Of a stretch of 63,811 bases of DNA, positions 1 through 63,811 are shown in pieces. The notes beneath the pieces are model-generated. The model was not told the origin of the DNA. It made no database searches and saw only the letters and a program-made list of their open reading frames with translations. Positions within the stretch are counted from its first letter, which is position 1; each line of letters opens with the position of its first letter. This DNA is from a virus (lineage: Duplodnaviria > Caudoviricetes): positions 1-63,811 of IMG/VR virus record IMGVR_UViG_3300002461_000106, one strand, 5' to 3'. Position numbers and translations under genes: made by a program.

Positions 1-773
1 GTCGTGGGTGGGGGTCTGGGGGGACTCGAACATGCCGGATGAGGACTCCTACTGGTACTACCGGCTGAGCGGGATCGACCCGGACGACGGGAAGACCGAG
101 GTTGACCTGAAGAAGCTCGGCGTCGAGGTGTTTATACAGCCGCCGGCCATGCTGCGGGTGGGGGAGAAGCAGTACATCCCGAACCCGAAGGCGGAGAACA
201 TCGAGAACCTGCCGCCCGGATACTACGAGGCCCTGGTTAACGGGAAGACAGACGACTACATCCGAACCTACGTGATGTGCGAGTATGGGCGATCGCGTGG
301 CGGTAAGCCGGTGCACCCCGCGTTCAACCGCGACATCCACGTTGCCAAGACCCGGCTGATCCCCGACCCGAACTCGCTCCTGCTGGTGTCTGCCGACTTC
401 GGACTCACGCCCGCGATGGTGCTCAAGCAGCAGAACGCGTTCGGTCAGGTGCTGACGCTGGACGAGATCGTGACCTTCGGGATGGGCATCGAGCGCGCGA
501 TCGAAAGCAAGCTGCTACCGCTGATCCGGCAAAAGTACGACGGGTTCGAGATATTCGTGACGGGTGACCCGAGTGGGGCCAGTGGGTCACAGGCCGACGA
601 GACCTCGTGTGCCGACATCTTCAAGCGATACTCCCGCAAGGGGCTCGGTAAGGTGAAGTTCGCCTACTCGAACAGCCCCGTGCATCGGCAGGGGGCGACG
701 GATCATTTCCTTACCCGACTGGGTGACTTCGGGAGGCCAATGTACCAGATCGACCCAGAGTGCAAGTGGCTGA
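1..773. repeat. Left copy of 773-bp end redundancy (matches 63039-63811, about 94% identical)
   Basis: Manual alignment: about 43 substitutions between positions 70 and 679, all synonymous third-codon changes; first 69 nt and last 94 nt identical. Confidence 0.95.
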
Positions 774-996
774 GGCGCTGAGTGGGAAGTACATGTTCAA
801 GAAAACGAAGGACGGTCGGCACGTCGAAGAAGTCGAGAAGAACGACTGGTCCCACATCGCGGAAGCGAATCAATATGGCGATATGTACTACGAGCGCGGG
901 GGCCGCCGGAAAGCAGAGCGGCGGGAATTGTCGTATGATGAGGCTTTGGCCGCGCAGCGCGGCTCGACCCGTAACGCCTACAACATGCCGAGGTGA
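1..996 (+). CDS. terL: Terminase large subunit, C-terminal nuclease part (5'-truncated; apparent frameshift at about 773)
   Basis: RNase H-like 'SADFGLTPA' and 'GDPSG' in 8..781; C-terminal 'EKNDWSHIAEANQY' in 760..996 in another frame; directly upstream of portal. Confidence 0.85.
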
Positions 997-998
997 CG

Positions 999-3005
999 AT
1001 GGACATCCCGCAGATTGATGAAACCAAACTGAACGCCTTCGGCGTGACGCTGTTCAAACAGTTCGAGCGGCACGAGCAGGACCGCAAAGCTGCCGAGGAT
1101 CGCTGGCTGCAGAACCTCCGCCAGTTCCGGGGGATATATGACCCCGAGGTCAAGATTGACCCTGACTGCTCGAAAGCCTACCCGAAGCTGACCCGGTGGA
1201 AGATCGTCGCGACAGTTGCCCGGCTCATGCAGATGCTATTCCCGAACACCGAGAAGAACTGGGGTCTCGCCCCGTCGCCGCTGCCCGAGCTGGAGTTGGC
1301 GGACCTGCAGGCCATCCTCGACCGCCTGGTGCAGGAGAGGGCCGGACCGGAGGGCGACCCATCGCAGGTTGAGTTGTCGACTGAGGAGATCGAGAAGGCT
1401 GTCCATGCCGAGGCCAAGAAGCGTGCGGAGCGGATGAGTGTTAAGATCGACGACGATCTGAAGGAGGCCGACTACGTCACGCTGGTGCGCAAGGTGGTGT
1501 TTTCGGCGGCGCTCTACAACGTCGGCGTCCTGAAGGGACCGCTGCATACCAAGTATAAATCCCGCACCTGGGAGCGGCTGTCGAACGGGAAGTATCAGGC
1601 GATCGAGAAAGACCGTTATAAGCCGATCTTCGAGTTCCTGCCGGTGTGGAACTGGTTCCCCGACATGACTGCGACGGCATTGAGCCAGCAGGACGGCACG
1701 TTCGAGCGCCATATCATGACTCGCCAGCAGGTGGAAGAACTGGGTGAGCGGCCCGGGTTCCTGAAGGAGCGCATCGACGAGTGGCTGCTGAAGAACAAGA
1801 CCGGCAACCACAAGATGCGGCACTGGGAGACTGCGATGCGCTCGGAACTCAAGAGCGACAAGCAGACCAACTCCGAGACCGAGACACGGAAGTATGAAGT
1901 GCTGTCCTACTGGGGCGGCGTGACCGGCGCAGACTTGCGGGCATCGGGGGTGAAGGTCAAGGACTCCGATGTGGGCAAGACCCTGCAGGCCAGTGTGTGG
2001 CTGCTGGGTAACGTCGTGATCAAGGCCGCTCTGATGCCGTTCGGCGCAGAAGCACGCATCCACCACGAGTTCGTGTTCGAGGAGGATGATCTGTCGCTGC
2101 TCGGCAACGGACTGGCAGACACGCTGCGCGACTCGCAGTTGTCGCTGTGCGAGGTCACCCGTTCAGTGCTCGACACGAACAGTATCCTCGGCACCCAGCT
2201 TGAGGTGAACATGGACCTGCTGATGCCAGGCCAGAACACCTCCATGCGCAAGCATAAAGTGTGGCGGCGCGAAGGCACCGGCGCGGAGGCGACTTACCCC
2301 GCGGTGCGTAACATCGGCATCGACAGCCGGTTGCAGGAGCAGATGGCGCTGATGGATCGGTTCATGGACTTCTCGGACAAGGAGTCCGGGCTGCCGCCAG
2401 CCTCGATGGGCGACGTCACCGGGGGCGGGAGCGAGGCGCTGCGCACACAGCGTAACGCCAGCATGTTCCTGGGCGCTGCGGCGTTGCCGATCCGCGACAC
2501 AGTGCGTAACTTCGACACCTTCACCACGTCGGTCATCACGGCGCTAGTGGAGTGGAACCGGAAGTATGATCCGGACCCGAGCCGCGATGGTGACTACAAC
2601 GTCATCGCCCGAGGCTCGACCAGCCTGATCGCCAAGGAGGTGCTGGCTGACTCGCTTGACCAGTTGCGCGCAACTGTGACTGAGGGTGAGTTGCCTTACA
2701 TCAACGAGCGGGCGCTGTTCATCGAGCGGATGAAGGCGCGCGACCTGCCGGTTGACGTGGTGCTGGAGGATGAGGATGTTGCGGCGCAGAAGATCGCGCA
2801 GGCGCAGGAGGCGGCGCAGGCCGCGCAAGCGGCGCAAGAGGAACGGATGCGGGCCGAGGTTCGGGAGATCCTGACCAAGGCACTGAAGAACGTCGCGGAC
2901 GCCCGGGCGAAGAACTCCGGAGCGGACGTGACTGTGGTTAAAACAATACTGGAGGCACTGGAACGTGGAGACGGCGAGGCAGGAGCAGCACCAACTGGAG
3001 AGTGA
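999..3005 (+). CDS. Portal protein
   Basis: About 670 aa after TerL; podovirus-portal-like layout ('GVLKGP', 'FPDMTA', C-terminal coiled coil); GAGGT RBS before ATG 999. Confidence 0.8.
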   Translation: MDIPQIDETKLNAFGVTLFKQFERHEQDRKAAEDRWLQNLRQFRGIYDPEVKIDPDCSKAYPKLTRWKIVATVARLMQMLFPNTEKNWGLAPSPLPELELADLQAILDRLVQERAGPEGDPSQVELSTEEIEKAVHAEAKKRAERMSVKIDDDLKEADYVTLVRKVVFSAALYNVGVLKGPLHTKYKSRTWERLSNGKYQAIEKDRYKPIFEFLPVWNWFPDMTATALSQQDGTFERHIMTRQQVEELGERPGFLKERIDEWLLKNKTGNHKMRHWETAMRSELKSDKQTNSETETRKYEVLSYWGGVTGADLRASGVKVKDSDVGKTLQASVWLLGNVVIKAALMPFGAEARIHHEFVFEEDDLSLLGNGLADTLRDSQLSLCEVTRSVLDTNSILGTQLEVNMDLLMPGQNTSMRKHKVWRREGTGAEATYPAVRNIGIDSRLQEQMALMDRFMDFSDKESGLPPASMGDVTGGGSEALRTQRNASMFLGAAALPIRDTVRNFDTFTTSVITALVEWNRKYDPDPSRDGDYNVIARGSTSLIAKEVLADSLDQLRATVTEGELPYINERALFIERMKARDLPVDVVLEDEDVAAQKIAQAQEAAQAAQAAQEERMRAEVREILTKALKNVADARAKNSGADVTVVKTILEALERGDGEAGAAPTGE

Positions 3006-3189
3006 TGTACACGCCACGCGACACGAGTCGCGAGCGATGTATAACCTGCTGGAGTTTCATCAGCGGGAGTTGAACCGGAAGTGGCCGTCGTTGTCTGGCG
3101 AGGACTTGCTGAAGGCGCAAGGCCGCGCGCAGATGGTGGCGCAGTTGATGAACACCCTGGTCAACGGGCCGGGTATAAAAAATACTTAA
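2965..3189 (+). CDS. Small hypothetical protein between portal and scaffold
   Basis: 74-aa ORF filling the gap, GGAGG upstream. Confidence 0.55.
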   Translation: METARQEQHQLESDVHATRHESRAMYNLLEFHQRELNRKWPSLSGEDLLKAQGRAQMVAQLMNTLVNGPGIKNT

Positions 3190-3201
3190 TCGGAGGCCAT
3201 C

Positions 3202-4272
3202 ATGGCAGAAGCAGCGACCGCAGCAAAAGACGACGACTTCGACGCCCTGTTCGACGAGGCGATCAAGAACGCAGATACGACCACCCCCGACCCGGTGCCG
3301 CAACAGGCCGCGGATGAAGCGGGGGCCGAGGACGACGCCGCGAAGAAGGCCGCGGATGAAGCTGCGGCGAAGGCGGCTGCGGAGGAGGCAGCGAAGGCCA
3401 ACGAAGGGAAGGCCCCCGAGGAGATCGCCGCAGCGAAGAAGGCCGAGGAGGATGCGGCCGCGAAAGCCGCTGCGGAGGAAGCTGCCACGAAGGCCAACGA
3501 AGGGAAGACACCTGAACAGATCGCTGCTGATGAAGCGGCTGCGAAGAAGGTAGCGGATGATGCTGCTGCGAAGGCCGCTGCAGATGAAGCGGCCGCGAAG
3601 GCTGCGGCTGCCGCACCGGCCCCGAAGCCGGACCCTGCACCGCCTGCCGAGACCGCCGAGGAGAAGGCGGAGCGGGAGAAGCGCGAGGCCGAGCACAAGG
3701 CCGCACTGGCAGACTACGAGTTCACGCCCGACGAGCAGAAGGCGCTGGAGTCGTTCAAGAAAGACTTCCCGACCGAGCACGTGGCGATCGAGGCCATGCT
3801 GAAGCGCATGGACCGCGTGATCACCCAGCGGGTCTACAACGGGGTGAACGCCGTCCTGCAGCGGGTGCATCAGGACTTTACGCCGGTGGTTCAGGGCTAC
3901 ACCCAGGACGCCGAAGCGCGTCACTTCGCGACGATCAAGGCTGCGCACGCGGACTACGATGCCGCGCTCCCGAAGGTCAACGAGTGGGTGGCGAAGCAGC
4001 CGAAGTACCTGCAGGCCGCCATGAAGGACGTGCTGGAGCAGGGTAGCGCGCAGGAGGTGATTGACCTGTTCGACCGCTTCAAGAAGGATGCGGGCGTGGC
4101 ACCTGCCGCTCCCGCGGCTCCGGCTGCGCCGGCCAAGCCGGCAACGCCCCCGCCGGACGACTCCGCTCTGACCCCGGTCAGCGCGAAGCGGGCGGCACCG
4201 GCACCGAGCGGTGGCGGCCCGGCCAAGGACGACTTCGATGGGGCGTTTGACGACGCCACAAAAAAGAAGTAG
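3202..4272 (+). CDS. Probable capsid scaffolding protein
   Basis: Ala/Glu/Lys/Pro-rich helical protein between portal and capsid genes; GGAGG RBS; internal duplication AAEEAA(T)KANEGKxPExIAA. Confidence 0.7.
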   Translation: MAEAATAAKDDDFDALFDEAIKNADTTTPDPVPQQAADEAGAEDDAAKKAADEAAAKAAAEEAAKANEGKAPEEIAAAKKAEEDAAAKAAAEEAATKANEGKTPEQIAADEAAAKKVADDAAAKAAADEAAAKAAAAAPAPKPDPAPPAETAEEKAEREKREAEHKAALADYEFTPDEQKALESFKKDFPTEHVAIEAMLKRMDRVITQRVYNGVNAVLQRVHQDFTPVVQGYTQDAEARHFATIKAAHADYDAALPKVNEWVAKQPKYLQAAMKDVLEQGSAQEVIDLFDRFKKDAGVAPAAPAAPAAPAKPATPPPDDSALTPVSAKRAAPAPSGGGPAKDDFDGAFDDATKKK

Positions 4273-4310
4273 ACTGAGATTCATTAGGGTAAATTTTCTG
4301 GAGATTACCA

Positions 4311-4904
4311 ATGTCCATTGACCGCAAGTTTGTTCGCAACGCGAATTTTGACCCCGCGGTCAAGGCCGCGCTGGAGAAGCTGCTCGACGAGCATGATCTG
4401 ATCACTGACGTCCTCAATACCGAGGCCGGCGCGGGGATCACCAGCGGCACCGGGACGGTTTACCGCTCCAGCGTGTCGCGACTCGGCGGCATCATCCGCA
4501 CTTCCATCCTGCTTGACCTGACCGGCCTGGCATCTTCGACGACTGACCTCGACATCATCGGGGTGGGCGCATCGCCGGCATATATAGGGCGGATCAGCGC
4601 GGCTCAGAACGGCACCATCCTGACCGGCAAGGTCACCTGCCTCGAAGCCCCCGCCGGCGGCGTCGCGGATATCGACGTTTATTCCGCAACCGAAGGAACG
4701 GGTGTATTCGATGGTGGTATCGCTGCACTGACCGAGACCGCGCTCCTGACCTCCGGCGCTGCGTGGACGATCGCGCTTACCCGGGCCATGACGGCGGTTC
4801 CGGCCGCGGACCAGTACCTGTATCTCGTGGGCGGCGCCGCGGGCACCGCTGCACCTTACACCGCTGGCAAGTTCCTGATTGAGCTTGACGGCTACGAAGC
4901 CTAA
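4311..4904 (+). CDS. Putative virion structural or decoration protein
   Basis: Gly/Ala/Thr-rich 197-aa ORF with GGAG RBS in the head module. Confidence 0.55.
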   Translation: MSIDRKFVRNANFDPAVKAALEKLLDEHDLITDVLNTEAGAGITSGTGTVYRSSVSRLGGIIRTSILLDLTGLASSTTDLDIIGVGASPAYIGRISAAQNGTILTGKVTCLEAPAGGVADIDVYSATEGTGVFDGGIAALTETALLTSGAAWTIALTRAMTAVPAADQYLYLVGGAAGTAAPYTAGKFLIELDGYEA

Positions 4905-4989
4905 CCCAAAAAACTGAAACGACTGCTCGACGCCGTAGATGTGTCGGACTCGATAACCAAGAAGCGATTCTTATCAAGGAGTTGACACC

Positions 4990-5976
4990 ATGAGTTCCCC
5001 GCAAGTTTACGGCGACATCTCGCCCCGTACCGCAGCCTACGCCATCGCTGAAATGCTGAAGCGTGGCGACGAGGAAATGATCCTCGAAAAGTTCGGCCAG
5101 ACCTACGTCTTGCCGCTGAAGTCCAGCAAGACCGCCATCTTCCGCCGCTTTGAGGCGCTGGCCCTGGCCACGACCCCGTTGGTTGAGGGCGTGACCCCGA
5201 CCGGCACCAAGCCGACGATCACCGACATCCCGGTGACGCTGGAGCAGTACGGCGACTACATCCCGTTCAGCGACGTCATCATGGACACCCATGAAGACCC
5301 GATCCTGAAGGAGTACAGCTCGCTGCTCATGCAGCAGGCCAGTGAGACCGTCGAGACGATCCGCTGGAACGTCGTCAAGGCCGGCACCAACCGGATCTTC
5401 GCGAACGGCAGCGCGCGTACCGATGTCAACACCCCGATCACCCTGGCCCTGCAGCGCAAGGCGACTCGCGCACTGAAACGCCAGCGCGGCAAGCACATCA
5501 CCTCGATCGTGTCGTCCGACGCCCGGTTCCGCACCGAGCCGGTGGAAGCCGCGTTCGTGGCCGTGTGCCACTCCGACGTCGAGAACGACATCCGCAACAT
5601 GGAAGGCTTCATCCCGACCAAGCAGTACGGGACCGTCTCTCCGTGGGCGAACGAGATCGGCGCGGTGGAAGATGTTCGCTACGTCCGCTCCGTGCTGTTC
5701 ACGCCGTTCGCGGACGCCGGTGGCGCCAAGGGCACGATGATCTCCACGACCGGCACCAGTGCCGACGTGTATCCGGTCATCTACTTCGCCCGCGACTGCT
5801 ACGGCATCGTCCCGCTGAAGGGCAAGAACGCCATGTCGATCATGGTCGTGAACCCGAAACCGGCCGCCAGCGACCCTCTGGGTCAACGTGGCACCGCCGG
5901 CTGGAAGATGATGCAGAACAGCGTCATCCTCAACGACCTGTGGATGGTCCGCCTCGAAGTCGCGGCGACCAACTGA
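4990..5976 (+). CDS. Major capsid protein, N4-gp56 family
   Basis: 'YGDISPRTAAYA', 'PLVEGVTP', 'EQYGD', 'DPLGQRGTAGWK', 'ILNDLWMVRLE' motifs typical of this family; AAGGAG RBS. Confidence 0.9.
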   Translation: MSSPQVYGDISPRTAAYAIAEMLKRGDEEMILEKFGQTYVLPLKSSKTAIFRRFEALALATTPLVEGVTPTGTKPTITDIPVTLEQYGDYIPFSDVIMDTHEDPILKEYSSLLMQQASETVETIRWNVVKAGTNRIFANGSARTDVNTPITLALQRKATRALKRQRGKHITSIVSSDARFRTEPVEAAFVAVCHSDVENDIRNMEGFIPTKQYGTVSPWANEIGAVEDVRYVRSVLFTPFADAGGAKGTMISTTGTSADVYPVIYFARDCYGIVPLKGKNAMSIMVVNPKPAASDPLGQRGTAGWKMMQNSVILNDLWMVRLEVAATN

Positions 5977-5982
5977 TCGGTA

Positions 5983-6004
5983 GCGGGGGGCTCTGGCCCC
6001 CTGC
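5983..6004 (+). terminator. GC-rich hairpin after capsid gene (no clear U tract)
   Basis: gcgggggg-ctctgg-cccctgc stem-loop. Confidence 0.35.
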
Positions 6005-6033
6005 ACTGAAACTTCTCTTAAAGGAAAACTGAC

Positions 6034-6408
6034 ATGGCTCTGACCAATTTCAAGACGAACGCAGTGGTTGCCCCCAACCACGCCAGCGGTTACCTGAGCG
6101 GCACTTACACTGCCGCAACGGTGACGTCTACCACCCCCGGCGCCGTCATTGGCTCGGGTGTGATGACCCTGACGCTGGGCTTCGCGCCGAAGTATTTCAA
6201 AATCTTCAACGTGACCGACCGCCTGTCCCAGGAGTGGTTCGAGGGCATGAACTCCGGTGACTTCATCGAGTCCGTGGCCGCCGGCGACAAGACTCTGCAG
6301 ACGGACGACAAGGTTGTTGTCGACCAGGCTGCGGGCACCGTCGTGGTGACCTTCGACGGCGGCGCGGTGACCGATGACGACACCGTTGTTTGGGAAGCCC
6401 GCGGCTAG
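6034..6408 (+). CDS. Putative virion protein
   Basis: 124-aa beta-rich ORF after capsid gene, AAGGA RBS. Confidence 0.65.
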   Translation: MALTNFKTNAVVAPNHASGYLSGTYTAATVTSTTPGAVIGSGVMTLTLGFAPKYFKIFNVTDRLSQEWFEGMNSGDFIESVAAGDKTLQTDDKVVVDQAAGTVVVTFDGGAVTDDDTVVWEARG

Positions 6409-6426
6409 GTTCTTCGCTGCGCCATA

Positions 6427-6460
6427 AGCGGCCCGCTCATGTTGGGCGGGTCGTTTTCTT
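6427..6460 (+). terminator. Rho-independent terminator
   Basis: agcggcccgctca-tgt-tgggcgggtcgtt stem followed by ttctt. Confidence 0.65.
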
Positions 6461-6471
6461 AGGAGGTGTCC

Positions 6472-6747
6472 ATGTACGGCGAACAGTACCGCGTCAACAT
6501 CGAAGTGTTGGAGAACGGGTTCTCAGTCGAGATCCCTGATATGGAGGCGCGTGAGAAGAAAATGGCCGAGGCCAAGAAGCGCGCCAAGGGCTCGGACATG
6601 CCGACGCCGTACTACGGCGACTGCACCAAGAAGTATGCCGCCAAGAGTGTCAAGGAGGTTCTCTCGCTGGTCGAGGAGAGCCTGAAGAAAATCCCCGACG
6701 GCGAGTTTGACTCGGCGTTTGAGGAGAAGGCCAAGTCCAAGGATTAA
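6472..6747 (+). CDS. Hypothetical protein
   Basis: AGGAGG RBS before ATG 6472; C-terminal 'EFDSAFEE' motif resembles scaffold termini. Confidence 0.65.
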   Translation: MYGEQYRVNIEVLENGFSVEIPDMEAREKKMAEAKKRAKGSDMPTPYYGDCTKKYAAKSVKEVLSLVEESLKKIPDGEFDSAFEEKAKSKD

Positions 6748-6775
6748 CCGCAACACACTTTCAAGGAGTTCCATA

Positions 6776-7309
6776 ATGTCTAAAAATGAATCCACCCCGG
6801 CACAGAACGATTTCGATGTTCCCCCGCACCTGATGCAGTCCGCCACACCGTCTGAAGACGAAGTGCGCGCCAAGATCGCTGCCGACCTCGCCGCTGACAA
6901 GGATGCGCTCTACGCGAAGATCCGCGCAGAGGAGCTGGCGAAGCTGGAGGCCAGCGTCCGGTCGAAGGTTGCCGAGGATATCCAGGGCAACGAAATTTCG
7001 GCGGACGACTTCCCGCAGGTGTTCTACAAAATCACCATCTTCAAAGGCCCGAACAAGCACGACCTGTCCTACGTCCCGGTGGGCGTCAACGGTTACGCGT
7101 GGAAGATCGAGCGTGGGCCGGAGGTGATCGTGCCCTCGGTCGTGGTCGATGCGCTGAACGATGCTGTGGGTGAAGTGACCATCCAGAGCGAGGGTGGCCT
7201 GATCACCCGACCGGCGCACCGCTTCCCCTTCCAGGTTCTCGGCCAGGCGACTCGTAAGGAGTATGACGAGTTCCGCGCCAAGAACCGCGCCGCGGCGAAG
7301 GCAGCGTGA
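6776..7309 (+). CDS. Hypothetical head/neck-module protein
   Basis: AAGGAG RBS before ATG 6776; 'VPVGVNGYAWKIERG..V.VP' segment. Confidence 0.7.
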   Translation: MSKNESTPAQNDFDVPPHLMQSATPSEDEVRAKIAADLAADKDALYAKIRAEELAKLEASVRSKVAEDIQGNEISADDFPQVFYKITIFKGPNKHDLSYVPVGVNGYAWKIERGPEVIVPSVVVDALNDAVGEVTIQSEGGLITRPAHRFPFQVLGQATRKEYDEFRAKNRAAAKAA

Positions 7310-8037
7310 AACTCTCCGAGATCCTCGAACAGGTAGCGGTCGATCATCTTGACGACCGCACCGAGATGCTCGACGGCGAGCCGGATGTCCTCTGGCCTGC
7401 CAAGACCATCGTCCGCTACCTGAACGAGGCTCAGCGCATCCTCGCCCGCCGGGCTTGGGTGCTGCAGGATATCGGCCACCCGCAAGCCGGCGTGCTCACG
7501 CTGGTTACGGACAAGCCGACGTACAAGCTGCACCCGTCTGTGTTGCGGGTCTACTACGCGCAGGTCGAGGGCGCTGCTGCGCCCCTGCCCTGTGCGTCGG
7601 ACTCAATGCTGTTGGGCTACCTGCCGCCGGACCTGAGTTACTTCGACGTGAACCAGGCATCCGCCCGGACCCCGGGCGCACCACGAGCGTTCGCCAGCGA
7701 CGCCGCCATGCGAACTGCTCGGGTCTATCCGACCCCCAGCGCCGCTGAGAACGGCACCCGCCTTCTGATGAAGGTGGCGCGGCTGCCCGTGTGCTGGCTG
7801 GACGCTGCCAAGCCTGACGAGTGCCCCGAGGTGCCCGAGGAGTGGCACGACGCGCTGGCCATCTATGCGGCTGGGCGCTGCCTGCAACACAACAACATCG
7901 ACGCGACGGCGAAGACCGAGGGCGTCCGTCTGGTCAGCGAGTTCAACGCCCGGGTGCTGGAGGCTCGGCAAGAGCGCGAGCGGGCTGAGTATTCTGGCGA
8001 CCGTCCGCGGTTCGCCTCCTCAACGGCGGTGCTGTGA
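7306..8037 (+). CDS. Head-tail adaptor protein
   Basis: 'RYLNEAQR..ARR' N-terminal helix and 'PEVPEEWHDALAIYAA' C-terminal motif of podovirus adaptors. Confidence 0.7.
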   Translation: MKLSEILEQVAVDHLDDRTEMLDGEPDVLWPAKTIVRYLNEAQRILARRAWVLQDIGHPQAGVLTLVTDKPTYKLHPSVLRVYYAQVEGAAAPLPCASDSMLLGYLPPDLSYFDVNQASARTPGAPRAFASDAAMRTARVYPTPSAAENGTRLLMKVARLPVCWLDAAKPDECPEVPEEWHDALAIYAAGRCLQHNNIDATAKTEGVRLVSEFNARVLEARQERERAEYSGDRPRFASSTAVL

Positions 8038-8038
8038 G

Positions 8039-9274
8039 ATGGCTGTCAGCCCCGATGAGGGTCTGTTCGAGTTCTCCGGGTTCCGGGGGCTGCGCAACAG
8101 CGTCGACCCGGTAGACTTCGAGCCCGGCGACCTTGAGGTCGCCTTGAACGTCGACATAGACGACGGTGAGAAGGTCGCCCGCCGTAAGGGCTACAGCACT
8201 GTGGTTGTTGCCGGTGTCGACCGCGACCTGTTCGCTGCTGGCCCCATCTGCCTCGGCGTGGGCGCAAACGTCCTGAAGCAGATCATGCCAAACTTCAGCA
8301 CGATCGTGCTGCGTTCCGGCCTGACTCCGAGCCGCCCGCTGCGCTACGCTCCGCTGGCTGACCGCATCTACTACAGCAATGGCGTGGAGCATGGCGTCGT
8401 GCAGAGTGGCGTGAGCCGCTCGTGGGGCCTGACCCCGCCGGTGCTTGGGGCCGCGACTGTTCACGGTGGGGGGCTGCGCGCGGGTCAATACCAATGGACG
8501 ATGACTTACCTCCGCGGTGATGGGCAGGAGTCGGGTGCGCCGTTGGCGCAGGTGGTCGAGGTTGCCGCCGGTGGCGGGTTCACGATCACGCTGCCGGTGC
8601 CGGCTGACCCCGGCGTAACGCACAAGGCGGTCTACCTGTCGCATACCGACGGCAAGACGATGTATCTCTACGCGACGCTGGACGCTGCGGTGACCACACT
8701 GGACGTCGTCGCAGAGCGACCGGGCGAGGTGCCGCTGCAGACGCAGTTCCTCGTCTCGCCTAATGAATTAGGCGTTATCTCACATATCGCCTACGGTAAT
8801 GGGCGGATGCTCGTGGCTGCAGGGAACAAGCTCTACGTGTCCGAGCCCTACGCGCCCGAACTGTTTGACCCGCGGAAGGTGTATGCCTTCCCCGACCGCA
8901 TCACGCTGGTGGCGTTCCTTGAGGACGGCGCGTGGCTCGGGACCGATACGCAGGTTGCGTGGCTCCCGAGTGCCGATGTCGATCAGTGGGACTTCCGCCC
9001 GCGCGCAGACTATGGGGCGATTCCCGGCACCTCGGTACTTGGCTCATCCGAAGCGATCACCGAAGGGCAGTCGAAACTGCCTGCCGTGTTCTTCGCGACG
9101 AGCGAAGGGCTGTGCGCTGGACTGGCGGGTGGGCAGCTTGTGAATTTCACCCGCGGTCGATTTGCCTATCCGAAACAGCCAGCTGGCGCGGGGGTGGTGC
9201 GGAACTACCGCGGCACGATACAATACCTCACAACGCTACGCGGGTTGGAAACTGCGGCAAACGTGGCAAGTTAA
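8039..9274 (+). CDS. Tail nozzle/tubular protein-like
   Basis: 'FRGLRN..D', 'ALNVDIDD..K..RRKG' N-terminus; follows adaptor; beta-propeller-like composition. Confidence 0.6.
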   Translation: MAVSPDEGLFEFSGFRGLRNSVDPVDFEPGDLEVALNVDIDDGEKVARRKGYSTVVVAGVDRDLFAAGPICLGVGANVLKQIMPNFSTIVLRSGLTPSRPLRYAPLADRIYYSNGVEHGVVQSGVSRSWGLTPPVLGAATVHGGGLRAGQYQWTMTYLRGDGQESGAPLAQVVEVAAGGGFTITLPVPADPGVTHKAVYLSHTDGKTMYLYATLDAAVTTLDVVAERPGEVPLQTQFLVSPNELGVISHIAYGNGRMLVAAGNKLYVSEPYAPELFDPRKVYAFPDRITLVAFLEDGAWLGTDTQVAWLPSADVDQWDFRPRADYGAIPGTSVLGSSEAITEGQSKLPAVFFATSEGLCAGLAGGQLVNFTRGRFAYPKQPAGAGVVRNYRGTIQYLTTLRGLETAANVAS

Positions 9275-9302
9275 ACATATCTAACAACATAGGAGAATTA
9301 TC

Positions 9303-10088
9303 ATGACTGTGCGGCAATCAACCGGGTTACGGAACCACCTGATGCAAGGCGGTTCCTTCCGCAGCGCATTCCAAGGGGGCAAGCTCAGTATTTATTCTGG
9401 GGCGCAGCCCGCAACCGCAGACACCGCCCCGAGCGGCACGCTGCTCGTCACGATCACTGATGGCGCAGGCGCCCACACTCCCGAGGTGCAGGCCACCGGC
9501 ACGATCACGATCACGGGCACCAGTGGTACGATTACCGGCATCACCCTCGGCGGCGTCCAGATTCTCGGCGCGACCGTGACCTGGACGACTTCCAACGACA
9601 ACACGGCGGCGCTCATCGCCGCGCAGATCAACCGCTTCCATGGCCACAAGATCATCACCGCCAGCGCCGCGACGAACGTCGTTACGTTGAAGGCCCGCCT
9701 CGGCTTCGGCGCATCGATCAATGGCATGGTCGTAACCACGACCGAGTCCGGCGGAGATATCGCTGGTGCCGATGTGAACATGGGCAGTGCCGTCGCGGGG
9801 GTCAACTCCGTGAACGGCCTGAACTTCGACGATGTGGTGACCGGCCTGCTGGCCAAGCGCACCGGCCAGACCTGGTCGGGTGTGGGCCTGGCCGATGGCA
9901 CCGCCGGCTGGTTCCGCTTGCGCGGCCCCATCGCGGACAACGACTCGGCGGACACTGCCGGCGCGTTCACTCGGCTCGACGGCTCAATCGCCGTATCGGG
10001 TGGCGACATGAACGCTTCGACGACCACGCTGGCCTCGGGCGCGACGCACACGATCAGCACGTTCTCGCCGACCGAACCCGCGGCCTGA
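9303..10088 (+). CDS. Virion fibre-associated protein (apparent paralogue of 26238..26615 with internal insertion)
   Basis: 'STGLRN', 'GTAGWFRL', 'RLDGS..GGDMN' motifs; Thr/Gly-rich. Confidence 0.65.
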   Translation: MTVRQSTGLRNHLMQGGSFRSAFQGGKLSIYSGAQPATADTAPSGTLLVTITDGAGAHTPEVQATGTITITGTSGTITGITLGGVQILGATVTWTTSNDNTAALIAAQINRFHGHKIITASAATNVVTLKARLGFGASINGMVVTTTESGGDIAGADVNMGSAVAGVNSVNGLNFDDVVTGLLAKRTGQTWSGVGLADGTAGWFRLRGPIADNDSADTAGAFTRLDGSIAVSGGDMNASTTTLASGATHTISTFSPTEPAA

Positions 10089-10127
10089 CCGTGACGCCGC
10101 CGGAAGCGGCTTAACTTAGGGGCGCGC

Positions 10128-11045
10128 ATGTCTGCGAACTTCATCGCAACACCCAGCCTGCCGGCAGTTACCCTGTCGGCTGCTGGTTCGTTCGTTGGTA
10201 CGGGAGCTGAGTTCAGCCTGCCGGCGGCGACGCTCGCGGCGACGCTGGAGTCAAACTACTGGCGTGCGGAACCTATCCTGCCCACAGCGTCGCTGTCTGC
10301 GAGCATGTTAGGCGGTGCGGGTCTGACGTTTGAGGCTACACTTCGCCCGGTATCGCTCACCGCGACGCTGCTGCAGGACGCGATACTGTCGGCTTCGCCG
10401 GTGTTGCCGAAGATCAGCCTGTCGACGCAGTTCATACCCGCGGTGATTTTCACCGCCGCGCCGAGTCTGCCTGTCCTTGGACTATCAGGTCAGGTTCGTT
10501 CAGACGCCGCGTTCGTCGCGACTTTCACGCTGCCTTCGGTGCAGTTGTCCGCAGAGATCCAGCAAGCGATCGCCGAGACCTATCGCACCTGGGCGCTGAA
10601 CCTGCGGAAGAACGCGTTGACGGAGTATGACAACTTCGACTTCAACTCCTACGCCGTGTTCAATGGGCAAGTGCTGGCCTGCAGCGCCGCTGGAGTGGTG
10701 GTGCTCGGGTCACAGGCTGTCGATGGGGCTGCTGCCATCTCCGCTCGCGCCCGCACGGGTAAGACAGATTATGGCTCGTCGGTGCTGAAGCGTACGCCTC
10801 GGGCGTACCTTGGCTACAAGACGGATGGTGACGTGTTGTTCCGCACGATCACTTCCGAGGACGCCGCGCGCACGTATCGCCTCTCGCATAACGACGTCAC
10901 TGGGTTCCAGCAGCGCCGTGTGCCGGTGGGTAAGGGGCCGAAAAGCCGCTACTGGCAGTTCGAGGTCGAGAACGAGAACGGCGCAGATTTCACCGTGTCC
11001 GACGTGCTGGCCTACCCGCAGGTGCTTCGCCGCAGGGTGATGTAG
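10128..11045 (+). CDS. Tail protein with about 7 N-terminal 21-aa repeats
   Basis: Repeats of form xxxLPxxxLSA; C-terminal 'GKGPKSRYWQFE' domain. Confidence 0.65.
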   Translation: MSANFIATPSLPAVTLSAAGSFVGTGAEFSLPAATLAATLESNYWRAEPILPTASLSASMLGGAGLTFEATLRPVSLTATLLQDAILSASPVLPKISLSTQFIPAVIFTAAPSLPVLGLSGQVRSDAAFVATFTLPSVQLSAEIQQAIAETYRTWALNLRKNALTEYDNFDFNSYAVFNGQVLACSAAGVVVLGSQAVDGAAAISARARTGKTDYGSSVLKRTPRAYLGYKTDGDVLFRTITSEDAARTYRLSHNDVTGFQQRRVPVGKGPKSRYWQFEVENENGADFTVSDVLAYPQVLRRRVM

Positions 11046-12274
11046 TGCCGCTTCGCGTTCAGATAGACCTGGGGGGTGAGAAGTTTTTCTCATTTGCGAA
11101 AAACAAACTTCGCGACCTGAAGGCGTTCATGGCCAAGACGAGCCTGAAGGTCATGTCGAAGCACTTCTACGTTAGCGAGAACGAGTCGATTTGGATCAAG
11201 ACCACGCGCCTCCGGCCTGACCTGTGGATGGATTGGATAAGGATTACGGCGGGCGCAGCGGGCAGCATTATCCTGCAGACAAACGCCCATGAGTATTCAG
11301 TCATTCGGTGGGATGGGTCTAAGGTCGCATCCTTCGACTCTACAGGGCACCCCTGGTCTGGCTACGCGCTTCAGGAGGCTATTGGCACAGACATACTGCT
11401 GGTGGCCCGTACCGGCGCTGAAACTGGCACAGCCTATGTTGTAAACGCGGAGGACTTTTCTATCGCGGCTGGCCCGGTCGATTTCAGCGCAAACGCGCTC
11501 ACGTCGTTCACGTTTCGCCAGCCCCCTCTGGGTGATGGTGTGACCCCCCCGAGGCAGTGGGTAGCCGGCTTTGAGTTCGGGTCATCCACATCGCTGACGG
11601 GCTCTGTCTTCGGTTATGTGGACCAGGACTTAACCAACCTCACTACGACATCGATTACACCCGCTACAAGTTCTGGCAGTGGCGTGGTGTCGTCATTTAA
11701 TTGGAACGGCGGGGATGGGTCTGCGGCCGTCATCGACCTTGGCCGGGATATTGCGCCCGTTGATGAGTATCAGTTCGCTCGCGTGGACGTCGCTACGGGG
11801 GTAGTAACTAAGGTCGTTATGGCAGGCAGTAATTCAGGTGTGGCTGCGGAGTCTGTGTTTCCCGTCTGCACCAATTCGACTCTGCTGCTGCGCACTTATG
11901 GGGACTCGTCCGGTGCGTACGTAGAGGCGCGGTCTTTAGCGGATGGATCACTGCTTGGCCGCGCGCTGCTCACTAGTTCAGTGGACGCCACAAATCTGAC
12001 GTGGCAGGTTTTACGTTGCGATGAGTCTCGGGCGCTGGCCATTTTTGGGGAGGGGTTCACCCCCACAAGCTACTTGGGGTTTGTTGTGACCCTAGCCACC
12101 ATGACGGCAGTTGATATAACCGAAAAACTGACGGCCGGCTTGACGCTATTACAGCTTGGCAATACGTCGCTTAGCCGGGCGATAATCCTTGACGCGGCTA
12201 TTACGGGGGTCATCGTGGACCCCCCCGAATCCGGCGGCGGTGGGGGTGACGGCGGGGGTGGCGGGCGAGACTGA
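11045..12274 (+). CDS. Putative tail/receptor-binding protein
   Basis: 409 aa; basic N-terminal about 70 aa, then a beta-rich domain with visibly more A/T-ending codons. Confidence 0.55.
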   Translation: MPLRVQIDLGGEKFFSFAKNKLRDLKAFMAKTSLKVMSKHFYVSENESIWIKTTRLRPDLWMDWIRITAGAAGSIILQTNAHEYSVIRWDGSKVASFDSTGHPWSGYALQEAIGTDILLVARTGAETGTAYVVNAEDFSIAAGPVDFSANALTSFTFRQPPLGDGVTPPRQWVAGFEFGSSTSLTGSVFGYVDQDLTNLTTTSITPATSSGSGVVSSFNWNGGDGSAAVIDLGRDIAPVDEYQFARVDVATGVVTKVVMAGSNSGVAAESVFPVCTNSTLLLRTYGDSSGAYVEARSLADGSLLGRALLTSSVDATNLTWQVLRCDESRALAIFGEGFTPTSYLGFVVTLATMTAVDITEKLTAGLTLLQLGNTSLSRAIILDAAITGVIVDPPESGGGGGDGGGGGRD

Positions 12275-12292
12275 CGCGTATTCCGCCAACCA

Positions 12293-12301
12293 TGATATAC
12301 T
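12293..12301 (+). promoter_or_regulatory. Extended -10 promoter candidate (TGATATACT)
   Basis: TGnTATACT in intergenic gap before ejection-protein genes; identical 9-mer at 20619. Confidence 0.4.
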
Positions 12302-12337
12302 ACGACAATACCCCTTGCCCGGAGATGGCATTCGCTT

Positions 12338-13600
12338 ATGGTCACGATCACCAACCCGCCCAACCTTGCTTCGACGCTGATTGATCAGCAGACCGCGGCG
12401 GTTGACAATGTCCTCGCGGACGCGGTTGGTTACCTTGAGACTCTCAAGTCTGTAGTAGACATTCAGTTCGGCAATGGGTTCAATATCGACAACATCCTGC
12501 CCGACTCATACAACTACGCGTCGGTGCCCGATGTCAATTTCCCAGTCATCGCCGGCGGCCTCCGCCCCAACGTCACCGACACCGGACTCGCCGGACCGCC
12601 TGAAGTGCCGAGCATCGTGCTGGCGTCACCGGTGGATATCATCGTCCCCGACGATGACCTGATCGCCCCGACCAACGACTTCGCCTACTTCGAGGCCGCC
12701 TACGTCTCCGCCCTCCTTGACCCCCTGAAGGCGAAGCTGCTGTCCGATCTGGTTAACGGCGGGTATGGCATCGACTCGAACGACGAGGCTGCGCTCTACC
12801 AGCGGGCGCGTGACCGCGAGGTCGAGACCGCCATGACCCGCATCGCTGACGCCGGCCGCGCGATGGCCGCGCGTGGGTTCCCACTGCCGCCGGGCGAACT
12901 GAACATCACCATCGACCGGGCCTATCAGGAACTGCAGGACCGCACCTCCACGATCTCGCGGGACATCTTCACGAACGCCGCCGCTCGCTTCGTGGAGAAC
13001 CGCCGGTTCACGATCGAGCAGGTGAAAGACCTTGAGCGCATCCTGATTGGTTTCCACAACTCGGTACAGGAGCGGGCGCTGAACGCCGCGCGGGCGGCGG
13101 CTGAGTTTTCGATCACCGTCTACAACGCACTGGTGCTCCGCTACCGTGCCCGACTGGAGGCGGCGAAGACGTCCGCTGAAGTCCAGCGCGACAAGATTCA
13201 GGTTGAGGTGGCCCGGGCCGAGGCGCAGATCCGGCTGTTCCAGGGTCAGATCTCCGCCTATGAGGCCCGCATCCGGCAGCAACTGGAGCCGCTGCGCTTG
13301 CAGGTCGAGCTCTACCGTGCCGACATTGATGCCAACCGGGCACTGACCGATGGCATCATCTCCCGCGCCACGCTACAGCAGAAGGTGATCGAGGCGACGG
13401 TGCAGCAGAACATCCAGATATCGAACCTCGCCATCGAGAATGCGAAGGCGAAGCTCACCGCCGCGGTGGAGGAGCTGCGCTTCAAGACCGCCGCGGCGCA
13501 GTATGGTAGCGAGAAGTTTTTCTCCCTGCTGGCCGCGATGGTGGGCACGATCAACACGCTGGCGGTGAATCAAATTTCGGGCGACGCCCCGACGAGCTGA
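12338..13600 (+). CDS. Internal virion (ejection) protein, coiled-coil
   Basis: 'AARGFPLPPG' motif and long helical C-terminal half; position before the giant internal protein. Confidence 0.65.
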   Translation: MVTITNPPNLASTLIDQQTAAVDNVLADAVGYLETLKSVVDIQFGNGFNIDNILPDSYNYASVPDVNFPVIAGGLRPNVTDTGLAGPPEVPSIVLASPVDIIVPDDDLIAPTNDFAYFEAAYVSALLDPLKAKLLSDLVNGGYGIDSNDEAALYQRARDREVETAMTRIADAGRAMAARGFPLPPGELNITIDRAYQELQDRTSTISRDIFTNAAARFVENRRFTIEQVKDLERILIGFHNSVQERALNAARAAAEFSITVYNALVLRYRARLEAAKTSAEVQRDKIQVEVARAEAQIRLFQGQISAYEARIRQQLEPLRLQVELYRADIDANRALTDGIISRATLQQKVIEATVQQNIQISNLAIENAKAKLTAAVEELRFKTAAAQYGSEKFFSLLAAMVGTINTLAVNQISGDAPTS

Positions 13601-13611
13601 TGGAGTGAGTT

Positions 13612-14619
13612 ATGGCCGAAGCCCCTGTGTTTGACATTGATGAGTTCCTGAAAGCGACCTCCCGGACAGGTGCTTCTGCGCCGGCCGCGCCTGCAGGCAA
13701 TGTGCCGTTTTACAACCGTCCGATTCCGGTGCCGCAGGGCGTTCGCACTGCTGGCCGCTTGCTACGCCGCGGGGTTGGCCCGGCCGCGGCAGTAGGCACT
13801 GCGCTGACTGTCGGCGAATTCATGAAGGAGTCTGTCGAGCCGGCCGTGATCAATGCGATGGCTGGCCCTGGCCCGATGACGCCAGAACTGGCAGCGCAGG
13901 TTCGTGCTGCGGGCGGCACAGACGCCTTCGTTCGCGGGGTCCAGTCCCGCACCAGCGCACCGCTCCCCGCTACTGCCCCCGCCGCGACTCCGGCTGCGGC
14001 ACCAGCCGCCGCGCCGACTTCTGACACGCTCGACCCCGCCGCCATCCTGAACCGCTCTGTCGCCGCACCGCGTGGCATGGGTGCCATCCAGGCCAGCGGC
14101 GCCCCCGCCCGCCTGATCGGTGGAACTGGCCCGGAGGTAACGCTGCCGCCCGTCCGCTACCAGCCGCGCACGTCGGTCGGTTCGTTCTTTCAGGCCGGCG
14201 CGGATATGAAGGTCATGGCCAACACACAGGCCGCTGGCGAGCGCCGGGAGAAACTCCTGCTGGACGCCATCACCAAGGCACCGGCCGCCCGCAAGGCCGC
14301 GCTGGAAGCTCGACTGCTGGGCACCCGTGCTGCTGCGGTGGATGCGATGGTCAACGCTGGCATCGACCCCAGCGACATCGCCCGGGCCACGACCGGCGGC
14401 GACGTGAGCCCGCGGTTCTCGGTCCCGCCGGGCGCGATCCTCACCCCCGGCCAGCCGGTGCCGGTCATCAGCAACCGTTCGGGTGAGGTCGAGCTCCGCA
14501 CGCCCCGCACCCGCGCATCGCTGGGCCAGGGTAGCGACGGCAAGACCTACGTCCTCGACGCACAGGGCAAGCCTGTCCGCCCGGCGACTCCCTCGGAACT
14601 CGCGCAACTGCGTAAATAA
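13612..14619 (+). CDS. Putative internal virion (ejection) protein
   Basis: Ala/Pro-rich 335 aa, GGAG RBS, coupled to next gene (TAATG). Confidence 0.6.
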   Translation: MAEAPVFDIDEFLKATSRTGASAPAAPAGNVPFYNRPIPVPQGVRTAGRLLRRGVGPAAAVGTALTVGEFMKESVEPAVINAMAGPGPMTPELAAQVRAAGGTDAFVRGVQSRTSAPLPATAPAATPAAAPAAAPTSDTLDPAAILNRSVAAPRGMGAIQASGAPARLIGGTGPEVTLPPVRYQPRTSVGSFFQAGADMKVMANTQAAGERREKLLLDAITKAPAARKAALEARLLGTRAAAVDAMVNAGIDPSDIARATTGGDVSPRFSVPPGAILTPGQPVPVISNRSGEVELRTPRTRASLGQGSDGKTYVLDAQGKPVRPATPSELAQLRK

Positions 14620-17600
14620 TGGCCGAATCCAGCCTGCAGATCACTCCGGTTGGTGACGTTCTTGTCGATGCGCTAGTCGACCCCGCCGCACCGCCTAAAC
14701 GCTCCCCGCTCGCACGGGGGTTCGGTGTGGGCATGGCCGGCATCCGTGCCGCAGGTCAGGGACTGAAGGCTGCTGCAGGCCGCGCTGTTGGGGCTACCGA
14801 CTTCGAGCGTGACGCGCTCGCCGCCGCGCAGGCTGAGCAGGAGGCCGTCGCTCCCGACGTCATGCGGGTGGAAGATGTCAACTCGTTCGGCTCCGCGCTG
14901 GAGTTTGGCCAGTACGCTCTCGGCACCGCCGCACCGTCCATCCTCGCATCCATCCTCGGCGGTGTCGCCGGCCGTATCGGCGGCCGCGCCCTCGCCCGAG
15001 GCCGGTCGGCGGTGGCTCGTCAGACCGCTGCAGATGCTGGCACCGTGGCGGGCCTGGCCGCGACCAGCACCGGACTGGGAACCGGCAGTATCTTCCCCGA
15101 AGCTGTGGATGGAGGCGTCAATGACCCTGTGCTCCGGGCGATCGCTGGTGGCACCGCGGCCGGCGCGCTGGACATCCTGCCTCAGATGTATCTGGCCCGC
15201 CGGCTGGGTATCCTCGGCGACGCTGCCCGCCCCGCACCTGTTCGTGGGTTCGGCGCCCGTGCCGGCCGGGCTGCTGTCGAAGGTGGCCGCACCGCTGGGC
15301 TGGAAGGGCTGACCGAGACCGGGCAGGAGATCATCGGTCGCACTGCAGCCGGTCAGGACTTGACCGACGCCGAGGCGCTGAGCGCCTACATCAACGCAGG
15401 TGCGATCGGTGCGATAGCCGGCGGCACGATCGGTGGCGTCACTGGCGCGGCCAACATCGGCACCGCTGCACCGCCTCGCCAGCCGACCGCCACACCGCCG
15501 CAGCCTGTCATTGAACCCGAAGCCCCGTTGCCGCAGGTCGAGCCGCTTGATGTCATTGGGCAACGTGCGTCTGACCTCGCGCTGCTGGGGTCGATCCCGT
15601 CACCGCTGGAGCCCGCAGCACCTGCCGCCGAGCCTGCGCGCCCGGTGGTGTCGCAGTATGACCGTAGCCGCTCCGAGATGGCACAGGAGGCCGATACCCT
15701 GGCGCTGCAGACCCTAGTGGGTCAGCGTGAGTCGCTGCAGGCTCAGGTCGAGGCACTCGGCGCGGAGATGAAGCAGCCCGCCGCGCAGCGCCGCCCGAAG
15801 GCTGACATCATCCGCGAGATCAAGGCTGCGCAGGATCAACTTACCCAGATTGGGGTCCAAGAAACCCAACTTGGGAACGCTGTCCAGACTCGCGCCCGCA
15901 GGCTCGCCGGTCGCGATGCCGCGATGGCGACCCCCGAGATGGCCCCCCGCACCCCGCGCACGCCCGCGCCGGAGTCGGATGTTATCCAGACCCGTTCGGC
16001 TGACCCGGACACGACTGCGGCCGAGACCGCGGTGGCTGAACTCAAGCGTAGCATGGGCGCGCTGGTGTCGTCGCGTGAAGCCCGGCTGGTGCCGAAGGTC
16101 GACCGCGGCGAGGTCACGCTGGAGGTTCCGCCGGCCAGCAACGTTCGCGAACGCCAGAGGCCCGTCGACGACAAGACCCGTCGCGACACGATCGAAGGCG
16201 TCGCTGTAGAGTCCATCAAGCGTAACGCCGACGAACTGGCCGCAGCCGGCGCGTTCCGCAAGGGCACCGCCATGAAGGCCCGCGAGGCCATCATCGCTGC
16301 GGCGGTGGACGCCGCGAAAGCCCCGACGATCGAGGCCGCTGAGAAGGCCGTGTTCGACGCCGCCATCAAGGCGCTGGGTGGCAGTGTCAACAAGACCGAT
16401 GCGATCATCTTCGCTGGCAAGGTCGCGGCGGACATCAAGGACGCGCCGAAGTTCTACTCGAAGTCCGCAGTCGCTCGGGCTGTGTCGGATGCGGTCGGTG
16501 GAACGCCCCTGAATGTGGTTGACGCCTACGTCCAGCAGCGCACGCTGGGTGAGGATGCGTCCACTTTCGCCCGCGACACCGCCGTGAGCATCTTCGCGAA
16601 CGCGGCACAGGATGCGGCGCTCGACTCCGGCGCGGTGGCCAAGACCCTAGACGATCTGGTGAACGCGGGGGGCTACGATGCCCTCTACGCGACCCCGGAC
16701 GCGGTGCCACTCGCGGCCCGACCCGCTGCGCAGCGTGCCGCGCAGGACTTCCAGGATGCGGTGCTGGCTGCTCGCGGTGAGGAGGTCATCTCTGAACTTC
16801 GCCGGATGCTGGGCGACGACCCGAACCTTGAGTTCCGTCTGTTCGAGGCCGCGCCCGGCGCGCCGGTGGGTTACTACCAGCGCCTGCAGCCGTTGAAGGA
16901 CGTGATCGCCGTCGCGACCAACGCGCAGGACGTGATGTCCGTTGCTGCGCACGAAGGGTTCCACTACCTCGAAGCGCGGGTGCTGAACGGGGCTGAACGT
17001 GCGGTGATCAACCGTTCGTTCTCCCCGGGGGCGCGGCTGTTCAAGCAGGTGCTCCAGCGGGCGGTGGCCTACGACCGTGAGAACAAGACCAACATCGCCG
17101 ATGAGATCCGCACCCGTCCGGCCGAAGCGCATGCCTACGGTTACGAGATGTGGCGCCGGGGTGACCTGCAGGCGGATGGCCTGCTGGCCCGGGCCTTCGA
17201 GAAGATCCGCCAGATGATCGACCGCATTCGGAACTACATCACCGGCGTCGGGTTCCAGTCGACCGAGGACATCTTCCGGGCGGTCGAGCTGGGCGCCTAC
17301 GCGGACCGCCAGCGCCGGACAGGCGGGGTGTCGACTCAGAGGTCAGAGGCTCGCAGCGACATCACCCAGACCGCCGCATTTCGTCGCTGGTTCGGGTCGT
17401 CAAAAGTGGTGGACGCCGAGGGCAGGCCGTTGGTGGTGTATCACGGGACGGGCGGCGATTTCTCGGAGTTCAGGACTACTCGTAGCGGGGAGTTTGGTCC
17501 AGCCATATACACGACCGACAACCCCCGCGAAGCCGGCGAATACTCAGTATCCGGCCGCGACGGAATGGGGTCTAATGTCATGCCGGTCTACGTGAGCATT

Positions 17601-20600
17601 CAGAACCCCTATACCAAGGGGGTAGATGCTTTCTGGGCGGAATTTGGCCGAGACACTGATGGTGACGCTGCTGCCGTGGCGCGGGCGCGGGCGGCAGGCT
17701 ACGATGGCATTATCGCGCAGCGGGCCGATCGCTATTATGACAACATGACTCGAGATTTTGTGGACCGGGGCGGCGTGTTGACCCACTATATCGCTTTCCG
17801 CCCCGAGCAGATCAAGTCCGCCATCGGCAATCGTGGAACCTTCGACCCGACGGACCCCAACATCCTCTACTCCCGAGCCGCCCAAGCCGCTGAGACCGAC
17901 ATGGCCCGCCGCAAGCGCAACGGCGAGCTGGAGCGCGAGCAGCTTCAGGACTCGCTGGCCGACCTGATTGACACCGCCGGCATCCCGAACCCGACGCTGA
18001 AGGAGGTCTTCGGCGCGACTTACACGACGCTGGCCGGTGGACTCAGGCGATGGCGGCTCAAGAACATCGCGACGGGGAACTATATCGCCTCTAAGTCGCA
18101 AGCCTATGCCAACCTCCAGAAGGTGCTGCGCGGTTACATCCAGCGCAAGTCGGCATTGATCAGCGACGGTGTAGAGGTCGGCCTGTCCGAGTGGCGCAAG
18201 GGCTCGACGGTGGCTGACGAGCAGGCAGTGGCCGATGCGCTCATGCGCCGGACCGTCGGAGGGTTCCTCGAAGGCTCGCCTGAGTATCTGGACACGATCG
18301 CTGAACTCACGCCCAAGCAACTATCCATGTTCAAACAGGCGAACGAGACGATTGGCCGCTACCTCGACCTTGAGTTCCAGGCCGACCAGAAGACCATGCA
18401 GGCTGCGCTGCCAGCCGAGGACTACGCCGAGTGGCTGGCCAACCGGCAGGATCAGGTCAACCGCCTGAAGGCTGAAGGTTACGTCCCCGAGCGCCGGTTC
18501 GGCGACCACTTCGCGCACGCTTACATTGAACGGGTCGACGCGCAGGGCCGCACCCAGAAACTCGCGCTCCTGCTGGATGCGTTCGAGACCGAGGGTGCTG
18601 CGAAGCTGATGGTCGAACGCTACAAGCAGATCGCCGCCGAGAAGATGCCCGAACTCAAGGTCGAGTATGGCTACAAGTACAAGGCCGAGCGTGACACCAG
18701 CGGATCGCTGCAACTGTTCCTTGATACCGCCCGCCGCAACGGCGTGGAGATCACTCAGGCCGAACGCGAGCGCCTGGCGAAGGCACTGGTCGCTGCCGAC
18801 TCGACCCGCCGCAACCGACTGTTCCGCCGCAAGAACGTCCTTGGGTTCTCCCGCGACGCCATGCGCGTGATGGCCGAGTTCGTGGTCACGATGTCGAACA
18901 AGGTCGCCTACTCCGAGTTCACCGCGTCTATCAACGACGCCGCTGCTGGCAAGAAGGTGGATGTGCTGGTTGAGCGCGGTAAGTCACCGCAACTCCAGAC
19001 AGACAATGAGTCGAACCTGTGGGCCGATGAAGGCGTCGAGGCGAACTTCGTTCGGAATCTGGCCGATGAACTGGTGGACTACGTGCTGGTGCCTGACCAC
19101 GGCGGCGAGTGGTCGAGCAAGCTCCGGTCGGGTGCGATGTTCTATTTCCTCGGCGGGTCGGTGGCCTCGGGTGTCGTGAACATGATGTCGGTGCCGATGA
19201 ACACGCTGCCGTGGCTGACGCAGCACACGGATTATGGCAACGCTGCAACGACGGTCATGTCTGCGTTCTCGACGGCCCACGCCAACGGCATGACCCTTCG
19301 TGATCTCGTCGCCCTGCGCGACAAGGAGGGCGTGTCGATGCCGGCGATAGACAACGTCCCGGGCCTGCGCGACGCCCTGATCGCCGCAGCGGAGGACGGC
19401 ACGACGCTGGACACCGAGATTCATCAGATCATGGGGCTGACTCAGGGCGGGCTGCTGTCCAAGAGTCGGAAGGTGCAGAAGGCGATCGACGTGTGGATGT
19501 GGCCGTTCCGTTACGCGGAGCAGACCAACCGGATCGCCACGTTTATCGCAGGCTACAAGATCGGCCAGCAGAACAATCTCGCCGGTCGGGAACTCTACGA
19601 GTTCGCCAAGAACACAGTCGACCAGACACAAAACGCCTATAATGAAACAAATCGCCCTGGCGCTGCTCGTGACCCTGTCTGGTCGCTGCTGTTCATGTTC
19701 AAGTCGTTCCCGCTGTTCACGATGGAGATGCTGGAGTCGATGTATCGCCAGAACCCGAAGTCGGCGGTGTATTTCCTCGTGGGTCTGACCGCGGTGGCAG
19801 GGGTCAACGGCCTGCCGTTCGCCGACGAGATCATGGACCTGGTCGACACCATCTCGCAGAAGCTGTTCGGGTCGCCGTTCAACAGCCGCCGCGCGCTGCG
19901 CAATATGCTGAAGGACGCCAGCGAGGCCGCGGTGGGTGTGGACCTGTCGCATGTCCTGACCCGCGGACTGATCAATGACATGTTCGACATGAACGTCGCG
20001 TCGCGTATCAGCCTGAGCGGGGTCATCCCCGGCACCCGTATCGGTACGGCGGATGGTAACTACGCCCGCGTCGCCGAGGAGGTTCTGGGTGCCCCGATCT
20101 CTATGCTGACGAGCCTTGGCACGGGCGCGGGTCTGGTGCTAAAGGGCGAGTTTGAGAAGGCACTGCGCGAGGCTGGCCCCTCGGCGGTGCGTAACGTCAT
20201 CAAGGCGGCAGAGCAGTATGACCGGGGTTACGCGGTCGACGGGCAGGGCCGGAAGCTGGTGGACGTGGGTGGTCCGCAGATATTCTGGCAGGCGCTCGGG
20301 TTTACGTCCGGTGGCCTGGCTCAGATGTATGACCTTGATCGGACGGTGAAGCAGACCGAAGCCTACTACTCGATGGTCCAGACCGACCTCATGTCCAAGC
20401 TGACCCGGGCCATCTCGGAGGGGGATCAGGCGAAGGCGCAGGAGGTGCTGGACCTGACGAACCGCTGGAACACGACCTACCCCGACATGCCCATCATGCT
20501 GAGCCCGTCAGCCCTGCGCCGCCGTATCGTGGAGGCCGGGATGCCCCTGAACGAGCGCACCATGCGGAACCTGCCGCGGGCGCTGCGGGGCAGCAGCCTC

Positions 20601-20621
20601 GCCACTGAGGGGCTGGAATGA
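14619..20621 (+). CDS. Giant polyvalent internal virion protein (zincin HExxH, ART-PolyVal-like, PLxRFG-like, LPD38-like C-terminus)
   Basis: 'AHEGFHYLE'; 'WFGSSKVVDAEGRPLVVYHGT...FRPEQIKSAIGNRGTFDP..PNILYS'; 'GYVPERRFGDH'; hydrophobic Gly/Ala N-terminus. Confidence 0.8.
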   Translation: MAESSLQITPVGDVLVDALVDPAAPPKRSPLARGFGVGMAGIRAAGQGLKAAAGRAVGATDFERDALAAAQAEQEAVAPDVMRVEDVNSFGSALEFGQYALGTAAPSILASILGGVAGRIGGRALARGRSAVARQTAADAGTVAGLAATSTGLGTGSIFPEAVDGGVNDPVLRAIAGGTAAGALDILPQMYLARRLGILGDAARPAPVRGFGARAGRAAVEGGRTAGLEGLTETGQEIIGRTAAGQDLTDAEALSAYINAGAIGAIAGGTIGGVTGAANIGTAAPPRQPTATPPQPVIEPEAPLPQVEPLDVIGQRASDLALLGSIPSPLEPAAPAAEPARPVVSQYDRSRSEMAQEADTLALQTLVGQRESLQAQVEALGAEMKQPAAQRRPKADIIREIKAAQDQLTQIGVQETQLGNAVQTRARRLAGRDAAMATPEMAPRTPRTPAPESDVIQTRSADPDTTAAETAVAELKRSMGALVSSREARLVPKVDRGEVTLEVPPASNVRERQRPVDDKTRRDTIEGVAVESIKRNADELAAAGAFRKGTAMKAREAIIAAAVDAAKAPTIEAAEKAVFDAAIKALGGSVNKTDAIIFAGKVAADIKDAPKFYSKSAVARAVSDAVGGTPLNVVDAYVQQRTLGEDASTFARDTAVSIFANAAQDAALDSGAVAKTLDDLVNAGGYDALYATPDAVPLAARPAAQRAAQDFQDAVLAARGEEVISELRRMLGDDPNLEFRLFEAAPGAPVGYYQRLQPLKDVIAVATNAQDVMSVAAHEGFHYLEARVLNGAERAVINRSFSPGARLFKQVLQRAVAYDRENKTNIADEIRTRPAEAHAYGYEMWRRGDLQADGLLARAFEKIRQMIDRIRNYITGVGFQSTEDIFRAVELGAYADRQRRTGGVSTQRSEARSDITQTAAFRRWFGSSKVVDAEGRPLVVYHGTGGDFSEFRTTRSGEFGPAIYTTDNPREAGEYSVSGRDGMGSNVMPVYVSIQNPYTKGVDAFWAEFGRDTDGDAAAVARARAAGYDGIIAQRADRYYDNMTRDFVDRGGVLTHYIAFRPEQIKSAIGNRGTFDPTDPNILYSRAAQAAETDMARRKRNGELEREQLQDSLADLIDTAGIPNPTLKEVFGATYTTLAGGLRRWRLKNIATGNYIASKSQAYANLQKVLRGYIQRKSALISDGVEVGLSEWRKGSTVADEQAVADALMRRTVGGFLEGSPEYLDTIAELTPKQLSMFKQANETIGRYLDLEFQADQKTMQAALPAEDYAEWLANRQDQVNRLKAEGYVPERRFGDHFAHAYIERVDAQGRTQKLALLLDAFETEGAAKLMVERYKQIAAEKMPELKVEYGYKYKAERDTSGSLQLFLDTARRNGVEITQAERERLAKALVAADSTRRNRLFRRKNVLGFSRDAMRVMAEFVVTMSNKVAYSEFTASINDAAAGKKVDVLVERGKSPQLQTDNESNLWADEGVEANFVRNLADELVDYVLVPDHGGEWSSKLRSGAMFYFLGGSVASGVVNMMSVPMNTLPWLTQHTDYGNAATTVMSAFSTAHANGMTLRDLVALRDKEGVSMPAIDNVPGLRDALIAAAEDGTTLDTEIHQIMGLTQGGLLSKSRKVQKAIDVWMWPFRYAEQTNRIATFIAGYKIGQQNNLAGRELYEFAKNTVDQTQNAYNETNRPGAARDPVWSLLFMFKSFPLFTMEMLESMYRQNPKSAVYFLVGLTAVAGVNGLPFADEIMDLVDTISQKLFGSPFNSRRALRNMLKDASEAAVGVDLSHVLTRGLINDMFDMNVASRISLSGVIPGTRIGTADGNYARVAEEVLGAPISMLTSLGTGAGLVLKGEFEKALREAGPSAVRNVIKAAEQYDRGYAVDGQGRKLVDVGGPQIFWQALGFTSGGLAQMYDLDRTVKQTEAYYSMVQTDLMSKLTRAISEGDQAKAQEVLDLTNRWNTTYPDMPIMLSPSALRRRIVEAGMPLNERTMRNLPRALRGSSLATEGLE

Positions 20622-20646
20622 TATACTGGACTGTGAGGATAATCCC

Positions 20647-21255
20647 ATGACCTGCCCCACCACCCAAGATATTACGATCAAGAAGGGTAAGACCTTCCGG
20701 CTGGTGACGCGGTGGGAGACGCTGCCGTTTGTCTACAAGGCGATCTCGGGCATCACACGGGCCGCTCCGGCGGTGATCACTGCGTCTGCGCATGGCCTGC
20801 CGGACGGATGGCGCACAGCGGTGGTGTCGGCTGAGGGCATGAAGGAGATCAACGCCAAGTCGATGCCGCCGGCATCCGACGAGTTCAAGAAGGCCACGGT
20901 GCTGACGTCCAGCACGGTTGAGCTGAACGAAGTGAACTCCGCCGAGTTCCGCGCCTACACCTCGGGTGGGTACTTGATGTATTACACCCCCGTCGATCTG
21001 GACGGATACACCGCCCGACTGCAGGTCCGCGCGACCGAGCAGGCGACGGGCGCCCCGCTGCTGAGCTTGACGTCGTCAGCCGGCATCACATTGGACAACA
21101 CGAACAAAACGATCACGATCACGATCTCGGCCGCCGACACCGCCGACCTCGACTTCGCGACCGGAGTCTACGAGTTGGAGATGGAGGATGGCAGTGGCGT
21201 GGTCGACCAACTGCTGAAGGGCACAGTGACCGTCGAGCCGGAGGTGGTGCGATGA
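20647..21255 (+). CDS. Virion structural protein
   Basis: 'ITIKKGKTF', 'DLDGYTARLQVR', 'GVYELE', 'LLKGTVTVEPEV' domain with an inserted 'PAVITASAHGL' module. Confidence 0.65.
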   Translation: MTCPTTQDITIKKGKTFRLVTRWETLPFVYKAISGITRAAPAVITASAHGLPDGWRTAVVSAEGMKEINAKSMPPASDEFKKATVLTSSTVELNEVNSAEFRAYTSGGYLMYYTPVDLDGYTARLQVRATEQATGAPLLSLTSSAGITLDNTNKTITITISAADTADLDFATGVYELEMEDGSGVVDQLLKGTVTVEPEVVR

Positions 21256-21566
21256 GAATCCTTTTGGCAGTAGCGTTGGTCGCGATGACTTCAGTTGCGG
21301 TCGCGGACGCAGGTATCCTGCGGCTCCAGACCAAGGACATGACGGTGGTGCTGCACAAGACCCCCTGCACGGATGCGGCGTCGTTGAGCATCATACAGCC
21401 TGAGATGCGCCCGCGATTCTTCGCCGCTGACTTGACCTGGAAGGGCACGCCCCTCAAGGCATGCTGGGCGCCGCTCCCCGACCGGGCCGAGGTGTTGATG
21501 GTCGACGAGACTGGTGACTACGGCATGCTCCCGATGTCAGGTTTCAAGCCAGTGAGGGCGATGTGA
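21252..21566 (+). CDS. Exported hypothetical protein (lysis module)
   Basis: Signal-peptide-like N-terminus (AVA-D), two Cys; upstream of endolysin. Confidence 0.6.
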   Translation: MRILLAVALVAMTSVAVADAGILRLQTKDMTVVLHKTPCTDAASLSIIQPEMRPRFFAADLTWKGTPLKACWAPLPDRAEVLMVDETGDYGMLPMSGFKPVRAM

Positions 21567-21985
21567 GTAGGTATATTATTCTCCCGAATGGTCGGCCGAC
21601 TAACTTTACGCTGGTTGAACTGGCTTGCAGGCACTGTGGTAAATTCAACTATCATCCCGGCGTGCTGGATAAGATACAGGACGTGCGGGATGACCTGAAC
21701 GAAGCAATGATGCCCACCAGCGGGTGCCGTTGTGATCAGCACAACACTGCCGTTGGTGGCAAGCGCGACAGCTTTCATATCTGTGACCGAGTGCCTGACC
21801 AGCACAAAGGGCGGCTCGGCTGCATGGCCGTTGACCTCGCGACTCCAAGCCCGATGTATCGCGGGCGACTATTCGCCTGCCTGTGGAAGCATGGGTTCAC
21901 GGTCGGAATCAACTTCACCAAGAATTTCCTCCACGGCGATCAGCGCAGGCTGATCGGCTGGGAGCAAACGACATTTCCATACTAG
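21563..21985 (+). CDS. Endolysin, peptidase M15A family
   Basis: 'SGCRC..HN.AVGG...S.H', 'AVDL', 'FLHGD' Zn-ligand pattern. Confidence 0.8.
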   Translation: MSRYIILPNGRPTNFTLVELACRHCGKFNYHPGVLDKIQDVRDDLNEAMMPTSGCRCDQHNTAVGGKRDSFHICDRVPDQHKGRLGCMAVDLATPSPMYRGRLFACLWKHGFTVGINFTKNFLHGDQRRLIGWEQTTFPY

Positions 21986-21993
21986 GAGGGTTT

Positions 21994-22386
21994 ATGCTGC
22001 AGATGCTTATCCCCGCGCTCGCCCCCATCCTCGGTAAGGTTGTTGGCAATCTGTTTCCCGACCCAGAGCAGAAGGCCAAGGCTGAGCAGGAGGTACTCAT
22101 TCAGTTGATGCAGCACCAGCAGCAGATCGAGACAGCTGCCGCGTCTATCATCCAGGCTGAGGCCGCGTCGCAGCACTGGCTGGCGGCGAACTGGCGCCCT
22201 ATTACAATGCTCACGTTCTTGGGCCTGATCGTCGCCCGCTGGTTCGGATGGGCCGCCCCGTCTCTGTCTGAGGCCGAGTATCTCAAGCTATGGTCGATCG
22301 TGGAGTTTGGTCTGGGTGGGTATGTGGTCGGTCGGAGCGTGGAGAAGATTGCGCCGGGCATAGCTGATGCGATGCGGCGCCGATAG
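21994..22386 (+). CDS. Holin, 3TM (GTA-holin-like) family
   Basis: 'WLAANWRP', hydrophobic segments, 'GLGGYVVGRSVEK'; AGGAGG RBS. Confidence 0.8.
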   Translation: MLQMLIPALAPILGKVVGNLFPDPEQKAKAEQEVLIQLMQHQQQIETAAASIIQAEAASQHWLAANWRPITMLTFLGLIVARWFGWAAPSLSEAEYLKLWSIVEFGLGGYVVGRSVEKIAPGIADAMRRR

Positions 22387-22395
22387 GGGGCTGAG

Positions 22396-22707
22396 ATGGG
22401 CGCAGAATCTCAAGTAAAATATCCGCAAGTCGATCGCCGGGCGCAGCCGGACATGCAGGAGATCAACAAGAAGCTCGACGTCTTGGTCGACGGCCACACG
22501 CGCATGAACACTGCGTTGTTCGCGACCGATGACAAGAATGAGTTCGGCTGTCCCGGTGTCATGGTGGTCATGCAGAAGATCGACCGCCATGTCGATGTCT
22601 GGTGCAGCGCGGCGGCGATGGCCAAGCGGCTGATGAAGTTCGGGTTCTGGTTCGTTACTGGTCTGGCCGGCACGGTGGCAACGCTCAAAGCCGCGGGCTG
22701 GTGGTAA
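22396..22707 (+). CDS. Membrane protein (C-terminal TM), lysis-associated?
   Basis: 'DRR' N-terminus and C-terminal hydrophobic helix. Confidence 0.55.
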   Translation: MGAESQVKYPQVDRRAQPDMQEINKKLDVLVDGHTRMNTALFATDDKNEFGCPGVMVVMQKIDRHVDVWCSAAAMAKRLMKFGFWFVTGLAGTVATLKAAGWW

Positions 22708-22722
22708 TCATTTAAGGAGAAC

Positions 22723-23157
22723 ATGATGTCCAAAGGGAATACGTTTGAGAACGACCTGCTGAAGCTGATCTTCAATGGCACCGCGATCGCCAACCTCGCT
22801 GATAACGCGGGCACCGGACCGCTGGCCAACCTCTACCTGAGCTTGCACACCGCAGACCCGGACGAGACTGGTAACCAGGAGACCAACGAGACTGCCTACA
22901 CGGGCTACGCACGTGTGGCGGTGGCGCGCACGACAGGCGGCTGGACGGTAACCAACAACTCAGTGTCCCCTGTGGCTGAGGTCGTGTTCGGCGAATGCAC
23001 TGCGTCGCCGGGCGCAGCGATCACTCATGCGGCGATCGGCACCGCGGCGACAGGCACCGGGAAGATCCTCTACAAGGGTGCGCTGACGCCGAACATCACG
23101 ATGGCGGCAGGTGTGACGCCTATCATTCGTGACACCAGCACGATCACCGAGGACTGA
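22723..23157 (+). CDS. Small tail-fibre-associated protein
   Basis: 'FENDLLKLIF', 'LYLSLHTADP', 'YTGYARVAV' conserved phage motifs; AAGGAG RBS. Confidence 0.75.
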   Translation: MMSKGNTFENDLLKLIFNGTAIANLADNAGTGPLANLYLSLHTADPDETGNQETNETAYTGYARVAVARTTGGWTVTNNSVSPVAEVVFGECTASPGAAITHAAIGTAATGTGKILYKGALTPNITMAAGVTPIIRDTSTITED

Positions 23158-23160
23158 TAG

Positions 23161-24045
23161 ATGTCTTTGGTCATCAAGGACCGCATCAAGGAGACGACGA
23201 CTACCACGGGCGCTGGCACGGCAACCCTGCTGGGCGCAGAAGATAAGTTCCTCGCGTTCAGTGAGGTCGGCGATGGGAATACAACCCCCTACGCGATCGT
23301 CCACCGTACTGCGAACGAGTGGGAGGTCGGTATCGGCACCTACACGGCCAGCGGCACGACGTTGACTCGGACAACGGTGCTGGCGTCATCTAACGGTGGC
23401 TCTGCTGTGAATTTCTCTGCAGGCACGAAGGATGTGTTTGTTACGCTGCCAGCGGAGAAGATAACTGTTTCCGGCCCCATCACCACATCCGGCCTCACCA
23501 TGTCCACCGCTCGCATCCTCGGGCGCACGACTGCCTCTACGGGCGCGGTGGAGGAAATCGGTGTTGGAACTGGCCTTGCGCTATCCGGTGGAAGTCTTGT
23601 CAATTCCGCGCCTGCCGTAGCTGTTGCTGCAGGGGATGTGCTGCAAGTGGTGACGGCCACGGATGCCGGCAGCACGACGACATCTACCGGCCTGACGAGC
23701 ATGAACGCAGCCGATAAATCAATTACACCGAAAAATTCGGCCAGCAAGATATTAATTGAGGTGTCATTTTTGGCCTCGGTAGAGCCGATTTCGGCAGTAA
23801 ATGCGACAGGATCATTCCAGCTCTATGACGTTACGGGGGCAGCGGCTGTTGGTGCTGTGTACACAATAAACTCCCTAAGCGGCCCAGGTGGTTCCGGCGC
23901 TTACGCTCCCGCCGTAGTGCGAGCCATAGTTTCAAACTCTGTACTTACTTCTCGCGCGTTTCGGATGCGTGGGGCAACAAACAATGCATCGGGTGCCGCC
24001 GGCTGCCGAGACATGGTCTGGTCATTCACTGAAATCAAAACCTGA
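23161..24045 (+). CDS. Tail fibre protein
   Basis: 'DRIKETTTTTG.G', 'WEVGIGTY', 'NFSAGTKDVFVTLPA' N-terminus; C-terminal 'GDVLQVV...SKILI' head domain. Confidence 0.75.
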   Translation: MSLVIKDRIKETTTTTGAGTATLLGAEDKFLAFSEVGDGNTTPYAIVHRTANEWEVGIGTYTASGTTLTRTTVLASSNGGSAVNFSAGTKDVFVTLPAEKITVSGPITTSGLTMSTARILGRTTASTGAVEEIGVGTGLALSGGSLVNSAPAVAVAAGDVLQVVTATDAGSTTTSTGLTSMNAADKSITPKNSASKILIEVSFLASVEPISAVNATGSFQLYDVTGAAAVGAVYTINSLSGPGGSGAYAPAVVRAIVSNSVLTSRAFRMRGATNNASGAAGCRDMVWSFTEIKT

Positions 24046-24057
24046 TCGGAGATTCAA

Positions 24058-24384
24058 ATGGCACGTATCGGAAAAACCTTCGCCAGTGAGCTGCTGGCCG
24101 CTGGTATCAGCACGAAGGGCATTGCGTGGACTGATGGCGAAAAACTCATCTTCACGGACGTGTCCGCCCAAACTCAGGCGGACGTCGAGGCGGTTCTGGA
24201 AGCCCACAACCCTGATGCGCCACGAGACTACGCTGAACGCAGGCGCGAAGCCTACGTCGCGGCAGGCGTCACGATGGAGGCCATTGCCGAGGCGCCGATC
24301 GAACACGCGGGCGGCAGGTCGCAGAAGCTGCAGCAACTGATGCTGCTGCGTGATGCGGTGCGGACGGAGATTCCGAAGCCATGA
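24058..24384 (+). CDS. Tail fibre chaperone-like protein
   Basis: Follows fibre; 'VEAVLEAHNP', 'YAERRREAY', C-terminal 'VRTEIPKP'. Confidence 0.55.
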   Translation: MARIGKTFASELLAAGISTKGIAWTDGEKLIFTDVSAQTQADVEAVLEAHNPDAPRDYAERRREAYVAAGVTMEAIAEAPIEHAGGRSQKLQQLMLLRDAVRTEIPKP

Positions 24385-24743
24385 GCCGCAGCGATACCGA
24401 CAAGCGCCATCACCCTTGGCCTCCGGAAGGTAAGTGGGTGGAGTTTCGCCTGCGCCGTGCCGTGTGGATGTCAGTGCGCCCGTGGTATCACGCCGTAGAC
24501 GGCCCATTCGACCACATGGGTATTCGCCGCATGTTTATCCTGCGCGCGTGGCTCCCGTTCTTCACTTACAACTTGAAGTGGCGCGGGCTGGGTGTCCACG
24601 GCTACATTGGTTGGAAACCGATCCCTGTGCCGCTCGACCCGCAGTTCGGCTGGAACCAACTGAACGAGGCCAAAAAAGCCGCGGAGGCGGGTGAATTGTT
24701 CGTCCAACTCTCCTGGCGCGGTGGTATCGGCGCGATCTCGTAA
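24381..24743 (+). CDS. Hypothetical protein (Trp-rich)
   Basis: 120-aa ORF coupled by ATGA. Confidence 0.55.
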   Translation: MSRSDTDKRHHPWPPEGKWVEFRLRRAVWMSVRPWYHAVDGPFDHMGIRRMFILRAWLPFFTYNLKWRGLGVHGYIGWKPIPVPLDPQFGWNQLNEAKKAAEAGELFVQLSWRGGIGAIS

Positions 24744-24750
24744 GTAGTCC

Positions 24751-25563
24751 ATGCTCGGCTTCCATTCCATATCCGAAGCGCCGATTTCGGCGCTGGCCGA
24801 GGGCGGGGTCGTTGTCGCGGTCGAACTGTCCGCTGCCGGCACCTCGACCGTCTCGTTCGCCTCATCGTCTGACAGCCGGGTAGTCCTGTCCGCAGCTGGC
24901 GAGGGTGCCTGCTCGCTGGTCGGTGCCGCCGATGTTCGTGCGTCCCTCAGCGTCGATGCGTCAGGCAGCGCGTCGTTCGCCGGCGCAGTCGAGGCCCGGG
25001 CTGTGCTCTCCGCCGCGGGGGCATCCACAGTTACGCTGGCGTCTCAGGCTGAGGCTCGGGCCGTCCTGTCAGCCGCCGGCACCGCTACCCCCGCGCTGAC
25101 CAGCCGGACCGAAGCGCGTACCTCGTTCGCGATCGCGGGCGAGTCCACGGCGTCGTTCGCCCCCTCGTCTGGTGCCCGGTTCGACATCGCCGGCCAAGCC
25201 GCAGCGGTCCTGTCACCTCGCGTCGAGGCCCGATCGCTGCTCGCCGCGTCAGGCAGCGCGACCGTCTCTCTGGAGTCCCGATCGGAGGCCCGGGTCGAGA
25301 TCCGCGCAACGCTCACGGTGGTCGGGCAGGCGACAGTTGACTTCGTCGCACCCGAGCCGGCATTCGATGTCGCCCCGGCCGAGATATATGTGCTCCGACT
25401 GGAGGACAGCCGGACTGCATTCCGGGCGCAGCCCGAGGTCTCGCTGCGAATCATCGCCCCCGAGGCCACTGTCCGGACCCCCGCCAACGAGGTGTTTGCG
25501 CGGACTTATCCGCAGGAGCGCACCGTGCTGCGGCGGTTGGACGAACTGGCTGTCGCAGCGTAA
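24751..25563 (+). CDS. Fibre-associated protein with about 9 20-aa repeats
   Basis: 'MLGFHSISEAPISAL' N-terminus; repeats ARAVLSAAGxxTxxxxS. Confidence 0.7.
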   Translation: MLGFHSISEAPISALAEGGVVVAVELSAAGTSTVSFASSSDSRVVLSAAGEGACSLVGAADVRASLSVDASGSASFAGAVEARAVLSAAGASTVTLASQAEARAVLSAAGTATPALTSRTEARTSFAIAGESTASFAPSSGARFDIAGQAAAVLSPRVEARSLLAASGSATVSLESRSEARVEIRATLTVVGQATVDFVAPEPAFDVAPAEIYVLRLEDSRTAFRAQPEVSLRIIAPEATVRTPANEVFARTYPQERTVLRRLDELAVAA

Positions 25564-25587
25564 AATAGATACTTTCAGGAGGCATTT

Positions 25588-25989
25588 ATGGCACAGACGA
25601 CTTCGAAGATCCCCGGCAAGGTTCGGGCAGATAACGTAGATGTAGCAGTCACGCAGTCGGGTAACACCGAACTGCTGGACCTGATCGTGGATGACGTGAC
25701 CTACCTCGGCGTCGAGCTGGCGGTCACGGGCCAGGCGCTCGACGCGTTCCTCGTGCAGGGGCGCATGTCCCCCGATGGGGCGTATCAGACCCTCTACTCT
25801 GTCGCAGGCGACTTTACGTCACCGGCGGGCCTTGTGGTCGATGCCTCCGGCGACCTGACCGTTCTCGGCGCAGGCGCTTCAGGCTGGCTGCTGCTCAACG
25901 TGCTGCCGCTCTACTCGGTCAAGATCCTCGCGTCCAGCGGCAATCTCGCTGGCAGCACTGTGACCGCCCGCGCGATCGGGAGGGCATAA
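25588..25989 (+). CDS. Putative virion protein
   Basis: AGGAGG RBS, beta-rich 133 aa. Confidence 0.65.
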   Translation: MAQTTSKIPGKVRADNVDVAVTQSGNTELLDLIVDDVTYLGVELAVTGQALDAFLVQGRMSPDGAYQTLYSVAGDFTSPAGLVVDASGDLTVLGAGASGWLLLNVLPLYSVKILASSGNLAGSTVTARAIGRA

Positions 25990-26228
25990 TGCGCTGGCTT
26001 GACACCCTGAAGGCCTTGCTACCCGGCAGCCTGCCGGCCACGCCGCCTGAAGCGGTCGCGTTCGTGCCCAACAAGACCTTCTTCGAACCCAAGACGCGCA
26101 GCGAATACGTGCAGGGGCTGCGCTATTCGGCCCGAACGGATGAACTCAAGGCGCTGGTAAAAACATGGCTGTCGGATGGCAGGGTCCAACTTGCCATCGG
26201 CCCAGCCGCAAAAATTCACGGTCGATAG
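25989..26228 (+). CDS. Hypothetical protein
   Basis: TAATG coupling, 79 aa. Confidence 0.55.
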   Translation: MRWLDTLKALLPGSLPATPPEAVAFVPNKTFFEPKTRSEYVQGLRYSARTDELKALVKTWLSDGRVQLAIGPAAKIHGR

Positions 26229-26237
26229 GAGGCCAAC

Positions 26238-26615
26238 ATGGCTGTCACCCACCCCACCGCAGTGCGCTCTGGTATCGCCGACTTTGTCGTCGATCAACTG
26301 GATGAAGGCACCCCGCCCGGCACCCTCGTGTTCCAGACCTCCGGCGATGTCGAGGTCGCAACGCTCACATTCAGCACCACCGCGTTCGGCGCAGCATCGA
26401 GCGGCACCGCGACCGCAGCAGCTATCACGGCAGACTCCAGCGCGACCGGCGGCACGATCGCCAAGGCCCGACTGAGGAACGCTGCGGGCACCGATAAGAT
26501 CATCTGCTCAGTCACGGCAACCGGCGGCGGCGGTGATATCGAACTGAACAGTGTTGTGGTGTCCGCGGGCCAGCAGGTATCCCTGACCTCTCTGACCTAC
26601 TCGGCCCCCGCATGA
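26238..26615 (+). CDS. Small fibre-associated virion protein
   Basis: AGGAGG RBS; 'AFGAAS.GTATA', 'GGTIAKARL', 'GGGDIELNS'. Confidence 0.7.
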   Translation: MAVTHPTAVRSGIADFVVDQLDEGTPPGTLVFQTSGDVEVATLTFSTTAFGAASSGTATAAAITADSSATGGTIAKARLRNAAGTDKIICSVTATGGGGDIELNSVVVSAGQQVSLTSLTYSAPA

Positions 26616-27769
26616 CCCGCCAATACCGCCCGCGCAATCAGCCCGGTCGTCCTGCCGACAGCAGTAAGGTCGAACGCTGGCTCGGCAAGGAAAAGATCGC
26701 GCACTTACAAGCCTGCATGGCGAACGGCGGCAGCCGTTGGTATGGTAGGCCGATCTGCCTGCTGGACGTTCCGGGTAGCCTGTGGATCACTGCCGATGGC
26801 GACTTCGTAGGCCACGTAGCCGGCGGTTATTTTGGTAGTGCGATGGATTACTTCGAGACCAGGTTGCGGCGGTTCTGGCAAGAAGCCGGCCGACCGCAAT
26901 ATGGCTACTGCAATGCAGGTTTCGCCAGTATCAGTGACGCACTGAGTCGGGCTTCGCAAGGGTTCAGTCAACGGAGGCAGATCAACAAAGTCGGCCCTAC
27001 CGGCGTAGTGGGCGTAACCTCGACATTATGGCGCGTCGGCCCACAGCCGGTTGCTGGAGGTGCCGGGGCGGCCGCACCGGGCGGGACCGCGCATGTCGAT
27101 AGCGATACCGGCGGCGTTTTATTCAATAACCCGGCCACCGGGACGCTGCATCTGGTCGGCGCGGATTTCTCGGCATCGGTCATCAACAATTCACTGATGG
27201 TATATGATCGATTGTTCTCAGTGGCAAAAACGATGGCCAGCACCGCTACGGAAGCGGTGACCGGGGTGCCAACCCGCTATCAATCTACGACGGCTACTGT
27301 GGACGATTATATTGGGGACAACTTTGGGTTTGTCGAAATCGGCGGCACGGCCCTCGCAGCGACTGCACATAACTGGACTGTATGCACTTATACCGACCAA
27401 GCCAACGCATCAAGCACGCTACCATCCCTTACCGGGAACTCGGCCGGCATCGTAGATCGCCTCGATCATCCAGCGCAGCAGTGGTTTGCGCCATTAGCGT
27501 CCGGTGATGTCGGCATCAAAGCATGGACGCAGATGCAATGCAGTGCGTCGGTAGCGACCGGGCTTATAAATTTCTGTATCGGACATCCGCTGGGGTTCAT
27601 GTCGTTCCCGGTTATCAATAGCATGCTGCCATTCGATTGGTTGACCAACCGAGACCAGGCGCCGCGTGTTTTTGATGATGCCTGTATTTCGTTCTTGGAA
27701 CCACTAAAGCCCGCAACCACGACGACCACCTACACCGGGCGCTTCCAGATGACCTCCGCAGCGGCGTAA
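26612..27769 (+). CDS. Putative receptor-binding/virion protein
   Basis: 385 aa, beta-rich, A/T-shifted codon usage; lies between fibre genes. Confidence 0.6.
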   Translation: MTRQYRPRNQPGRPADSSKVERWLGKEKIAHLQACMANGGSRWYGRPICLLDVPGSLWITADGDFVGHVAGGYFGSAMDYFETRLRRFWQEAGRPQYGYCNAGFASISDALSRASQGFSQRRQINKVGPTGVVGVTSTLWRVGPQPVAGGAGAAAPGGTAHVDSDTGGVLFNNPATGTLHLVGADFSASVINNSLMVYDRLFSVAKTMASTATEAVTGVPTRYQSTTATVDDYIGDNFGFVEIGGTALAATAHNWTVCTYTDQANASSTLPSLTGNSAGIVDRLDHPAQQWFAPLASGDVGIKAWTQMQCSASVATGLINFCIGHPLGFMSFPVINSMLPFDWLTNRDQAPRVFDDACISFLEPLKPATTTTTYTGRFQMTSAAA

Positions 27770-27772
27770 GCC

Positions 27773-28609
27773 ATGAGTGACCGGCGGCGATTCAACTGGC
27801 AGTCAGGCGGCCTGACTGCCAGTCCGATCACCGATTTCTGGCAGATCAGCCGAACGGTTCAAGATCCATCGGTCCCCAACCTGCCGCTGGAGACCCCCGA
27901 CGCATCAGGCGCGTCGGGCAGCGGCATCCTATCCGCCCAGTCTTCTACTGTGGCTGGCGCTGGTGTTGGCTCGTCTACCGGCACCGGCGCTCCTGCTGCG
28001 CAAGCATCGACACTCGCCGGCGCAGGGAGCAGCACATCCACCGGTGTCGGCGCTCTGAGTGCCGCCCCGTCTACGCTGGCCGGCCTGGGCGAGGTCGGCG
28101 ACAGCGCGATATCCGGATCGGGTATCCTGACCTGCACGGGTGCGACAGTTGTGGGGTCGGGGCCATCCAGCAGCGCAGGGTCGGGTGTTCTGGCCGCCAC
28201 ACCGTTCACTCTCGAAATCATTGGCCTCACGGGGTCAGGCGGATCGGGCAGTCTCGCGAGTCAGGCTGTCACGCTGTCGGCCGCCGGGGGGTCCGCCTCC
28301 CTAGGTACCGGGGCGTTGGCCGCGTCCAGTGCATCCCTGACAGGGAGCGGAGATGCGCAGTGGATCGGCGCAGGCACCCTGAACGCGGGCGGGGCGGGGC
28401 TAACTGGCGCAGGGAGTGGGGAGAGTTTCGGAGCCGGGCTGCTCGTGGTTAGCCCCAGCGAGAGCCTGGGTGATGGGCTGACCGAGTCCTTCGGGGACGG
28501 GAGTATGATCTCGGCAAGCGGTCAGATGTCAGGGATGGACAGTACGCCGCCCGCAGTGCGGCGGATGCTGCTCTACCTGCGCAGCCGCCGGCGCAGGCGC
28601 TACGCCTAA
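27773..28609 (+). CDS. Gly/Ser-rich protein with about 10 21-aa repeats and Arg-rich C-terminus
   Basis: Repeats GxGxLxAxxxTLxGxG; ends RSRRRRRYA. Confidence 0.7.
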   Translation: MSDRRRFNWQSGGLTASPITDFWQISRTVQDPSVPNLPLETPDASGASGSGILSAQSSTVAGAGVGSSTGTGAPAAQASTLAGAGSSTSTGVGALSAAPSTLAGLGEVGDSAISGSGILTCTGATVVGSGPSSSAGSGVLAATPFTLEIIGLTGSGGSGSLASQAVTLSAAGGSASLGTGALAASSASLTGSGDAQWIGAGTLNAGGAGLTGAGSGESFGAGLLVVSPSESLGDGLTESFGDGSMISASGQMSGMDSTPPAVRRMLLYLRSRRRRRYA

Positions 28610-28839
28610 AACGCCGCGGTCGGTAACTCAGCGTAAGACAGCCTGGCCCCCTTGCGGGCCAGAGCATCGACCAGCGCATCGGTCACGCTCGCCCCGTCGC
28701 CGAGTACCACGACCTCCAGGGACTCCACGCCCTTCAGCACCTCGGGCCGGTTGAGGAACCTGACCTCAGCCGGGTTCAGGTCGTTCCAGGTGATGTAGTC
28801 CTTCACCTGCTGGTAGTGATCGGCGATGATGTAGATCAT
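28606..28839 (-). CDS. Hypothetical protein (last gene of minus arm)
   Basis: 77 aa, ATGA coupling, converges on the plus arm. Confidence 0.65.
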   Translation of the reverse strand: MIYIIADHYQQVKDYITWNDLNPAEVRFLNRPEVLKGVESLEVVVLGDGASVTDALVDALARKGARLSYAELPTAAF

Positions 28840-29024
28840 ATGCGCTCCCAGATGTGCGGGTAGGCGCCGCGGTGGCGTTCAAGCGGCCTGACCGCTCGAT
28901 CACTCCGCCGTGCCTTTTTCTTGCGGGCGAAGTGCTGGAGTCTGGCATTGATGGTCCGGACACTGACCTCGAAGATAGCCGCGAGTTCAGGTGATGTGGC
29001 GGGCAGGTGGTCGAGGACGGTCAT
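28836..29024 (-). CDS. Small HTH DNA-binding protein
   Basis: 'TSPELAAIFEVSVRTINARL' HTH pattern. Confidence 0.55.
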   Translation of the reverse strand: MTVLDHLPATSPELAAIFEVSVRTINARLQHFARKKKARRSDRAVRPLERHRGAYPHIWERI

Positions 29025-29096
29025 AAAAGAAGCCCCCCACACAAGGAGGCACGGAGGAGGGGTGTGTGGAGGGCGTCAGCACGCGAGGTGCTGACC
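29025..29096 (-). ncRNA. Candidate structured small RNA or attenuator leader
   Basis: TGgTATCCT extended -10 at 29102-29110; perfect 8-bp hairpin 29075-29095; terminator-like stem 29032-29074 plus U tract; loop contains CCUCC twice. Confidence 0.4.
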
Positions 29097-29120
29097 TTGT
29101 CAGGATACCACATCTCAGGA

Positions 29121-29693
29121 CTACCCAAAAATCGACAACGCGAAGCCGCCGACTTCGTCAATCTCACGCGCGGTAGCTTGCCGGGGTATGGCGTCCCCCC
29201 AGACCCCTCCTGATGGCCAGAATACCCTGGCAGTATCGACATCACGTCGCTCCTGCCTGATTAAAGTTACTGTGCCGTCTGCTGGCATGGACCGATGGAT
29301 CTCATCGGGCTCCTGCCGATAGTGCTGACCTGGCAAGTAAATTTCCGGCGGCAGGGGCTGTAGGCGAACTTGCCGCGCAGATTCTGACAGCATCCCGCCC
29401 CCGATGCCGCATTTCAACGTTGCCATATTGAATGGTAGTCCGCTGACCGCGTCAGTGATGGTATAACGGATATTGATTACCATCCCCGACAAGACCGTGG
29501 ACGTAAACGCCCACTGAGTGTGGTCGTGGACATCGCTGACGCCCGGCTCGCGCAGCCGGGAATCCCAGATGTGGAGCCGCGTGCTGTCGTCGATACGCAG
29601 CCGCATGAAACCGAAGCCCTGCACGGTCCAGTCTTTTGCGGGCAGAGACGCCCGGTTTTCCAGTAAATAGCGAACCAAGCTTTTCATGCTCAT
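29121..29693 (-). CDS. Cupin-like (RmlC fold) hypothetical protein
   Basis: 'RLHIW', 'VHDH..W.FTS.VLSG', 'EIHR' His pattern. Confidence 0.55.
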   Translation of the reverse strand: MSMKSLVRYLLENRASLPAKDWTVQGFGFMRLRIDDSTRLHIWDSRLREPGVSDVHDHTQWAFTSTVLSGMVINIRYTITDAVSGLPFNMATLKCGIGGGMLSESARQVRLQPLPPEIYLPGQHYRQEPDEIHRSMPADGTVTLIRQERRDVDTARVFWPSGGVWGDAIPRQATAREIDEVGGFALSIFG

Positions 29694-32488
29694 GTTTCCT
29701 CCTTCACCATATCCGAGAGTTCCGGGTGGTCTGCGCGGATGCGCCAGCACGGCACGTACTCACCCGTCAGGTCCGTGCCCGAGCCGAGGTTCTTCCGGGC
29801 ATCCATGCCTAAGAGTATCCCCTTGGCGAACAGTTCCTTCCGGACCTCGTTGTAGTTATGGTGGTTCGTGCTGAGCCACCGCTTGATGTGCGACCGCTGG
29901 ACGAATATCTCCTTGGTGTCCAGCTCGTGCCGCTGGCTGAGCCCGCGGGTCGGCATCCGATGCACCGCCACCGCACTGTTCAGCTTGTTGACGACGATGC
30001 GCTCACCGATGTGCTCGTTCAGATACTCGCCCAGCGTGGTCGTGGCGGTCTGGATACTCTCCTCCAGGGTGCCACGCATGCGCCGGGTCTCAGCCCGCGC
30101 CCACTCCTTGATGCAGTTCGGGTCGAAGTCAATCAGTCCCCATGACCGCGCCAGCTCGCCGCCCAGCAGCGCGAGCGCGATGGCCTGGGTCCAGAACCGC
30201 TCTTTCCCGAGCATCCCGAACTCCTGCTGGGTCCGCTCGATCGCCTGACGGATGCGTGGCACGATCGTCTCGCGCTCGGCCACCAGCCGGCGGATGTACT
30301 CCGCCCCGGCTAGCCCGTAGTTCTCGTTCACGGCCTCGTAGATGTCCGGGCACACCGACAGGAACGCTTCAGAGTGGGGGAACTCGAACTCGAACAGCCG
30401 CATCGACTCGGCCTCCGGGTTCGCCTTCTCCAACTGCAGCTTGTCCTGCAGGGAGTCATTCGTGGAGGCGATCAAGATGGTCGACCAGTCGGTCGACGGG
30501 CGCATCGTGCGGTCGCGCCGCAGGCTCTCCCGCCCCTTGCCAGTGGTGACCTTGTAGACCAGATCACGCAGATCCTTCGGCTTGATGGTGGTGATCTCAT
30601 CGACGTAGGCCGGGATCGACTGATACATGCCGATGTGCTCGGTCTGCGCGTTGCCGGTGGAGTCCCGGGCGACCCAGGTCTTCTCGGGGTGGCCGTAGAC
30701 AGACGCCAGCACCCGCCCCATCGTGGACTTCCCATGCCCCGTGCGGCTCATCAGCGACACGGTGAACCCCTGCCGCTGGTCCAGCCGCAGCAGCGGTGCC
30801 GCGAACGCCAGCAGCAGCGTGAACGCGTGGGGCTCCAACGTGGGGTAGTTGAAGATGGATGTCATCGCCCGCCAGGTCTGGAAGTCACCCACGGGCTTGA
30901 ACAGGTCAAGGATCTCGCTGGCCCCTTCACTCCGCCCGGCCGGCACGACGCCATCCTTCCGGTAGAGCCTCGTGCCCAGCACGAACTCGGTGTTGCCGTT
31001 CTTCCACCCCATGCCCTTGAACAGGCGGCGGAGCTTGGTCTCGGTCCGGAGCTTCCGGATGTAGGCGTCGGCGTATGCACTCATGCGGTTCCTTATCAGC
31101 GGCTGGACGTGGTTGTCCCGGAGCTTGGCCTCGAAGTCAACGGGCCGGGCGATCAGGGACGACTGGAGCACGAACTCCCGCCACCCCTCCTGCGGCAGGT
31201 GGTGGCGCAGTCGCACGGTCTCGAACCCGAGGTGCTCGTCGAACGACAGCTCAGTCGGGAACAGATCGTAGTCGTAGATTTTATGCAGCACCCCGTCATC
31301 CTCGACGTAGATGCCGCCGGTCGCACCGCGGGTGAACGGTGCCGGCGGCTGCGGGAGCGTGACCTGCACGGTGCCATCACCTGTCAGCACCTCGACCTGC
31401 GGAGCGGGTGCGGCCTCGACCTTCGTGCCAAGCTGCGCGGGGGAGCTGATCTTGCCCGCGAAGGGGCAGCCTTCGCAGCCTCCGGGGTTGCGGGCGTCGA
31501 ACGTGGTGCAGAGCGTCGGGCCGAGCGCCTGACCGCGCACCTGCTCGATCTTGCGCTGGGTCTCATCCTCCGAGTATCCGGCGTAGCCCCGGCTCCACTC
31601 ATGGATCAGCGGGTCGCCCTCGATCGAGTGGCAGAGGAGTTGGATCGTGGCATACCACAGCGGCTCGGGGATGCTGCCCTTGAGGCTGCGCATCTGGTCG
31701 ACCTGCCGGCAGCGGTCGGCCACCTTGACCGCCGAGCACGGCGGGAACTCGCGCTGGATCGAGAACGCCTCGTTCAGCCGCTCGGTGGGGTTCTCGCGCA
31801 AGGTGAGTTCGGGTGCCTTGATCCCCGCCTTGGCCAGTTGCGCGATGACGATGTTCTGGAACGCCTGATGGTCGAGCGGTTCAGCGTCTGCGATCAGTTC
31901 GACCGGGCGGGGGTTGGCGGCGTCCTTGCGGTTCCAGGTGCCCACCGGCCGCAGCACCCGGGCCGCGTCGCTGGTGCAGGCCGGGTCGGCGCGGAACTCA
32001 CACACAGCGGCAAGCTGCTTCAGCGCCTCAGCGGTGCGTTTCCAGACGTCAAGGCTGACCGGCAGGCTCAGCACCCAGTAGACATGGATGCCGCCGCCGG
32101 ACGACACCACCATCGGCACCGGCAGGCCCGTGCGGTCGCAGAACGCAACCAGCCCGTCGACGGCCTCGTCCTGCGACCCATACTTCTTGGGGTTGTTGGG
32201 TTCGACGTCGAGGTCCATCCAGAACGACTTGATCGCCCGGACGTTGTCATGGGTGCGGACCTGATGCCATGTTGTGCCGTCAGACTTGCGGCGCTCGACC
32301 GAGCGATCGCGATACGCGGCGCAGGCGTGGTAGGTCGCCACACCCTGCACGTCGAACTGCGCAGCATAGGCCGCAGCCTCGTCCAGCGAGTCGCAGATCG
32401 TGTGTTTGAACCGTCCGGCGATCAGGCGGGCGATGACGTACAGACCCGCGTCGGGCAGGATCTTGCGAAGGAATGCCAGTGTGTCCAC
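29690..32488 (-). CDS. DNA primase/helicase with DUF927 domain
   Basis: N-terminal prim-pol-like 'WMDLD', 'SSGGGIHVYW', 'RVLRPVGT.N'; Cys cluster 'C..F....P.GC.GC'; Walker A 'SRTGHGKST', Walker B 'YVDE'. Confidence 0.85.
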   Translation of the reverse strand: MDTLAFLRKILPDAGLYVIARLIAGRFKHTICDSLDEAAAYAAQFDVQGVATYHACAAYRDRSVERRKSDGTTWHQVRTHDNVRAIKSFWMDLDVEPNNPKKYGSQDEAVDGLVAFCDRTGLPVPMVVSSGGGIHVYWVLSLPVSLDVWKRTAEALKQLAAVCEFRADPACTSDAARVLRPVGTWNRKDAANPRPVELIADAEPLDHQAFQNIVIAQLAKAGIKAPELTLRENPTERLNEAFSIQREFPPCSAVKVADRCRQVDQMRSLKGSIPEPLWYATIQLLCHSIEGDPLIHEWSRGYAGYSEDETQRKIEQVRGQALGPTLCTTFDARNPGGCEGCPFAGKISSPAQLGTKVEAAPAPQVEVLTGDGTVQVTLPQPPAPFTRGATGGIYVEDDGVLHKIYDYDLFPTELSFDEHLGFETVRLRHHLPQEGWREFVLQSSLIARPVDFEAKLRDNHVQPLIRNRMSAYADAYIRKLRTETKLRRLFKGMGWKNGNTEFVLGTRLYRKDGVVPAGRSEGASEILDLFKPVGDFQTWRAMTSIFNYPTLEPHAFTLLLAFAAPLLRLDQRQGFTVSLMSRTGHGKSTMGRVLASVYGHPEKTWVARDSTGNAQTEHIGMYQSIPAYVDEITTIKPKDLRDLVYKVTTGKGRESLRRDRTMRPSTDWSTILIASTNDSLQDKLQLEKANPEAESMRLFEFEFPHSEAFLSVCPDIYEAVNENYGLAGAEYIRRLVAERETIVPRIRQAIERTQQEFGMLGKERFWTQAIALALLGGELARSWGLIDFDPNCIKEWARAETRRMRGTLEESIQTATTTLGEYLNEHIGERIVVNKLNSAVAVHRMPTRGLSQRHELDTKEIFVQRSHIKRWLSTNHHNYNEVRKELFAKGILLGMDARKNLGSGTDLTGEYVPCWRIRADHPELSDMVKEET

Positions 32489-32545
32489 GCTGCGAGTGGC
32501 CTCTTGTTGTCGTTACAGTCGAGGCGCGAGCGCCCCGGCGGGGGA

Positions 32546-32845
32546 CTACTCGGGAACGGGCTCCGGCTTCAGCGCCTGCAGCGTCGCGGCCATCTTGCGC
32601 ACCCGCCGCTTGCGCTCACCTGCTGCGACTGCCTGCATGGGCAACGCCCCGGTGCGGATCGCAGCGGTGATACCCCGCGTGATCGTGATGGCCATACGCT
32701 CAGTGTAACTGCCGGCTTTCGGCGGCGTCCCATCCAGCCACCCGTAGATGGTCTGGCGGGACACGCCGTAGACTTTCGACAGCTCGGTCTTGCTGAGCCC
32801 TGACCCCGCAACGACCCGCTTGAACTGGTCGAAGGGGAACATCAC
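32546..32845 (-). CDS. HTH transcriptional regulator
   Basis: 'LSKTELSKVYGVSRQTIYGW' HTH. Confidence 0.7.
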   Translation of the reverse strand: MMFPFDQFKRVVAGSGLSKTELSKVYGVSRQTIYGWLDGTPPKAGSYTERMAITITRGITAAIRTGALPMQAVAAGERKRRVRKMAATLQALKPEPVPE

Positions 32846-34180
32846 GCGACCCGGTTCGCGAGTTTGGCCTTCAGTCGCTCAGCCAGGCTGGCCGCAGCCG
32901 CGTTGCCTGAGACCGGAGCCTGGGGGGCGACCGCTGGTGCCGCGCCGCCACCGAAGCCTGCTGCAGGTGCGGGGGTCGGTTGGGCCTGCGGAGCCGGTGC
33001 CGCCGGTGCAGATTGGGGTGCAGGGGCCGGCGTGGCTGCGGGGGCCGGAAACTGAGCGAGGATGGCCTGACCCGCCGGGCTGTCGATGCCCACCGCAGTG
33101 ACTGCGGTCTGCATGGCCCCGTCGAGGTGCGCGATACGCGGGTCCACCGCAGGTGCTTCCTCTTTCTTGGCGCGCGGCTTGCGGGCGGGCTTGGGTGCTT
33201 CCGGCTCGGCAACAGGCGCCGCTGCGGGTTGCGCCGCGACGGTGCCACCGAAGCCTGCGGTCGCGGCAGGCTGGACAGGTTCAACCACCGGCGCGGGTGC
33301 CGGCTGCGGAGCAGGTGCCGGAGCAGGTGCCGGAGCAGGTGCCGGAGCAGGTGCCGGAGCAGGTGCCGGAGCAGGTGCCGGAGCAGGTGCCGGAGGCTGC
33401 GGCTGCGGGCGGGGCGATGCGAGGTGTCGCGTCAGCGCGGGTGGGGGAGACGATGTTCTGCACATCCTCGCCCTTCACGCGGGCCAACACCTGCGCATAC
33501 TCGGCCTCGTTCAGGAACCGACCGAAGGAGAACATGAGCTTCGGGTAGCTGGCGTTGGCGTCGAACGTGATGTTGGTCACCACGCCGTTGATCGGCACGC
33601 CCTTCGCGGTCAGCGCCTTGGCGTAGGCACCCCACTCCTTCAGGGCCGATGCGGTCACCGACAGGGCGAGCGCCTTGTAACCCAGGTCGCCAGCGGGGAT
33701 GATCACCAGCCGCTTCGAGTCCGAGCACGCCTTGATCTCCTTGCCGCTCGACTCGCTGATCTTCGAGCCCCATTGGTTCTGCGGGCAGGTCGCGCAGGCG
33801 GTGTGTTGCGGTGAGGCGATGTGGCTGTCGGGCACCATGCCGTTGTCAGACGAGCAGTTCGGCTCGCCGTCATCGCCATCCTTGAACTTGCCCATGTAGA
33901 ACGTCTTGGTGATGGCCGGGTTGGCCGCCACGATCACGGCCTCCAGACACATCAGGGGGACGGGCGGCTGGCCCGCGACTGCCGGCGCCATGTAGGTGCG
34001 CTTCTCGCCGCCCTCGACTTCGTGGAACTTGCCACCGGCGATGGAGATGCGCGGGAACCCGCCGATCTTGATGCCGCCAGCCGCCGCAGCGTTGGCCGCA
34101 GCGATCGCAGCAGCCGCGTCGGGGGTCTGGAAGTGGGCCGGCAGCGCGCCGGTCGGGATGGTGCTCAGTGCTGTGCTCAT
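32842..34180 (-). CDS. ssDNA-binding/recombination-associated protein with Pro/Ala-rich tail (apparent frameshift at about 33410)
   Basis: N-terminal 'FPRISI', 'CSSDNG..PD', 'CATCPQNQWGS', 'KACS' in 33281..34180; natural PAPAP/charged tail in 32842..33465 frame. Confidence 0.6.
33308..33395. repeat. Tandem repeat, 7 x 12 bp (GGAGCAGGTGCC)
   Basis: Read directly; encodes (AP)n on the minus strand. Confidence 0.95.
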
Positions 34181-34204
34181 GTGTTCTCCTGTGGAAAAAG
34201 TAAA

Positions 34205-34603
34205 TCAGCCCTTGCGGAAGTGGACCTTCCGGAAGGTCGTGTAGTTGACCCCCGGCGGCGGCTGGTTGTTGGCTTCGATATGCTCTTTTACCGCGGTCTT
34301 GTTCGCGGCTTGGTTCAGCAGGTGCGTGGCTTTGTTAGCCAATACATAGTTGATGAACGCGTCGAAGTCGGACATCGACACCGAGTCGCCGGTCTTGAAG
34401 AACGCAAGGTTCCCATTGACCTTGACCTGGTCGGTCTTCGTCTTGTTCATGTGGTCGGCGACGAACGCCTCACACAGGCTCAGTTCATTCTTTAGCGGCT
34501 CCAGCTCGGCCTTATGCCGCCCCTCGATGATCGCGATTTCTTCGACCAGCTCGAACCGACGTGTCATCACCTCGTCGAGCCCCAGTTCAACTTCGTCACT
34601 CAT
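34205..34603 (-). CDS. Conserved phage hypothetical protein (replication module)
   Basis: GAGGAGG RBS; N-terminal coiled coil, C-terminal 'PPGVN...RK'. Confidence 0.75.
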   Translation of the reverse strand: MSDEVELGLDEVMTRRFELVEEIAIIEGRHKAELEPLKNELSLCEAFVADHMNKTKTDQVKVNGNLAFFKTGDSVSMSDFDAFINYVLANKATHLLNQAANKTAVKEHIEANNQPPPGVNYTTFRKVHFRKG

Positions 34604-34620
34604 ACCGCCTCCTCAGTTCA

Positions 34621-34649
34621 AGTATGCCTACCTACAGTCAGACTGTCAA
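34621..34649 (-). promoter_or_regulatory. Sigma70 promoter TTGACA-N17-CATACT
   Basis: Intergenic, upstream of 34603; spacer contains GTCTGAC. Confidence 0.7.
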
Positions 34650-34662
34650 GTGCTGGACAAGT

Positions 34663-34842
34663 TCAATTTTTATCTGGCCAGTTGTGCCGACGGTAAGTGT
34701 CGGCGTCGACCTCAGTAACTGACCCACCTTCTTTCATTTGGTCAGCTTGGCGCGCTTCCACGAAACGTTCTTTGTCCCAGACCTGGTGCGCCTGGACGGT
34801 CACATTCCCATGCCTGTCAACATATCTCATATACAGTGTCAT
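34663..34842 (-). CDS. Hypothetical protein (59 aa)
   Basis: AAGGAG RBS before ATG 34842. Confidence 0.55.
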   Translation of the reverse strand: MTLYMRYVDRHGNVTVQAHQVWDKERFVEARQADQMKEGGSVTEVDADTYRRHNWPDKN

Positions 34843-34852
34843 CAGAGTCTCC

Positions 34853-37351
34853 TTACTGTTCATTGTTCTCCACCATCTCCAGCAGCACGCCCTGCAGCTT
34901 CTGCCGGTGCTCCAGCCGCTTGTAGGCTTTGCGCTCGACCGCGCTACCGGCCAGATGCACGATGTTCGCCACCTGGGTCTGCCCCGGTCGGGTGATCCGG
35001 CCGTTGGCCTGGGTGTAGGTGTCGTTCGAGTCCACCGGCGCATACCAGATGATCGTGCTCGCCTCGGTCAAGGTCAGGCCGTGGGCCATGCAGCCCGGGT
35101 GCGCGATCAGGACACTGGGGTCGGGCTTCGACTGGAAGTCGGCGAATATCTGGTCGCGCTCGTTCTTGTTGACTTCGCCATAGACCACCGCCGCCGACCA
35201 GTGCTTGCTGACGTGGCGGTAGAGCATGTTCGTCACCTCAGTGAACGGCACGAACACGATCACCTTCTCGTTACACATCTCGATCATTTCCAGCAGGGTC
35301 TCGACCCGGTTGCCGGGGTCAATCTCGTTGGGCTTGCCCTCGGTGTCGTACACCACACCGCAGTTGTGGACGATGCGCATCTCCCCCTCAGCCCCCCGCA
35401 CCACGAACCGCGATCGAGGGCCGCAATTTACGATATCGTAGACGTGAGCCGCAGCGGTTCTCGGACTGCCCTTGCCAAGGGCCACCCATACCGGCGAACC
35501 CGAGCGTGCAGCGTCCCATGCTGCATCCCGATCAGACGCGCTACTTGTGCCAGGGTCTGTCTCCGCCCCCGGAACCACACGAAGCGGTTGCTCCGTTTGT
35601 TGTTTGCTTGCTGGCGCGGAGTCTCCCACCGGCAATTGGCTGGGGAGTACATGCCATCGTTGTTGATCCGCCCCAGAGTCAGATGTTCGGCATACCCACG
35701 ACGCATGTCGGCCCAGAAGGCGTCGAAGGAACGATCCCACCTGACGCATACACGTATGCCACGACCGCCATAATTCGGCCAATCGCGGTCTTTCCTGTCG
35801 CGGCAGCGGCGCCGCATCTGAGTCCATATACGAAATGGGCGAGATTCGCTCATCCTGTGAGTTTCGTTCCCGTGATGGCATCCACAGCTCCGGGGGTGCT
35901 TGCGATGCTTGGAGCGAAGATATTGGCTCCTCCGCACGACGTCGTTCCCGCACTCGCAGCGGCACAGCCACGTCGCGCATTGACTCGATCCGTTCGTGGT
36001 CCCCGCTCTGGACAACACAGTCAGGTAGCCGAACTTCTGCCCAACCAAATTCTTCGCCGGATTTGCCATTAAGTATGTCCTTAGCAGGCTGCCACCCGCC
36101 GATCGTTAGCATCTCGTGTTCGGGGGTTACCTGCACCCCCCCGCAAACTACCGTTTCCCGCAACCCTTTATATATAGCTCCCCCATGTGAAACCCACTCC
36201 ACCCCATCCCACACGAGATTGCTAAGTGTAACACGTTCAATGGGGAGCCACCCGGCGTCTGTCAGAACTGGGGTGCCCTCTGCGATACAGGCGATCTGCA
36301 CGAGCTTCGACAGCTTGACCCCTTCATTGACTGCGGTGACCTTCGCACCCTCGGCGACCTCGGTGTAGAGTTCCCGCATGATGTTCTTGTAGTGCCGTTG
36401 CTGCTCGTCGGACATCTCGACATCGTAGGTCGAGTAAATTTCGCCCGGCAGGTCCAGACACTCGTCGCGACGGTAGCGGATCGCCGGTCGCATGGCGGAG
36501 TAGACGATCTTGTTGGCCTCGGCACGCGGGGTCCAGACGTAGGTGGACTGGTGCTCCATCACCATGTTCCGGAACTGGCTGAAGTATTGGGGCACGCTGG
36601 TCGGTGTGACCAGCCGGCACTGGCCATACGCATCGGTCGGCGCGTTCGGCGTTGGGCCGCCGGTCAGCCCCCACACCCACGGGCGGGGCGGCTTGTTCTT
36701 GGGGTAGATGACCGAGTTGATCGCGCGCCACTTCTCTGTTCGCGAATTGCGATAATGGGCGACCTCGTCAATGATGATCAGGTTGATATCGTCGCGTGCT
36801 TCGAGTTCCTTCTTGATCACCCCGATGCCGTCGTGATTGATGATATAGAAGTCGCGCTGCTGTGCCAGCAGCTTCCTGCGCTTCGCGGCGCTGCCATGCA
36901 GCACGTTGTACGTGCGGTGGCGGAAGTTGAAGAACAGCGTGTCGCCCCACGCGCGCTCAAGGGTGGACAGCGGGGCGATGATGAGCGCCCGCTGCACGGC
37001 GCCGATCTCCATCAGGTAGTCAGCCGCCCAGGCGGTCGAGATGGTCTTGCCGCTGCCGATGTCATTCAGGCAGAACGCCCGCGGGTTGATGGTCAGGAAC
37101 CCCGCGGTGTCGACCTGGTGGGCGTACGGCTGCGGCACCTTCTGGAGGTCGCGCGGCCAGCGGTAGTAATGTTCAATCGGGCTCGGCGGTCGCATGCCCC
37201 GAGCCGCCAGCCGGATGCAGGTGTCGAGGTCGAACGCCATGCCGTGGAAGCCGGGTATGACTTCAAACGCTTCAGGCACGGCCTGCAGGACTTGCGGCGT
37301 GTTGGCAGTCTCGACGACCAGCGCGCCATCTTCGGGAAAGGGGTGGAACAT
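34853..37351 (-). CDS. SNF2-family (SF2) helicase containing an intein
   Basis: 'DIGSGKT', 'IIDEVAH', 'GLTGGP', 'AHGLTLT', 'QANGRITRPGQ'; intein between LVQIA and CGVVY. Confidence 0.9.
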   Translation of the reverse strand: MFHPFPEDGALVVETANTPQVLQAVPEAFEVIPGFHGMAFDLDTCIRLAARGMRPPSPIEHYYRWPRDLQKVPQPYAHQVDTAGFLTINPRAFCLNDIGSGKTISTAWAADYLMEIGAVQRALIIAPLSTLERAWGDTLFFNFRHRTYNVLHGSAAKRRKLLAQQRDFYIINHDGIGVIKKELEARDDINLIIIDEVAHYRNSRTEKWRAINSVIYPKNKPPRPWVWGLTGGPTPNAPTDAYGQCRLVTPTSVPQYFSQFRNMVMEHQSTYVWTPRAEANKIVYSAMRPAIRYRRDECLDLPGEIYSTYDVEMSDEQQRHYKNIMRELYTEVAEGAKVTAVNEGVKLSKLVQIACIAEGTPVLTDAGWLPIERVTLSNLVWDGVEWVSHGGAIYKGLRETVVCGGVQVTPEHEMLTIGGWQPAKDILNGKSGEEFGWAEVRLPDCVVQSGDHERIESMRDVAVPLRVRERRRAEEPISSLQASQAPPELWMPSRERNSQDERISPISYMDSDAAPLPRQERPRLAELWRSWHTCMRQVGSFLRRLLGRHASWVCRTSDSGADQQRWHVLPSQLPVGDSAPASKQQTEQPLRVVPGAETDPGTSSASDRDAAWDAARSGSPVWVALGKGSPRTAAAHVYDIVNCGPRSRFVVRGAEGEMRIVHNCGVVYDTEGKPNEIDPGNRVETLLEMIEMCNEKVIVFVPFTEVTNMLYRHVSKHWSAAVVYGEVNKNERDQIFADFQSKPDPSVLIAHPGCMAHGLTLTEASTIIWYAPVDSNDTYTQANGRITRPGQTQVANIVHLAGSAVERKAYKRLEHRQKLQGVLLEMVENNEQ
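35363..36289 (-). mobile_element. Intein (309 aa) in helicase
   Basis: N-terminus 'CIAEGTPVLT', block B 'VTPEHEML', block F 'VYDI', C-terminus 'VHN' followed by Cys. Confidence 0.9.
35428..36069 (-). CDS. HNH-type homing endonuclease nested in the intein in an alternative frame
   Basis: 'GQKFGYLTV', 'WLCRCECG', 'SCGC', 'YGGRGIRVC..W..F..F..DM', 'RINNDG.YSPANCRW.T..QQANN'; own SD TAAGGA. Confidence 0.85.
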   Translation of the reverse strand: MANPAKNLVGQKFGYLTVLSRAGTTNGSSQCATWLCRCECGNDVVRRSQYLRSKHRKHPRSCGCHHGNETHRMSESRPFRIWTQMRRRCRDRKDRDWPNYGGRGIRVCVRWDRSFDAFWADMRRGYAEHLTLGRINNDGMYSPANCRWETPRQQANNKRSNRFVWFRGRRQTLAQVARLIGMQHGTLHARVRRYGWPLARAVREPLRLTSTIS

Positions 37352-37575
37352 CAGACGGGCTCTACTTCATCAGCGAAGAAGTAGAAAACTTTATAGTACT
37401 GAATCATCTCCCCATTGAAGTCCATTGGCTCGACGCCAAAAAAGACTCGGTAGTCATATTTATCAAAATCGTTCTTTTCGAGAGTGCCTACTTCACCAGC
37501 AGCCCACCTGCCGCCCGGGCACGCGCGCTTGACGCGCACTTTACTCCCGATTGGCATCATTCCAGCCTTCTTCAT
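37351..37575 (-). CDS. Hypothetical protein
   Basis: Coupled ORF with A/T-richer codons. Confidence 0.55.
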   Translation of the reverse strand: MKKAGMMPIGSKVRVKRACPGGRWAAGEVGTLEKNDFDKYDYRVFFGVEPMDFNGEMIQYYKVFYFFADEVEPV

Positions 37576-37784
37576 CGCCCACGCTCCAGTCGTTGCTGGC
37601 ACTCTACGTCCCGCACCTTACCCAGCGCCAGCCGGGGTGCTGGGATCTCCTCACCGCAGTCGACACAGTGCGTGCCATCAAAGTCCGGGTGCGACTCCGG
37701 GCCGCTCTTGCCGCGTGCGCGGCGCTCAGCATTCTCAGTGAACGCGGCGGCGCGGTCGTTGGCGATGTCGATTGGGTCAGCCAT
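37572..37784 (-). CDS. TraR/DksA-family C4 zinc-finger protein
   Basis: 'MADPIDIA', 'CVDCGEEIP..RL', 'RDVECQ' (third Cys replaced by Asp). Confidence 0.8.
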   Translation of the reverse strand: MADPIDIANDRAAAFTENAERRARGKSGPESHPDFDGTHCVDCGEEIPAPRLALGKVRDVECQQRLERGR

Positions 37785-37976
37785 TCACAGAACCCTCCGC
37801 ATTCTCTGAAGCGCCGCTTCAATTTTGGGTATGTCATGAACCCGACACGATGAGATAGTGTTCGGGTGAAACTCGCGACCTGAGTCGGACTCCTCGACGA
37901 TATCAAGCAGCGCGAAGAATTCATGAATGCCCTGAATGGCATCGGCCGCAATACTCACGTCGTTGGGGCTAACCAT
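37785..37976 (-). CDS. Hypothetical protein
   Basis: 'EESDSGREFHP..ISSCR' 63 aa. Confidence 0.55.
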   Translation of the reverse strand: MVSPNDVSIAADAIQGIHEFFALLDIVEESDSGREFHPNTISSCRVHDIPKIEAALQRMRRVL

Positions 37977-38346
37977 TGACTTTCTCCCATAACAGGTTAC
38001 TCAACTCGCCCTCCAGCGCGGCGATGTCCTCGACCCCGTCGCAGCAGATGGCGAACCCGCCGGCGGCGCGGATGTCGACCATGTGGTCGAACTGATGCTT
38101 CGACATGCCGCGGTTCTTTTCGTTCCGCCGGCCAGGCTTCTTCGACTCGACGCTCACGAACAGCCCGATACGCTTCCCGACCATCTCGGGTGTCACCGTG
38201 ATGGGCAGACACCCGATGCGGTCGTGGATGCCATGAACACCCATACCGTTTTGAATAGGGGCGTAGTGCCAAGCCTGCTGCGCGTCGTACCACTCTTTGA
38301 CTACCTCCTTGACGTGGTTTTCAGTGGTGATCTTCTTAGGCATCAT
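37969..38346 (-). CDS. VRR-NUC-like PD-(D/E)XK nuclease
   Basis: 'GMGVHGIHDRIGC', 'FVSVESKKPG', 'Q......IRAAGG.A'. Confidence 0.75.
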   Translation of the reverse strand: MMPKKITTENHVKEVVKEWYDAQQAWHYAPIQNGMGVHGIHDRIGCLPITVTPEMVGKRIGLFVSVESKKPGRRNEKNRGMSKHQFDHMVDIRAAGGFAICCDGVEDIAALEGELSNLLWEKVNG

Positions 38347-38578
38347 CCCTCCGCAGCCGGTAGCCGCCGCCAGTCCCGCGCTTCGAGATCACGTACCAGC
38401 CCCACCGCGTATTGGTCGGGCAGGCCAACAACTCCAGCATCGTGCGGATCTGGCGCCAGCGATACTGCGGCAACTCGACACCGAGTTCCCACCCCTTGAC
38501 CCAGCGGGTCTTGCCGCCGAGCCTGTCCAGGGCCATGAATATGTTGCTGCGGAGTTTCTGCGCTTTAGTCAGGGCCAT
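38336..38578 (-). CDS. Hypothetical protein (possible winged helix)
   Basis: Ends 'ISKRGTGGGYRL'. Confidence 0.5.
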   Translation of the reverse strand: MALTKAQKLRSNIFMALDRLGGKTRWVKGWELGVELPQYRWRQIRTMLELLACPTNTRWGWYVISKRGTGGGYRLRRDDA

Positions 38579-38579
38579 A

Positions 38580-38786
38580 TTACTTCCGGTCAAACACGTC
38601 CACTTGGTCCCGACTGACCACATCAACCAGTGCGACGCACCACCACAGCAGCAGGATGGTGCCGGCGACGCCCCACACCCAGCCGGGCGCGCTAACTTTG
38701 TCGAGAACCAGCCACCATACTAGGGTGCTGACGAGCGGCAAGCGTAATGGCAAGTTCTTTGAGGCAACTACTTTACGATGTTCCAT
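38580..38786 (-). CDS. Small membrane protein
   Basis: Two hydrophobic segments. Confidence 0.55.
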   Translation of the reverse strand: MEHRKVVASKNLPLRLPLVSTLVWWLVLDKVSAPGWVWGVAGTILLLWWCVALVDVVSRDQVDVFDRK

Positions 38787-38806
38787 GCTGATGGCTCCTG
38801 TAATAT

Positions 38807-39505
38807 CTACCGTGATCCAAACTTGACCGCCGCGACCGGGCACTTGCCGGCCTTATTTACGCTGCACCATTTACAGCCGCGCTCCGACGGCGTCGGCTGC
38901 CACGCGTTGTTGGCGTGCGACACCTGCATGCGCTCCACATCGGGAATGAACGTCTGCCAAAGGTCGCCCAGGTAACGCCGCTCGTAGGTCTTGTCACTGG
39001 TGAACCCGTGCTTGAGCCAGATGTAACTGGTGTCGATCGTCTCGACCTCGGGGAACGTGTGGAACCCGACGATGGCGAATAGCCGGAGCTGGTCTTCATC
39101 GACCGTGACCTGTCCGTTCTTCCAGTCGCCGAGGAATGCGTAGTCCTTGTCGATCACAGCCACGTCATAGATGGCCCGGACCCACGCGTTGTCCCAGTCC
39201 ATGTAGCCGCAGGGGTTGAAGGCTTGGTCAAGCGCCAGTTGCATCTGGGTGAACTTGCTACCCGGCGTGTCGATGACCGCGCGGGCCATCGGCTCAAACG
39301 CAGCATACTTTGCCGGCAGGGGCACGTTCTCCCCGATCCGCTTGGTCAGCGCCTCGTCGATCTCCTTGCCGTCGCGCATGGCCTGGGTTTCGACGTAGGG
39401 TATGCGGTCCGGATGGCCCCTCGGCGCGACCGAGTGCCAAAGCTGCCGCGGGCAAGTCTTGAACTGCTTGATGCGGGAGTAACTCCATGCGAGGAAATTA
39501 GCCAA
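38807..39505 (-). CDS. PD-(D/E)XK exonuclease (Cas4/RecB-like)
   Basis: 'WSYS....F.TCP', 'YDV', 'GDWKNG', 'QL.LFA', C-terminal 'CKWC...C'. Confidence 0.85.
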   Translation of the reverse strand: MANFLAWSYSRIKQFKTCPRQLWHSVAPRGHPDRIPYVETQAMRDGKEIDEALTKRIGENVPLPAKYAAFEPMARAVIDTPGSKFTQMQLALDQAFNPCGYMDWDNAWVRAIYDVAVIDKDYAFLGDWKNGQVTVDEDQLRLFAIVGFHTFPEVETIDTSYIWLKHGFTSDKTYERRYLGDLWQTFIPDVERMQVSHANNAWQPTPSERGCKWCSVNKAGKCPVAAVKFGSR

Positions 39506-40073
39506 TGACCTGCACTCCTTCCCGATGCAGTCCCAGCGCTTTATAGACCTTCTGCAGATAGACTGCTTGGGTCACGGCGTCATCGACTGCGTTGTGCAGT
39601 TCACCGACCCGCTCGTACCCCTGATCCGGTACCAGCGCCGCGACGGTGCGGTAGCAGCGGTCGTTGCGAAACGACCAGCAGGGGTCCAGGCCCACCGCGC
39701 GGTATGCCGACCGGATGACGACGTTGTCGAAGGTCGCGCCGTTGCCCCACATAAACAACGGGCCGGGAATGTCGCCCCGCTGCTCGTTGGCCCACGCCTG
39801 AAACTGGCAGAGCGCCGCAACCAAGTCCGCCGACTCCCGCTCGAAGGTCTTCTTCCGCGCGGCCTCGTTCTGCCGCAGCCACCACAAGATCGTGTCGGGA
39901 TCGACATGCAGGCCCGCCTCGACCGACGACTGGAGCCGCACACCCGCGTCAAACAAAGCAGTCGGGCGGGTCAGGCTGTAGGGATCAAACACGCAGGCTC
40001 CGATCGCGACGATCGCCGCGTTGGGCTGCGTACTCATGGTTTCCAGGTCCAGCATGATATGCGTTTCGTTCAT
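39498..40073 (-). CDS. DEDD 3'-5' exonuclease (RNase AS / exonuclease VIII-like)
   Basis: 'MLDLETM', 'WGNGATFD', 'RCYRT', 'HNAVDDAVTQA'. Confidence 0.85.
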   Translation of the reverse strand: MNETHIMLDLETMSTQPNAAIVAIGACVFDPYSLTRPTALFDAGVRLQSSVEAGLHVDPDTILWWLRQNEAARKKTFERESADLVAALCQFQAWANEQRGDIPGPLFMWGNGATFDNVVIRSAYRAVGLDPCWSFRNDRCYRTVAALVPDQGYERVGELHNAVDDAVTQAVYLQKVYKALGLHREGVQVIG

Positions 40074-41320
40074 TTCGGCACCCCCACCCATTCGGTTTTA
40101 GCAACTGCCCGCTGACGGTCGACGTAGACCGGCATGCGGAACGTGATCTTGAACTTCGGATGCGTCAACCACAGCGCCTGCCGCGGCGACTCGAAGGGGA
40201 AGTTGTTCGCGTACGCGTATTCGTCATACCCCTTGGTACTTCCGTTTACGATCAACCGCTCCATGTGGATGTACTGGTGCCAGTGGCCCAGCAGCATCGT
40301 GTCATAACCCATCTCGATCTGGGTGTTCCGCGACCGCTTGCGGTGGTCGCCCCGGATGATCGGACCCAGCGCGCCGATCACGCCATCGCCGCCGCGGAAC
40401 TGATCGCCGTGGGTCAGGAGGTAGCGCGTGCCGTAGACCCGGTAGTAGGCATCCGACCCGTCGGGGATGTAGAACGTGACCCGCTTGTCCTGATCGAACC
40501 GCTTGGCGAGGAACTGGTAGAGCAGCCAGTCGAACGAGGTGGCGTGGCGGTCCTTCGCCCAGACCTTCCGGGTATCCCGCCCGTGGTTGCCGGTGACGCA
40601 GGGCAGGAACACCCGACCGAACGTATCCGCGAGCTTCTGGATGGCGCTGACCAGCTCGCTGTAGAGGTCCAGCACCGTCGGCATGGTGTTGAGTTCGTTC
40701 GTCGCCGTGAGTTCCTCGTGGATGTTGCCCGAGATCATGTCGCCGCCCAGCGGCACGACGATGCCGGGGTAGTCCATCTTGGGAGAGATGATCTTCAACA
40801 GGTGGATCGCCGAGTCGACGCAGGTGTGCAGCCGCTCGCGGGCGATGGCGAGGTTATACTTGTTCACGTTGTTGATCTGTTCGGGGAACACCCGCTCACC
40901 CCAGTGCAGGTCCGACAGGAACAGGGAAGGCACCCCCGGTGCAGAGTCGGTGCCGCGGGGTACGGTCACCCACTCAGGGATCTCGGTGCCGTCGATCTTA
41001 CGCGTCAGTGTGCCGATGATACCCCGGATGATGTCGGCGTCGGTCTCGATCTTGGACCGGGCTTTCAGGTCGCTCTCCAGTCGGATGATCTGGCGGCGGA
41101 GGGTTGATACCACGTTCGCGTCGCCGCCGGCCAATGACTTCATTGGGCGATCGGCCACGCCCGGTGACGGCGTGAGATTCAGCGTGGCCGCGGTGCGCAG
41201 CCGGTTCTGCATGGCCTGCCGGGATATCCCCAGCGCCTGAGCAGCCGTCGTCTGAGTGCCGTACTCCGTGATTGCATCCAGCGCGTCCTGCGCCTTCTTC
41301 TGGTCAAACTCCGGCATCAT
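40070..41320 (-). CDS. Calcineurin-like metallophosphoesterase with N-terminal HTH
   Basis: 'SDLHWGE', 'GGDMISG.IH', 'GNHGR', 'THGD', 'GHWHQ'; N-terminal 'AAQALGISRQAM'. Confidence 0.85.
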   Translation of the reverse strand: MMPEFDQKKAQDALDAITEYGTQTTAAQALGISRQAMQNRLRTAATLNLTPSPGVADRPMKSLAGGDANVVSTLRRQIIRLESDLKARSKIETDADIIRGIIGTLTRKIDGTEIPEWVTVPRGTDSAPGVPSLFLSDLHWGERVFPEQINNVNKYNLAIARERLHTCVDSAIHLLKIISPKMDYPGIVVPLGGDMISGNIHEELTATNELNTMPTVLDLYSELVSAIQKLADTFGRVFLPCVTGNHGRDTRKVWAKDRHATSFDWLLYQFLAKRFDQDKRVTFYIPDGSDAYYRVYGTRYLLTHGDQFRGGDGVIGALGPIIRGDHRKRSRNTQIEMGYDTMLLGHWHQYIHMERLIVNGSTKGYDEYAYANNFPFESPRQALWLTHPKFKITFRMPVYVDRQRAVAKTEWVGVPK

Positions 41321-42041
41321 GGGCCTCCATCGGTTCGACGCGCACGAAGCGCGCATTGGTAGACAGTAGTAAGTCGATGCCCTGGTGCAGGCGAGCGACT
41401 GTGTCGTTGTTCCATATCTCGCGCTCGCCTTCCAGCACTTCGAGCGGCGTCTCGGACTCGTGGGCGTTGACGCCCGGCAGTCCGTCGCGGCGCAGGTGCC
41501 ACACGTTCCCGCCCTGCGCGTGTACCCACTCCTGCTCATTGGGGAACCGGACACTGGTGTTCACGAAGAACTGTGGTCGGTGCTCAGGGTAATCCACGCC
41601 ATCGCGCACGCGGTTCAGCCAGGCGGTCGCCTGCTTCAGCCAGTAGTCGGGGTCTTGCGCGCGGCGGAACTCGGTGCCCCACCACTGGAGGACTTGGCGG
41701 GGCGAGAGTGGAGCATGAAAGACGGCCTCCCCACCGAGGTTGAGCGCCGGGTCGAGTAAGTCCGCCGCAAGACAATAGAATGGAGAGTAGTCGCAGTTTT
41801 TCAGCGCCAGCCGCTCTGTCGGCACCTCTTTATGCGCGCGGGATCGCAGCATGTCGCGCTCCGAGATATGCGGCGCGTCCTCGCGATACGGCACGTCGTC
41901 ACGCAGCCCATAGGCTTCGGCGACCTCGGTGTACAGCGCGTCGCTGAACGAGAACGGAATGAACCCATACTTCTTGGCGAGATACGCCGCGACCGTGTCC
42001 TTGCCGCTGCGGGCTTGACCCGCGAGTCCGAGAACTAACAT
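41304..42041 (-). CDS. Deoxynucleoside monophosphate kinase
   Basis: P-loop 'GQARSGKDT', 'RQVLQWWGTE.RR', 'VRFPNE', 'HESE'. Confidence 0.85.
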   Translation of the reverse strand: MLVLGLAGQARSGKDTVAAYLAKKYGFIPFSFSDALYTEVAEAYGLRDDVPYREDAPHISERDMLRSRAHKEVPTERLALKNCDYSPFYCLAADLLDPALNLGGEAVFHAPLSPRQVLQWWGTEFRRAQDPDYWLKQATAWLNRVRDGVDYPEHRPQFFVNTSVRFPNEQEWVHAQGGNVWHLRRDGLPGVNAHESETPLEVLEGEREIWNNDTVARLHQGIDLLLSTNARFVRVEPMEAHDAGV

Positions 42042-42050
42042 CAGTGCCTC

Positions 42051-44129
42051 CTAAAGTTTAGCCGCTTCTTTTTCGAGCATCTGGGCGACCGACAAATGTT
42101 TCGCCCCGCCGTATGACCGACCGAGCGACCCCTCAGCCGCCAATGGTAACCCCGGAGCCCATCCGGCCGCAACCGCCATCCGGCCGATCAGCCACGTCAG
42201 GGTATCGTCTGCCACCTCGATCGGCGGGACGGTGACGACCTCGTCATGTGCCATTGTACCCACCTTCAGCCCCATGTCGGCGGCCTCCAGCATCGTATCC
42301 GTGACGGGTATCCGGGCCAGCGCCTGCACGAAGTTCTCCGTCGCCTTTGGCCCATGTATCCTGACCCGCTCCCGCCCGTTCCAATAACTCGCCTCGCCAT
42401 CCTGTGACCGCTGGATGTCGCGATAGTTCATTTTCATGTCGTTCGGGAGGACGACAGCCTGACCCTCCGTGCGCAGCAGGCCCCCCGGCCCCCAGACCAT
42501 CTCGCGCCCTTCGATCATGGCGTCGATCACCTGGTTGTGGGTGTCCCAGAGCTTGACGATCGCGGCGTTCTTGCGACGGTAGCGGGTCACGATCTCATCC
42601 ACGACGATGCAGTGGATCAGGCGGTCGCTCATGTCGAGTCGGCTGATCATGGCCTCAACCTGCTGCACCTTCTTGGGGTTGTTCAGGAACCGGCTCGGGT
42701 CGACCTGCAGCGTCTCCAGATCCGCCTCGGTGAACTTGATGGGTGGTCCGCCGAACATGCCCTTTAGGAACTCCAGCGCGAACTTGAACCACCCCATGCC
42801 AAAGCCCAGACCCAGTACGACGGCTTTGCCTACCTGTCCCGGGATGTAATCCTCGGGCACGTTCTTGCGGTCGACGGGTCGCAGGTAGATAACGGTGGAC
42901 GCGGTCTCCGAATACACGTCCCGCCCCTGCGCGAAGGCTTCGACGAGGTCAAGCTGTCCGGCGAGCCAGGCGGTGAAGCGGGCCTCGATCTGGGAGGCGT
43001 CCGCCCGCACGACCAAGTGACCGTCGGGCGCCAGCACCGAGTTCTTGAGCACCGCCATCTCAGGCCGCTTGGCGTTGGCCGAGGACATGTTCTGCCAGTT
43101 CGACTTGTCCCCGCCCCCGAACCGCCAAGTATGCGCGGCGCCATACTTGAGATACACCGGCATCGGCCCGCGACGGGCGGAGCCCAGGAACCGCTGCGCG
43201 CGGGTCTCGATGATGGTGGACTTCGACGCGATGCGCGCCTCGGCGAGGAACCGGATCTCCTCGCGGTCGTCCTCCAGCAACTCCTGCATGCCGGGGTCGG
43301 ACTTGGCGAAGGCGTAGATGTATGAGGTCTCGCCCTTCTTGGCGGCGGCCGGCGAGAGTTTCATCGGAGGCTCCACGTCGAACGCGCGGAGCACGTCGGC
43401 AAACTTGTCGCTCGACGAAAAGAGCTTCTTGCTTACACCAGTTTGTTCACATTTTGCACAACCTGAGCCTTCGCAGTGGTCGCATAGCCCGCCGACGCGG
43501 CGGTAGAGTTCAGCCTTGCGGGCCTTCTCGTCAACCACGGCCTGCGCGAGCTTGGCCTGATCGCCGACGAACACGGGCTCCGTGAACATGCGCACACAAA
43601 CGCCGATGAGCCGGAGTTCCTTCTCAGGGATATGGGGTAGGAATATCTGCGCGAGGTCATAGGTACGCGCAGTGTCGTTGCAGCAGTATTCACCATACTG
43701 GAACAACTCGTCGCGTGTGAAGTCAGCCAGCCGTTTATTCTTGGCCTTCAGCACGTAGTCCATCTTGTAACCGATGCCGTGCCGGATGCACAGGTCGTAG
43801 AGCGAGTTCCCCGCTTTCGGCCCGTCAACCACCCGCGCCATAGAGAGCGTATCGATCCAGAACGCGGGCTTGACGCCAAAGTGGTGGCTCAGGATCAGGC
43901 CGTCGAAGTGCGCGTGGTGCGCGACCAGCGTCACCTGCGACCAGTCCGTCTCGGCACAAAACTGGCGGAAGCGATCCTCCAGTATCCAGAACGGTTCGCC
44001 ATCGTTGATTTTCAGCGACACCAGGATCATCTCGAACCGCGGGTCGCGGACGTACTCCTCCGTACTGAGCTTGCTGAGCGTGTAGTCGTCAGCATAGTAC
44101 GTCTCGAAGTCGAGCGTGATGATGTCCAT
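42051..44129 (-). CDS. polA: DNA polymerase, family A, with 3'-5' exonuclease
   Basis: ExoI 'LDFET', ExoII 'HHAHFD', ExoIII 'YCCND'; motif A 'DASQIEAR', motif B 'GKAVVLGLGFG', motif C 'HDE'. Confidence 0.9.
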   Translation of the reverse strand: MDIITLDFETYYADDYTLSKLSTEEYVRDPRFEMILVSLKINDGEPFWILEDRFRQFCAETDWSQVTLVAHHAHFDGLILSHHFGVKPAFWIDTLSMARVVDGPKAGNSLYDLCIRHGIGYKMDYVLKAKNKRLADFTRDELFQYGEYCCNDTARTYDLAQIFLPHIPEKELRLIGVCVRMFTEPVFVGDQAKLAQAVVDEKARKAELYRRVGGLCDHCEGSGCAKCEQTGVSKKLFSSSDKFADVLRAFDVEPPMKLSPAAAKKGETSYIYAFAKSDPGMQELLEDDREEIRFLAEARIASKSTIIETRAQRFLGSARRGPMPVYLKYGAAHTWRFGGGDKSNWQNMSSANAKRPEMAVLKNSVLAPDGHLVVRADASQIEARFTAWLAGQLDLVEAFAQGRDVYSETASTVIYLRPVDRKNVPEDYIPGQVGKAVVLGLGFGMGWFKFALEFLKGMFGGPPIKFTEADLETLQVDPSRFLNNPKKVQQVEAMISRLDMSDRLIHCIVVDEIVTRYRRKNAAIVKLWDTHNQVIDAMIEGREMVWGPGGLLRTEGQAVVLPNDMKMNYRDIQRSQDGEASYWNGRERVRIHGPKATENFVQALARIPVTDTMLEAADMGLKVGTMAHDEVVTVPPIEVADDTLTWLIGRMAVAAGWAPGLPLAAEGSLGRSYGGAKHLSVAQMLEKEAAKL

Positions 44130-44743
44130 TATCTACGCGCTTTTTCTCTGGCCCAGCGCGCCACGCCAGCCGCGGACATCTTAGCCCGCGTTTCCGGAGT
44201 TGGCGTCTTCCCCATATGCGACGCAGATAACTTAGCCCGAGTTTCTGCCGTCGCAGTGCGCCCGCGCTGGCTCGCATTGCCTTTCGCGTGCGTGTTACCT
44301 ATCATTTGCTGCCGTCGTTTTTCGCGAGTTTCTATAGATACGTGCCGACCTCGACCGGCCACGCTTATACGGCGTCGTGTCTCCAATGACACCACCCTGC
44401 CTTTCAACGCCGCGCTTATTCTCTGCTTGGTTTCAAGTGTGTGTTGGCGTCCGCGCATCGCGTTGCCCACCGCCACAGCAATGTTGTAATCTGGTTTAAA
44501 TACCACAAGCGCCCTAGCTTCGTATAAAAGCAAATCTTTTAGGCCACACCGCAGCAACACTTTAAACTCAAATGCGGACTCCCCATGCTTGATCCACGCG
44601 CGCTGCAACTTTGGGCTGTGGTGGGTTCCCTTCCGCAAATAACAACGGTGCGCAGCGAAGCGTTTACGTAAGCTCGTTGCGGAGCCGATATATCGTTGCC
44701 CATTGGCGACGTTTAATATCTCATATACTCCACTATGTTTCAT
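44129..44743 (-). CDS. GIY-YIG homing endonuclease with NUMOD3 repeats
   Basis: 'GVYEI.N...QRYIGS', repeated 'ETR.K.S' motifs; free-standing, next to polA. Confidence 0.85.
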   Translation of the reverse strand: MKHSGVYEILNVANGQRYIGSATSLRKRFAAHRCYLRKGTHHSPKLQRAWIKHGESAFEFKVLLRCGLKDLLLYEARALVVFKPDYNIAVAVGNAMRGRQHTLETKQRISAALKGRVVSLETRRRISVAGRGRHVSIETREKRRQQMIGNTHAKGNASQRGRTATAETRAKLSASHMGKTPTPETRAKMSAAGVARWAREKARR

Positions 44744-44751
44744 GAACCCAC

Positions 44752-45198
44752 CTACCGCAACTCGCTGAGCGTCTGGTAGTAGAACTTGTGCAGGAACCCG
44801 ATCTCGACCCACGACTCCCAGCGCTGCGCCATCGCCCACGCCCAGAGCGCCCGACCGCTGCGCCCGTTGCCATCAGTGAACGGATGCAGGGTCTCATACT
44901 CGCAGTGGAGCTTCCACGGCGTCATCCCGCGGGCGTTGAGCAGGAGCCGCCGCAGGCTGTCGCGGATCTCCGGCCCGCCGGGTGGCGGCACGTGCTGGCC
45001 GACCCGCACGTCCATACCGTGTAGCGAGCGCAGCCGCGCGCCGGGCTGCAGGGTAGTGACGAGATTCGCGAGGTCCATCACACTCAGCTCGGCCAGGTGG
45101 ATGAACTTGTCCGTGGCGTCGACCTCACGCTCGGTAGGCGCGCGGAGGATACCTTCGATGCGGTTGGACTCGGTGACAAAGTCGATCAGGGTTTTCAT
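44752..45198 (-). CDS. Fic-domain protein (AMPylase)
   Basis: Canonical 'HPFTDGNGRSGR'; 'ESNRIEG' N-terminus. Confidence 0.85.
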   Translation of the reverse strand: MKTLIDFVTESNRIEGILRAPTEREVDATDKFIHLAELSVMDLANLVTTLQPGARLRSLHGMDVRVGQHVPPPGGPEIRDSLRRLLLNARGMTPWKLHCEYETLHPFTDGNGRSGRALWAWAMAQRWESWVEIGFLHKFYYQTLSELR

Positions 45199-45653
45199 GG
45201 GGCCTCGCTCCGTACAGAAAAATCTCGCATGGTAATTAACTCGCCGCATTCAAGTTCGGCGACATCGGGGTACGACTCAGATATAAAAAGTGAACGGTTG
45301 CAGTCACATGAATAATTGCCATCCGTAAACGTAAACCGGGCTGAGTCGTATGGGTAGCCGTAGCCAAAGTCATATGTGAACGGCACCGCGCGGCCATCAG
45401 GCAGGTCAAATATCATGTGTGCCACCGTGCGCTGCCGCACGTCACACCCTTCATACTCTGCAAACGCGATGCGAACTCCGTGCTGCTGGGCAACAGCGGC
45501 TAACGCGGCCTTGAACTCAGCGCGTGCTTCAGCGGAGTCAAACCAGAAGTCGGTGGCGCCAATACCTAACTCACGTTCGACCCAGCCGGCGTCTAAGATT
45601 TGGCCCCAGTATTTTAGATAATACTCGTAAGGCTTTTCGATCAGGGTTTTCAT
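45195..45653 (-). CDS. Hypothetical protein
   Basis: 'DGNYSCDCNRSLF' motif; flanked by an 18-bp direct repeat. Confidence 0.65.
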   Translation of the reverse strand: MKTLIEKPYEYYLKYWGQILDAGWVERELGIGATDFWFDSAEARAEFKAALAAVAQQHGVRIAFAEYEGCDVRQRTVAHMIFDLPDGRAVPFTYDFGYGYPYDSARFTFTDGNYSCDCNRSLFISESYPDVAELECGELITMRDFSVRSEAP

Positions 45654-45985
45654 GTGGGTTCCTTCTGCCATCTGGGGGTAGTAGTGAGGCGCACTTGAAT
45701 GCCGCCGTAGTGCCCACGGTCAAACGCTTCAGGTGCCTGAGCGCGCAGGGCGTGGGCCTCGAAGATACTCATCTTGATCTGGCGAACGCGCAGACCAGCC
45801 CGCCGGCAATCAGCAATAAAGTCATCAATTACGTGCCGGATATGGCGCTTAACCACGCTATTTGGCCAGTATCGCCCCCTATTTGGCGCATTACGACACC
45901 CCGGCGGCGCAGGGTCGTTCACGTCCCATGCGAGGCCACAGCGGCAGAGCATCTGGTCGCTATACTGGCGGGCGTGGCAGGTCAT
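45650..45985 (-). CDS. Hypothetical protein with small Cys cluster
   Basis: 'CHARQYSDQM.C.CGLAWD.ND..PP.C'. Confidence 0.6.
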   Translation of the reverse strand: MTCHARQYSDQMLCRCGLAWDVNDPAPPGCRNAPNRGRYWPNSVVKRHIRHVIDDFIADCRRAGLRVRQIKMSIFEAHALRAQAPEAFDRGHYGGIQVRLTTTPRWQKEPT

Positions 45986-46458
45986 GGTAGCGGAGTTGGT
46001 ACACAAGTGCGGGGGAGATATAACGGGTGCGCGGGGTGCCCGCCTTTTGTCATCCGCAGCATTGAGGGGTTACCCCCGCTACGGCGAATGATGTCCAGCA
46101 CTTGCGCACCCCTGTTCAATAGTGACCCATGTGCGCCCCACGCACAAATCACTGCGGCGTTACCACCAATTGTAAGCGCGATGGCGGCATCATTATCTGG
46201 CCCCACCGGGTCAACAGTAGCCGCGCTTAACTCTTTCGGGTTCGTAGCCCGGAAAGCAAACAAGTTCACCACTACTATTCCAGAGTACCCCCAGTCGCGA
46301 GCAAACCCCATGCACCGCCGGATTGTTGGGTCGTCCACATCTGCGTCCGCCGTGCTTGGGTTGAGCATGACAAAACATACCCGCAGCCCAGGAGCCCACT
46401 GTCGAAGCAGCCAGTAACGATACACGCCGTCATCGCTTAGTAAGGCGTCCTTGATCAT
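45982..46458 (-). CDS. DUF1643 family protein
   Basis: 'YRYWL', 'MLNPSTAD...DDPTIRRC', 'NLFAFRAT.P', 'AWG', 'HPLY'. Confidence 0.85.
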   Translation of the reverse strand: MIKDALLSDDGVYRYWLLRQWAPGLRVCFVMLNPSTADADVDDPTIRRCMGFARDWGYSGIVVVNLFAFRATNPKELSAATVDPVGPDNDAAIALTIGGNAAVICAWGAHGSLLNRGAQVLDIIRRSGGNPSMLRMTKGGHPAHPLYLPRTCVPTPLP

Positions 46459-46817
46459 ACGAACACCTTCAGATCCCACCCAAACCGGCGGCACGCCTGG
46501 GCCGCGATACGATGAAACTCCGCGTTGTGCATCGTGTTGGGTGTCTCCGTCTTGGTGATGCCCTGGTGCAGGTGGATCATCTCGTGCCCCATCGCCCACG
46601 CCAGCGTATTGAAGTGCCCCACGTTCCGCGCGCTGATGGCGATCCAGTGGTGGTCCGTCCCGACGTAACGGTTGTAGTGCCCATGCTCCGCGATACTGCG
46701 CGTTACCTTGAACACGACCTGGTCAGCAAGTGGGAGCCGCAGTCGGTTGAACGGCGGGAAGGCCCGCAGGCACGCATATGTCGCGGTCAGGCGGTCAGGC
46801 GTCAGAGGGAGGCTCAT
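46455..46817 (-). CDS. SprT-like zinc metalloprotease domain protein
   Basis: 'HEMIHLHQ' followed by 'HNAEF'. Confidence 0.7.
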   Translation of the reverse strand: MSLPLTPDRLTATYACLRAFPPFNRLRLPLADQVVFKVTRSIAEHGHYNRYVGTDHHWIAISARNVGHFNTLAWAMGHEMIHLHQGITKTETPNTMHNAEFHRIAAQACRRFGWDLKVFV

Positions 46818-47065
46818 CGGGTCACCCGCTTGTGGAGCCACATCGCCGCCATCGCGCCGAGGCCAGCGCCGACACCGATCGGGATGATGATCCACCCCCA
46901 CCCGCGCTGCGCAGCCACGACCACCACGTAGACCTCGCACGCCGCCATCGCCATCGAGGTCGGCAGCACCCACACGTACGCCCCGCGCACGACGTTGAGC
47001 TGCTGGAACGCCTTCAGGAACACGAAGACGAACGACGACAGGAAGGCGAGGACGGGGACGCTCAT
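46814..47065 (-). CDS. Small membrane protein
   Basis: Three hydrophobic segments, 'KAFQQLNV'. Confidence 0.65.
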   Translation of the reverse strand: MSVPVLAFLSSFVFVFLKAFQQLNVVRGAYVWVLPTSMAMAACEVYVVVVAAQRGWGWIIIPIGVGAGLGAMAAMWLHKRVTR

Positions 47066-47150
47066 GGGTGCGGGCCAACAGGCCGGACTGCCCAAGCCAC
47101 GGCAACTGTAACAACTGCCATGAAGGCCAGCCAGATAAAGGTGGCTGTCG

Positions 47151-47372
47151 TCACGCCGTCGACTCCCGATCGCTAACCATCACGGGCGGCGATACCTCTG
47201 GCACCACCACGTCAACGTCCATCAAGAACGAGTCCGGAACCACTACATCGAAAGCGATACGGCGACTGCCTGGGGATTTATCTGTGGGGTGAGTGTGCGC
47301 CATAAACCCGTGCTGCAATTGATAGCTTGCGCAGCCGCCCCACACGTCCATATAAAATCTGAGTCTCATCAC
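47151..47372 (-). CDS. Hypothetical protein
   Basis: GGAGG RBS, 73 aa. Confidence 0.5.
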   Translation of the reverse strand: MMRLRFYMDVWGGCASYQLQHGFMAHTHPTDKSPGSRRIAFDVVVPDSFLMDVDVVVPEVSPPVMVSDRESTA

Positions 47373-47457
47373 ACCCTCCGTTCCGGTTTATCCCTGCGTG
47401 GTATTCCGAACGCGACCCGCCATAAAAAGTTCCCCCAGACCCGCGCTATTTTATTCA

Positions 47458-47694
47458 TCAATGCAGTTGCCTCCCCTGAATCGTTACCAGTTTGATATCT
47501 GCCAGGTACTGCCCCAGGTGCCAGAAGCACCGCGGCAGTTGAACCAGTTCGCCGGACTCGTAGACATCCTGCATCACGGTCAGGAGGTCTTGAGCCGATA
47601 GTTCGTTCCGCAACACCCGCACCAGCGCATCTGCGTGCCGCTCAGTCAGCGGCGCGAGGTAGCCCATCTGGTAGTCGGCGAGGAAGGGCGTCAT
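47458..47694 (-). CDS. Hypothetical protein
   Basis: ATGA-coupled to endonuclease gene. Confidence 0.5.
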   Translation of the reverse strand: MTPFLADYQMGYLAPLTERHADALVRVLRNELSAQDLLTVMQDVYESGELVQLPRCFWHLGQYLADIKLVTIQGRQLH

Positions 47695-48116
47695 CGACAG
47701 CGCCGCAGATACTGAACCGCTGATAAAAGTGTCACCTCGCAATCCCCCGCATGGCCGATCATACGATTGCAACTAGTGCATAACAGGCCCCGCACTTTCC
47801 CTGTTCTATGATCATGGTCAACATCAAAGGCTTTTGTTTGGGTCAGCCCGCAAACAGCGCAGCGACCCCGCTGTTCTGCCAGCAACAGATCATAGCCTCG
47901 CTGGTCAATGCCATATTTGCGAACCAGATGCCGTTCGCGCTCCCCCTGCGGGTTTTTCCAGTAGCGTTCTCTTGCCTTATGTGGGTTAGCCGCGCGCCAG
48001 CGGCGTGCATAGTCCGCCTTACAGGACTTGCAGTGTGGGAGGGTGCCACCCCGGCGCCGGTCTACCCAAAACTGGCTCGCGGGCTGGGACACGCCGCATT
48101 TAGTGCAAACTTTCAT
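47691..48116 (-). CDS. Endonuclease VII-family (HNH) nuclease
   Basis: 'CTKC...CKSC', 'KYGI', 'Q.GRCAVC', 'VDHDHRTGKVRGLLCTSCN'. Confidence 0.85.
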   Translation of the reverse strand: MKVCTKCGVSQPASQFWVDRRRGGTLPHCKSCKADYARRWRAANPHKARERYWKNPQGERERHLVRKYGIDQRGYDLLLAEQRGRCAVCGLTQTKAFDVDHDHRTGKVRGLLCTSCNRMIGHAGDCEVTLLSAVQYLRRCR

Positions 48117-49318
48117 GGCCGGCAATCTAAGTACGCCCGGATGAACGCTTCAGCAACAGGCGCGACGATCGCATTACCATACGCCCTCAGCCGACCGACT
48201 CTGTTTTTCGCGCCTTTGATGAGCGGCGAGAGGCCGAACGTGTCTGGTCCGGTGCGCACATATCCCAAGCTCTCGGCAAGCCCATCAACCAGGCGCTCAT
48301 TCGTGGATTCAACTGGCCGCCACTTTCCATCCCGGCAGTGAAGCCAGTCAGCATCTCGCCAGTGGCCGTTAGTCGGGCTGGGCCATTGGCTGGCAAACAC
48401 TCCAGCGCCGATAGCGATTCGCGACCCTTGATGAACTTCGGACTGCGCACATTCCCCCTCGCGTCGAACTCGGCCATTGGGGTCTGCCACCCCGCCAGCG
48501 CCACCGTCCTCCGGCTGCTGTCGTTGTTCCCCGCCGCGTTGTTCCCGTTCTGTGCTGGCGTTCCGGCCATCGGGGTGTTCCACCCCGCCAGATTCGCCTG
48601 ACGGGGCAACTGGTCGAACCGCTCCGTTCCGTTGGCCCTTGGCCTGATGTCCGCCCCCGAGTCCTTCCAGTCGCGGGTGGTGGTGGTGGTCCAGCCGGCC
48701 AGTTGTGCTGCCTGTTGAATATTCAGCCCGAACCCGTTGCCATTCCCGTGCTTCTCCTTCATCGCGACCCGGCGCTCGTTCACTGTTGGGTCGTCCAGAT
48801 TCCGCACTGTCGCGTCGGGCGTCGGCCACGAACCACAGTCGTTGTCGGATGTGCGGCGCACCGACGCCCGCAGCGCAGATATCGGCCGTCCCGACGGCGT
48901 AGTTCGCACTTTCCAGGTCAGCGTATACAAGGTCGAGCCAACCGAGTCCAGGCTTGCTCGCAACCTGCTCGCCAAACACAACTGCAGGTCGTCGCTCGCG
49001 GATGAGAGGGAACCAGACTGGCCAGAGGTGTCGGTCATCATCTACACCCCCCTGCCTGCCAGCGACAGACCAGGGTTGGCAGGGTGCGGACCCCGTCCAT
49101 ACCTCCCGATCATCAGGCCAGCCTGCCCGTCGCAGGGCGTAACTCCACACCCCGATGCCGGCGAAGAAGTGGCACTGTGTGTAACCCTTGAGATCATCAG
49201 CTTTGACATCCCGTATGCTCCTTTCATCCACGTCGCCGGGTGCGATGTGCCTGGCTGCGATCAGGTTCCGCAGCCACTGTGCTGCGTATTTGTCGTTTTC
49301 GTTGTAGTAGGCGGTCAC
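48113..49318 (-). CDS. DNA cytosine-5 methyltransferase, alpha polypeptide
   Basis: Motif I 'FFAGIG', IV 'APCQPWS', VI 'GEQV', VIII 'HIRQRLWFVA', X 'LRAYGNAIV'; no motif IX in this frame. Confidence 0.85.
   Translation of the reverse strand: MTAYYNENDKYAAQWLRNLIAARHIAPGDVDERSIRDVKADDLKGYTQCHFFAGIGVWSYALRRAGWPDDREVWTGSAPCQPWSVAGRQGGVDDDRHLWPVWFPLIRERRPAVVFGEQVASKPGLGWLDLVYADLESANYAVGTADICAAGVGAPHIRQRLWFVADARRDSAESGRPNSERAPGRDEGEAREWQRVRAEYSTGSTTGRLDHHHHPRLEGLGGGHQAKGQRNGAVRPVAPSGESGGVEHPDGRNASTEREQRGGEQRQQPEDGGAGGVADPNGRVRREGECAQSEVHQGSRIAIGAGVFASQWPSPTNGHWRDADWLHCRDGKWRPVESTNERLVDGLAESLGYVRTGPDTFGLSPLIKGAKNRVGRLRAYGNAIVAPVAEAFIRAYLDCRP
48187..49041 (-). CDS. Probable methyltransferase beta polypeptide in an overlapping frame
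   Basis: 284-aa nested ORF with repeated 'W.TP/AGW.T' modules and motif IX-like 'QLNPRMSAWLMGLP..W'. Confidence 0.7.
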   Translation of the reverse strand: MMTDTSGQSGSLSSASDDLQLCLASRLRASLDSVGSTLYTLTWKVRTTPSGRPISALRASVRRTSDNDCGSWPTPDATVRNLDDPTVNERRVAMKEKHGNGNGFGLNIQQAAQLAGWTTTTTRDWKDSGADIRPRANGTERFDQLPRQANLAGWNTPMAGTPAQNGNNAAGNNDSSRRTVALAGWQTPMAEFDARGNVRSPKFIKGRESLSALECLPANGPARLTATGEMLTGFTAGMESGGQLNPRMSAWLMGLPRAWDMCAPDQTRSASRRSSKARKTESVG

Positions 49319-49725
49319 AGCCCATGCCGCTCCAACAGATCGACGATCTCGTCCTTTGTCCAGTTGAACTGGTCATGCAGCCCCGCGATCACACTGAACA
49401 GCGAGGGGTGGATGGCCTGCCGGTAGAGGCTGGAGTACTTCTTCACCGGCGGGACCAGCCCGGGGCACTCGGACTCCAGTTCGTCAGCCAGCCTCGGCCA
49501 GAACCGCACCGAGCACCAGAGGTGCGGGAACTGCCACAGGAGCGTGGAGGTCACGGCGTCAGACGAGGTCGACGGGCTGCCCCCCTTCGCCTCGCCCAGG
49601 AACGCTGCACCGAGGGCGTCGCTGGCGCGTCGCTCAGGGTCAAGGTATCCGGCGGTCGGGCGGTTGGGGGCGAGGGTCATGCCGCGACGGATGGCGACGG
49701 AGAGCTTGCGGACTTTCAGAGTCAT
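49315..49725 (-). CDS. Hypothetical protein
   Basis: 136 aa; C-terminal 'LHDQFNWTKDEIVD.LE'. Confidence 0.6.
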   Translation of the reverse strand: MTLKVRKLSVAIRRGMTLAPNRPTAGYLDPERRASDALGAAFLGEAKGGSPSTSSDAVTSTLLWQFPHLWCSVRFWPRLADELESECPGLVPPVKKYSSLYRQAIHPSLFSVIAGLHDQFNWTKDEIVDLLERHGL

Positions 49726-49736
49726 GTGTGTTTCCG

Positions 49737-50222
49737 TTACTGGGGTTGAACAGCGCCGGCCTCGACTTCACGCATCAGCGCGTCGAGCCCGACCCGGTAG
49801 TGCAGGCGCTTCAGTCGCTGATACACCCGCCGGCCCGTGCCGGCCTTCACCCGCGCAGGCTTCGCGATCGGGATCAGCATGGTGCGTGGCTTGTGCTTCA
49901 GTTCATCGGTCTTGGGGTCGCGGACCGTGTCGATCAACGGCGACAGAGGCGTGCGGCCATCTTTGCCGTAGCGGATCTTCTCGACCTCCCGGGCCACGAC
50001 GAAGCGCGTCTGCCCGCCGATCCGGCGGTCGGTCTCGACCCCACCCCGCAGCTTGTAGTTCGGCGACTCCCCCCGCACGATCGGACCCAGCTCGCGGATC
50101 ACCCGCTTGTGGGTCTCATACACCGGCATCTCGGCCAAGTGGTGAATCTCGGGCTTCTCATACTCCGTGGGCCGCTTGACCCCCGCCGCGCGCCGCAGCG
50201 TCTTTGCCAGTTTACCGCGCAT
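49737..50222 (-). CDS. Basic hypothetical protein
   Basis: AGGAGG RBS, 161 aa. Confidence 0.7.
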   Translation of the reverse strand: MRGKLAKTLRRAAGVKRPTEYEKPEIHHLAEMPVYETHKRVIRELGPIVRGESPNYKLRGGVETDRRIGGQTRFVVAREVEKIRYGKDGRTPLSPLIDTVRDPKTDELKHKPRTMLIPIAKPARVKAGTGRRVYQRLKRLHYRVGLDALMREVEAGAVQPQ

Positions 50223-50286
50223 CGTGCCTCCTGATTGATCTTGTACCCATCACTATGAACCGCAGCGGGCGGGAAAGTTCCCCCGA

Positions 50287-50475
50287 CTACGTCTCGATCT
50301 TGAACGACACCTCGTCGAGGATCGGGTCGCCATCGACCTCGGACCGGGTGCCGTGCGTGACCCGGTGCGTCAGCGCCCCTCGCTGGCCCCACTCCTCAAG
50401 GCCAGGCACATAGAAGGACGCCGGCTCGGAGGTGTCAACCCGCTCGGCTCGGAGATACTGGGACAGCGTGGTCAT
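50287..50475 (-). CDS. Hypothetical protein
   Basis: AGGAG RBS, ATGA coupling. Confidence 0.55.
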   Translation of the reverse strand: MTTLSQYLRAERVDTSEPASFYVPGLEEWGQRGALTHRVTHGTRSEVDGDPILDEVSFKIET

Positions 50476-50888
50476 GTGAGGTCTCCTGGTTGGGTGGATT
50501 GTATATCAGCCCGCGCAATGGCGGCGTCGATGGCGGCGTCCATCGTATCCTTGTTGTAAACCTGCCCCATGCCGCCCGATTCGCAAGAGACAGTCCATCG
50601 TGGAAACTTTGCATAATAATCTTCGGGCGCGATAAAGTTTCGCAAAAAACTATACCGTTCCGCATCCTTCCTAAGCCTCTCGCATTCAGCCATCAACTTA
50701 GCCTCGCGCTCGGACCCCATGCCGTTCAGCCGGGCTTGTTCCTCGCACTCTGCGCGGGCGGCGGATAGGTCGCGTTCGAGGGTGCGGGCGTGGTCACGTA
50801 GTTTCCATGCCATATCACGCATTTCGCTGTGCGACAGATTCAGATGCGGGCAAACGGCATCAGTTTTCGGCGTGTCACTTGCCATCAT
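50472..50888 (-). CDS. Modular phage hypothetical protein
   Basis: 'SDTPKTDA', 'HARTLER', 'LRKDAERY', 'DAAIDAA' blocks; AAGGAG RBS. Confidence 0.65.
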   Translation of the reverse strand: MMASDTPKTDAVCPHLNLSHSEMRDMAWKLRDHARTLERDLSAARAECEEQARLNGMGSEREAKLMAECERLRKDAERYSFLRNFIAPEDYYAKFPRWTVSCESGGMGQVYNKDTMDAAIDAAIARADIQSTQPGDLT

Positions 50889-51105
50889 TCATCTCCTTTT
50901 CGTATGCTGGAGTGTCAACAAAATAGAGGTTGCGTGGACTCGGAACCCCGCCATCAGTCAGTTTTGAATCCAGACCAAATTGATTATTTGCGCGGTAGAC
51001 TGTTCCGTCGATTTCAGTGACAAATTCCTGTTTTTCCATCCAGACAAAAACGGGGAATTTTTCCCAGTGCTGAAGGTGCAAAGATATTGCTTCATCTTTT
51101 GTCAT
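50875..51105 (-). CDS. Hypothetical protein
   Basis: 76 aa, A/T-rich. Confidence 0.5.
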   Translation of the reverse strand: MTKDEAISLHLQHWEKFPVFVWMEKQEFVTEIDGTVYRANNQFGLDSKLTDGGVPSPRNLYFVDTPAYEKEMNDGK

Positions 51106-51106
51106 A

Positions 51107-51277
51107 TCAATCCCTTAAGAACTCTTTTGTAATAACGCTCATTTCACATTCACAAAGAACAGCAGACGTAGGGTCAATAACTACCATTACGTGCGGGTGA
51201 CAGTTTTCATCCAGCCATTTAATGACTGGCTTTGTCACTTCTCCAAACTCTTTTCGCTCTTTATCGGTTCGCATCAT
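51107..51277 (-). CDS. Small hypothetical protein (56 aa, not in ORF track)
   Basis: AAGGAG RBS; MMRTDKERKEF..KPVIKWLDENCHPH..KEFLRD. Confidence 0.55.
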   Translation of the reverse strand: MMRTDKERKEFGEVTKPVIKWLDENCHPHVMVVIDPTSAVLCECEMSVITKEFLRD

Positions 51278-51740
51278 TCATCTCCTTTTCGACTTCCGCG
51301 AGCAGGGCGGCGGACATGGCTGCGTGTATTGCTTGCCAGTAGCCCTGCGAAAAATCGCCGTCCGCATTTTCCCATCTACGATGCACTCCCATAGCCGCAA
51401 GAATCATCTCAACACTCGGCTCCCGCAGCAGTTCCTTGACGCGCTCGTTCTTCGCAGTCTCCCGGCGCAGGAGGTCGAGGACTTCGGGGCCGTAGAGGGG
51501 GGTCGGAAATTGGTCATGCTTCGCTACTTCGTCGCTGTTGTCTGAGAAGTGGTAGGTCACCTCGTCGTATGCGGCATCGTACTTCCGGTAGCCCCACGCC
51601 GCCGGCTCCGGCACCTTCGCCTCCTTGATGCGCTTGTAGTCGATGAGGGTCTGAATCGCGGCTTCAAGCGGCCTGTCGCCGGTAGTCATCTTTGCCTGCA
51701 AACTTGCGATCTGCTCGTCAATTCCGATTCGGTCAGTCAT
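51261..51740 (-). CDS. Hypothetical protein
   Basis: GGAGG RBS, ATGA coupling. Confidence 0.6.
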   Translation of the reverse strand: MTDRIGIDEQIASLQAKMTTGDRPLEAAIQTLIDYKRIKEAKVPEPAAWGYRKYDAAYDEVTYHFSDNSDEVAKHDQFPTPLYGPEVLDLLRRETAKNERVKELLREPSVEMILAAMGVHRRWENADGDFSQGYWQAIHAAMSAALLAEVEKEMNDANR

Positions 51741-52264
51741 TTGCGTTCCTCCTGCGCGGCTCGGAGCAGTTCATCGGATAGCCGCCTGCTTTCCTTGTCG
51801 CCGTCGTAAATCTGGCCGATCAGTGCGAGTTTTCGGCCAGCGGCTAACGCTACATCCACCGGCACCACCACCTGCGACTGCGGCAGCTTCTCGGCTTCGG
51901 CGCGGATATCTTCGTTGTGTCTACATCGATTTGGCACATGGCAGACTACTCGCCAGCAGTAATGAGGATTTTTTATGCACTTCTCATCAGCCCGCAGCAT
52001 CCCCTCGCGCACGCCGGACGGAGGGGCGGTGTAGAGGGGGATGTCTCTACATCCTTCATCATAATCGGACTTGTATTGAGATCCCTTTTCGAGTGATACG
52101 CTGGAAGGTTTGCCAAACTTGTTAAGCTGAAGCCACGCCACCGGCTCCGCGTCATGTGCATACCAATGAAAGCAAGGCTTATCCTTGCGATGCACCACGC
52201 CAAGTGTCATCGGTTCGCCACAGCAGCAGATCGGCTCCGCGTCATGCTTCGGGGTGTTGATCAT
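51737..52264 (-). CDS. Modular hypothetical protein
   Basis: 'EPVAW...PLYTAP' block, duplicated HDAEP. Confidence 0.6.
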   Translation of the reverse strand: MINTPKHDAEPICCCGEPMTLGVVHRKDKPCFHWYAHDAEPVAWLQLNKFGKPSSVSLEKGSQYKSDYDEGCRDIPLYTAPPSGVREGMLRADEKCIKNPHYCWRVVCHVPNRCRHNEDIRAEAEKLPQSQVVVPVDVALAAGRKLALIGQIYDGDKESRRLSDELLRAAQEERK

Positions 52265-52882
52265 TTTCCCGACTCCTTTATCTCGACTTCGACTTTATTA
52301 CGAATCGCCCACCATGCCAGCTTGATAAAGCCAAGCCACGTCAGGAATTTAACCTGCCCGCTCGGCATGTGCGCCATGATTTCTTCGCCGCAGTAAACCG
52401 TTATGCGCCTCATCATTCACTCCTTTGGCAGCGGATGCCGTTCATCGTTTGCCGTGTTCTGATATCCTGAACAGATGCAGTAACTTTCTCTGTGAAAACA
52501 CTTTACGCAAACGTAATATGTCATTTGTTTCTCCACCGGATACAGGCAAGCGCGGATAAAATGGCTCGTTTCATTCTGAGTTTTTCTTGTTTCGACCGAC
52601 CGTAGTAATCAATTATTTTCTTCACTGGAACCACGCGCTTTTTTGTTAGAGTGAACGTGCAGCTCATTTTTCGGACTCCTTCGGCAGCGGCGGCAGAGGA
52701 CTACGCATCAGATCAAGAATTGCGAAATATTCTTCGTTTGTGATATCGCAGATTCCTTGCCCATTCTTGGTTTCTATCCATGACAGCCTTGTTCCTTCAT
52801 CATGCGGAATCATGCGGTCACTTTTAATGACGGACTTTGTTCGGGCGATAAAGCGCGCAAACAGCAACGGCCACCCATCCTC

Positions 52883-53248
52883 CTACACCTTCTGCTGCGC
52901 GGCAAATTCGTCGCAGAGAGTCGCCTTCTCTTGCCAGTAATCGGCGCGTGGGGAGCACGGTTGGCTGCATTCTGAAAACTTCCCACAGCAAGGTGCGCCG
53001 CTCTGCTGCGCGGTAACAGGAACACAACCATTGTCAATCGGAGCAGGTTTTCGTGAATAGGGATCAACCCACTGCTGCGCGGCGGTGAGGGTGGCTACGC
53101 AAGCGCGGACAACCTGCCTGATTTCGTGAATACTGCATTTTTTACGGAATTCGCGTAATTCTTCATCACATATAATTGCATCCCATGCTGCGTCGTGCAG
53201 CGCTACCAGCGCGTCGGTGTCAGCGGGGGCGGTCATTTTGCTATCCAT
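52883..53248 (-). CDS. Hypothetical protein
   Basis: AGGAGG RBS before ATG 53248. Confidence 0.5.
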   Translation of the reverse strand: MDSKMTAPADTDALVALHDAAWDAIICDEELREFRKKCSIHEIRQVVRACVATLTAAQQWVDPYSRKPAPIDNGCVPVTAQQSGAPCCGKFSECSQPCSPRADYWQEKATLCDEFAAQQKV

Positions 53249-53481
53249 TTGTATCCCTCCTGTTTTAGCCACCTGCAGCAGGTCGTGCAGGAGGTTGATG
53301 GCGTCCCATCGCCGTTATCCCAATCCTGCCGAATGCTGTGCTCACCGTGCAGCCAGCAGATCAAGCGCCCAAACGTGTCGCGCCACATAACCCGCTGAAA
53401 CCGACCTCGTTTCAAATGCGCCCAGAATGCGCGGCGTCCATGTTTGTTCATCAGGTCAAAGCCTTCCCGTGCTGCTCCCAT
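53233..53481 (-). CDS. Hypothetical protein
   Basis: AAGGAG RBS; 'LICWLHGEH...CTTC'. Confidence 0.5.
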   Translation of the reverse strand: MGAAREGFDLMNKHGRRAFWAHLKRGRFQRVMWRDTFGRLICWLHGEHSIRQDWDNGDGTPSTSCTTCCRWLKQEGYKWIAK

Positions 53482-53647
53482 CGCTATTTCTCCTTCTGCG
53501 CGTCAAGGTCGGCGGGATTCTGTGCGGCTCGGATAAGTTCGTCACATTCCGCACGTTCGCGGTCGTCAAGCTGATGATACAAATCGCTTTGCAGAACACG
53601 CATCGCAAGCGCGTATCCGAAGCGGTCATAGTCGGCGGGATTCGCGG

Positions 53648-53947
53648 TCATTTCGAGTTCTCCTGTATCTGGTCAAGGTATCCCTGCGCCGTCCGGCGGA
53701 TCTCGGCCCACTGGATCGGGGTCGGCGGAGTCGGGGTAGTGAAGGCCGTCAGCAGGGCAACGATCGTAGACTTCGCGGCGTTGTACTCTGCGTCCGCCTC
53801 AGTCAGCCGGCGCACCGCCCACTCCAGGGCTTCGGCCTCGGAGACATCGTACGTCAGATCGATGCCCTTCGCCCGTGCTTCGGTTACGCGGTGGCGCAGC
53901 CAGGCGGCCCGGCGCTGAAGGGTCTGGAGCTTGTGCTTGGCGCTCAT
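53648..53947 (-). CDS. Hypothetical protein
   Basis: GGAGG RBS, ATGA coupling. Confidence 0.55.
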   Translation of the reverse strand: MSAKHKLQTLQRRAAWLRHRVTEARAKGIDLTYDVSEAEALEWAVRRLTEADAEYNAAKSTIVALLTAFTTPTPPTPIQWAEIRRTAQGYLDQIQENSK

Positions 53948-54237
53948 GCCTGAGCCCTCCGCGCAGCCTGCCACTCCTTCAGGAGCTTGAACGGGTCGCA
54001 GAGAGTGCCGACGCGCTGCGGTCGGGCAGCGGCGATCCGAAGGGCTAAGCCGGAAGCAAACAACTGCGTCCGGGCGGGCTCCCGCACGGTTGCCGCCTCA
54101 TACTGTGGCGGGCAGACGTAGGCATCCAGCACCCTCCACGCCCCGCGCTGGGTCTTGCGGGTCTTGGTCCCGGCGATCTGGCCGGCGAGTCTCTTGTGGC
54201 CGGGCTCGAACCGGCACACGATGCGGTAAGTCTCCAT
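53944..54237 (-). CDS. Hypothetical protein
   Basis: AGGAGG RBS. Confidence 0.55.
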   Translation of the reverse strand: METYRIVCRFEPGHKRLAGQIAGTKTRKTQRGAWRVLDAYVCPPQYEAATVREPARTQLFASGLALRIAAARPQRVGTLCDPFKLLKEWQAARRAQA

Positions 54238-54289
54238 GCTCTCTACCCTCCTATGGGTTAAGGCTCCGACACCCGCCGGAGCCGTTGGT

Positions 54290-54652
54290 TCACTTGCGTC
54301 GATAGAATATGTGCCGGCCCCACTGCCCGACCCGGACCTTCGCGTCCGCCCAGGCGGGGCTCACGTAGTCCGCGTGGAAGTGGGTCGCGCCCTCAGTGAA
54401 GTCCTGCATTGTCCAGACCGCTCGGGCCACCTCCTTCGCCCGCTGCCATGCCTTCGGCTCGGTGATGCGCTTCGGGCTTAGGGTCCATGAAAACTGATAG
54501 GGTCGGAACGCCTCCGCGCAGACCCGGCTCGGGTCGCGCTGCGCGCGGTTCAGCGTCACCAGCGCGACCGCCACCTGCCCGGCCACAGGTTCCGATCTGG
54601 CCTCAAAATAAACATTCATGGTCAAGCATACTAACGCCATCTCGGGGATCAT
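54290..54652 (-). CDS. Cell wall hydrolase, SleB/Hydrolase_2 family
   Basis: 'CL..NVYFEARSE...GQ.AVA.V.LNR', 'QFSW', 'GATHFHA.YV.P.W', 'G.HIFY'. Confidence 0.9.
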   Translation of the reverse strand: MIPEMALVCLTMNVYFEARSEPVAGQVAVALVTLNRAQRDPSRVCAEAFRPYQFSWTLSPKRITEPKAWQRAKEVARAVWTMQDFTEGATHFHADYVSPAWADAKVRVGQWGRHIFYRRK

Positions 54653-54819
54653 CTGGTGTACCTCTCCGAGTCAAAGTCATCCATCGGCGGGCACTCTGCC
54701 AGCGCGGGCACCGTCAGCACTACGGTGTATCGCCGCCGGTCGATTAGGCGGGCGCCCACCCGGCGCCAGTAGCCCCGGCCCCAGGTCTTGATCTTGCGGT
54801 GTGGCGGTCGCTTGGTCAT
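54649..54819 (-). CDS. Hypothetical protein
   Basis: ATGA-coupled small ORF. Confidence 0.45.
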   Translation of the reverse strand: MTKRPPHRKIKTWGRGYWRRVGARLIDRRRYTVVLTVPALAECPPMDDFDSERYTR

Positions 54820-55091
54820 GTGGGCGGCTTCCGTCCAGTTACAGCGTCGAGGATCATGTTGGTACACTGTGCCAGCGCCTGAAACAGCGGCACGTTGTCA
54901 AATTGGCCCGTGTAGTGGACCGCGTTGGCAACGGGCGTTGATGCACACACCTCGCACATCTCCTGGTCCTCGGTTTCGAGCCCTCGACCTGCCGCGTGAA
55001 CCTGAAACGTCCGCAGCGGCGCAGTGCTGCTGCATGTGTCACATACCCGCACGTCGCCGCTTGGGCAATATTTGTACTGGTAATCGAGCAT
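54816..55091 (-). CDS. Hypothetical protein with CxxC pairs
   Basis: AGGAGG RBS; CDTC and CEVC. Confidence 0.55.
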   Translation of the reverse strand: MLDYQYKYCPSGDVRVCDTCSSTAPLRTFQVHAAGRGLETEDQEMCEVCASTPVANAVHYTGQFDNVPLFQALAQCTNMILDAVTGRKPPT

Positions 55092-55092
55092 C

Positions 55093-55320
55093 TCACACCT
55101 CCTGACAGCGGTAGGGTTGGCCGACTGCGCGGTAGTGCGCGCACAGGGCATGGGCCTGATCCAGCGTCGGACCCGGCAGCGGTCGCGCAGCGTCGCGCTC
55201 GACTGCCATCTGTTCGACCCGTTGGATCAGGACATAGTTCAAGTGCAACCCCGCGGCCAGGCTGAGCAGCAGTCCGGCAAGCAGGGCGTGGATGATACGC
55301 TTCGCGGTGTGGATCTTCAT
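55093..55320 (-). CDS. Hypothetical membrane/exported protein
   Basis: N-terminal hydrophobic helix. Confidence 0.55.
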   Translation of the reverse strand: MKIHTAKRIIHALLAGLLLSLAAGLHLNYVLIQRVEQMAVERDAARPLPGPTLDQAHALCAHYRAVGQPYRCQEV

Positions 55321-55607
55321 GCAGTCACCTTCTTAGGAAGTTTCAGGTTGCGGTAAGCCTCGCGGGTTTCGCCGGTTGCGGGAGGGTCGAGTCTGATCAG
55401 TCTATGCTTTTCGCATACTTGATTAGTTGCGAATGGAACCCACACGGCATCTTCAATAAAAAGATTTTCACCGCAGGTTGTACATGGCCAAGCGGGGCCA
55501 CTGTAAGAATCTCCAGCGATAAATATAATGCCGATATTTTTGGTATTTCCGCAACACGGGGTCCCGCGCACCACCATCACCAAATCGCCCTTCTTGATCT
55601 CGCTCAT
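55317..55607 (-). CDS. Hypothetical protein
   Basis: GGAGG RBS; 'IKKGDLVMVVR'. Confidence 0.6.
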   Translation of the reverse strand: MSEIKKGDLVMVVRGTPCCGNTKNIGIIFIAGDSYSGPAWPCTTCGENLFIEDAVWVPFATNQVCEKHRLIRLDPPATGETREAYRNLKLPKKVTA

Positions 55608-55623
55608 GTCACCCTCCGTTGAG

Positions 55624-55953
55624 TTAGATAACTTCAGTCAGCACGCGCCAGGACTTCAGCATTGTGCCGTCGAACGTGACCTCCACGGGCACGCCTGCCA
55701 GTTCCGCGACGTGCTGCACCTTCGCATCAGTGAGCAACGCAGCCAGCCGCATAACTACCCCGCCTAAAGCATCGCGGCGATCAGTTTCGCTCCACTTGGT
55801 GCGATCGGTCCGCGCACCGGACCAGCACCCCCAGAAGTCCATTACGCCCCAGCCCTCGCCCCCCAGATCGAACGTGGCCCCGATCATGGCGTCCTGATAC
55901 CCGCCGAAGCCGAACTTCGCCGACTTGATCTTGCCCAGTTGCTTGCGTTCCAT
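55624..55953 (-). CDS. Conserved phage hypothetical protein
   Basis: GGAGG RBS; 'GKIKS..FG.GGYQDA', 'G.PVEVTF...LKSWRVLTEVI'. Confidence 0.7.
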   Translation of the reverse strand: MERKQLGKIKSAKFGFGGYQDAMIGATFDLGGEGWGVMDFWGCWSGARTDRTKWSETDRRDALGGVVMRLAALLTDAKVQHVAELAGVPVEVTFDGTMLKSWRVLTEVI

Positions 55954-55954
55954 G

Positions 55955-56245
55955 TCACCCTCCGTTCAGTTGCGTTAGAAGTCTCTCCAGCGCGGTCGCG
56001 CTGATCCGTTCACAGTCTGCCACCGGCTCACCCATTGGCGCGTGCGGGTGCAGGGCCGGGTTCAGCAGGTCGCCCGTTGCCCGCGCGTGTATGGCGGTCA
56101 GGCTGGCGATCAGGTTAGGCACAGCAGCGATAGCCGCCGCGTCCGCCCGCGTGTGGGCCACCGCCACCAGCCGCACCTTCGGCGGGTTGGTCACGCGGTC
56201 CTCGATCAGCCATACGTTCCCATCCTTCCGGCTAGTCCAGGTCAT
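55955..56245 (-). CDS. Hypothetical protein
   Basis: GAGGAG RBS; 'DAAAIAAVP.L'. Confidence 0.6.
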   Translation of the reverse strand: MTWTSRKDGNVWLIEDRVTNPPKVRLVAVAHTRADAAAIAAVPNLIASLTAIHARATGDLLNPALHPHAPMGEPVADCERISATALERLLTQLNGG

Positions 56246-56501
56246 TGAAGTACTCCTCGTGCCGTTCCAGTTGGTCCCAGATCGCCGCGAGCTTCTCCAG
56301 CAAGACCTCTTTTTTCATGCTGCTCTGAACCGGGAAACACTCCCGCAGCGCCCAGTACATCTCCGTCGCCGGCTCCAGCGCCGCCGTCCGGTCAGCCAGC
56401 TTGGCCAGCAGGTCGGCGGTCAGGCGGTCGCCGTTGATGTAGGCCAGCCGCTCCAGTTCGGCCAGATGCTGCGATGACTCGCGTTCGGAGGTGGTGGTCA
56501 T
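56232..56501 (-). CDS. Hypothetical protein
   Basis: GGAGG RBS, ATGA coupling. Confidence 0.6.
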   Translation of the reverse strand: MTTTSERESSQHLAELERLAYINGDRLTADLLAKLADRTAALEPATEMYWALRECFPVQSSMKKEVLLEKLAAIWDQLERHEEYFNDLD

Positions 56502-56830
56502 TTTGTAGCCTCCAGTGCCCGGCGGGCGGACTCGATTGCCGCATCCGCCTCTCTCTGGTTACTGTTCTCGCCCCAGTGCTTGTGCATCATGGCGCACTGA
56601 TCGAACAGCCCGGTGAGCGCCGCGCGCAGCAGTTCCACCTGGTAGTGCTTCGCCGGGTGCGGTGCGGGCGTCGGCAGCGGGAACGGCCCTTCAATGGTGA
56701 TGGATTCCTCCTCAGGGCGCCAGTCAGTCAGTCCTTCAATCACGTCATCGACGGTCAAGGGATCATCCTGAAACTCCGGCCATGTGGTGATGCCGTGCTT
56801 ATGGGAGTAAACGACGATATAAGCCTTCAT
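56498..56830 (-). CDS. Hypothetical protein
   Basis: GGAGG RBS. Confidence 0.6.
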   Translation of the reverse strand: MKAYIVVYSHKHGITTWPEFQDDPLTVDDVIEGLTDWRPEEESITIEGPFPLPTPAPHPAKHYQVELLRAALTGLFDQCAMMHKHWGENSNQREADAAIESARRALEATK

Positions 56831-56994
56831 GTTAAATCCTCCGTATCGATTTCATGATCCATGCCCATCTCATCGATCACATGGAACACCGTAGCGATGC
56901 TCTCCGGGTCACGCTGTATCCGAAGGGCTTCGAGGGCCGCCGCTTCCGCAGAGTCGGCCTCGATGTCGATCTCCCAGCTTATGAAGTATTTCAT
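56827..56994 (-). CDS. Small hypothetical protein (55 aa, not in ORF track)
   Basis: AGGAG RBS; MKYFISWEIDIEADS.E.AA...IQRDPESIATVF. Confidence 0.55.
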   Translation of the reverse strand: MKYFISWEIDIEADSAEAAALEALRIQRDPESIATVFHVIDEMGMDHEIDTEDLT

Positions 56995-57028
56995 TTTCTA
57001 CACTCCTGGTTTAGTTACTCGGATTGGT

Positions 57029-57301
57029 TCAAACTCGCCCGCGGGCTTTCCGGACAGCCTCGCGCGCGTGGTCAAGGTCATCATCCCCCGCCATTGGGTG
57101 TATCAGGCGTTCGAGCGCGTCGATCAGGTCCGGTGCTGCGGCAATTAATCGGGCGTTCGCATGTTCCTCGTCGCCAGTGCGCTGTAAATGCACCGTCGCC
57201 ACAGTCTGCCGCTGGCCTGCCCGGATTCGGGCGTTCCGCAGAATGCGCCCGCCAATGCTGTTGTACCACTGCCACGGTCCCGGCGTATGTTTCGTTTTCA
57301 T
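57029..57301 (-). CDS. Conserved phage hypothetical protein
   Basis: 'KHTPGPW...ANARLIAAAPDL' family signature. Confidence 0.75.
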   Translation of the reverse strand: MKTKHTPGPWQWYNSIGGRILRNARIRAGQRQTVATVHLQRTGDEEHANARLIAAAPDLIDALERLIHPMAGDDDLDHAREAVRKARGRV

Positions 57302-57313
57302 AATCTCGTCCTT

Positions 57314-57826
57314 TCAGGGTTCAAGTTTCAGGCCGCGCAGCTTGGCCACTGCGAGGGACGCGGGTATCATGGCGCGGGTAAGTTCCCGGTTTTCCGGGTG
57401 GGTCTCCCAGTGTTTGATGATGCGGCCCAGCGGCCACCAGCGGCAGCCGGAGGCAACATAAGCCACCCCGCACACGTCGCAGAGCGCCCGGCGGTAGCCG
57501 TCGCAGTGGCCCATATCTTGCGCCCACGTGACCCCTTCGCCGAGCTTGACCCCTTCGCCGAGCTTGACCCCTTCGCCGAGCGTGACCCGGTCGCCGAGCC
57601 TGACCCAATCGCCGAGCCTGACCCAATCGCCGAGCGTGACCCCTTCGCCGAGCGTGACCCCTTCGCCGAGCTTGACCCCTTCGCCGAGCGTGACCCCTTC
57701 GCCGAGCTTGACCCGGTCGCCGAGCTTGACCCGGCTGCCGACATCACACCATGACACGCCGGGGCTGATCGACCAGCCGAACTCATCGACCGGCCATGCT
57801 TTTACGACTTTGCTTGCGTTAATCAT
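57314..57826 (-). CDS. Hexapeptide-repeat (left-handed beta-helix-like) protein
   Basis: 11 x V(K/T/R)LG(E/D)(G/R/W); C-terminal 'SGCRW' domain. Confidence 0.75.
   Translation of the reverse strand: MINASKVVKAWPVDEFGWSISPGVSWCDVGSRVKLGDRVKLGEGVTLGEGVKLGEGVTLGEGVTLGDWVRLGDWVRLGDRVTLGEGVKLGEGVKLGEGVTWAQDMGHCDGYRRALCDVCGVAYVASGCRWWPLGRIIKHWETHPENRELTRAMIPASLAVAKLRGLKLEP
57528..57733. repeat. Tandem repeat, about 11 x 18 bp
   Basis: Unit TGACCCCTTCGCCGAGC(T/G/C) with variants. Confidence 0.9.
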
Positions 57827-57900
57827 AATCTCATCCTTTCAAGTTAGGCGGTAACACCCGCCCCAGGGCACCCGGTTTCGCAGGCGCCGCAGGTCGGGGG

Positions 57901-58254
57901 CTACTCTCGCCACGCTTCCGGCAGGTCTACCCCTTCGGCGTCGGCGGCCTCGCGCAGATAGCGCACATCATCGCCGCTGAGATCGTCCGGGCTGTATTCA
58001 TCCAGCAAATCGGACAGGAACCCTTCGTGCCCGGCGTACGGCGTGCTGTGAAAAATCTCGCAGGCATCGCCGTTCATCATGGCGCACTGGTAATCCTCAT
58101 TGACCAGGAAAACATACCCGGAATTGCGATTCATCGCCACGCGCACGCCTACGTCCGCGAAGCTGTCAGGCCATCGGGCGGCCAAAAGTTCCGCGGCCAT
58201 CTTCCGCTCACGGGCGCCGAAGTCGGCGAGGTTTTCGGTATAAATTTCATTCAT
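57901..58254 (-). CDS. Hypothetical protein
   Basis: GAAAGGGT RBS; 'NRNSGYVFLVNEDYQ.AM'. Confidence 0.7.
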   Translation of the reverse strand: MNEIYTENLADFGARERKMAAELLAARWPDSFADVGVRVAMNRNSGYVFLVNEDYQCAMMNGDACEIFHSTPYAGHEGFLSDLLDEYSPDDLSGDDVRYLREAADAEGVDLPEAWRE

Positions 58255-58266
58255 GGTTTTACCCTT

Positions 58267-58440
58267 TCAGTGGATGCCGCAAGCCGCGGCGATAAACAAC
58301 AGAACGAACGGCAGCGCGATCACGCACGCGGCCCCTAGTACCTCCCCGGCCCGCTCATACCAGGGCAGCGCGCGCCAGTACTGGCGGGTTGTCGCCCAGT
58401 CAGGCGGGTTGAGCGTCGAGGATGGCGGGTTATGTCTCAT
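58267..58440 (-). CDS. Small membrane protein
   Basis: C-terminal TM segment, ATGA coupling. Confidence 0.5.
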   Translation of the reverse strand: MRHNPPSSTLNPPDWATTRQYWRALPWYERAGEVLGAACVIALPFVLLFIAAACGIH

Positions 58441-58709
58441 ATCCCGGCCCTCACTTTCTCGATTGCGTCCGCTCGGGAGCTGGCGCGCACGTAGGTTACG
58501 CACGGCGCGCCGTCTATTCGAGCCCAGACCGCCCACACGTTAGAAGGTGTCCCCCAGTAAGCGCCGCCGCGATCATATCCGCCACCGCCCCCTTGCCGGC
58601 GCGCGTGCAGCCGCTTGACGCCTTGCAGGTTCGCCGGGTTATCACCGTGCCGGCCCATAGGGGCGCCATATTGACAGGTGACCGGCGGGAATGGGTTAAA
58701 TTGTTTCAT
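58437..58709 (-). CDS. Conserved phage hypothetical protein
   Basis: 'YGAPMGR', 'GYDRGGAYWG'. Confidence 0.7.
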   Translation of the reverse strand: MKQFNPFPPVTCQYGAPMGRHGDNPANLQGVKRLHARRQGGGGGYDRGGAYWGTPSNVWAVWARIDGAPCVTYVRASSRADAIEKVRAGI

Positions 58710-58722
58710 AATCTGCCCTTTC

Positions 58723-59217
58723 TCAATAAACACAAATGCCGCGGTCGTAATATGCGGAAACGTCTGCGCCTTCCGGCACGTCGCCCGGCCGGATGATGTA
58801 GAGCGCCGCGCCGCGGGGGTCGGTCTGGATGTACGCCCGGACCGCGCCCTGGTCCATAGGACCGGTCCCGATTTTTGTGGGCGAATTCGGGTTGTACTCC
58901 CGCGCGTTCCGGCGGTCGATCAGCACCGCCAGCCGCTTACGCGCGCCGGTCTCGCGGTCCGGGACAGGGAAACGGCGGTCTACGTAGCCGGCGGCCGTCG
59001 GGTACTGAACCCTCATATATGGCTTGCTGTCCGGTTCGTCGCCGTCGCGCTCGACGCTTCGGGTTATCTGCCCTTCGCCGGTCCCACACTCCAATTCGTG
59101 CCACCGCCGCAGCGTGTTACTGATCCGCCGGAGCTGATCCGCTTCCGCTTCGGTGAAACCCAGGCCGGTCAATGCGGCCGCGAGTCTTGCGCGCCGCTCA
59201 AATTCTCGCTTTGTCAT
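58723..59217 (-). CDS. Conserved phage hypothetical protein
   Basis: 'LRRWHELECG', 'DRETGARKRL', 'QTDPRGAALY'; GAAAGGGTAG RBS. Confidence 0.75.
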   Translation of the reverse strand: MTKREFERRARLAAALTGLGFTEAEADQLRRISNTLRRWHELECGTGEGQITRSVERDGDEPDSKPYMRVQYPTAAGYVDRRFPVPDRETGARKRLAVLIDRRNAREYNPNSPTKIGTGPMDQGAVRAYIQTDPRGAALYIIRPGDVPEGADVSAYYDRGICVY

Positions 59218-59228
59218 TTTCTACCCTT

Positions 59229-59393
59229 TCAGTTGTACTGCCTGGCGCAGCAGTAGCGCCCCTCAAACCAGCGGAAAACCCAGCGGGCGCGCCCCTGCAT
59301 CGCGCACCGTTCCGCCATTTCCACTGTATCGAAATGGCCAGCAATCCGGCCGCCGTTTGTTTCTACCCTAAATTGCTTAATGTATCGCCGCAT
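59229..59393 (-). CDS. Small hypothetical protein (54 aa)
   Basis: GAAAGGGTAG RBS; fills the gap exactly. Confidence 0.45.
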   Translation of the reverse strand: MRRYIKQFRVETNGGRIAGHFDTVEMAERCAMQGRARWVFRWFEGRYCCARQYN

Positions 59394-59460
59394 GGCCTAC
59401 CCTTTCAGTTTGTCCGATGCGAAACCGCACCCCATGACGCCCGGCGAAGGGCGCTATAAG

Positions 59461-59763
59461 TTAGGGTTTCAGTGCGCCCTTGATTTCCCAAAACAACCCG
59501 TTACGCTCTCCGGGCGCCGCCAGATACCGCGATAAAAGGAACACACATTGCGCCCAGGCCGTGCGAAGGGCGGCCGTATAAGGCGTACTCGGCAGGTCCG
59601 GCACAATGCGCCCGTTGACGGAATAATACTTGTGGCCGTCACTGGTCAACCCAATGCAATAAAACCCGGTCCGGCTTTCGCAGCTCAGGCGCACCGCGTC
59701 CACCTCAGGGCCAACCGCGCTATAACGTACGCGGTACGGGGTGAAGTTAATTTCAGGTTTCAT
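59461..59763 (-). CDS. Hypothetical protein
   Basis: MKPEINF start with GAAAGGG RBS, ATGA coupling. Confidence 0.55.
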   Translation of the reverse strand: MKPEINFTPYRVRYSAVGPEVDAVRLSCESRTGFYCIGLTSDGHKYYSVNGRIVPDLPSTPYTAALRTAWAQCVFLLSRYLAAPGERNGLFWEIKGALKP

Positions 59764-59972
59764 TTTTTGCCCTTTCGTTTGGCGGCGCGTTCGGCCGCGA
59801 CTTGTTGACGGACTGCCATATCGAAACACGCGCCGACAGTGACATAGTACGTGCGCCGCGTGCGTTCGCTGCGGAACCCGATCACGTCGCCGGGTTCGAG
59901 GGAGACCACAACGCGCAAGCCGCGGTGCGGTCCGATGGTCCGGCGTTTGACTGGCTTGGTTATGGGGGTCAC
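59760..59972 (-). CDS. Hypothetical protein
   Basis: GTG start coupled to upstream stop; 'KPVKRRT', 'PGDVIGFR..RTRRTY'. Confidence 0.55.
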   Translation of the reverse strand: MTPITKPVKRRTIGPHRGLRVVVSLEPGDVIGFRSERTRRTYYVTVGACFDMAVRQQVAAERAAKRKGKK

Positions 59973-60259
59973 TAGAAACCCAAACAGCGCCGAATGAGGC
60001 GCAACGCCGCAGCATCCGTGAGCGCCCCTCGGAAACCCCGCCGGATGTCGCACTGCCTACCACCAGGTGCCTTGTATATGCGGTGAATAGTGTTGCGGAT
60101 TTTCCGGTTTGATTCGCGTTTCATTTTCCAATCCTCCGAAGCGTGAGAATGACAGGCGCCGCGATTGTGGTGCCGGTTAGGATGCAGGCTAGGGTTATAA
60201 GTAGCATATTGTCAGACTCCCGAAACTATCGGCGCCACGTCGGCGCCCGGTTATCTACT

Positions 60260-60276
60260 AGCACAGGCCATGCCAG
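60260..60276 (-). promoter_or_regulatory. Sigma54 (-24/-12) promoter candidate for the early arm
   Basis: Minus strand CTGGCATGGCCTGTGCT = GG-N10-GC, close to consensus YTGGCACGrNNNTTGCW. Confidence 0.6.
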
Positions 60277-61378
60277 GTTTTAGCACGTTGATTTTAAAGG
60301 GAAAATCATAATTGAAAAGTGACAAAAAAGGACACAATGTGACAATTTGGGCAGAAAGTGTAAAAGATTGTCACTAGCGCGTTGATATTGTGGGAGTAAT
60401 CCGAGAGCGTAGAGAGTAGGAGCAGGGAGTTAGTACGTTGTTAATATTAAAGAAATACAATAGTCAGGCGGTCAGGCGTGTAAGTCATTGATTATCTAGG
60501 CGTACTCACGAAAAAGGCCCATTTTTAGAGGTCGCCCCATTGATTTTAAAGGAAAAATCACGATATTCACGTTCCGTTTTGTACAGAGCGGCGCCCAAGT
60601 ACACGCGCGCCGGTTCGGATTGTACTAATTTCTCGAAATGGGATGCTCTCTGTACAAAAAAAACTGTGTAAATCGTGAATATCGTGAATAATATATAATA
60701 ATCAATAACATACATATCTCCTCTAGTGGCTATGCCTAACCCCCTGATTTCCTTGGCATATTCACGATTTTACCCCGAGTGTCAAGCAGAAAACGGAAAC
60801 CTGAATTGGCTATATAAATCAATCACTTGCCGACCTGACTGCCTGCATGGTTACTGTCACACAATCCGGACTATTTCACGATTTCGCCTCATTTTTCCCT
60901 GATTATCCTATATGAATCAATGCGCTACACCGCCAGATTGACAGGCTCAATTAGTCCACATGATGTAAAACAATTCTTACAAGCTTTTCTCGTTTTTGCG
61001 TGATTATCCCAATCAATTCAATGTGCTAGGTGAAAACGCAAAAAGTCCACATGCCGGACCGCTCGACCGCCTCGCATATTAGACTTATCTAATACTGCCT
61101 AAAAAAGAGGCAGCAATCAGGCCGCCAGACATGCCCGATTGCCAGAAAAGCCTTATATATCATCATGCTAACGGCGAAAGCTCGAAACTACTTTAAGGTC
61201 AGGCGGTCAGGCGTCAGGAGCCAAATTGTAACAATGCTTGACAAATCGGGCGGTCTGGTGGTCAGGCTTGGGGGCTCGCATTGCGGGGGGCGTGTTCAGT
61301 ATCCCCTTCCCGTACATAGCCAGGTCATTTTAGGAGGCTGTAAAATTTTTGACATTCCAAAACCAAATTGTCGCCCGC

Positions 61379-61407
61379 TTGACAACCTGACCGCCCCGCC
61401 TTATGAT
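61379..61407 (+). promoter_or_regulatory. Sigma70 promoter TTGACA-N17-TATGAT for the packaging/late arm
   Basis: Near-consensus; ATG 61414 lies at the expected +1. Confidence 0.7.
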
Positions 61408-61413
61408 TGACAT

Positions 61414-61602
61414 ATGCGCATCACCCTCACCCCCTCCAACCCCCCGACGCCCGGCGAGTCCGCCGGCACGGTGCAGCCCAGCGTGACCGTCGAGCATCCT
61501 TATGATGACCTCAACGCGCTCGAAGCGGTCCAGCTTGTCAAGCAGGCGCTGTTGGCCTGGGGGTTCAGTGAGTCAACTATCAGAGATTACTTCGCTGAAT
61601 GA
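61414..61602 (+). CDS. Hypothetical protein (probably leaderless)
   Basis: 62 aa, ATGA-coupled to next gene. Confidence 0.6.
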   Translation: MRITLTPSNPPTPGESAGTVQPSVTVEHPYDDLNALEAVQLVKQALLAWGFSESTIRDYFAE

Positions 61603-62114
61603 CTGACACCCTCGACGACGATATCCCCGACAGCGCAGCGGTCAGGCAGTCTGACCGCTTGGCTGCCTTGCCGTCAATCTACCAGACCAAGTTCGAGCGG
61701 CTGGCCTACGAGCTGGCGCTGCGCATGGAGCCAGTCGAGGACACCTTCCAGCGGTACGGTTACACCGCCGAAGCTGCGGCGTCGCTGCTGGAGTCGCCCG
61801 AGTTCCGCGCGCTGTGTGATCGGGTGGGCGATGACGTGCAGAAGAACGGCCTGTCGTTCAAGGCGAAGGCGAAGGCCCAGGCGGAAGAACTGCTGGCGCA
61901 CTCGTTCGACATGGCGACTGACCCGCTGGTGTCCTCGGCGGTGCGGGCGGACCTGATCAAGTGGACGGCCCGCGTGGCGGGCCTGGAGCCGAAAGGCGAC
62001 AAGGACAACGAGAAGAACGCTGGCGGGGGGCTGACGCTGAACATCAGCTTCGCGGGGCAACCAGCGCACCCCATACTGTCGTCCGGGCATGAGCCTGTGA
62101 CGATCGACCAATAG
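61599..62114 (+). CDS. Putative terminase small subunit
   Basis: Helical 171 aa upstream of terL, C-terminal 'LTLNISF' beta strand; assignment mainly positional. Confidence 0.5.
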   Translation: MTDTLDDDIPDSAAVRQSDRLAALPSIYQTKFERLAYELALRMEPVEDTFQRYGYTAEAAASLLESPEFRALCDRVGDDVQKNGLSFKAKAKAQAEELLAHSFDMATDPLVSSAVRADLIKWTARVAGLEPKGDKDNEKNAGGGLTLNISFAGQPAHPILSSGHEPVTIDQ

Positions 62115-62123
62115 GAGGCGAGA

Positions 62124-62315
62124 ATGCTGGCCAACCTGACCGCCACACCGACGCGCTGGCTGATGCGCAGCAGCAACGGGTCACTCTGGGCGACTGAGCA
62201 CCGATACACCGAGGCCGAGGTCAAGACCTGGCAGTGCTCGCAGCCCGCCCGCCGGATGACCCTCGCCGAGGAGGCGGTGATCCCGTGGGGCACCGTGAAG
62301 GGGCAGCGGGCATGA
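62124..62315 (+). CDS. Hypothetical protein
   Basis: AGGAGG RBS. Confidence 0.55.
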   Translation: MLANLTATPTRWLMRSSNGSLWATEHRYTEAEVKTWQCSQPARRMTLAEEAVIPWGTVKGQRA

Positions 62316-62557
62316 GCGCCCGCGTGTTCGTTCACCCCCGCTGCTGGACCGAGCCCGGCGTCGGCGTCCTGACCGAGCGACTGATGGCCCTCGGGTTCGG
62401 TGGGGATGAACTGTGCGTCGGACCGCTCGACAAGCGCGGCCGTCGCGACCTCTGCCGCATGATCGAGAAGCGACCAGACGGCGCGCTGGTGCTGGAGCAG
62501 ATGGACGGGGTGCGGTTCGAGTATCGACCCATCGACCCCCCGAGGAGCGCGGCCTGA
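62312..62557 (+). CDS. Hypothetical protein
   Basis: ATGA and TGATG coupling on both sides. Confidence 0.55.
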   Translation: MSARVFVHPRCWTEPGVGVLTERLMALGFGGDELCVGPLDKRGRRDLCRMIEKRPDGALVLEQMDGVRFEYRPIDPPRSAA

Positions 62558-63811
62558 TGCGCATCGACACGAAGTTCCCGCCGACCACCAGTGCCTACAT
62601 GCAGTCCGAGGCTCGGCACCGCTGGATACTCGGACCGTTCGGCTCAGGCAAGTCCGTCGGCAGCCAGTGGGAGATCCCGCGACGAGCCGCGATGCAGAAG
62701 CCATCAACCGTTGATGGCCGGCGGAAGACACGGTTCGCGGTCATCCGTAACACGATGCCGCAGCTCCGTGACACCACGATGAAGACCTGGTTCGACTGGT
62801 TCCCAAACGGCACGCTGGGATACTACAAGGAGACCGGGAAGACCTACTATATCAAGCAGGGGGATATCGACTGCGAGGTCGTGTTCCGCGCGCTGGACGA
62901 CGCTGCCGACGTGAAGAACTTGCTGTCGCTCGAGTTGACCGGCGCCTACGTGAACGAGTTTCGCGACATCCCGCGCGAGATCATCGAAGCTCTCGACGGC
63001 CGGATCGGGCGGTACCCGCGCATGAACGAGGGTGGCCCGTCGTGGGTGGGGGTCTGGGGGGACTCGAACATGCCGGATGAGGACTCCTACTGGTACTACC
63101 GGCTGAGTGGGATCGACCCGGACGATGGGAAGACCGAGGTTGACCTGAAGAAGCTCGGCGTCGAGGTGTTCATCCAGCCGCCGGCCATGCTGCGCGTCGG
63201 GGAGAAGCAGTACATCCCGAACCCGAAGGCGGAGAACATCGAGAACCTGCCGCCCGGATACTACGAGGCGCTGGTCAACGGGAAGACGGACGACTACATC
63301 CGCACCTACGTGATGTGTGAGTATGGCCGGTCTCGCGGCGGGAAGCCGGTGCATCCCGCGTTCAACCGCGATATCCACGTCGCCAAGACCCGGCTGATCC
63401 CCGACCCGAACTCGCTCCTGCTGGTGTCTGCCGACTTTGGGCTCACGCCGGCGATGGTGCTGAAGCAGCAGAACGCCTTCGGTCAGGTGCTGACGCTGGA
63501 CGAGATCGTGACCTTTGGGATGGGCATCGAGCGTGCGATCGAGAGCAAGCTGCTGCCTCTGATCCGGCAGAAGTACGACGGGTTTGAGATATTCGTGACG
63601 GGTGATCCAAGCGGCGCCAGTGGGTCGCAGGCTGACGAGACTTCGTGCGCGGATATCTTCAAGCGATACTCTCGCAAGGGGCTCGGTAAGGTGAAGTTCG
63701 CCTACTCGAACAGCCCAGTGCATCGGCAGGGGGCGACGGATCATTTCCTTACCCGACTGGGTGACTTCGGGAGGCCAATGTACCAGATCGACCCAGAGTG
63801 CAAGTGGCTGA
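62557..63811 (+). CDS. terL: Terminase large subunit, N-terminal ATPase part (runs off window end; absent from ORF track)
   Basis: MRIDTKFPPT..., Walker A 'GPFGSGKS', 'IRNT.PQLRDTT', Walker B 'LTGAYVNE'; GAGGAG RBS. Confidence 0.9.
   Translation, partial: MRIDTKFPPTTSAYMQSEARHRWILGPFGSGKSVGSQWEIPRRAAMQKPSTVDGRRKTRFAVIRNTMPQLRDTTMKTWFDWFPNGTLGYYKETGKTYYIKQGDIDCEVVFRALDDAADVKNLLSLELTGAYVNEFRDIPREIIEALDGRIGRYPRMNEGGPSWVGVWGDSNMPDEDSYWYYRLSGIDPDDGKTEVDLKKLGVEVFIQPPAMLRVGEKQYIPNPKAENIENLPPGYYEALVNGKTDDYIRTYVMCEYGRSRGGKPVHPAFNRDIHVAKTRLIPDPNSLLLVSADFGLTPAMVLKQQNAFGQVLTLDEIVTFGMGIERAIESKLLPLIRQKYDGFEIFVTGDPSGASGSQADETSCADIFKRYSRKGLGKVKFAYSNSPVHRQGATDHFLTRLGDFGRPMYQIDPECKWL
63039..63811. repeat. Right copy of 773-bp end redundancy
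   Basis: Matches 1-773 with synonymous-only differences. Confidence 0.95.

Follow-up and report, generated by a model that had tools for sequence, protein, structure and literature searches.

The window analysed here, a stretch of 63,811 nucleotides of viral DNA (IMG/VR record IMGVR_UViG_3300002461_000106), carries an open reading frame for an SNF2-family helicase precursor of 832 aa, intein included, at positions 34853..37351 of its minus strand, on which all features described below lie. Pfam finds the domains SNF2-rel_dom, Helicase_C, ResIII and DEAD in the precursor, and PHROGs places it in phrog_62, DNA helicase (E 7e-84). The exteins were delimited by BLASTP against the helicase of Pseudomonas phage Rollin, which has no intein: the N-extein (aa 1–354, positions 36290..37351) aligns over residues 10–354 with Rollin residues 9–348, and the C-extein, which starts at Cys+1 (codon 35360..35362) and occupies, with the stop codon, positions 34853..35362, is covered by the alignment of residues 663–829 with Rollin residues 348–515. 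The insertion site is uninterrupted in 79 of the 80 closest IMG/VR helicase homologues, the remaining one being a contig that ends there, and the Cys, in an identical Q-I-A-C-G context, is shared by many homologues that lack an intein. The insert of the window is a clean in-frame insertion in a conserved helicase motif.

The insert (positions 35363..36289) corresponds to helicase aa 355–663 and consists of 309 codons with no stop among them. It begins with Cys (C1, codon 36287..36289), contains T55-x-x-H58 and D285, ends with H308-N309 and is followed by Cys; C1, T55, H58, D285, H308 and N309 are invariant in an alignment of 38 sequences (A2). AlphaFold2 (AF2) gives the N-terminal splicing domain (intein aa 1–95, positions 36005..36289) a beta-rich fold with block-mean pLDDT of 94–98 for aa 1–70, 73 for aa 71–80 and 88 for aa 81–90; the C-terminal splicing domain (aa 278–309, positions 35363..35458; pLDDT 94–96) contains the V-Y-D..N-C-G-P-R..H-N block conserved in A2, and the limits of both domains follow from pLDDT and conservation, the two ends (aa 1–70 and 281–309) being modelled with pLDDT of at least 94. 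The best Foldseek matches of the intein model in the PDB are all mini-inteins (DnaX, RecA, DnaB; probability 1.00), with modest E values of 1.6e-3 to 1e-2 that are due to the long disordered centre. Judged from its residues and its model, the insert is a class 1 intein with a Hint fold that would be expected to splice.

Between the splicing domains lies a host-frame linker (intein aa 96–277, positions 35459..36004) that is open, unstructured and unconstrained as protein. Its pLDDT is mostly below 50, except for one predicted helix at residues 168–196, and it has no family match in Pfam or PHROGs. Residues 96–275 are rich in Arg (12.8%), Ser (12.8%) and Pro (8.9%) as compared with the exteins (6.7%, 4.0% and 6.3%, respectively). 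An earlier sequence-only reading of this DNA had described intact splicing blocks, a frame open for 309 codons and a featureless Arg/Ser/Pro-rich centre; the coordinates, the invariant residues of A2, the composition and the models bear out this description.

The same DNA contains a second complete gene (positions 35428..36069, stop included) for a homing-endonuclease-like protein of 213 aa of the HNH family, whose ATG, at a distance of 1282 nt from that of the helicase, is in the +1 frame. It is preceded by a Shine–Dalgarno-like TAAGGA (positions 36078..36083), with 8 nt from AAGGA to the ATG. Its stop codon TAA (positions 35428..35430) falls within the V-Y-D-I-V-N block of the intein, its first two letters being codon positions 2 and 3 of Val287 and its last letter codon position 1 of Asn288. 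All elements of the arrangement that had been read from the letters, a contiguous intein with a complete +1-frame HNH gene, its Shine–Dalgarno sequence (36083..36078) and a stop (35430..35428) overlapping an intein block, are thus present.

The nested protein

The nested protein matches phrog_374, "HNH endonuclease", over residues 3–190 (PHROGs, E 1.3e-53). It also has matches in 897 phage records, 382 of them with at least 80% coverage; its AF2 model has a mean pLDDT of 90.0 and 137 structure matches in BFVD (E ≤ 0.001). Searches of the protein gave nothing in Pfam at E ≤ 0.001 (three matches at E 0.019–0.088, well under their cut-offs), no match in NCBIfam and nothing significant in the PDB with Foldseek. 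The nuclease assignment is accordingly based on its PHROG label, on weak profile matches and on the geometry of the motif described below.

Two putative metal sites can be recognised. A cluster of four Cys residues, C38, C40, C62 and C64 (positions 35878..35958), of which the first three are invariant and the fourth nearly so in an alignment of 56 sequences (A1), is a putative zinc site. A putative beta-beta-alpha-metal motif at aa 131–157 (positions 35599..35679) includes G133, R134, Y141, N145 and N157; the AF2 model has strands at 131–134 and 146–149 and a helix at 151–156, and R134, Y141, N145 and N157 are invariant in A1. This stretch gives weak profile matches to PacI (E 0.097, spanning family positions 125–158) and I-HmuI (E 0.098). 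The first His of the H-N-H motif, the general base, is absent; the family has D/E-R in its place, as does PacI in the profile alignment. PacI, according to a review (PMC4081073), binds its metal through an Asp and an Asn and uses a Tyr as general base. As predicted for the window family, it combines a D-R...Y...N...N beta-beta-alpha-metal motif lacking the canonical first His with Cys4-type zinc sites (PDB 3ldy, 3m7k); but PacI, at 142 aa, is an enzyme of restriction, and the match between the two is weak (E as above).

The sequence-only reading had pointed out a Gly where Asp is usual, and column counts agree: residue 133 (codon 35671..35673) is Asp in 48, Glu in 10 and Gly in only one of the 59 non-redundant members, the one being the window. 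In the weak match to PacI, Gly133 aligns with the Asp of the V-D-R-S-D stretch, and the window protein thus lacks the acidic metal ligand on the first strand. No SNP was seen at this codon in four metagenome runs. Since the column is acidic elsewhere and aligned with an Asp of PacI, the window copy may bind DNA without cutting it.

Reading frames in the intein family

We surveyed 84 related sequences with the N-terminal block, which yielded 59 non-redundant nested ORFs. According to tblastn, the HNH frame is +1 in 69 of the 84, +2 in five and in frame in none, a distribution to be read with a possible bias towards like-framed relatives, as the query was the host-frame sequence of the window and the overlap supplied three of the six search peptides, although most of the loci share only the V-W-D-G-V-E-W-V block. 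Two loci (L069 and L075) were added to the +1 class through PHROGs, and the five +2 ORFs likewise belong to phrog_374. The host genes are phage DNA polymerases and SNF2 helicases, at no fewer than 80 IMG/VR loci. The scan for alternative-frame HNH ORFs that the sequence-only reading had proposed thus finds them in most of the relatives surveyed.

Signals of independent translation recur in these relatives. All 59 nested ORFs start with ATG, GTG or TTG, and their distances from the start of the intein fall on a few recurring values, 202 nt being that of 22 ORFs, and a Shine–Dalgarno-like match of at least 4 nt lies upstream of 51 of the 59 starts, as against 28.6% of 7591 control start-like triplets. 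The distance from the nested stop to the intein end ranges from 8 to 83 nt in the 55 non-redundant members with a detected C-terminal block. Free-standing homologues of the nested protein begin at the same N-terminal motif.

The host frame is free of stops across 58 of the 59 non-redundant nested ORFs, whereas the third frame is so in none of them (mean 11.7 stops; five stops in the window). The corresponding frame of a free-standing homologue, PEi21 gp60, contains 18 stops. When the overlap was recoded synonymously by extein codon usage, out of 20000 recodings each, the host frame remained open in 648 for the window, none for APSE-1 and 188 for SFCi1; when the own codons were permuted, it remained open in 0, 1 and 244 of 20000 cases, respectively. 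Because the host frame is open in nearly all members over a GC range of 42–67%, with the AT-rich APSE-1 among them, its openness is kept by selection and not by GC content. The open second frame is thus maintained by selection rather than chance, as the sequence-only reading had suspected.

The two frames differ in what is preserved. Of the ten SNPs that related strains show in the overlap, only one changes the HNH protein (V>I) and nine leave it unaltered, whereas none of the 10 is synonymous in the intein frame, where they create no stops. The N-extein next to it has 11 SNPs, of which 10 are silent in the host frame. In close family pairs, differences are found mostly at HNH codon position 3, then 1, then 2 (0.167, 0.057 and 0.022 per site, respectively, for L009 and L011). 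The HNH frame is under purifying selection, which is relaxed in the host frame.

Family members with other arrangements are also found. Three mini-inteins (L046, L066 and L073) belong to the same family and have no HNH. In another relative (L025), the host frame is closed by a stop before the HNH ORF, which retains its own Shine–Dalgarno sequence and ATG, and a new ATG precedes the C-terminal splicing block; by its sequence, this locus is a split-intein (fractured-gene) form of the window family and gives a concrete example of the link to intein splitting that had been suggested. The overprinted arrangement has decayed in two relatives, with a broken nested ORF in one (L051/L084) and a stop inside the N-terminal splicing domain in the other (L036).

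Identity of the HNH protein correlates with identity of the splicing domains (r = 0.71, reached by none of 2000 permutations), indicating that both travel as one unit. The proposal that the arrangement uncouples homing from splicing is therefore only partly right: the nuclease has a frame of its own, and yet its similarities co-vary with those of the splicing domains.

Comparison with known systems

In the usual teaching, an intein is a splicing domain to which an endonuclease is fused in frame. Inteins with an endonuclease in another frame or on the opposite strand are described in two preprints of 2025 and 2026 (bioRxiv 10.1101/2025.01.02.630785 and 10.64898/2026.09.14.751524), both of which credit Gorbalenya 1998. 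The overprinted intein endonuclease itself is therefore already published and is not an unpublished "third arrangement"; the intein of the window is another member of that kind. We found no description of the phrog_374-bearing intein family of the window in the literature.

The published actinophage inteins resemble it, as far as they are described there, in that a contiguous intein has an endonuclease ORF between its splicing blocks, on the same strand and in another frame, and that the host-frame stretch has no recognisable structure. Their endonuclease is reported as endonuclease VII-like (IPR004211), with the catalytic core at residues 1–67 and in "frame 3", whereas that of the window family is a PacI-like HNH protein of phrog_374 with its motif at residues 131–157 and mostly in the +1 frame. 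Among the 29 tblastn matches of the window intein, there was no actinophage record. The authors describing the actinophage inteins propose that a free-standing homing endonuclease invaded an intein, and term such architectures rare.

The cyanobacterial dnaX intein, as presented by Phillips, DeSimone and Gogarten (bioRxiv 10.64898/2026.09.14.751524), who attribute the first proposal of its overlapping endonuclease to Gorbalenya 1998, is alike in having an overlapping endonuclease ORF with Shine–Dalgarno motifs, a disordered host-frame centre, mini-intein relatives, and frame-dependent selection, with low omega for the endonuclease and high omega for the host reading. It differs in its LAGLIDADG endonuclease, its +2 frame and its restriction to a single bacterial gene, whereas the window family occupies many sites in several phage replication genes.

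The intein of the APSE-1 DNA polymerase (P45) belongs to the window family. Its two splicing blocks are homologous to those of the window, with identities of 46% and 59% in tblastn, and its +1-frame ORF of 216 aa encodes an HNH protein of the family with 38% identity; the host frame is open there although the region has 46% GC. The host gene is a DNA polymerase instead of a helicase. We found no statement in the literature on APSE-1 that names P46 as the endonuclease of the P45 intein. It should be noted that, among the GenBank records matched, the nested gene is listed only in two APSE-1 records, the RefSeq version being shortened: P46 is annotated there only as a 141-aa "HNH endonuclease" within P45.

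Fractured genes, as reported by Dassa et al. 2009 (PMC2677866), likewise have an endonuclease gene of free-standing type with its own signals between intein halves, and its 3′ end overlaps the downstream intein part; the endonucleases described there are Vsr-like or GIY-YIG and not of the HNH family of the window. The host frame of the window runs on unbroken and would give one precursor spliced in cis, and a split intein of this type was rejected for it. A canonical intein with an in-frame HNH was also rejected, the offset being +1 and the in-frame class being empty in the survey. The ShiLan insertion in phage methylases, in the description of Arsenault et al. 2025 (PMC11855218), is similar in its out-of-frame HNH ORF and a host frame open throughout; it has no flanking splicing domains, whereas the HNH gene of the window is flanked by complete class 1 blocks.

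Proposed mechanism, alternatives and significance

We consider it very probable that a mobile class 1 intein has entered the SNF2 helicase of this phage at the Q-I-A/C-G motif, and that the intein carries its homing endonuclease as a separate, overprinted gene and not as an in-frame domain. The helicase mRNA would be translated into the 832-aa precursor, in which the Hint modules, about 95 aa at the N-terminus and about 32 aa at the C-terminus, would pair across the disordered linker of about 180 residues; excision of the 309-aa intein would leave a helicase of 523 aa. Ribosomes would start independently at the ATG at position 36069, with the Shine–Dalgarno sequence embedded in intein codons, and produce the 213-aa protein with its four-Cys cluster, PacI-like beta-beta-alpha-metal motif and helical C-terminal part. 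Across the family, the nested protein would act as an endonuclease that cuts intein-less alleles, so that intein and HNH gene home as one unit. We infer splicing activity, internal translation initiation, nuclease activity and the target site; the metagenome runs listed as holding the stretch include none recorded as RNA.

The arrangement probably arose when an HNH gene of the free-standing type, stop codon included, invaded a mini-intein between the splicing blocks. Since that stop would truncate the host protein if the gene were inserted in frame, only out-of-frame insertions would survive, which would explain why captured free-standing endonuclease genes lie out of frame; later selection would purge stops from the host frame. 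The read-through linker with a separate HNH gene of free-standing type, as envisaged in the sequence-only reading, is supported by the gene's own start, Shine–Dalgarno sequence and stop and by the unstructured linker.

The Gly133 substitution, unique among the 59 members at a D/E column of the putative metal site and adjoining R134, which is invariant, raises the question of whether the nested ORF has lost its activity recently and persists as a relic in a fixed, immobile intein, with the DNA shaped only by the openness of the helicase frame. The four runs showed no allele of this phage that lacks the intein, and decaying copies exist in the family, as the broken nested ORF of L051/L084 demonstrates; but the strains with the overlap SNPs share Gly133, and it is the HNH frame, not the host frame, that is conserved in them, while all other invariant residues, the start, the Shine–Dalgarno sequence and the stop are intact. 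We therefore regard such a relic as unlikely, and the earlier suspicion that the nuclease may be decaying finds no support in the SNPs of the Gly133 lineage. Less likely still is a fusion made by programmed +1 ribosomal frameshifting from the helicase/intein frame in place of internal initiation. Both frames run in the same direction and the shift from host to HNH is +1 in the 69 sequences found by tblastn, but the recurring start codons and Shine–Dalgarno-like motifs, the five relatives in the +2 frame, the common N-terminal motif of the free-standing homologues and the relative whose host frame ends before an HNH ORF with its own signals (L025) are at odds with such a product.

An unspliced insert, kept as a tolerated loop of the mature helicase, would have a precedent in the intein-free, out-of-frame HNH insertion reported in PMC11855218; this is very improbable here, as no class 1 splicing residue is missing from the insert or variable in the family, the ends fold as Hint with high confidence and find mini-inteins as their best PDB matches, and the insert interrupts a helicase motif that is contiguous in nearly all of the closest homologues. 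Two compensating indels from assembly or sequencing, masking an ordinary in-frame HNH intein, have next to no probability: contigs from three of the four metagenome runs, each from another study, span the whole stretch with no letters lost or gained and no joints, the fourth run (X10) covers it only piecewise and likewise without indels, no relative has an in-frame HNH, and the nested ORF has its own start, Shine–Dalgarno sequence and stop. The observation of an intein with a complete second gene in another frame thus stands.

For the family as a whole, the evidence leaves us evenly divided on a broader proposal, namely, that overprinting is no peculiarity of single inteins but is both ancestral and stable in an entire, widespread intein family that resides in phage replication genes. 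Under this proposal, the PacI-like HNH gene would always be separate (+1 or +2) and never fused, in SNF2 helicases as well as several lineages of DNA polymerase, and at many neighbouring insertion sites; about 640 nt would be kept readable in two frames by selection against stops; and at least one natural split intein (L025) would have arisen from it.

Taken together, at least 70 loci from isolates and metagenomes indicate that what is an exception to in-frame fusion elsewhere is the rule in the window family, the authors of the few published exceptions, in their own wording, calling them rare. The endonuclease frame is under purifying selection, and the host frame is constrained only to remain open. 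As automatic annotation misses nested genes of this kind, phage inteins described as "endonuclease-less" or "decaying" merit a six-frame check. The family is also a source of natural intermediates towards split inteins. If overprinting is indeed ancestral, the APSE-1 intein, sequenced in 1999, would always have had an unrecognised homing endonuclease, and the natural series of mini-intein, overprinted intein and fractured gene would allow tests of endonuclease capture and of the origin of split inteins.

The helicase intein and the gene nested within it

The window is the complete single-contig genome of a phage-like element (63,811 bp, 62% GC), which encodes on its minus strand an SNF2-family helicase of 832 aa (34853..37351; Pfam SNF2-rel_dom and Helicase_C; phrog_62). 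Helicase residues 355–663 form an intein of 309 codons (35363..36289, minus strand), which starts with Cys, carries T-P-E-H at its positions 55–58 and ends in H-N followed by Cys. The gene surroundings, all on the minus strand, are those of a phage replication module, with a DksA-like zinc-finger protein (phrog_54, 37572–37784) and an endonuclease-like protein (phrog_93, 37969–38346) upstream of the helicase and a phrog_13900 "minor head protein" (34205–34603) adjoining it directly after. Downstream of this module lies a 299-aa ORF of phrog_27714, a group of unknown function (33281–34180, minus strand), which ends in seven S-G-T-C repeats encoded by a 12-nt tandem DNA repeat (about 33290–33380) that reads as R-C-R-S repeats on the opposite strand.

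Helicase residues 10–354 and 663–829 align by BLASTP to one continuous intein-less helicase of Pseudomonas phage Rollin. Among the 80 closest helicase homologues from IMG/VR (40–61% identity), the site has no insert in 79, the remaining one being cut by a contig end, and many intein-less homologues read K-L-V-Q-I-A-C-G-V-V-Y, the exact joining of the two flanks of the window's intein. The continuous Rollin alignment and the 79 uninterrupted homologues thus define the intein as a clean, sporadic insertion in a conserved helicase motif. No second copy of the intein or of the HNH gene was found by tblastn within the 63.8-kb genome, and a nucleotide search of GenBank phages with the intein region gave no match.

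It might be supposed that the insert is a loop that does not splice. We rejected this reading, since the class 1 residues are invariant in an alignment of the splicing blocks (38 sequences: the window, the 36 of 50 listed intein references whose C-terminal end could be cleanly placed, and one mini-intein locus, L046), the ends are predicted to fold, the best PDB matches of the host-frame model are all mini-inteins, and 79 of the 80 homologues are uninterrupted. In the AlphaFold2 model of the host frame, the block-mean pLDDT is at least 94 at intein residues 1–70 and 281–309, and most of residues 96–274 lie below 50. The host-frame centre is enriched in Arg, Ser and Pro and has no family match in Pfam or PHROGs.

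Across this centre, the +1 frame of the helicase gene holds an ORF of 213 aa starting with ATG (35428..36069, minus strand), for which PHROGs gives phrog_374 "HNH endonuclease" (E 1.3e-53); neither it nor the intein frame has a significant match in Pfam or NCBIfam. A Shine–Dalgarno (SD) sequence, TAAGGA (36083..36078, minus strand), stands before it, with 8 nt between AAGGA and the ATG, and its TAA stop falls within the V-Y-D-I-V-N block of the intein. Every part of what had been read from the sequence alone (intein, +1-frame HNH ORF, SD, stop in a splicing block, featureless centre) was thus confirmed.

A search of GenBank phages brought up relatives of the nested protein in 897 records, with matches over 80% or more of its length in 382. 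Its AlphaFold2 model, built on 56 aligned sequences (those of the window and of 55 loci, L001–L003 being left out), has a mean pLDDT of 90.0. Compared with predicted viral structures, the model gives 137 matches at E <= 0.001, whose names include HNH endonuclease, HTH homing endonuclease and AP2-domain protein; in the PDB, Foldseek gave none at that threshold. In the same alignment C38, C40, C62, R88, Y100, R103, G104, R134, Y141, N145 and N157 are invariant and C64 nearly so. Residues 131–157, predicted as strand, strand and helix, are covered by two weak matches of the family profile, to PacI (E 0.097) and I-HmuI (E 0.098), the former aligning the family's D-R with the D-R of PacI. The metal in PacI is described as bound by an Asp and an Asn, with a Tyr replacing the usual His as the general base (PMC4081073), and the Asn is given as N113 (PMC3996161). 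On the strength of these weak profile matches, the nested family looks like a PacI-like HNH variant.

Reading frames across the intein family

The sequence-only reading proposed a scan of other phage inteins for alternative-frame HNH ORFs, and these proved to be numerous. With the nested protein as the query, tblastn hit genes annotated as DNA polymerase in APSE phages and in Shewanella phage SFCi1; the inteins there are homologous to that of the window, with an open host frame and a +1-frame ORF of the same HNH family (216 or 224 aa). Used as a query against IMG/VR, the window's intein matched 107 times, and 80 loci were retained from these matches. Adding the window itself and three loci from GenBank brings the set with an N-terminal splicing block to 84 sequences. 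An HNH match by tblastn between the splicing blocks lies in the +1 frame in 69 of them, in the +2 frame in 5 and in frame in none, and 10 have no hit. The five +2-frame ORFs also belong to phrog_374. The ten without a hit include three mini-inteins of 134–148 aa (L046, L066, L073), three loci that stop at the contig edge, one with an unassigned 130-aa ORF in the +1 frame (L083), and two, L069 and L075, in which +1-frame phrog_374 ORFs were found by a PHROG scan that took them in and left aside L076, whose host-frame translation was the same.

Open-frame and codon-position counts were confined to +1 nested ORFs of 170–300 aa with start and stop, that is, 66 of the 69 (L035 is cut by the contig end, and in L051 and L084 the nested ORF is broken, with a first piece of 62 aa); removal of seven exact duplicates left 59, the five +2-frame loci being outside these counts. 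L004, which has no intein, served as a free-standing control only. The host frame is free of stops over 58 of the 59 nested ORFs (GC 42–67%), and the third frame is stop-free in none, with 11.7 stops on average. Each of the 59 opens with ATG, GTG or TTG, and the offsets of these starts fall on a small set of recurrent values. SD-like matches of 4 nt or more precede 51 of the 59 starts as against 28.6% of 7591 control triplets, and the SD is often made of the codons for the conserved (E/K)-G-W of the intein.

We observed a correlation between HNH identity and splicing-domain identity (r 0.71, reached by none of 2000 permutations), which is expected if HNH and intein travel together; common ancestry of the host genes contributes to it as well. 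The family occupies many sites: the window's helicase site (L005–L008), a site five residues upstream of it in other helicases (L009–L011, L029), helicase motif V (L037), three neighbouring points of the Y-G-G-K-L-x-E-N motif of APSE-like DNA polymerases, and several points of a K-x-x-N-F-G-x-x-Y-G-like motif of other polymerases. Two identical loci, L040 and L041 (host ORF from 861 on), hold two family inteins at different sites of one DNA polymerase, each with its own +1-frame phrog_374 ORF. In GenBank the intein family is present in 29 phage records, all in DNA polymerase genes and none from actinophages: SFCi1, four Caulobacter phages, APSE phages, Gardnerella phage AB1, Streptococcus prophages, and one or two each from Vibrio, Ruminococcus, Pseudomonas and EBPR. 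Among the GenBank records matched by the nested-protein and intein searches, the nested gene is listed only in two of APSE-1; its RefSeq record (NC_000935.1) gives P46 as a shortened HNH endonuclease of 141 aa from an internal ATG (3217 in the APSE-1 locus, L002), and the full family-homologous ORF of 216 aa runs from a GTG at 2989 (L002:2989–3639).

It should be noted that some members carry broken frames. In L051 and L084 (3134–3895) the nested HNH frame falls into pieces of 62 and 191 aa, and L036 has a stop at intein residue 40 (3001–3123), where L027, with an 89% identical nested ORF, is open. These are signs of decay, the loci being either pseudogenes or assembly errors.

Chance, sequencing error and selection

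A second open frame could arise by chance from high GC, a contribution that the sequence-only reading conceded while taking the open frame as a sign of selection. When the nested ORF was recoded synonymously with the codon usage of the extein, the host frame stayed open in 648 of 20000 trials, and in none of 20000 when its own synonymous codons were permuted; for the APSE-1 overlap, with only 46% GC, none of 20000 recodings left it open. We therefore rejected chance on these tests and on the open host frame throughout the family at GC 42–67%, which bears out selection. Nor could two compensating indels that hide an in-frame HNH, named beforehand as evidence that would count against the arrangement, account for it: in three runs, each from a different study, contigs cover the intein stretch from end to end, with neither missing nor inserted letters and without joints, and the HNH is in frame in none of the 84 sequences. 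Neither an intein-less allele of the window phage nor joints were present in the contigs of four runs, although contigs can hide rare variants. Sequence near-identical to window positions 35300–36400 occurs in public runs of nine studies (20 rows) labelled activated carbon, drinking water, biofilter, freshwater, wastewater and sludge, and the phage lineage seems to be widespread in engineered and natural freshwater systems. No RNA run is among them, and the rows guessed to be RNA carry a "probably DNA" label.

In two of the three spanning runs a related strain is present, with 10 SNPs in the overlap. Nine of these are synonymous in the HNH frame, where the tenth is V>I, and every one of the ten alters a residue of the host frame (e.g., W>R, S>F) without creating a stop. 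For the host frame of the adjoining N-extein, the count of synonymous SNPs is 10 out of 11. Such a pattern, found in the lineage of the window itself, is direct evidence for the +1 frame as the frame whose protein is under constraint. Close pairs in the family likewise differ far more at HNH codon position 3 than at positions 1 or 2, as in L009 versus L011 (0.167, 0.057 and 0.022 differences per site at positions 3, 1 and 2); the differences are rarest at position 2, so the third position of the host frame is the one that varies least.

Residue 133 of the nested protein is D in 48, E in 10 and G in one of the 59 non-redundant members, the sole G being that of the window. The Gly in place of Asp had thus been read correctly, but the suspicion of decay attached to it fits less well: strains sharing Gly133 still show purifying selection on the HNH frame, so the gene is not simply decaying.

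Proposed working and origin, and published parallels

We propose that the precursor would be translated through the overlap and that the two Hint modules would associate across the disordered linker and then splice, as the intact residues and the predicted fold suggest. The nested ATG would serve as a second initiation site, giving the HNH protein, a step to which the SD, the conservation of start codons and the selection on the HNH frame all point. The presumed role of this protein across the family is to drive homing by cleavage of intein-less alleles close to where the intein inserts.

The endonuclease may have arrived as a free-standing gene carrying its own stop codon. On a simple reading, that stop, read in frame, would truncate the host protein, which would explain the absence of an in-frame HNH from all 84 sequences; only out-of-frame insertions would be viable, and selection would then clear the host-frame stops. 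One free-standing relative, PEi21 gp60, sits just before a helicase gene. A shorter free-standing member stands directly after the helicase gene in three loci (L086:4006–4551, L088:4021–4665, L089:3982–4563), which belong to the four intein-less helicase relatives nearest to the window (57–61% identity) and are the three nearest whose locus extends beyond the helicase gene. These members are without the N-terminal Cys cluster and are 37–39% identical to the window's nested protein, and the helicase site there reads Q-I-A/V-G-G instead of Q-I-A-C-G.

That the overprinted arrangement can lead to intein splitting is supported, as far as its sequence goes, by one locus with an intein of the same family in an APSE-like DNA polymerase (L025:3001–3963). 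Here the host frame is closed by a stop (3253–3255) once 84 residues of the intein have been read. The HNH ORF (3242–3880) has a strong SD, AGGAGG, and its stop codon is overlapped by an ATG at 3877, from which the original frame runs on through the C-terminal splicing block and the C-extein. Its layout is that of the "fractured gene" described by Dassa et al. 2009 (PMC2677866); it looks like a derivative of the overprinted layout and a natural split intein, although it could be a pseudogene.

Out-of-frame endonucleases have been reported in other settings. Gosselin, Arsenault and Gogarten report inteins of actinophages in which the endonuclease is antisense (LAGLIDADG or Vsr-like) or, as an endonuclease VII-like enzyme, lies in "frame 3", and term such architectures rare and maybe overlooked (bioRxiv 10.1101/2025.01.02.630785). 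Phillips, DeSimone and Gogarten describe a +2-frame LAGLIDADG endonuclease in a cyanobacterial dnaX intein with frame-dependent selection, crediting Gorbalenya 1998 (bioRxiv 10.64898/2026.09.14.751524), and Arsenault et al. 2025 an out-of-frame HNH inside a methylase without an intein (PMC11855218). We found no paper on the present intein/HNH family, older papers, InBase and supplementary tables lying beyond the search, and none naming APSE-1 P46 as the endonuclease of an intein, the 1999 APSE-1 paper being likewise beyond it.

Taken together, the arrangement put forward by the sequence-only reading is real and under selection, with one probable example of splitting, but as a kind it has already been published; the window's case joins a large family that is apparently undescribed. 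In this intein family, overprinting of the HNH gene is the norm, which is relevant to specialists in inteins and mobile elements.
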